Positions 1 to 22,031 of a stretch of DNA of 22,031 nt are shown here, piece by piece. The stretch comes from Candidatus Micrarchaeia archaeon (GTDB taxonomy: Archaea > Micrarchaeota > Micrarchaeia > Anstonellales > J096). The notes beneath the pieces are model-generated. The model saw nothing but the letters and a program-made list of their open reading frames with translations. It did no database searches and was not told the origin of the DNA. The position numbers were made by a program, and so were the translations under genes. The stretch covers positions 1 to 22,031 of the forward strand of contig JBGQMY010000020.1 of the NCBI GenBank assembly GCA_041500865.1, in the 5' to 3' direction. The number at the start of each line of letters is the position of its first letter. Within the stretch, counting starts at the first letter, position 1.

Positions 1-544
1 AAAAGAACCTTTTGAACGGGACCTTTACCTGTTCGTCTTCGCTGAAAAAGCCTTTCCTTATTGCGGAATACGGGGGATGCTGAAGCACCTCCGCCTCAAT
101 GCCGAGCCTGCTCCTTATCTGCCAGGCAAGCGGCCACTGCGTCGCAACCGTAAGCGTTGAATTGCTGATTATCCTGTCGTGCATGAAGTCGTTGGTCCTG
201 TCGTTTATGCCTTTTGTGGAAAACGAATAGTCATAGGTCGCATGGAAGTAAAATATTTTTTTTGATTTCAGGGAAAGGAACAGCGGGAACATCTTGGGCG
301 ATACCATGGTGAAGAAGGACACGCCTGATTCCAGCCTTTTTTTCAGGCGGAACAGCTCCGGAATTGACATGAAGTCGTAAAACTCCGCCTCAGGATACAG
401 CTTTGAGACCTTGTACGCCCTGTCGTTGTCCTTTGAGAGAATAAGCTTTGCGTCTGCTCCAAGGGATTTCGCTATCCCATAAAGGGAAAGGGCGCACTCC
501 AAGTTGCTTCCCTTCCTGCCGGCATAGACAAAGAAAAGCTCCAT
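1..544 (-). CDS. Probable glycosyltransferase (GT-B/GT4-like N-terminal domain), 3'-truncated by the window edge
   Basis: Not in the ORF track. Manual translation from ATG 544 is open to the edge: MELFFVYAGRKGSNLECALSLYGIAKSLG...KKIFYFHATYDY...STLTVATQWPLAWQIRSRLGIEAEVLQHPPY. TTTTAAA box ~23 nt upstream; lies in a glycan locus. Confidence 0.6.
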   Translation of the reverse strand, partial: MELFFVYAGRKGSNLECALSLYGIAKSLGADAKLILSKDNDRAYKVSKLYPEAEFYDFMSIPELFRLKKRLESGVSFFTMVSPKMFPLFLSLKSKKIFYFHATYDYSFSTKGINDRTNDFMHDRIISNSTLTVATQWPLAWQIRSRLGIEAEVLQHPPYSAIRKGFFSEDEQVKVPFKRFF

Positions 545-577
545 GGAAGGGTATTGCCGAGAACAGTTTAAAACCTA

Positions 578-1339
578 TCAGATGCCTGTGGAAAAGGCCA
601 TGTTGAGGGAGGCGCGGACGTATGGGACTATCCTGCTGTTGAGGTGTATCTTATCCCTTGCGAACTCTTGGGAAAGGAAGCCGTCCTTGCCTGAAGCCGC
701 TTTCTGCACGTCAATGAAAGGAATGCTGTTGGAAGCGCACCATCTTCCAAGGGCATTGTTGAACGCGATTGAGATTGCCTTCCTTTCCTCTCTGCTGCCA
801 TAGAATGGATACTTGTAGATGTTTTCCTGGCTGCCTGCGGGGGGGATGCCAAGCACCGCAACCTTGAATCCCTTTGATGTTAACCCCAATATTGCCTTCC
901 CGTAATTGGATACCGTGGCGTTTATTAGCTCGTCAATTGTTTTTCCGGTCTTCATGTGCTGGTTGTATATATGTATCCTCGCGTCTATTTCTCCGAAAAC
1001 AAGGAGCAGGACATCCCTCTTTGCATTGATGCCGGAAACTACCCTTAAAAATATTTCCCTGGAATTGGAGGTGTTATTCTCCTTTATGAGATTATACGCG
1101 GTCGCCTGGCCTATGTGGTGCGCGACGAAACTGCCCTGGAACTCAAACGGCTTCACATGGCTGTCGCCAATAACATGAATTATGGATTTATTGAGTAGCC
1201 TTGCGCGGCATAGCTGGAAAGTGGAAAATGCGCATAGGAAGGGGTAATTCCAGTCTCCAAGCGCGGTTCTTGCGAAAAAGTATACAATGCCCCTTTTTCT
1301 GTATTGCGCCCTTGCCATCTCCCTTATTTTTTTAATCAT
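578..1339 (-). CDS. SGNH/GDSL hydrolase-family protein (possible sugar O-acetyl esterase/transferase)
   Basis: Block I IGDSH, FGEID, C-terminal D-x-x-H (DKIHLN). Confidence 0.7.
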   Translation of the reverse strand: MIKKIREMARAQYRKRGIVYFFARTALGDWNYPFLCAFSTFQLCRARLLNKSIIHVIGDSHVKPFEFQGSFVAHHIGQATAYNLIKENNTSNSREIFLRVVSGINAKRDVLLLVFGEIDARIHIYNQHMKTGKTIDELINATVSNYGKAILGLTSKGFKVAVLGIPPAGSQENIYKYPFYGSREERKAISIAFNNALGRWCASNSIPFIDVQKAASGKDGFLSQEFARDKIHLNSRIVPYVRASLNMAFSTGI

Positions 1340-1354
1340 CCGGTCCAGCCCAGG

Positions 1355-1912
1355 CTATTCAAACGGCTCTATGTCCTTCATCGTTTTCCAGGCCCTGTCC
1401 TTGTCTGACAATATCGGGTTCGCGACGTTCCAGTCTATCCTGAGGCTGGAGTCGTTCCATATGATGCCATCCTCGGATTCGGGCTTGTAGTCGTTGTCAG
1501 CCTTGTACATGACATAAGAGTTATTCTGCAGCGCCAAAAATCCGTGCGCAAAGCCCCTTGGCACGTAGAGGCATACGCCGTTTTCCTCTGAAAGCCTTAT
1601 GCCCTGCCATTTTGAGAACGTCGGGGAGCTTTTCCTCAGGTCAACAATGACGTCATAAACTTCGCCTTTGATGCAGCGGACGAGCTTTGCCTGCGAAAAT
1701 TCCCCTTTTTGGAAATGAAGGCCCCTAAGAACGCCCTTTTTGGATATTGAAAGGTATTCCTCGTTGAAGAAAGGCTTGACGTTGAACCTTGCCAGTATCT
1801 CCTTTGTGTAGAGCTTGAAGAAGATGCCCCTTTCGTCGTCAAACCTCAACGGCCGTATTATGAACGCGCCCTTCAGCTGAAGCGCCTCTGTCTCCAATTT
1901 GCTGACTATCAT
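1355..1912 (-). CDS. rfbC: NDP-4-keto-6-deoxyhexose 3,5-epimerase (RmlC family)
   Basis: DERGIF, KGVLRGLHFQ, QAKLVRC, DLRKSSPTF, PRGFAHGF, ILSDKD motifs. Confidence 0.93.
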   Translation of the reverse strand: MIVSKLETEALQLKGAFIIRPLRFDDERGIFFKLYTKEILARFNVKPFFNEEYLSISKKGVLRGLHFQKGEFSQAKLVRCIKGEVYDVIVDLRKSSPTFSKWQGIRLSEENGVCLYVPRGFAHGFLALQNNSYVMYKADNDYKPESEDGIIWNDSSLRIDWNVANPILSDKDRAWKTMKDIEPFE

Positions 1913-2766
1913 GCAATCGCCCCTTTCAGCATCTTGAACTGCTGTTCAAGGGAAGCTGTTTTTCCTGCAATCTTTTCAGCTTTTGACATGTCCACTTTCA
2001 GGAATTCAGGGACCGCGAGCTTCCTGTCCTTTATTGAGAATGGTTCTATTGTGCTGGCGCTGAAGCCAAAGCTCTTGGCCAGCCTCAGCCCAAACTCGTG
2101 CCTTGAGACCAGCTCCGAACCGACCGTATTGAATGTGCCGCTGGCGCCCTTGTCCAGCAGTGCCATTATCATCCTTGCCAGTTCCCCCGAATAGATAGGC
2201 TGCGAAAACTGGTCATCTGCCAGCTGCACCGGATTTGAGGCTGTTGCCCCCTTTATCCTGAGGAAGATGTTGGTTCCCTTTTCATCAATGCCGTATACGC
2301 CTTCTGTCCTTGCCATTATGTAGTTTTTGGAAATGCACCTTATCCTCTCCTCTGCCTGGAGCTTTGTGACAGAATAATAGTTTTTCGGGTATAATGGGGA
2401 TTCCTCGGAATAGGTCTCGCCCCTCTTCCCCTCATAGACCCAGTCCGTGCTTACATGCACGTATTTGAACCTGTGCTTTTCCTGCATCAGGGCTATCCTT
2501 TCAGGCAGGAGCGTGTTTACGGCGTATGAAACCGCCTTTTCCTCTTCCATCCTGTCTGTGGAAAGGGGCGGCTTCACGGCGTTTATCACAACGCCTGGAT
2601 TTTCCCTTGATATGAGGCTCTCCAAAGCCGCAAAATCCATTACGTCAATGTTATATGAGCTGTTTTTCGAGCTTTTTGACACGGTCTTGACGCTGTGGCC
2701 TTTACCAAGCTCCAAGGCCAGGTGGTGGCCGACCACGCCTGAACCCCCCAAAACCAATATGTCCAT
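1909..2766 (-). CDS. RmlD-like NDP-4-keto sugar reductase (SDR)
   Basis: Likely start MDILVLGGSGVVG (2766); HVSTDWVYEG, YxxxK (YSVTK), DDQFSQP; ATGA overlap with rfbC. Confidence 0.85.
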   Translation of the reverse strand: MDILVLGGSGVVGHHLALELGKGHSVKTVSKSSKNSSYNIDVMDFAALESLISRENPGVVINAVKPPLSTDRMEEEKAVSYAVNTLLPERIALMQEKHRFKYVHVSTDWVYEGKRGETYSEESPLYPKNYYSVTKLQAEERIRCISKNYIMARTEGVYGIDEKGTNIFLRIKGATASNPVQLADDQFSQPIYSGELARMIMALLDKGASGTFNTVGSELVSRHEFGLRLAKSFGFSASTIEPFSIKDRKLAVPEFLKVDMSKAEKIAGKTASLEQQFKMLKGAIA

Positions 2767-2770
2767 GTTT

Positions 2771-3790
2771 TCACTTCCCATAAAACAGATCCTTGTCAAT
2801 AACGCCCTGTTTCACAAGGGCCTTGAGGAATTCCAGCCTTGTGAACGTGCCGCCCTCAAACTGCTCCTTTGTCAGATTATACTTTTTGAAGTCGCCAACC
2901 AGTTCCGTTATGCCTCCGTCAAGGCTGACAGTCGGCTTATCAAAAAATTCCGAAACCTTGGAGAAATCCAGCTTATAGGACCGCTCGTCAGGCGTCTTTT
3001 CCTTGTTTATCTGTAGTTTTGCTCCGGTTATTCCGCTTACCCTCTCTCCTATGTCCTTTACCTGGACATTGAGCTCCTCAAAACCGATATTGTAAAGGCC
3101 GAAAATGCCGTCCTCAAGGAACGTGCCGGTTATTTTGGCGTAATCCTTGACATGCAGGATGGGCCTCCATGGAGTCCCGTCTGAAAGTATCTTCACTGCA
3201 TCATAAAGGAACGCGCCTGCAGAAAGGTTGTTGACAACAAGGTCAAGCCTGAGCAGCGGCGATGAGCCGAACATCGTGGCATACCTCATTATGCTGGCCT
3301 TGAACTTCCCGTTCTGTTCCTTTTTCAAAAACTCTTCAGACTCCTTTTTTGAAACTGCGTATGCCGTAAGCGGCGCGGCCTCGGTTGTCTCCGTTGCCGT
3401 CTTTCCCTCAGGGGGCCTTCCGTAAACTGATGCTGAGGAAGCGTAAACAAGGTGCCCGATGCCGAGCTCTTTCGCAATTCTCACAAGGCTTTTTGTGGAA
3501 TTGAAGTTTATGTCCATTGTCAGGCCTGCAGAGAGGTCGCCGAGCGGGTCGTTTGAAAGCGCGGATAGGTGGACAATCTTCTCTATGTTGTGCTTTTTCA
3601 GGTCGTCTGCCGACACTTTCCTTATGTCCTTCATTATCTGGACGTCCGGAAGATACTCCCTAAGGCCGAAAAACGACGCATTGACGAAGTACCCGGAATC
3701 GTAGCCAACAGTGAAATGCCCCCTCTTCCTGAGCTCATTTACAAGGATGCATCCGTTGTATCCAAGATTTCCGGTTATGAAGATATTCAT
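2771..3790 (-). CDS. NAD-dependent nucleotide-sugar epimerase/dehydratase (extended SDR)
   Basis: TGNLGYNG Rossmann motif, HLSALSNDP, ASSASVYG, YAVSK, SDGTPWRPILHVKD. Confidence 0.88.
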   Translation of the reverse strand: MNIFITGNLGYNGCILVNELRKRGHFTVGYDSGYFVNASFFGLREYLPDVQIMKDIRKVSADDLKKHNIEKIVHLSALSNDPLGDLSAGLTMDINFNSTKSLVRIAKELGIGHLVYASSASVYGRPPEGKTATETTEAAPLTAYAVSKKESEEFLKKEQNGKFKASIMRYATMFGSSPLLRLDLVVNNLSAGAFLYDAVKILSDGTPWRPILHVKDYAKITGTFLEDGIFGLYNIGFEELNVQVKDIGERVSGITGAKLQINKEKTPDERSYKLDFSKVSEFFDKPTVSLDGGITELVGDFKKYNLTKEQFEGGTFTRLEFLKALVKQGVIDKDLFYGK

Positions 3791-3823
3791 GCAGCCACCA
3801 AATTATCCATTGCCATTTGCTGT

Positions 3824-4615
3824 TCACCATTTTTTCCATGGCGCCTTGCCCGAGGCCCATATCTCATTGAGCTTCATGTAGTCACGATATGCATCCATGG
3901 GCTCCCAGAAGCCGTCGTGGATATAATAGCCGAGCTTGCCGTCCTTTGCCAAGTTTGTGAGCAGCGGGAATTCCATCATGTCCTCTTCCTTTATGCCCAT
4001 CCTGCCCATGTACTCAAACAGCTTTTTCGAGAAAACCATGAAGCCTATGTTGATATAGTCGTTTGACAGGGGCTTTTCCACGAAATCAGTCACCTTTTTG
4101 TCGTCAAACCTAACAACGCCGAAACGCGACAGGGGCCTGTATATTGAAATCACGCCAATGCAGCCGTTTGCAAGGGCTTTTTTGTATGCGCTTTCAAGCG
4201 CAGGGATGTTGACGTCGGCCAGGTTGTCGCCGTATGCCACTATGAATGAATCCTCGGATATCGTGCCTTTCATCTGGTATAGCCTGCTTGCGGTCCCGTT
4301 CTCAAGGCCCGTGTTCCTTATCCTGATTTCCCACTGCTCCGGATTTCCGTCAAACGCCACTTCGCCGTCCGCCGTGTTTACTGTCAGCCCGTTTGAGCTG
4401 TGCCTGTGGTAATCAGCCCAATAGTCGACAACCTGCTCGTGCTTGTAGCCGCTTGCGATTGCAAACTTGTTTACCCCGAAACATGAAAGGTATTTCATTA
4501 TGTGCCACATGATGGGCATTTCGCCTATGTTGACAAGCGGCTTGGGCGTTGTTTCGGTTACAGGCATCAGCCTCGTTCCCTTTCCGCCTGCGAATATGAC
4601 GGCTGTTGATACCAT
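3824..4615 (-). CDS. rfbF: Glucose-1-phosphate cytidylyltransferase-like nucleotidyltransferase
   Basis: AGGKGTRL, PKPLV, PIMWHIMK, GYK, YGDNLADVNI, SRFGVV, HDGFWEPMD and C-terminal GKAPWKKW, typical of RfbF. Confidence 0.8.
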   Translation of the reverse strand: MVSTAVIFAGGKGTRLMPVTETTPKPLVNIGEMPIMWHIMKYLSCFGVNKFAIASGYKHEQVVDYWADYHRHSSNGLTVNTADGEVAFDGNPEQWEIRIRNTGLENGTASRLYQMKGTISEDSFIVAYGDNLADVNIPALESAYKKALANGCIGVISIYRPLSRFGVVRFDDKKVTDFVEKPLSNDYINIGFMVFSKKLFEYMGRMGIKEEDMMEFPLLTNLAKDGKLGYYIHDGFWEPMDAYRDYMKLNEIWASGKAPWKKW

Positions 4616-4730
4616 AAAGGCATTGGGACACGAAAGTATAAAAGATTAGTGATTGCTGCAGTATCCTGGTTTAGCTTCCTCTTAAGGGAAAAAAGGAAGA
4701 TTTATATATTGAATTTTGGTTCCGGTGAAT

Positions 4731-5585
4731 ATGGCCGGAAATATGAAGAGAGATATGAGAGACTTTGTGAAAAAAAGAAAGCGCCTGTATGCAATTGCGC
4801 TCGTTTTTGTGAATGCAGCCGGAGCCGCGAATAGGGGCGCAAAAACGTTCTTGTCAAGAAAAATACTGAAAGAACCGGACAGGATAGAAGTCGCCCAAAA
4901 AACGCTGGAAAGGATAAACGGAAAAACATACTTGGAGATAGGGGTCTCATTCGGCGAATCCTTCAAGGCAGTGCAGGCAGAACGCAAGATAGGCGTAGAC
5001 CCAGTGCCGCCAGCGCAGGACGTGCTTGACAATTTGGATTCCAACACGCGGTTTTTCGAGATGACTTCTGACGAATTCTTCCAGACTGCGGCTGAAAAGG
5101 CGTTTGGCGGGCGCGGAGTTGATGTTGTGCTGATTGACGGATTGCATGAATACGGCCAAGTTTTGAGGGACGTAAAAAACTGCCTGAAATACCTCAATGG
5201 AAACGGCGTCATCATAATGCATGACTGCAACCCCTGGTCTGAGGCTGTTGCAACGCCTGCCATGTCGTACGAAGAAGCGCGCGATAAGGCCCATGGACAG
5301 GGCCTGGATTGGACCGGGAGCTGGACGGGCGATGTGTGGAAAGGCATAGTCTGCCTCAGGACAATGAAGGACGTTAGCGTATTTGTCCTAAACTGCGATT
5401 GCGGCCTGGGAATCGTGACCAAGGGCAAGCCGGAAAGCGTGCTGGATTATTCTGCTGAAGACATCAAAAAAATGGATTATCATGATTTGGATAATGATAG
5501 GAAAAATTTTCTGAACCTGAAGAACGCCAGTTACTTTTCAAGTTTCTTGGAACAGTTGAATGGTTATAATGGTGCAAAAAAATGA
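4731..5585 (+). CDS. Class I SAM-dependent methyltransferase (Methyltransf_24-like)
   Basis: YLEIGV, GVDP, MTSDEFF, IDGLHEY, GVIIMHDCNP, WTGDVWK. Start 4731 chosen because TTTATATA lies 23 nt upstream. Confidence 0.85.
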   Translation: MAGNMKRDMRDFVKKRKRLYAIALVFVNAAGAANRGAKTFLSRKILKEPDRIEVAQKTLERINGKTYLEIGVSFGESFKAVQAERKIGVDPVPPAQDVLDNLDSNTRFFEMTSDEFFQTAAEKAFGGRGVDVVLIDGLHEYGQVLRDVKNCLKYLNGNGVIIMHDCNPWSEAVATPAMSYEEARDKAHGQGLDWTGSWTGDVWKGIVCLRTMKDVSVFVLNCDCGLGIVTKGKPESVLDYSAEDIKKMDYHDLDNDRKNFLNLKNASYFSSFLEQLNGYNGAKK

Positions 5586-5589
5586 ATAT

Positions 5590-6834
5590 TCAGTCTAGGC
5601 CGAAGCCCACGGTGCGCGGCTGTTTGGTTATTTTAAGCGGAATGTAGATTATCAGCAGCAGGCAGCAATAGAGGATGGCAAAAAAAGGCAGCAGCAGAAG
5701 CTTTGCAATGTGGAGCAGGGCGTTTGCGTTGCTGGACATCAGCATGTAATGGTCATCGTCAAGCCTGAAATACAGTGTCCTGCAGAAGCAGCCGAGCACG
5801 ATAATCTTCAGGTAGCTGAACGTGTTGACAACGAGTGCATCCTTCCTGAAAAAGGGCAAGGCGTCCTCCAGTATGCTGAGCATCTTGGCCCCGGAATTGC
5901 CCTCAAGATAGCTGGCGCTGGCATCGTCTATTATTTTCAAGCCTGCCGGAATCCCGCTCTTGGGCAAAATGGTTTTCTTTATGGAGGCATCTATCCTGTC
6001 ATAAGCCCCCTTGCCGAATTTATACGAGAACAGCAGGCTTGTCATCGCGGCAAAGAGGCCGAATCCGTACATCGGTATGAAGAACGCCGAAAGCGAAAGC
6101 AAAAACCCGAAAAAAACAGCCGCCTCTAGCCGGGGCAAGGTCAGTTTCATTATTACCAGATTTGACAGCAGGTACAGCCAAAGCCTGGAAGGGGATTTCA
6201 GCACAGACTTTCCGGCAAAGCTGTATGGATGTTCTACGACGTCAGGAAGCATCACGGATTTTTCCTTATCAATCCGCTCCGCAAACTCGCCGTCTTCAGC
6301 CCCGCAGTAAAGCGGCGCAAAGCACAGACCGTATTTCGCGAATATCCCCCTTGAGAAAAGCGCGTATTGGGCCACGGTTGGATGGCCAATAGTGACACTG
6401 TATTCCTTATCCACAAGCAGATGCGTAGTTGGGGAAACGTATCCAACCTCCCGCCTTGAATAAAGGTCCTCTATAAGGGTGGAGGTTACCGGCATGCAGT
6501 CGTCGTCCGCGTTTATCATGTACTTGTATCCGTTCTCAAACCCGTATTTCTGCCCTGTGAAGAAGCCGCCTGCAGAGCCCGTGTCCTCCTTCCTTTTTGC
6601 CACGATTATGCCAAAACCGAACTTCCTGTTTTTCAGGTAATCAAAAAGCCTCGCATCGCCAAAATCAGGACCCAGCACGATGACAACGTCAAATTTCTGG
6701 AACGTCTGCTTTGAAAGGTAGCCAAGGTGCTTGACAAGGACGTCATAATTCATGAAGCACGGTATTATGACAAGCAGGTCGTTGCCGCATCTGCCGTACT
6801 TTTTTTCATATGAAAGCAGGCTCCGGTAATCCAT
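5590..6834 (-). CDS. GT2 family glycosyltransferase with C-terminal transmembrane helices
   Basis: Likely start MDYRSLL (6834); VIIPCF, DTGSAGGF, DxD (ADDD), AEDGEF, hydrophobic C-terminal segments. Confidence 0.82.
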   Translation of the reverse strand: MDYRSLLSYEKKYGRCGNDLLVIIPCFMNYDVLVKHLGYLSKQTFQKFDVVIVLGPDFGDARLFDYLKNRKFGFGIIVAKRKEDTGSAGGFFTGQKYGFENGYKYMINADDDCMPVTSTLIEDLYSRREVGYVSPTTHLLVDKEYSVTIGHPTVAQYALFSRGIFAKYGLCFAPLYCGAEDGEFAERIDKEKSVMLPDVVEHPYSFAGKSVLKSPSRLWLYLLSNLVIMKLTLPRLEAAVFFGFLLSLSAFFIPMYGFGLFAAMTSLLFSYKFGKGAYDRIDASIKKTILPKSGIPAGLKIIDDASASYLEGNSGAKMLSILEDALPFFRKDALVVNTFSYLKIIVLGCFCRTLYFRLDDDHYMLMSSNANALLHIAKLLLLPFFAILYCCLLLIIYIPLKITKQPRTVGFGLD

Positions 6835-6856
6835 ATTGCGGAAGTGGAGCAACAGA

Positions 6857-6865
6857 TTTTTAAAA
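6857..6865. promoter_or_regulatory. Palindromic TATA box, candidate bidirectional promoter
   Basis: TTTTAAAA centred in a 53 bp spacer between divergent ATGs at 6834 (-) and 6888 (+). Confidence 0.55.
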
Positions 6866-6887
6866 TGCAGGCGCCAAGCAAACTGCC

Positions 6888-7706
6888 ATGAAGGGCATAA
6901 TACTTGCCGCAGGCTATGCAAAGCGGCTCCGCCCCCTGACTGAAAACTTCCCGAAGCCCCTGCTTGACGTTGACGGGAAGCCGATAATAGACCACGTCCT
7001 GGAAAGCATGGAATCTATAGGCATAAATGACGTTTACGTGATAACGAACGCCAGGTTTGAGGAAAGGTTCAGGGCATGGGCAAAGGGCAAAAACGTGACG
7101 CTGCTCAGCGACGGCAGCACGTCAGAGGGGGACAAGCTCGGCGCAATCGGCGACATAGACTACGCAATCAACAAAATCGGGATTGACGACGACGTACTTG
7201 TCATAGGCGGGGACTCCATCCTGACGTTCTCCATAGGCGGGGCATACAGAAGATTCATTGAAAGCAACGAAAACCTGATACTTGCGTATGACCTGAAGAG
7301 CGCAGAGGCCGCAAAAAGCTTCGGGGTCATCGAGATGGACAATTCGGGAAGGGTGCTGAGCTTTGAGGAAAAGCCAAAGGCCCCAAAGTCAACGCTTTGC
7401 TCTACATGCGCCTATTTCTACCCAAGGAAGACGCTGCCGCTGATAAGGAGGTACCTTGACGAAGGCAACAACCCGGACACGCCAGGCAGCTTTGTCCAAT
7501 ATCTTCTGGCAAAGAAAATCCCGGTGCTCTGCATGAGCTTTGACAAGCCGTGGTTTGACATAGGGACGGTTGCAAAGCTGGCAGAGGCGAGGGAGCACTT
7601 CTCAAAGGCCAGGCGCTTCCTGAACGACATTGCCAGGAAGGGCGCAGCCGAAAGGCAGGCAGCCGGGCAAGCCGGCGGCAAGCGCCAGGGAAGGCCGCAT
7701 TTTTAA
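6888..7706 (+). CDS. Sugar-phosphate nucleotidyltransferase (NTP_transferase family)
   Basis: GIILAAGYAKRLRPLT, PKPLL, GGD, FGV, FEEKP, WFDIGT. Confidence 0.9.
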   Translation: MKGIILAAGYAKRLRPLTENFPKPLLDVDGKPIIDHVLESMESIGINDVYVITNARFEERFRAWAKGKNVTLLSDGSTSEGDKLGAIGDIDYAINKIGIDDDVLVIGGDSILTFSIGGAYRRFIESNENLILAYDLKSAEAAKSFGVIEMDNSGRVLSFEEKPKAPKSTLCSTCAYFYPRKTLPLIRRYLDEGNNPDTPGSFVQYLLAKKIPVLCMSFDKPWFDIGTVAKLAEAREHFSKARRFLNDIARKGAAERQAAGQAGGKRQGRPHF

Positions 7707-7731
7707 ACAAAACAACCCATAAGGGCGCACT

Positions 7732-9081
7732 ATGGCGCTTGGCTGGAGAATCCTAAACGAGGGCGAGTACAGGGTAAAGCAGCCAGCGCTGAGCGCGGAC
7801 GAGGAGGAATTCGTCTCAGGCATGGCCTCGCGCTTCAAGGAGCACATACGGGTGTCTGAGTTCAGGGACGAGGCCGAGATAACGGAAATGCTGCACAGCA
7901 TCCTGCTTGCCATGGCGAAGGACGAGGGGATATCGCTTGACCAGAACCAAAAAAAATACCTGGTTGAGGCGGCCTTCCGCCACATATACGGGCTGGCTTT
8001 TTTTGACGAGCTGCTGAAGGACCCGGAGATAGAGGAAATAGCGGTAATAGGCCTTTCAAAGCCCGTCTATGTCTTCATCGCGGGAAAGGGATGGAAGGCC
8101 GTCAATGCCGAGATAACGGACGAGCACACCCTTATGGAGATAATAAACAAGATGGCAAAGGGCATCGGCAGGCGCATAACGCTCCAGCATCCGAGGCTGG
8201 ACGCATCGCTGCATGACGGGAGCAGGCTGCATGCTTCCATATCCCCGGTTTCGGCAGGCGAGCTGACGATAAGGAAATTCAAAACCGTTCCGCTTTCGCC
8301 GCGGCAGCTTATTGACAACGGGACAGGGAGCGCGCCAATCTTTGCGCTGCTTTCCATGTTCATGCAAAGCGACAGCTCAATAATCGTGTCGGGAAACACG
8401 GCAGGCGGAAAGACTACGACGCTCAACTCGCTTTTCACGTTCATACCGAAAGACGAGAGGATACTCATAACTGAGGAGACGCCGGAGATAAGCATACCGC
8501 ACGAGCACCAGATAAGGATGGTTGCGAACAAGGACATGGGCATATCGCTCATGGACCTGATATATGATTCGCTAAGGATGAGGCCGGACAGGATAATAGT
8601 CGGGGAAGTGAGGAACAGGGAAGAGGTCAATGCGCTTGTCGACGTGCTGCTCGGAGGCCAGGCAAGGGGCGTATATGCAACGTTCCATGCGCAGTCGTCG
8701 CAGGAGGCGCTCAACAGGCTGGCAAGCATGGGAGTCCAGCGCATGGACCTTTCCAGCATAGACCTAATCGCGGTGCAGAGGAGGATGATGGCATACGACA
8801 GGAAAAAGAGGATAACGAAAGAAGTGAGGAAGATAAGCGAACTCAGCCTTGTGGATAACGGGGCGCCTGTGCCGCTTGCCAGATACGACATGCAAACGGA
8901 CGCGTGGAAAACTGAAAATGTCGGAAAGGCGCTCTCGCTGCTTGCCGAGAGGATGGGCTTCAGCGCGCAGGAGGCTGAAAAGGAGATGGGCTTCAGGGAA
9001 AGGCTGACTGCGCGCTCGCCGGCTGACTTCCTGGGATTCTATGCGACTATACAAAAGGAGCTTTACGGGGAAGCGAAATGA
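7732..9081 (+). CDS. Type IV pilus/Tad secretion ATPase (VirB11/CpaF/FlaI family)
   Basis: DGSRLHA, LTIRKF, Walker A GNTAGGKTT, LRMRPDRIIVGEVR, TFHA. Confidence 0.92.
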   Translation: MALGWRILNEGEYRVKQPALSADEEEFVSGMASRFKEHIRVSEFRDEAEITEMLHSILLAMAKDEGISLDQNQKKYLVEAAFRHIYGLAFFDELLKDPEIEEIAVIGLSKPVYVFIAGKGWKAVNAEITDEHTLMEIINKMAKGIGRRITLQHPRLDASLHDGSRLHASISPVSAGELTIRKFKTVPLSPRQLIDNGTGSAPIFALLSMFMQSDSSIIVSGNTAGGKTTTLNSLFTFIPKDERILITEETPEISIPHEHQIRMVANKDMGISLMDLIYDSLRMRPDRIIVGEVRNREEVNALVDVLLGGQARGVYATFHAQSSQEALNRLASMGVQRMDLSSIDLIAVQRRMMAYDRKKRITKEVRKISELSLVDNGAPVPLARYDMQTDAWKTENVGKALSLLAERMGFSAQEAEKEMGFRERLTARSPADFLGFYATIQKELYGEAK

Positions 9082-10661
9082 TAGAGCTCGTTATTCCGGT
9101 TTCGGAAAAGCTGCCCCCGCTTGATGCGGACGTCTCAAGGACAAGGAAGATATTTCTTTGTCTTGGCATCGCCGCTGACGCAAAAAGGTATTTGACATTC
9201 ACAATATTGTCCGGCATTGTTGCAGCCGTGCTCATGTTTGTCTTGGCATGGAGCCTTGCGCTTGCGGCAATTTGCGGGATGGCGGCTCTCGCGTTCTTCT
9301 ATTCCCTGCCAGGCCTTGAGAAGGACAGGATGGAGAGCGAGATGGAGGCGGAGCTGCCGCTCTTCCTAAGGGACCTTGGCGCGCTCATAAACATGGGCAT
9401 ACCGTTCCTTTCCGCGCTTTCCATGCTCTCGCAGAGGGAAGGCACGCTGAACAGGGAAATCGGAAACGTCGCCAGGGAGATATCCAAGGGCGCCAGCCCG
9501 GCATCCGCGCTTGCCGACCTGGGCTCCAGGTCTGACAAGACCGGGGTGAAAAGGGCGATAGCCCAGATAATAGGCGCATACGAGCAGGGCGGGGGCGGCA
9601 ACGAGCTCAAGAGGATGGGAAGCGACCTGATGAACGAGCAGAGGCACAGGCTAAGGGAATACGCCGCAAAAAGCTCAATCTATTCCATATTCTTCATAAT
9701 GGTCTCTGTCATAGGGCCGACGTTCTACATGATATCCGGCATAGTCGGGCCTGTGCTTTACGGGACTGGCCAGCCCGACTCCGCAATGGCGCCAATAATG
9801 CTCATCATGTTCCCTGCAATAAGCTACCTGGTCCTCCTGACAGGCAGGATGGCAATGCCTCGCACGTCGTTTTCCCAGAAGGGCCAGCTTCCGAAAGGCG
9901 TGCTCATATCAATCGCTGTCGCGCTGGTGCTGATGCTGCCAATAGGCATGCAGCTAAAGGCTGTCGTCCTTGCGCTTGTGCTGCTGGCCGCATTGTCTTT
10001 GTTCGTCAAAAGGCACGTTGAGGACGCCAAGACCGGAAAATTGGAGGCCAATCTGCCGAACGCGCTGCTGCTGATATCGTCGCTCCCGAAAGGCACGTCA
10101 TTCCAGAAGGTCGTTGAACGGCTCGCCAATTCGGAGCTAGAGGGCGTGCGCGAGGAATTCAGGAAAACTTACAATCAGCTAAGGGCGAATATCAGCCCCG
10201 AAGCCGCGATAAGGGACATGATTGAAAGGAACAGGAGCCCCTTGCTTGCGAAGGTCATGGAGACAATGGACCAGGTCTACAGGGCGGGCGGCAACGTGAA
10301 CGAAAGGATAACCGAAATGGCTGACGACCTGCTGCTGTTCCAGGAAACAAGGAGGGAGCAGAACTCCACGATGGCGATGCAGAAGTACAGCGTAATACTT
10401 GGCATGCTGATAATGCCGCTTGTGCTTGCCATGGCAATGGGGATAGCAGGCAAGATGGGCGGGATAGTCAACGTCAGCATGGATTTGGGATGGATGGCAG
10501 AAGGCCTGATACCCGCCTACCTTGCGATAAACGCCGGCATAATATCGGATTTCTGCGCGTCCCTGGAAAGCGACAGGAGCAAGGAGCTTGTTTATTTCTC
10601 CGCGCTTGCCGCTGCCAGCATAGCGATATTCCTTGCCGTTTCCTCATTAAGACTCATTTGA
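9078..10661 (+). CDS. Type IV pilus/T2SSF membrane platform protein (TadB/TadC-FlaJ-like, two T2SSF domains)
   Basis: ELPLFLRDL...GIPF and NLPNALLLIS domains, multiple TM helices, ATGA overlap with the ATPase. Confidence 0.85.
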   Translation: MIELVIPVSEKLPPLDADVSRTRKIFLCLGIAADAKRYLTFTILSGIVAAVLMFVLAWSLALAAICGMAALAFFYSLPGLEKDRMESEMEAELPLFLRDLGALINMGIPFLSALSMLSQREGTLNREIGNVAREISKGASPASALADLGSRSDKTGVKRAIAQIIGAYEQGGGGNELKRMGSDLMNEQRHRLREYAAKSSIYSIFFIMVSVIGPTFYMISGIVGPVLYGTGQPDSAMAPIMLIMFPAISYLVLLTGRMAMPRTSFSQKGQLPKGVLISIAVALVLMLPIGMQLKAVVLALVLLAALSLFVKRHVEDAKTGKLEANLPNALLLISSLPKGTSFQKVVERLANSELEGVREEFRKTYNQLRANISPEAAIRDMIERNRSPLLAKVMETMDQVYRAGGNVNERITEMADDLLLFQETRREQNSTMAMQKYSVILGMLIMPLVLAMAMGIAGKMGGIVNVSMDLGWMAEGLIPAYLAINAGIISDFCASLESDRSKELVYFSALAAASIAIFLAVSSLRLI

Positions 10662-10728
10662 AAGACGATGCAGGGTCTGACGGGCCCTGAGGCTACCTTT
10701 TTAATGGTTTCACACCTAAGGCTTTTGA

Positions 10729-12018
10729 ATGGCAGGAGAAATGCTCAATGCTGCGGTTTTTGCTCTTATCTGCGCCACTATCCTGCTCGCTGGCTGCTGC
10801 GGCATCATCCCGCCGTCCCCTAGCCCGGCCGACTGCTCCTCGCCCTACATTGACGACGGAAACGGCGGCTGCTGCACGGACAGCAACAACGACGGCGCCT
10901 GCGACCAGGAAACCAAAAATTACACGTGCCAGGACGGAACAGTGGTGCAGGACGCTTCAAAATGCCCTAAGCTGTTCAGGTGCAGCGACAACTCGCTTGT
11001 TGTGAACACGGACGACTGCCCGAAGCAGAGGCTCAACGAAACCGGCATATACACCTGCAACGACAACGACAACAGCCCTCCATGCGACAAGTTCATGAAA
11101 GCCTATTGCGACAAGTTCACGCCTACGGACTTGGACGTCAGGAAGGCCGCGTCCGAGGCCATATCCGGCCATCCGGGCCCTGTCTCGATAAACCAGCTTT
11201 TGGACATATACTACTGGGTGAAAAAGAACGTATTCTACCAGAACGTGCCTGCGGACCTTGGCAGGCCCTATTACCCCAGCGAAACGCTTGCGACCAAGTC
11301 AGGCGACTGCAAGAACCAGGCCGTGCTCATGGCGTCCATGATAGAGGCGATAGGGGGAAGCGCAAGCGTCCGCATAGTGCCTGACTGCAACCATGCGTTC
11401 GCCTATGCCTACGTAGGCAACGAAAGCGGCCTGGACATGATGGTCAAGGCGATAAGGTCAAGGTATGAGGACGCGAAAAACACAACGCTGTATTACCGAT
11501 ACTACAACAACTCCGGAAAGATGGAGTACTGGATGATATTCGACACGGCAGGGGCATGGTATCCCGGAAATACTATAGACAAGTGCCTGAACGCAACCCA
11601 GAGATTTGACATATACGACTGCAACGCGTCAGGCTACAAAGGGGGGGTTGAGACCAGCAGGACGGAGTTCGGCCCCTGGGATACGATAAGCCAGACGAAC
11701 ACCATAGACTCAAACAGCTACCATTATTATTGGTGGGAGCCAGCGATGGACGAGGCGTATGCATGGTGCAAGTTCAACATAACGGTCACGTCCCTTTCAG
11801 GGCCCCTGAACTGGTATCTGATGGCAACGCCAAGCGATTACGAAAAATTCAAGAGCGGCCAAACCTTCTATTCCACCTGCAAAGGCACGCAGACGCAGGG
11901 AGGGGCATGCTCAATCTACCGCAATGAGTCTGGGAGGATATACCTGGTGGTGCAAAACACCGGAGACAATGGCATCACGGAAAGCGCCAAGGTGGTCACG
12001 CAGTGCTTCGGCAAATGA
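10729..12018 (+). CDS. Exported/lipoprotein with Cys-rich repeats and a transglutaminase-like domain
   Basis: Signal peptide ending LLAGC; YYPSETLATKSGDCKNQA, HAF, FDT (Cys-His-Asp); beta-rich C-terminus. Start 10729 or 10741. Confidence 0.8.
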   Translation: MAGEMLNAAVFALICATILLAGCCGIIPPSPSPADCSSPYIDDGNGGCCTDSNNDGACDQETKNYTCQDGTVVQDASKCPKLFRCSDNSLVVNTDDCPKQRLNETGIYTCNDNDNSPPCDKFMKAYCDKFTPTDLDVRKAASEAISGHPGPVSINQLLDIYYWVKKNVFYQNVPADLGRPYYPSETLATKSGDCKNQAVLMASMIEAIGGSASVRIVPDCNHAFAYAYVGNESGLDMMVKAIRSRYEDAKNTTLYYRYYNNSGKMEYWMIFDTAGAWYPGNTIDKCLNATQRFDIYDCNASGYKGGVETSRTEFGPWDTISQTNTIDSNSYHYYWWEPAMDEAYAWCKFNITVTSLSGPLNWYLMATPSDYEKFKSGQTFYSTCKGTQTQGGACSIYRNESGRIYLVVQNTGDNGITESAKVVTQCFGK

Positions 12019-12062
12019 GCAATAGCCATCATTTTAATATCTTATTGCCAAAATCATCGTGA

Positions 12063-12482
12063 ATGGTAAATGAACTCGTTTCGTCATTGCTTTTCGTCAT
12101 CGGCCTGGTGCTGGTCGGCATGTCTTTTGGCAGCAAGAAGGGCCTGCTGAAGGGAATGCTATGCATCTTGGCGGGCAGCATCGCGACAATAGCGATAAAG
12201 GCCCTTTTTTGGGAGCCCCGGCCGTGCGAAGGCCTTTCATTCTGCCCCGGCGATTCCGGCATAGTGAGCGGCCATGCGCTCGTGTCTATGATGTTCGCGC
12301 TCGCATACTACAACAAGAAGGAGTTCATATTCTTCCTGTTCCTGGCTTTGGCAGTAAGCCTGAGCAGGATATGGTTTGGGATACACGACATTGCGGAGGT
12401 CGGCAGGTCCATAGGCATTGCAGTGCTATTGAACTACGCGATAGGTGTTGCTTTCAATGGGGGAAATCATAAGAAAGGCTAG
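12063..12482 (+). CDS. PAP2-family membrane lipid phosphatase
   Basis: K-x6-RP (KALFWEPRP), SGH, SR-x5-H (SRIWFGIH), hydrophobic. Confidence 0.82.
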   Translation: MVNELVSSLLFVIGLVLVGMSFGSKKGLLKGMLCILAGSIATIAIKALFWEPRPCEGLSFCPGDSGIVSGHALVSMMFALAYYNKKEFIFFLFLALAVSLSRIWFGIHDIAEVGRSIGIAVLLNYAIGVAFNGGNHKKG

Positions 12483-13014
12483 CCACATACTGTTCGGGCT
12501 GATGGTGGCATACATAGCGTTCCGATACGGCCAGAATGCATTCTACGCCAGCCAGATAACGGTCATACTCGCGGTGCTTGCGTACAACTGGGCCGGCGTC
12601 CATGCCGGGTCAAGCCGCTTCAGGGGGCTGTTCCGCGCAATAAACGGCGTGCTTGAAAGGGACGACATAGCGATGGCCGGCGAGGCTGCCGTGCTCTTCT
12701 CTGCGTCCATAATGCTAGCCTACTGGGTTTTCGGGAAGGAAAGCGCAATCGCCGCAAGCATAGTGTGGGCCATAGGGGACGGCGTATGCTCGCTGGTGGG
12801 CATGGCGCTGCACAGGAAGGGCAAGAGCCTGGAGGGCATGGCGGCGTTCATCGTGTTCTCTTTCATCGGCCTTGCCCTTCTGTACCCGCACAAGGCCTTG
12901 GGGATGGCAATAGTCGTTGCAGGCTCTGCCATAATGGAGTATTTTAGCGGCAACGTCAATGACAACATAACGGTTCCGCTGGCCGCAGGGCTCCTCTCGT
13001 CGGTGTTCCTATAG
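12457..13014 (+). CDS. CTP-dependent polyprenol/diacylglycerol kinase-like membrane protein (SEC59/DGK1/VTE5 family)
   Basis: RKASH, GDGVCSLVG, GKSLEG, DNITVPL motifs; multi-TM; likely start MGEIIRK. Confidence 0.8.
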   Translation: MGEIIRKASHILFGLMVAYIAFRYGQNAFYASQITVILAVLAYNWAGVHAGSSRFRGLFRAINGVLERDDIAMAGEAAVLFSASIMLAYWVFGKESAIAASIVWAIGDGVCSLVGMALHRKGKSLEGMAAFIVFSFIGLALLYPHKALGMAIVVAGSAIMEYFSGNVNDNITVPLAAGLLSSVFL

Positions 13015-13043
13015 CGGTTTAAATACGGGCCGCTTAGGCAAGA

Positions 13044-13112
13044 TTTTTAAAATATTTGGCTAAAAAGGAGTTTGCCTTTATCATAATGATAAACGAAAAC
13101 ATCAATGGAGGT
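13044..13112 (+). promoter_or_regulatory. Thermosome promoter (TATA) and Shine-Dalgarno
   Basis: TTTTTAAAATA at ~13044-13054; GGAGGT at 13107-13112, 8 nt before ATG 13121. Confidence 0.55.
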
Positions 13113-13120
13113 AATTGGAT

Positions 13121-14758
13121 ATGGCAGGAAAAATAAGCAATGAGCCGATGGCTGAAGGCACGCAGAGGATACTTGGAAGGGACGCAATGAGGCTTAACAT
13201 AGCGATAGGCTATGCCATGGCGCAGATAATAAAGACCACGCTGGGGCCAAAGGGCATGGACAAGATGCTGGTCAGCGACCTTGGCGACATCATAATAACG
13301 AACGACGGCGCGACGATACTGGAGGAGATGAACGTTGAGCACCCGACCGCAAAGCTCATGGTGGAGATAGCGAAAACGCAGGACAAGGAGGTCGGCGACG
13401 GGACCACGACAAGCGTGGTCATAGCGGGCAACCTGCTCAAGAACGCGGGGTCGCTGCTTGACAGGAGCATACACCCGACGACGATAATCAAGGGATACGA
13501 GCTGGCAGAGGTCAAGGCAAATGAGATATTTGACAAGATATCCGAAACTGTTACGGAAAAGGATGAAGCGATACTGAAAAAGATAGCGCTTGTTTCCATG
13601 GGCTCAAAAGGCATCGGAAGCGATGCTGAGAAAGCCGCAATAGCGGACATGGTGGTTAAGGCAGTGACGCAGATAAGCGAAAGGCGCGAAGGCACAAACT
13701 ACATTGACCTCGATTTGATAAAAATAGAGAAAAAGGCAGGCGGCGAGGTTTTGGACACCGCGCTGATAAACGGAATCATAATAGACAAGGAGATAGTGCA
13801 CTCCGGCATGGCGAAGAGGATGGAGAACGCGAAAATCGCGCTCATAGACGCCGCGCTGGAAATCGAGAAAACGGAAACGGACGCGAAAATAGAGATAACG
13901 AGCCCGGACCAGATGGAGGCATTCCTGAAGCAGGAGGAGAACACGCTTAGGGGAATGGTTGACAAGATAAAGGCTTCAGGGGCAACGGCAGTCTTTGTCC
14001 AAAAAGGGATAGATGACGTTGCACAGCATTATCTTGCAAAGAACGGGATAATCGCAGTTAGGCGCGTGAAGAAAAGCGACATGGAGAAGCTGGGAAGGGC
14101 GACTGGCGCGACAGTCGTGTCAACAATAGACGGCCTTTCGGCAAAAGAGCTGGGGCTGGCCGGAGTCATAGAAGAAAGGAAGATTGGCGGCGAGGCAATG
14201 GTTTTCGTTGAAAAGTGCAAGGACCCAAAGAGCGTCAGCATATTTGTAAGGGGCGGGACTGAGCATGTTGTCAGCGAGGTGGAAAGGGCAATAAAGGACT
14301 CGCTTGGCTCTGTTTCATCCGCGCTGGAGGACGGAAAGTACGTCACAGGGGGCGGAAGCGTTGAGGTGGAATTGGCAAAGGGCCTGAGGGAGTATGCCGC
14401 GGGCATAGGCGGAAGGGAGCAGCTTGCCATAGAGGCGTTTGCAGAGTCGCTTGAGGCAATACCCGTATCTCTTGCTGAAAACGGCGGCATGGACTCCATA
14501 GACACGCTTGTTGAGCTGAAGTCCAAGCATGCGAAGGCAGAAGGAAGGGACTTTGGCGTTGACGTGCTTCACGGGAAGGTTGAGGACATGAAGAAGCTTG
14601 GCGTGCTTGAGCCTGTCAAGGTCGTGAGGCTGGCCATCTCTTCGGCAACTGAAACAGCGAGGCTCATACTTAGGATAGACGACATAATATCCGCAAGGGG
14701 CAAGTCCGGCGGCGGCCAAGGCGGCATGCCGCCTGGCGGGATGGGGGACATGGAGTAA
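13121..14758 (+). CDS. ths: Thermosome subunit (group II chaperonin)
   Basis: TLGPKGMDKML, TNDGATIL, GDGTTT, LILRIDDII, GGM-rich C-terminal tail. Confidence 0.97.
   Translation: MAGKISNEPMAEGTQRILGRDAMRLNIAIGYAMAQIIKTTLGPKGMDKMLVSDLGDIIITNDGATILEEMNVEHPTAKLMVEIAKTQDKEVGDGTTTSVVIAGNLLKNAGSLLDRSIHPTTIIKGYELAEVKANEIFDKISETVTEKDEAILKKIALVSMGSKGIGSDAEKAAIADMVVKAVTQISERREGTNYIDLDLIKIEKKAGGEVLDTALINGIIIDKEIVHSGMAKRMENAKIALIDAALEIEKTETDAKIEITSPDQMEAFLKQEENTLRGMVDKIKASGATAVFVQKGIDDVAQHYLAKNGIIAVRRVKKSDMEKLGRATGATVVSTIDGLSAKELGLAGVIEERKIGGEAMVFVEKCKDPKSVSIFVRGGTEHVVSEVERAIKDSLGSVSSALEDGKYVTGGGSVEVELAKGLREYAAGIGGREQLAIEAFAESLEAIPVSLAENGGMDSIDTLVELKSKHAKAEGRDFGVDVLHGKVEDMKKLGVLEPVKVVRLAISSATETARLILRIDDIISARGKSGGGQGGMPPGGMGDME
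14679..14754 (+). repeat. 76 bp direct repeat copy 1 (3' end of the thermosome gene; attL-like)
   Basis: acgacataatatccgcaaggggcaagtcc...gggggacatgga, identical to 16613-16688. Confidence 0.95.
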
Positions 14759-14759
14759 T

Positions 14760-14795
14760 GGGCTTGCTCCAAGCCCTAATTTTTTATTAGTTTTT
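14760..14795 (+). terminator. Hairpin plus T-rich tract after the thermosome gene
   Basis: GGGCTTG-ctc-CAAGCCC followed by TAATTTTTTATTAGTTTTT. Confidence 0.6.
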
Positions 14796-14854
14796 GCATT
14801 TTGCCAATAACCAAGACATACCATTAAAAAACTTTTTTATACACAATATTACTC

Positions 14855-16621
14855 ATGACGAACGCTTCCTTGAAAAAAACGCAGGCATGGCACAAGCCTG
14901 AACCAGACGACACTACCCCAAGAAGACAATTCAGCTTGTTTGGGAAACAGGTAAGGGGAAGGTTTGGCTTTCCGTCTGGCGTTATCGCCACCAACTCTGA
15001 CACTGCCAGGTGGATGCTGAACAATGTGCCACAACTTGGCTTTTATGTCGGAAAAAGCACGACTATCGAGCCAAAGGTTGGCAATCCTGAGGATATCTTT
15101 CTTTTGGTGACGCAAAATTCAGGCTGGAATGCTGTCGGCTATGCAAATCCTGGGCTTGAGGAAATGATAAAGGAGTTCCGCGAACTAGGATCATCTGTTC
15201 CAAACGACGTCTTCCTGATGCCGCAGATTGGAGAAAGCAACGAAGAAAGATTCCAGCACTGTGCTGCAGAGTTTGATAAGCTGGGGGATATTATAGGCGG
15301 GATGGAATTGAATGTCTCATGCCCTCATGCAGAAAAAGGGGGCGTACTCATAGGAAGCGACCCAAAACTAGTTTATTCAAATGTCTCTGCAGTGAGAAAA
15401 GTCACAAAAAAGCCATTAATCGTAAAAGTGAATGCCGGCGTTATAAGAATTATAGAGGTGGTAAACGCTGCTATTGATGCAGGCGCAGACGGGATTTCTG
15501 CAATAAATACTTTGGGCGGGCCAAACCCTGAATTAAGCAACCAGTTTGGAGGCCTTTCTGGCCCAGAGATATTCCCTATAGCATATCGCACTATAAAAAA
15601 ATTAAGGGATGCTGTCAAAGTCCCGATGATAGTGATGGGCGGCATAGATGGAGCAAGTAGTATAAATTGCTTGGACAAGATTGATAATAACTTCTTTTAT
15701 GCGATAGGAACATCACTGGCGCAATTGGATTCTGAAGAGATAAGAACATATTTCCATAATCTTGAATTGGATCTGAAGAACGGCACAGATCTTGCAAAGC
15801 GGATGACTTTGGATAAAGAAATAAGGCAGTACAGGCCTTTTATAATTAAGGATATTGCAGAGATCAGCGAAACTTTGCGGTTGCTCAGGTTCTATGAGAA
15901 TTTGGATGCCAAGCCTGGCCAGTATGTCCATCTGAAAGTTGACAACAGGCACGCAAAGCCATTCTCTGTTGCCGATGACAGATTTGGCCTTGAGTTATTG
16001 ATACGAAAAGTCAGGTTAAAGGAAGATGGTGAAAAGTTTGGTGAGACTACTTCAAAGGTTTTTGAGCTGAAGAAAAATAATGTTGTAAGGGTAAGGGGAC
16101 CGTATGGAAATGGGTTTGGTTTTCCAGAAAAAGACATGGTAATCTATGTCGGAGCTGGCTGCGGCATAGCCCCGATTCATCATGCTGCAACGCATCACAA
16201 CGGGAAAAGGGTTTTTGTGATTGGAGCTAAGACTGCGGACGAGCTTGTTTACCATGACAAACTTGCGGAGATGGGCGAATTATTTATCTCGACAGATGAC
16301 GGAACAAGGGGCCATAATGGCCTTATTTCAGGCCTTTTAGAGAAAGTTCTTGAGACTGGGCAATATGAGGGCGCTTATTTCTTTAATTGCGGTCCGGAGA
16401 TTGCGATAAAAAAAGCTGATGCAATAGAAAGAAGGCACACTCAACCCGGAAGAATATACCATCTTGTTGAAAGGATGACAAGCTGCAGCGAAGGTATTTG
16501 CGGAAAATGTTCGATACCGAATGGGAAAAGGGCATGTGTTGACGGCCCTGTTTTCAATGCTGCCGAATTCAGGCCTGGCAGATATAAGCGAGATAAAACA
16601 GGAAAGAGGATAACGACATAA
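14855..16621 (+). CDS. pyrD: Fused dihydroorotate dehydrogenase 1B catalytic subunit + electron-transfer subunit (PyrD-PyrK)
   Basis: N-half: GKSTT, NAVGYANPG, ELNVSCPH, AINTL, GGLSG, MGGI. C-half: PGQY, KPFSV, RGPYGNGF, GAGCGIAP, TDDG, CGP, C-x4-C-x2-C...CVDGPVF [2Fe-2S] motif. Confidence 0.88.
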   Translation: MTNASLKKTQAWHKPEPDDTTPRRQFSLFGKQVRGRFGFPSGVIATNSDTARWMLNNVPQLGFYVGKSTTIEPKVGNPEDIFLLVTQNSGWNAVGYANPGLEEMIKEFRELGSSVPNDVFLMPQIGESNEERFQHCAAEFDKLGDIIGGMELNVSCPHAEKGGVLIGSDPKLVYSNVSAVRKVTKKPLIVKVNAGVIRIIEVVNAAIDAGADGISAINTLGGPNPELSNQFGGLSGPEIFPIAYRTIKKLRDAVKVPMIVMGGIDGASSINCLDKIDNNFFYAIGTSLAQLDSEEIRTYFHNLELDLKNGTDLAKRMTLDKEIRQYRPFIIKDIAEISETLRLLRFYENLDAKPGQYVHLKVDNRHAKPFSVADDRFGLELLIRKVRLKEDGEKFGETTSKVFELKKNNVVRVRGPYGNGFGFPEKDMVIYVGAGCGIAPIHHAATHHNGKRVFVIGAKTADELVYHDKLAEMGELFISTDDGTRGHNGLISGLLEKVLETGQYEGAYFFNCGPEIAIKKADAIERRHTQPGRIYHLVERMTSCSEGICGKCSIPNGKRACVDGPVFNAAEFRPGRYKRDKTGKRITT

Positions 16622-16688
16622 TATCCGCAAGGGGCAAGTCCGGCGGCGGCCAAGGCGGCATGCCGCCTGGCGGGATGGGGGACATGGA
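16613..16688 (+). repeat. 76 bp direct repeat copy 2 (displaced thermosome 3' fragment; attR-like)
   Basis: Identical to 14679-14754. Continues ATG GAA TAG (copy 1: ATG GAG TAA), then CCCTTAATTTTTCATTTTT. Confidence 0.95.
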
Positions 16689-16767
16689 ATAGGCGCGCCC
16701 GCCCCTTAATTTTTCATTTTTCCGTCTTGGTGCTAAATATAAAAAGACGATTGCCCAAAAGTAGGGC

Positions 16768-18789
16768 ATGGTTGAAGCCCAGAGAAAGGCCGCATTGCCG
16801 GAATCGGAAAGACAGGCAAAACTGCCGTCAGTTTCCGATGCCGCGCAGGCAGCGCAGCTTGACACGATAAACAAAAACCTGCTCCATATGGTGAATGAGA
16901 CGTTCAAGACGCAGACGGCGCTAACTGGGGCGATGGCCGACATACCCCTCTGGAACATGATGCTCAAGGACCTGGCGGGCTTCAGGCTGTTTACGGGCTT
17001 TGCCGCAGGCCCGAAGGAGTACAACAGGCTGGCGAAAGTGGGCGAGGAGATTGAAAAAAGGCAGGGGAAGTTCGCAAACAGCGCGCTCGGCCTGCACAAG
17101 CACATATGCGACATTAAGGCCGGCAAGGAACCGGCTGACGGATTCAAGATTGCGGCAAAGGCCCAGAGGATGCTTGAGGACTACAACAGGTACATGGAAG
17201 GCCTGATAGGCCTTAGGGAGATGATTGCGGCATATAAGATAGAGGGCAGAACCAAATGGGCGGTTGCGACGATAGACGGCGCCATGACGGTCGGCATGTT
17301 CTTCGGCCTGGGCGCCATCGCCAGCTCTACAGGAAAGGCGATTGCAAAGGAAGGGATAAAGGAAGGGCTCAGCCTTACCGCAAAGGCGATGGGCCAGGGC
17401 GCAAAGGCCGCGCTGACCACGCGGATGCTTGTGATAAACGGAGCGATGACTATTGCATTCACTGGCATGGAGGTTTTCAATGGTTTCCAGCTTTCCAAAT
17501 CCATGAAGGACTTTGAGGCAAGCCCGCAGCAGGGCATAGCGTCAACGCGCGCCATGCTTGACAAGATGGAAAGCAAGCTGGCAGGAAACAAAAATGCGTC
17601 CGAGATACGCAAGGTTGCGGATGCTGAGCGCATTGAGCTGAACCTGATGGAGGCGCAGGCAAGGGAGCCTGGCTACAAGGTTGACGCTTGGAGGATTGCT
17701 AAGACCTGCGGCCTGATGTTCGGCACGTTCCTGCTTTTTGAAACAGGGCTCGGGACATCAAGAATCGTGAATGCGGAGATAGGCGGAAGTGCCGGAGCCG
17801 CACTTGCGGGAAGAGACACAAGCAGGACAAAAGGCGGCAAGGCGGAAGGGCTGGCAGTGGCGTCTGGGGAAGAGTTTGCAAAAGGAATAGAGACGTTGGA
17901 AGGGTTAAAGACGGCAATAAATAGGATGGGGCTGGATGCGTCAGCGCAGGAAAACGTCCTGAAGAATATCAACGACATTACGTATAAAGGCGGAAAAATG
18001 CCTTCCATGGAAGAGCTTGTGGAACGCGGGTATTTGGTAAAAGACAAAAAGCCGACGCCTGAGGAACAGTGGGAAAAATCCATGGAGTTCCTTGCTGACA
18101 GGGAAAAGAGGATGAAAATCCTCAGGAAGGAGATATCCGCGGAATTTTCCAATATCGGCATGCCGGAAAAGCTGGCCAACACATATGCAGGCATCCTGGT
18201 CAAGCTGATAGACATATCTGAAAGGAGCGGATATACCGAATACGGCCATGACACAAGGACAGCGGCATACGTGGCAAGGATGCTTGAGCACATGGACAAC
18301 ATAACGGCAAGGGACAAGGCAGTCATAAGGCTTGCAGCGCTTATGCATGACATAGGCAAGGCAGGCGTCAGAAACCAGCTTCTCAGGAAGCCGGGGCCGC
18401 TTGAGGCTGCAGAAAGGACAGAGATGGACAAGCATGCAGAATACTCATACCAGATGCTGAAAGGGATTTTCAAAGACATCGGCGGGATAAGCGATGCTGA
18501 CGCCGAAGCCATAGCCGAGCTGGCAAGGGACCACCACGAGAGCTTCTGCGGCTTCAGGAAGGTCGGCAACGAATACATACCCACAAGGCTTTCGGGGGAA
18601 GAGATACCCATCGGCGCCAGGCTGCTCGCGCTTGCCGACAATTACGATGCAATGCTGAGCCCAAGATCCTACCGTGAAGGCCTCCTTACGCAGGAAGAGG
18701 TCATATTCGAGATAAAAAAGAAAAAGGCTGAGTTTGACCCTTTATTCTTTGACATATTCATGAAAAAAGTCGTGCTTGGGCAGAAATGA
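16768..18789 (+). CDS. Membrane-associated protein with a C-terminal HD-GYP-like phosphohydrolase domain
   Basis: GHDTRTA, AALMHDIGK, LLRKPGPL, HHE, GEEIPIGARLLALADNYDAMLSPRSYR; Gly/Ala-rich hydrophobic N-terminal segments. Confidence 0.85.
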   Translation: MVEAQRKAALPESERQAKLPSVSDAAQAAQLDTINKNLLHMVNETFKTQTALTGAMADIPLWNMMLKDLAGFRLFTGFAAGPKEYNRLAKVGEEIEKRQGKFANSALGLHKHICDIKAGKEPADGFKIAAKAQRMLEDYNRYMEGLIGLREMIAAYKIEGRTKWAVATIDGAMTVGMFFGLGAIASSTGKAIAKEGIKEGLSLTAKAMGQGAKAALTTRMLVINGAMTIAFTGMEVFNGFQLSKSMKDFEASPQQGIASTRAMLDKMESKLAGNKNASEIRKVADAERIELNLMEAQAREPGYKVDAWRIAKTCGLMFGTFLLFETGLGTSRIVNAEIGGSAGAALAGRDTSRTKGGKAEGLAVASGEEFAKGIETLEGLKTAINRMGLDASAQENVLKNINDITYKGGKMPSMEELVERGYLVKDKKPTPEEQWEKSMEFLADREKRMKILRKEISAEFSNIGMPEKLANTYAGILVKLIDISERSGYTEYGHDTRTAAYVARMLEHMDNITARDKAVIRLAALMHDIGKAGVRNQLLRKPGPLEAAERTEMDKHAEYSYQMLKGIFKDIGGISDADAEAIAELARDHHESFCGFRKVGNEYIPTRLSGEEIPIGARLLALADNYDAMLSPRSYREGLLTQEEVIFEIKKKKAEFDPLFFDIFMKKVVLGQK

Positions 18790-18792
18790 AGA

Positions 18793-19350
18793 TCAGTCTC
18801 TTTCAATAGAGGAATAGGTGATGCTTGCCAGCATAAAGCGGCGGTCACTTTCTCCGTATCTCGAGCTCACTTCGCCCACGAGCGCGGAAAGGAACTCTGC
18901 TACGTCCTGGCGATGGTCTGCTATGCAGTTCGTAATCGTAAGCATCGCCTCTGAATATTCCCTGATGTCCCCTCCGCTGAGTATTATCTTCTTGAGCGGC
19001 TCAATGGCGTTCCTGAACAGCGGGTTGAACGGCGGTTCGGAAACAGTCTCCTTCATTGCTTTGAGCAACAGAATCCTCAGTTCCGGGTCTTTCTCCTTTT
19101 GCAGGACGTCCAGCAAAGGCGAAAAGGCTTGTGCGGACTTCAGCTCTGCCAGCTTCTTTGCCCCATTTATCCTTGTTTCCCTTGTTACGGAGTGAATGTC
19201 TATAAGCGCTTCGTGAAGTTCTGCGATACCCTGCCGCTTCCCGAGATATTGCAGGCGCTGGCTTCTCTCCCGCGCAGCCCTTTCGGTCGGCGCCTCCGGC
19301 CTTGTTACCGGAGCAGTATCAGTGCCCCCTCTTGTTGCAGTCTTGGACAT
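18793..19350 (-). CDS. HEAT-repeat-like helical protein
   Basis: TRINGAKKLAELKSAQAFSPLLDVLQKEKDPELRILLLKAM resembles a HEAT/PBS-lyase repeat; TATA box ~25 nt upstream. Confidence 0.6.
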   Translation of the reverse strand: MSKTATRGGTDTAPVTRPEAPTERAARERSQRLQYLGKRQGIAELHEALIDIHSVTRETRINGAKKLAELKSAQAFSPLLDVLQKEKDPELRILLLKAMKETVSEPPFNPLFRNAIEPLKKIILSGGDIREYSEAMLTITNCIADHRQDVAEFLSALVGEVSSRYGESDRRFMLASITYSSIERD

Positions 19351-19419
19351 ATGGTATAATTGTGGAAGTTTGGGTATAAAAACCCTTTTGTTGCTTTTTA
19401 AACGCCCGTCGGCCTTTTA

Positions 19420-19953
19420 TCAATGCCCCTTATCCGCCAGCTCCATGATTACGCGGTCCCTGAACTCGCCATAGTGGCAGTAATAGCTCTTTAGCCTGCA
19501 AACATCCCTGAAGCCAACGCTTTCGTAGAGCTTTCTGGCAGGCTCGTTGCCGTCCACATACTCTATCATCATTTTGTGCGGGAAAAAGGATGCCCTGCCT
19601 TCTTTTATGGCCATCAGCAGCAAACGCCTGCCAAGGCCCTTGCCTCTGAACTCTTTTGAGACTGAAAGCCCGAAATCAACGTTATGCTCGTACGGCTGCA
19701 GGATACCCTTCCTTGCTTCGCAGCTGCCGGCTATGCTGCCTTTGCTAAAAGCAAGGACATAGAGCTTTTTTCCCTCATCCAGGGCCTTTGCCGTCTTCTT
19801 GAGCCATTCCTCCTCTTCGGCAATGGTGATTTCCTTCTGGGACATTATCATGGCCTTTTCTGCTATTATCGGGTTGATGAACTCCAGAAAAGCTGGCGCG
19901 CCTATCTCCGCAAGCCTGCTGCCCTGCCTCACAACCTCGATGGAAACGTCCAT
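19420..19953 (-). CDS. GNAT family N-acetyltransferase
   Basis: Motif A VSKEFRGKGLGRRLL; GNEPARKLYESVGF. Confidence 0.9.
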   Translation of the reverse strand: MDVSIEVVRQGSRLAEIGAPAFLEFINPIIAEKAMIMSQKEITIAEEEEWLKKTAKALDEGKKLYVLAFSKGSIAGSCEARKGILQPYEHNVDFGLSVSKEFRGKGLGRRLLLMAIKEGRASFFPHKMMIEYVDGNEPARKLYESVGFRDVCRLKSYYCHYGEFRDRVIMELADKGH

Positions 19954-20004
19954 GGCATGGTTCGTAAATGAAGGATTTTTTAAGTTGCCTTGGTTTTGCG
20001 GAAA

Positions 20005-20877
20005 TCAGAACAGCACTTCCTCAATGCCTTCTGACGCGCAAAGCTCCGAGACGCTCTTCCTTTGCGCGGCATTGAACGCCTTTTTCTCCATTGCAACATA
20101 GCTGGCTTTGCCTTCCATGTTCTTGGATATCGCCTGCCTGAACATGCCGGAATCAAGGCAGGAAAGCGAATGCGATGCAAGCATGTGGCCAACTGCGCAT
20201 TCCGAATTGAGCGAGTATTCTGTCATTGAGGGCATGTAATGGCCAAAGCCTATGCCGAAAAATGCGCCATATTTTTTGTTGGAGCGAAGCGCGTCCATTA
20301 CGGCATCTGCGACAACGGAACACGCCTTAAGGTCATTCCATTCCTTTTCGGACGAGCCGACTTCCACAAACGTGCAAGGCACGTCAACAGTGGGCCCGTG
20401 ATGGTCTGCCTCGTAGCAGACCTCAAACCCAAGGCCTGCCTTCTTGTTCAGCTCCGTGGCATTCAGCAGGAAATTTTTCATGAATGAGGCGTTTGCGAAG
20501 CTAAGCGTGCTTGGCGAGCCCCCGAAATCAGCCTTGTTGCACCAGTTCCCGGACGTGTGGGTCGTCAGGCACGGCTTGCCTGTCTCGGAGCGGTGCGGGC
20601 TCAATACGATGGCCATCTCGGCGTCTTTTGGGGGAAGAATGTCCAGCACGGTATCTGTCAGCATGTCAACAAGCGTGAAGCCGTTCCATTCCCATACTTG
20701 CCCAGAGCTGCCCTTCTTGTCAAGGTCAATGATTTGGTCCGCCAGGCTTTTGCCCACAAGCGTGAAGCCATTCCATTCCCAGAGGGAGCTGGACGTCTCA
20801 AAGAATTCGGTTTCAATAAGGTGCCTGGCTATGTTGTAGCTTGCCGGTTGTTTTGACGTAAAGAGGATATACCTCAT
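20005..20877 (-). CDS. dtdA: D-aminoacyl-tRNA deacylase (archaeal DTD2/GEK1 type)
   Basis: LSPHRS, LTTHTSGN, YEADHHGPT, FVEVGSSEKEW, GIGFGHY, GHM. Confidence 0.88.
   Translation of the reverse strand: MRYILFTSKQPASYNIARHLIETEFFETSSSLWEWNGFTLVGKSLADQIIDLDKKGSSGQVWEWNGFTLVDMLTDTVLDILPPKDAEMAIVLSPHRSETGKPCLTTHTSGNWCNKADFGGSPSTLSFANASFMKNFLLNATELNKKAGLGFEVCYEADHHGPTVDVPCTFVEVGSSEKEWNDLKACSVVADAVMDALRSNKKYGAFFGIGFGHYMPSMTEYSLNSECAVGHMLASHSLSCLDSGMFRQAISKNMEGKASYVAMEKKAFNAAQRKSVSELCASEGIEEVLF
20669..20781 (-). repeat. Intragenic in-frame tandem duplication in dtdA (87 bp period)
   Basis: 26 bp cores at 20669-20694 and 20756-20781 match 25/26; both encode WEWNGFTLV. Confidence 0.85.
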
Positions 20878-22031
20878 CTTATCCTCCTTACCTCCATGTT
20901 GAACGGCGCCTCGGCATGCACGCCAAGCGTCCTTGAGACGTCATGCGCGAACTCCTCCGTTTTTCCGTAGTCCCCGTGCATCGTGAACACCCTGCGCGGC
21001 TTGGGCGAGATGTTGCCGAGCCAGGCCATGAGCTGCTTCCTGTCGCTGTGGCCGGAAAAGCCTTCAACGGTCTCGACCTCCATCTGTATATTCATGACTT
21101 TCGTTTTTCCGTTCTCGCCAGGCGCGGATATCTCGCGCACGCCCTGCTGTATCTTGCTCCCGAGCGAAAGCGCGCTCTGGTATCCTACGAAAATCAGGGT
21201 GTTGAGCGGGTCTGGCGCCATCATGTAGATGTATTCCATGACCGGGCCTCCCGTGAGCATGCCTGAAGGCGCGACTATGACGCAGGGCTCGCCGTCTATT
21301 ATCTCTTTCTTGTCCCTGCCGTATGCCAGCTTTATCATCGGGGACTCAAAGGGCGAGTCGTTGCTCAGTATCCTCTTCTGGACTGACGCCCTGAGATAGT
21401 CCGGGTAAGCGGTATGTATCGCAGAGGCCTCAAGAATCATGCCGTCTATGTAAACCGGTATGTTCCATTCGGGATGCCTCCTGCTGTAATCCTCAAGCAC
21501 GAGAAGTATCTCCTGGCTCCTTCCGACAGAGAAAACGGGTATGAGCACCTTGCCCTTCCTCTGTATGGCATTGTTTATGACCGCCATAAGCCGTTCCTCG
21601 GAATCGTTCCTGTTTGACATGAAGTCGTTCCTTCCGCCGTACGTTGACTCAACGAAGATGGTCTCCGCGCGCGGGAAGTTGATGTGCGCCGGGTCAAAGA
21701 GCTGTGTGAACCCGAACTTCAAATCCCCGCTGTATATGAGGTTGTGCTTGCCCTCGCCGATGTGAAGGTGGGTTACCGCGCTTCCGAGGATGTGGCCTGC
21801 ATTGTAGAACGTGAGCTTCACGTCCGGCGTTATGTCAATCACTTCGTTGTAGTCCACTGATATCGTGTTGTTGAGCTCGGTCTGGATTTCCTTCTTGGTG
21901 TACGGCGGCTCAGAGCCGAGGTATCTCTTTGAAAGCTGTATGTAGTCGTTCTGCAGAAGCGCCATCAGGTCCTTTGTCGGCGGCGTCATGTAGACGGGGC
22001 CCTCGTATCCTGCCTCGAACAGGAAGGGAAG
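20874..22031 (-). CDS. fttA: beta-CASP ribonuclease aCPSF1 / termination factor FttA, 5'-truncated by the window edge
   Basis: LPFLFEAGYEGPVYMTPPT, NAGHILGSA, ESTYG, PVFSVGRSQE, SGMLTGGP, GFSGHSD, HG. Confidence 0.92.
   Translation of the reverse strand, partial: LPFLFEAGYEGPVYMTPPTKDLMALLQNDYIQLSKRYLGSEPPYTKKEIQTELNNTISVDYNEVIDITPDVKLTFYNAGHILGSAVTHLHIGEGKHNLIYSGDLKFGFTQLFDPAHINFPRAETIFVESTYGGRNDFMSNRNDSEERLMAVINNAIQRKGKVLIPVFSVGRSQEILLVLEDYSRRHPEWNIPVYIDGMILEASAIHTAYPDYLRASVQKRILSNDSPFESPMIKLAYGRDKKEIIDGEPCVIVAPSGMLTGGPVMEYIYMMAPDPLNTLIFVGYQSALSLGSKIQQGVREISAPGENGKTKVMNIQMEVETVEGFSGHSDRKQLMAWLGNISPKPRRVFTMHGDYGKTEEFAHDVSRTLGVHAEAPFNMEVRRIR

Follow-up and report, generated by a model that had tools for sequence, protein, structure and literature searches.

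A captured pyrD-pyrK-type gene between two copies of a thermosome gene end in a micrarchaeal genome: a probable scar of joining by homology and microhomology

Results

The window, a 22,031-nt stretch from a contig of a Candidatus Micrarchaeia archaeon, contains an intact thermosome gene end, one lower-GC cargo gene, and an orphan thermosome end, in this order. The thermosome (group II chaperonin) gene (13115..14758, + strand; PF00118, E = 2.9e-177) probably starts at ATG 13121 and is the sole thermosome gene of the genome: a search of the own genome found one full copy plus the orphan tail, and two copies of the repeat that they share. Its reading frame is intact despite the flanking direct repeats. 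The live last 25 codons (DDIISARGKSGGGQGGMPPGGMGDM) constitute repeat copy 1 (14679..14754, +), which lies in a region homologous to copy 2 (14672-14788). The segment that follows (14755..14795, +; hereafter term1), presumably an imported gene end, consists of the last codon's third base, the stop TAA, a hairpin (GGGCTTG-CTC-CAAGCCC, 14760-14776), and a T-run. Beyond a spacer lies the cargo ORF (14855..16621, +). Repeat copy 2 (16613..16692, +) is the orphan thermosome tail, non-coding here, which consists of the exact 76 nt and a relic last codon and stop, and is recognized in a six-frame search (E = 9.8e-10, query residues 522-547). The resident thermosome terminator (16693..16730, +; hereafter term2) now stands 3' of the cargo gene; its counterpart in alignment is the terminator that immediately follows the thermosome gene in the sister contig L036. 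Further downstream are a lineage-specific HD-domain protein of 673 aa (16768..18789, +), which is present in L036, and, on the - strand, three synteny anchors: a HEAT-repeat protein (18793-19350), a GNAT acetyltransferase (19420-19953), and a D-aminoacyl-tRNA deacylase (20005-20877). The comparisons over this block (18793..20877) gave 79% and 60% amino acid identity.

A repeat search of the window found that 14679-14754 and 16613-16688 are identical over 76 nt with a spacing of 1934, as the earlier note on this DNA had described. An exact 76-mer in 22 kb is not a chance recurrence. The alignment can be lengthened to 79 nt with one mismatch (14679-14757 and 16613-16691) and to 82 nt with one indel, and BLAST aligns 14672-14788 with 16607-16718 at 89%. 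Inspection of the sequence showed that the hexamer AGGATA, present at 14672-14677 and 16607-16612, joins the repeat once G14678 is skipped. At the other end, the copies read GAG TAA (14753-14758) and GAA TAG (16687-16692), respectively, and a CC..TAATTTTT tract lies 3' of each stop. The note had taken this divergence and the related terminator-like tracts as two alleles of the gene end, and the stop and terminator tracts can indeed be aligned. Both ends are alleles of a single gene end.

As the genome comes from a metagenome, the structure could be an artefact or a wrong phasing, in which two strains were merged through the 76-mer or an empty chromosome coexists with a free 1934-bp circle. The length 76 equals k-1 for k = 77, the public k = 31 contigs stop at the repeat edges, and another genome of the order, G128, has two thermosome-tail alleles at contig ends. 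However, in this assembly many pairs of contig ends share an overlap of exactly 141 nt, which means that the graph words were longer than the repeat and bridged it together with at least 65 nt of flanks. In addition, junction-bearing contigs were found in three other runs (X1, X2, and X4), the last of which represents a lineage diverged by 5-9%. Contigs of X1 run through the thermosome gene to 14754, from 14725 into the cargo, and from 16659 into the HD gene, with no coverage of 16423-16658. A contig of X2, from another study, matches 14912-16642 with 0 differences and reaches 30 nt into the tail, and one of X4 crosses the cargo-to-tail junction (16341-16671) and reaches 59 nt into it. The depth in X1 was 7.35 over the cargo against 9.28 and 9.61 over the flanks, a ratio of 0.78, which would suit an artefact; in X2 it was equal over cargo and flanks (5.4 against 5.3-6.4). 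No single public record, these being contigs and not raw reads, covers the full repeat with unique sequence on both sides, and no joint of 14754 to 16689 was reported in the k = 31 contigs of four public runs. The exact cargo protein has been recorded from two contigs, of which one measures 71,964 bp. Taken together, these data make an artefact very improbable, and the repeat-cargo structure appears to be real; the misassembly that the earlier note wished to see checked is opposed by the overlaps and by the contigs of X1, X2, and X4 alike.

The cargo encodes a predicted fused PyrD-PyrK-type protein of 588 aa (PF01180, PF00970, and PF10418), in which a class-1B-type dihydroorotate-dehydrogenase-like catalytic part (PF01180, E = 4.8e-32) is combined with a PyrK-like FAD/2Fe-2S electron-transfer part. 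The domain make-up is that expected of class 1B, but the scores fall below the cut-offs of the curated equivalog models for PyrD/PyrK in NCBIfam (NF005574, 176 bits against 269; NF000796, 173 against 224), so that the assignment is a putative one. The nearest homologues are 68% identical, and an orthologue was absent from both genus-mates searched. The family occurs in pyrE-pyrF-pyrDK clusters of two Woesearchaeota, 3' of pyrE-like and pyrF genes, and is common in Gemmatimonadota; the present genome gave no match to OMP decarboxylase (PF00215) or OTCace_N (PF02729). The GC content is 44.4% in the cargo ORF and 30% in the spacer (14759-14854), against 53.4% in the thermosome gene and 52% in the genome. 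The DNA between the copies is therefore AT-richer, as had been proposed, although the gap is smaller than the earlier spot counts implied. The low GC content, the distant best relative, the lack of an orthologue in the genus-mates, and the distribution of the family together indicate that the cargo is foreign. The region 14796..14935 (+) comprises AT-rich spacer and an apparent N-terminal extension of 23-24 codons that is unseen in the family, judging from the position of the GKxVRG motif, which starts at residue 5-6 in 48 of the 49 motif-bearing homologues and at residue 29 in the cargo. Neither the genome nor the loci retrieved for comparison contain a second match to this region. The predicted start ATG at 14855 is ATA in the X4 lineage.

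The right junction provided insight into how the cargo was joined. At 16607..16612 (+), AGGATA serves as the cargo's native Arg-Ile codons and equals the thermosome Arg-Ile codons at 14672-14677; G14678 is missing, and the cargo ends ..KRITT* with its stop (16619-16621) within the repeat. Common to both coding ends, AGGATA is a microhomology of 6 nt with a slip of 1 nt. The C-termini of the homologues end K[KR][IV]x[hydrophobic]*, and all 10 of the 10 aligned show K/E-[KR]-[IV]-x-I or a close variant. The distance from TG to the C-terminus is 5 residues in the cargo and 5-6 in 30 of 53 motif-bearing homologues. These comparisons show that the cargo brought the K-R-I codons with it and place the junction within its last codons. 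A true target-site duplication, in which unrelated DNA was ligated into a staggered break of ~80-115 nt at the gene end and both copies are the recipient's, would account for the identity of the 76 nt. Nevertheless, the insert would by luck have to supply an in-frame base that keeps Glu and then a stop, which we estimate at roughly 2%; the stop and terminator of copy 1 can be aligned with those of copy 2, which fits an allele better than random DNA; and identity at birth would not last in a junction common to a diverged lineage. We regard this explanation as scarcely credible. The size of the junction lies within the microhomology range of homology-facilitated illegitimate recombination (HFIR). 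As PMC3240628 describes it, HFIR joins one end through homology and closes the other at microhomologies of 3-10 bp, the classical product being an insertion coupled to a deletion in the recipient.

The thermosome gene of L036 is 87.6% identical and its tail carries no insert. Positions 1360-1469 of L036 correspond to 16606-16714 of the window at 89%, running through the terminator of copy 2, whereas the homology to copy 1 stops at 14757 and the L036 terminator is unlike that of copy 1. The L036 tail differs from the repeat at 5 of the 76 positions. The comparison implies that the original gene end survives as the orphan copy, and that the live stop and terminator arrived with the cargo. The likeness of term1 to its counterparts in G001 and in the X4 lineage is weak, since the tracts are short and AT-rich. 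The neighbourhood is variable: five genus-level contigs have five different neighbours 3' of the thermosome gene. In L036, a different foreign single gene (31% GC) lies ~25 nt further on, behind the terminator, flanked by an 11-nt repeat (1479-1489 and 2640-2650). In G002, the next genes after the thermosome gene are those for the GNAT protein and the deacylase. A second thermosome tail is absent from G002, G001, and L037, and an orthologue of the HD protein was not found in G001 or G002. Among the 176 genomes of the order, an extra thermosome 3' end was found in three (the present genome, G158, and G128), with cargo between the copies in the present genome only. The slot 3' of the thermosome gene is a local hotspot. 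The suggestion that related genomes would show the site empty or with other cargo is supported by L036, which lacks the insert and has other cargo nearby, and is limited by the rarity of the extra end within the order.

The L036 comparison also bears on a one-step exchange in the opposite direction. The thermosome gene, term1, and the cargo would have been there first, and a linear piece of DNA from a genus-mate would later have brought in the orphan tail, term2, HD, and HEAT as one block. Homology would have anchored this piece on the GNAT/deacylase side, and an illegitimate joint would have attached it to the 3' end of the cargo, the orphan tail being the ragged donor end. Such an event would be classical HFIR: it needs no circle, it fits the rule of insertion with deletion given in PMC3240628, and the same microhomology junction applies. 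The arrangement of thermosome gene, term2, and HD gene exists in L036. Against it, L036 and the present genome share HD-HEAT-GNAT, and the thermosome 3' third of the present genome is closest to that of L036 (0.88-0.92 identity), suggesting that the HD block is ancestral to the two and the cargo the newcomer; the problem of the 76/76 identity would also remain. We consider the exchange in this direction unlikely.

A second island is found elsewhere in the genome. On contig C1, a 4.1-kb island (41% GC) with Eco57I-type restriction-modification, PIN, and ankyrin-repeat genes lies between exact 43-nt copies of the Nop5 5' end. No integrase was found in the island, and the site is empty in the genus-mate G002. 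The geometry is the same as that of the thermosome locus.

The earlier note had compared the locus with attL/attR sites and proposed the thermosome tail as a landing pad. In a site-specific version of this idea, the tail is an att site into which a recombinase encoded elsewhere, or on a helper element, inserts small circular cassettes. The layout is as the note described: direct repeats flank the element, and the target is intact with a replacement gene end. The slot also varies within the genus, and the L036 insert is a second foreign single gene. However, the element encodes one metabolic ORF and nothing else, and the scan of the 21 ORFs of the window found no recombinase family, in agreement with the note. 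PF00589 (Phage_integrase) had 0 matches in this 92%-complete genome and matched in 14 of 14 control genomes; the genome-wide search comprised this family only. No tRNA was found. Furthermore, the right junction lies in the cargo's last codons as a 6-nt match with a 1-nt slip, the L036 insert uses a different 11-nt repeat behind the terminator and not the tail, none of the 64 loci with cargo homologues adjoins a thermosome gene, 173 of the 176 genomes of the order have no extra 3' tail, and the Nop5 island uses the 5' end of another gene. A site-specific system is accordingly a rather improbable explanation, slightly more so than the reversed exchange, and the trans-acting recombinase that the note named as one option finds no support in the PF00589 search or in the microhomology at the right junction. 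What stands of the landing pad is the variable slot seen in L036, G002, G001, and L037. A transposon or casposon was also considered and rejected: terminal inverted repeats and a transposase or casposase were lacking, the two inverted repeats found being weak and far from the element ends, and a repeat of 76-82 nt is far too long for a target duplication.

Discussion

The 1934-bp segment is probably, at roughly 60%, a recombination scar joined by homology at one end and by microhomology at the other, without a dedicated recombinase. The process would be of a known kind, and the segment would not be a mobile cassette with its own integration machinery. We infer that the donor was another member of the same genus, whose thermosome gene was already followed directly by a pyrD-pyrK fusion acquired through horizontal transfer, and that the recipient had the thermosome gene, its own terminator, and then the HD gene. 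On the left side, the fragment would have been joined by homology within the thermosome 3' end, so that in the live gene the final base of the last codon, the stop, and the terminator would stem from the donor. On the right side, the end of the cargo ORF would have been joined illegitimately to the thermosome codons Arg-Ile-Asp-Asp at AGGATA with the loss of one G; ACGA may also have been part of the microhomology. As a result of this joining, the recipient's tail and terminator would have been kept as an orphan behind the cargo, where they now supply its last two codons, stop, and terminator. Two routes are conceivable. The fragment may have been recircularized by microhomology end-joining, after which a single Campbell-type crossover within the 76 nt of homology would have integrated it, or a break at the Arg-Ile-Asp-Asp codons may have been repaired by copying from the donor and closed by microhomology. 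Both would give the same product and are indistinguishable here.

Compared with HFIR, one junction lies in recipient homology (76 nt identical, then allelic stop and terminator), but the tail is duplicated and no recipient deletion accompanies the insertion. According to PMC3240628, classical HFIR gives insertion and deletion and not duplication, so that the circle or the templated-repair variant is required. The same paper describes a duplicated homologous segment (109-950 bp) arising from a single crossover of recircularized molecules in 56 of 60 clones, and the homology-driven integration of a circle, which the earlier note had offered as an option, fits these experiments.

The perfect 76/76 identity is unexpected on our reading, as the junction is common to a lineage with 5-9% divergence in the cargo. 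A neutral orphan copy should have drifted, yet it has not, and thus later gene conversion or a more recent exchange would have to be added. The presumed donor haplotype (thermosome gene, term1, and cargo with its native stop) was not found in the sequences examined.

Small-genome archaea of the DPANN type gain genes by horizontal transfer, and the physical route is rarely visible. The thermosome locus keeps both junctions of a gene gain in a genome with no detected tyrosine integrase. If our reading is correct, homology and a few bases of microhomology suffice to fix a foreign gene 3' of an essential, highly conserved one, which stays intact. The Nop5 island and the other foreign gene of L036 suggest a general route rather than a one-off event. 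We also consider, as a speculative extension that is itself doubtful, that the ends of highly conserved housekeeping genes (thermosome 3' and Nop5 5') act as portable homology handles in small-genome archaea, where promoter-bearing packets carry a piece of them and re-enter related genomes at the same place without an integrase. Should this hold across phyla, archaea without integrases would have in the thermosome tail a recombinase-free landing pad, and with it a main route by which they gain genes. For annotation, orphan gene-end copies beside lower-GC genes may be used as markers of recent integrase-free acquisition.

Integrative elements such as phage 21 and e14 at icd and the SaPIs at groEL insert at the 3' ends of protein genes and bring a replacement end. 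The target remains intact, direct gene-end repeats flank the insert, and a tyrosine integrase reuses one att core. The thermosome locus resembles them in the replacement end that keeps the target whole and in the flanking direct repeats, but it differs in that no integrase is found, the junction is in the coding end of the cargo, and the L036 insert sits at a different point. Flexible genomic islands, of replacement and additive types, lie between conserved core genes and are exchanged via homology in these flanks. Like these islands, the slot varies in gene content at one position among close relatives; unlike them, it holds single-gene inserts, one of which has an explicit junction scar showing its entry.

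The C-terminal displacement and orphan arrays of Rhs, CDI, and T6SS effector-immunity systems, as portrayed in PMC5361080, are similar in that incoming modules are anchored by homology to a conserved stretch upstream of them, the displaced gene end persists downstream as an orphan, and HFIR is proposed without an integrase. There, the variable part is the protein's own toxic C-terminus together with an immunity gene under diversifying selection. In the thermosome locus, the protein end is unchanged and the cargo is an unrelated metabolic gene. The closest likeness is to HFIR itself and to the single crossover of recircularized molecules. As described in PMC3240628, these share with our locus a homology end in a conserved resident gene, a microhomology end of 3-10 bp, and independence from a dedicated recombinase, and the recircularized molecules also duplicate the segment around the insert. 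The events described there are laboratory events in bacteria, whereas the present one would be natural and fixed in an archaeal genome of 1.04 Mb, and inherited by diverged lineages.

Duplicated thermosome tail

The thermosome gene (13115-14758; PF00118, E 2.9e-177) is followed by a second copy of its own 3' end. A repeat search of the window matched 14679-14757 with 16613-16691 (1 mismatch in 79 nt, spacing 1934), and the first 76 nt of the live tail (copy 1, 14679-14754) and the orphan tail (copy 2, 16613-16688) are identical. The copies end differently, in GAG TAA and GAA TAG, respectively, and both then run into a CC..TAATTTTT tract; BLAST aligned 14672-14788 with 16607-16718 at 89%. The repeat and the two gene-end alleles described in the earlier note are hence confirmed. 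Reading of the sequence showed that the upstream AGGATA (14672-14677 and 16607-16612) matches too once G14678 is omitted. The genome (1.04 Mb, 36 contigs, 92% complete) has a single thermosome gene, and a search of the genome found its tail in just these two copies.

The copies enclose a single ORF of 588 aa (14855-16621) carrying a DHO_dh domain, an FAD-binding domain, and a PyrK 2Fe-2S domain, hereafter the cargo. The GC content is 44.4% in the cargo and 30% in the spacer, compared to 53.4% in the thermosome gene and 52% in the genome. An HD-domain gene (16768-18789) is located downstream of the orphan tail, and beyond it HEAT, GNAT, and D-aminoacyl-tRNA deacylase genes lie on the opposite strand. 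The 21 window ORFs scanned matched no recombinase family, a tRNA scan of the window gave no hit, and an Rfam scan of the region gave no relevant match.

Assembly of the repeat

The repeat length of 76 nt equals k-1 for k=77, and an assembly artefact was therefore suspected. Many pairs of contig ends in this assembly share overlaps of exactly 141 nt. The overlaps exceed the repeat, indicating that the graph words were longer than 76 nt and spanned the repeat with its flanks, and the k=77 artefact was rejected on this ground. The contigs available from public sequencing runs were built at k=31 and consequently break at the repeat edges. Run X1 gave contigs covering 12400-14754, 14725-16422, and 16659-19400; the interval 16423-16658 had no contig, a gap to which we give no evidential weight. 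In run X2, from another study, a contig covers 14912-16642 with 0 differences and reaches 30 nt into the orphan tail. A lineage in run X4 whose cargo is 5-9% diverged also crosses this cargo-tail junction (16341-16671), with six additional letters following 16608 and three following 16640, and its upstream cargo flank is likewise terminator-like. The depth of the cargo was 7.35 in X1 (flanks, 9.28 and 9.61) and 5.4 in X2 (flanks, 5.3-6.4). The exact cargo protein is recorded on two contigs, one of 71,964 bp.

A joint from 14754 to 16689 was absent from the contigs of the four public runs. X2 also contains an odd joint that connects 14695 with 17989; it has 21 nt on one of its sides and includes 12 filler letters. 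Another organism is its probable source, and we do not count it as evidence.

Neighbours of the thermosome gene in the genus

Five genus-level contigs showed five different neighbours 3' of the thermosome gene. In the present genome these are the cargo, the orphan tail, and the HD, HEAT, GNAT, and deacylase genes. In L036, a sister metagenome contig and the nearest relative (87.6% nt), a 1.19-kb insert precedes HD, HEAT, GNAT, and deacylase. In the genus-mate G002 (about 80-82% nt), GNAT (60% aa) and deacylase (79% aa) directly follow the thermosome gene, and in the genus-mate G001 a convergent gene of 418 aa does. In L037, a related metagenome contig, rmlC and rmlB-like genes occupy the position. 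None of these four relatives has a second thermosome tail. The rml genes of L037 (1386-3823) lie directly behind the thermosome gene, and in the window rmlC, rmlD, rmlB, and rmlA-like genes at 1355-4615 precede the thermosome gene by about 9-12 kb, showing that the order has been rearranged within the genus.

The comparison with L036 identified the original one of the two gene ends. The homology of L036 to copy 1 ends at the stop codon, and its tail and terminator align with copy 2 through 16714. The terminator behind copy 2 is therefore the resident one, and the stop and terminator of the live gene arrived with the cargo. The L036 insert (1470-2657, about 31% GC) contains one foreign Hypoth_Ymh gene and is bracketed by an exact 11-nt direct repeat (1479-1489 and 2640-2650). 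Its position differs from that of the cargo, falling after the thermosome terminator and before the HD promoter; two terminator-like tracts also flank the insert. A donor tract within the thermosome gene was looked for without success: sliding identity against L036, G002, G001, and L037 revealed no G001-like 3' part. The sole irregularity was a patch at 14072-14251, where identity was 0.84-0.86 to G002 versus 0.71-0.77 to the nearest relative L036, which hints at mosaic homologous exchange within the thermosome gene.

Junctions, origin, and predicted function of the cargo

All ten aligned homologues end in ..TG-[KE]-[KR]-[IV]-x-I or similar; the C-terminus of the cargo is ..TGKRITT. The C-terminal motif was present in 53 of 119 homologues, 30 of which end 5-6 residues past TG; the cargo ends 5 residues past it. 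From this shared pattern, the Arg-Ile codons AGGATA are native to the cargo. As judged from sequence, their match with the thermosome Arg-Ile codons is microhomology at a putative illegitimate junction and not part of an att site brought in with the cargo. With G14678 absent, the reading frame is shifted, and the cargo therefore stops at a TAA within the repeat. Shorter proteins were searched with residues 430-588 for a near-identical fragment retaining a native stop, and nothing above 66% identity was found.

At the 5' end, the ORF has 23-24 additional codons: of the 49 homologues with a GKxVRG motif, 48 have its first residue at position 5-6, and in the cargo it is at position 29. Because of these codons, and because the ATG at 14855 is ATA in the X4 lineage, the start of the cargo is uncertain; translation may really begin at a more downstream in-frame TTG. 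The native start of the gene was probably cut off in the original capture. The extension (14855-14935) varies fast in X4, with a 3-nt deletion and a +1/-1 indel pair within 8 nt. No other match to 14755-14940 was detected in the genome or in the fetched loci.

The best homologues of the cargo are 68% identical. An alignment query yielded 64 cargo-family loci in species-representative genomes, mostly from Gemmatimonadota and Spirochaetes with two from Woesearchaeota (the cargo as a single sequence gave 139 pattern matches, 0 of them confirmed). In the two Woesearchaeota, pyrE-like and pyrF genes precede the homologue. Neither a thermosome nor an HD gene was near the homologue in any of the 64 loci (fetched flanks up to 3.5 kb), and the genus-mates have no cargo orthologue. 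The NCBIfam PyrD and PyrK models match the cargo with scores below their cut-offs. OMP decarboxylase and ATCase-type domains had no match in the 92%-complete genome, and hence the captured dehydrogenase appears to have no pyrimidine pathway around it. The cargo is thus predicted to be a lone dihydroorotate-dehydrogenase-like enzyme.

Thermosome 3' ends across the order

A six-frame search with the full thermosome protein picks up the orphan tail (E 9.8e-10). The protein was searched in 176 genomes of the order, of which 169 matched, and each of the 18 other genomes that matched more than once was followed up. The extra matches were mostly genes split at contig ends, or paralogues. Genome G158 (C9, locus L027, 3479-3928) has a perfect tandem duplication of 225 nt, made up of the final ~146 nt of the thermosome gene and the 79 nt that follow; it has no cargo and is either genuine or an assembly loop. 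In G128, the ends of contigs C15 (L029) and C52 (L028) have 107 nt of the thermosome 3' region in common before they diverge into two different Gly-rich tails with different downstream DNA, which points to two alleles of the tail or to a strain fork. G116 carries a decayed thermosome pseudogene (C2:119989-121100; 4 stops, 43% identity) about 10 kb from the intact copy. An extra thermosome 3' end thus occurs in 3 of the 176 genomes, including the present one, and cargo lies between the copies in the present genome only.

PF00589 (Phage_integrase) had 0 matches in this 92%-complete genome, so that not even a Xer-type recombinase was found, and matched in all 14 control genomes. In viral contigs, a degenerate DDIISARG pattern hit 3 loci, none thermosome-related, and the L036 Ymh protein had no match. 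A description of the thermosome as an archaeal integration site was not found in the literature searched. The landing pad proposed in the earlier note is supported as a hotspot, given five neighbours in five contigs, and is not supported as a recombinase target, given the lack of PF00589 and a junction within the cargo's own codons.

A second island at Nop5

Self-comparison of the genome revealed a 43-nt exact direct repeat (C1:31654-31696 and 35754-35796; locus L105, 2655-6797) that corresponds to the Nop5 start codon and first 13 codons. The 4.1-kb island between the repeats (41% GC) contains an ankyrin-repeat gene, a PIN gene, and an Eco57I-type restriction-modification gene, and no integrase. 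In G002 the flanks are contiguous, with about 75 nt mapping to both copies, and this is thus an empty site. The recurrence of this geometry at a second conserved gene, here at its 5' end, favours a general process driven by homology over a system specific to the thermosome. In the same genome, the first and last 141 nt of contig C36 (L106, 2413 nt) are identical, so that it is circular or tandem with a unit of 2272 nt; it encodes a group II intron reverse transcriptase and maturase (RVT_N, RVT_1, GIIM).

Mechanism and comparison with known systems

The data are consistent with a recombination event in which one end was joined through homology and the other through microhomology. Homology-facilitated illegitimate recombination (HFIR) uses homology for one end and microhomologies of 3-10 bp for the other, and a deletion usually results; homologous-segment duplications are given there for 56 of 60 clones, via a single crossover of a recircularised molecule (PMC3240628). 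By one route, a recircularised molecule would have entered by a single crossover in the homologous segment, leaving a duplicated tail. By another, a break at the Arg-Ile-Asp-Asp codons would have been repaired by copying genus-mate DNA, with closure at the microhomology. The two tails are identical (76/76) although a 5-9% diverged lineage shares the junction, and the L036 tail differs from that of the present genome at 5 of 76 positions. The simplest candidate explanation for this identity is gene conversion between the tails.

We conclude that the locus is a new, well-preserved archaeal case of a known kind of integrase-free gene capture. The orphan arrays that follow conserved sequences of T6SS and Rhs loci, for which HFIR has been proposed (PMC5361080), are the closest natural parallel to the thermosome locus.
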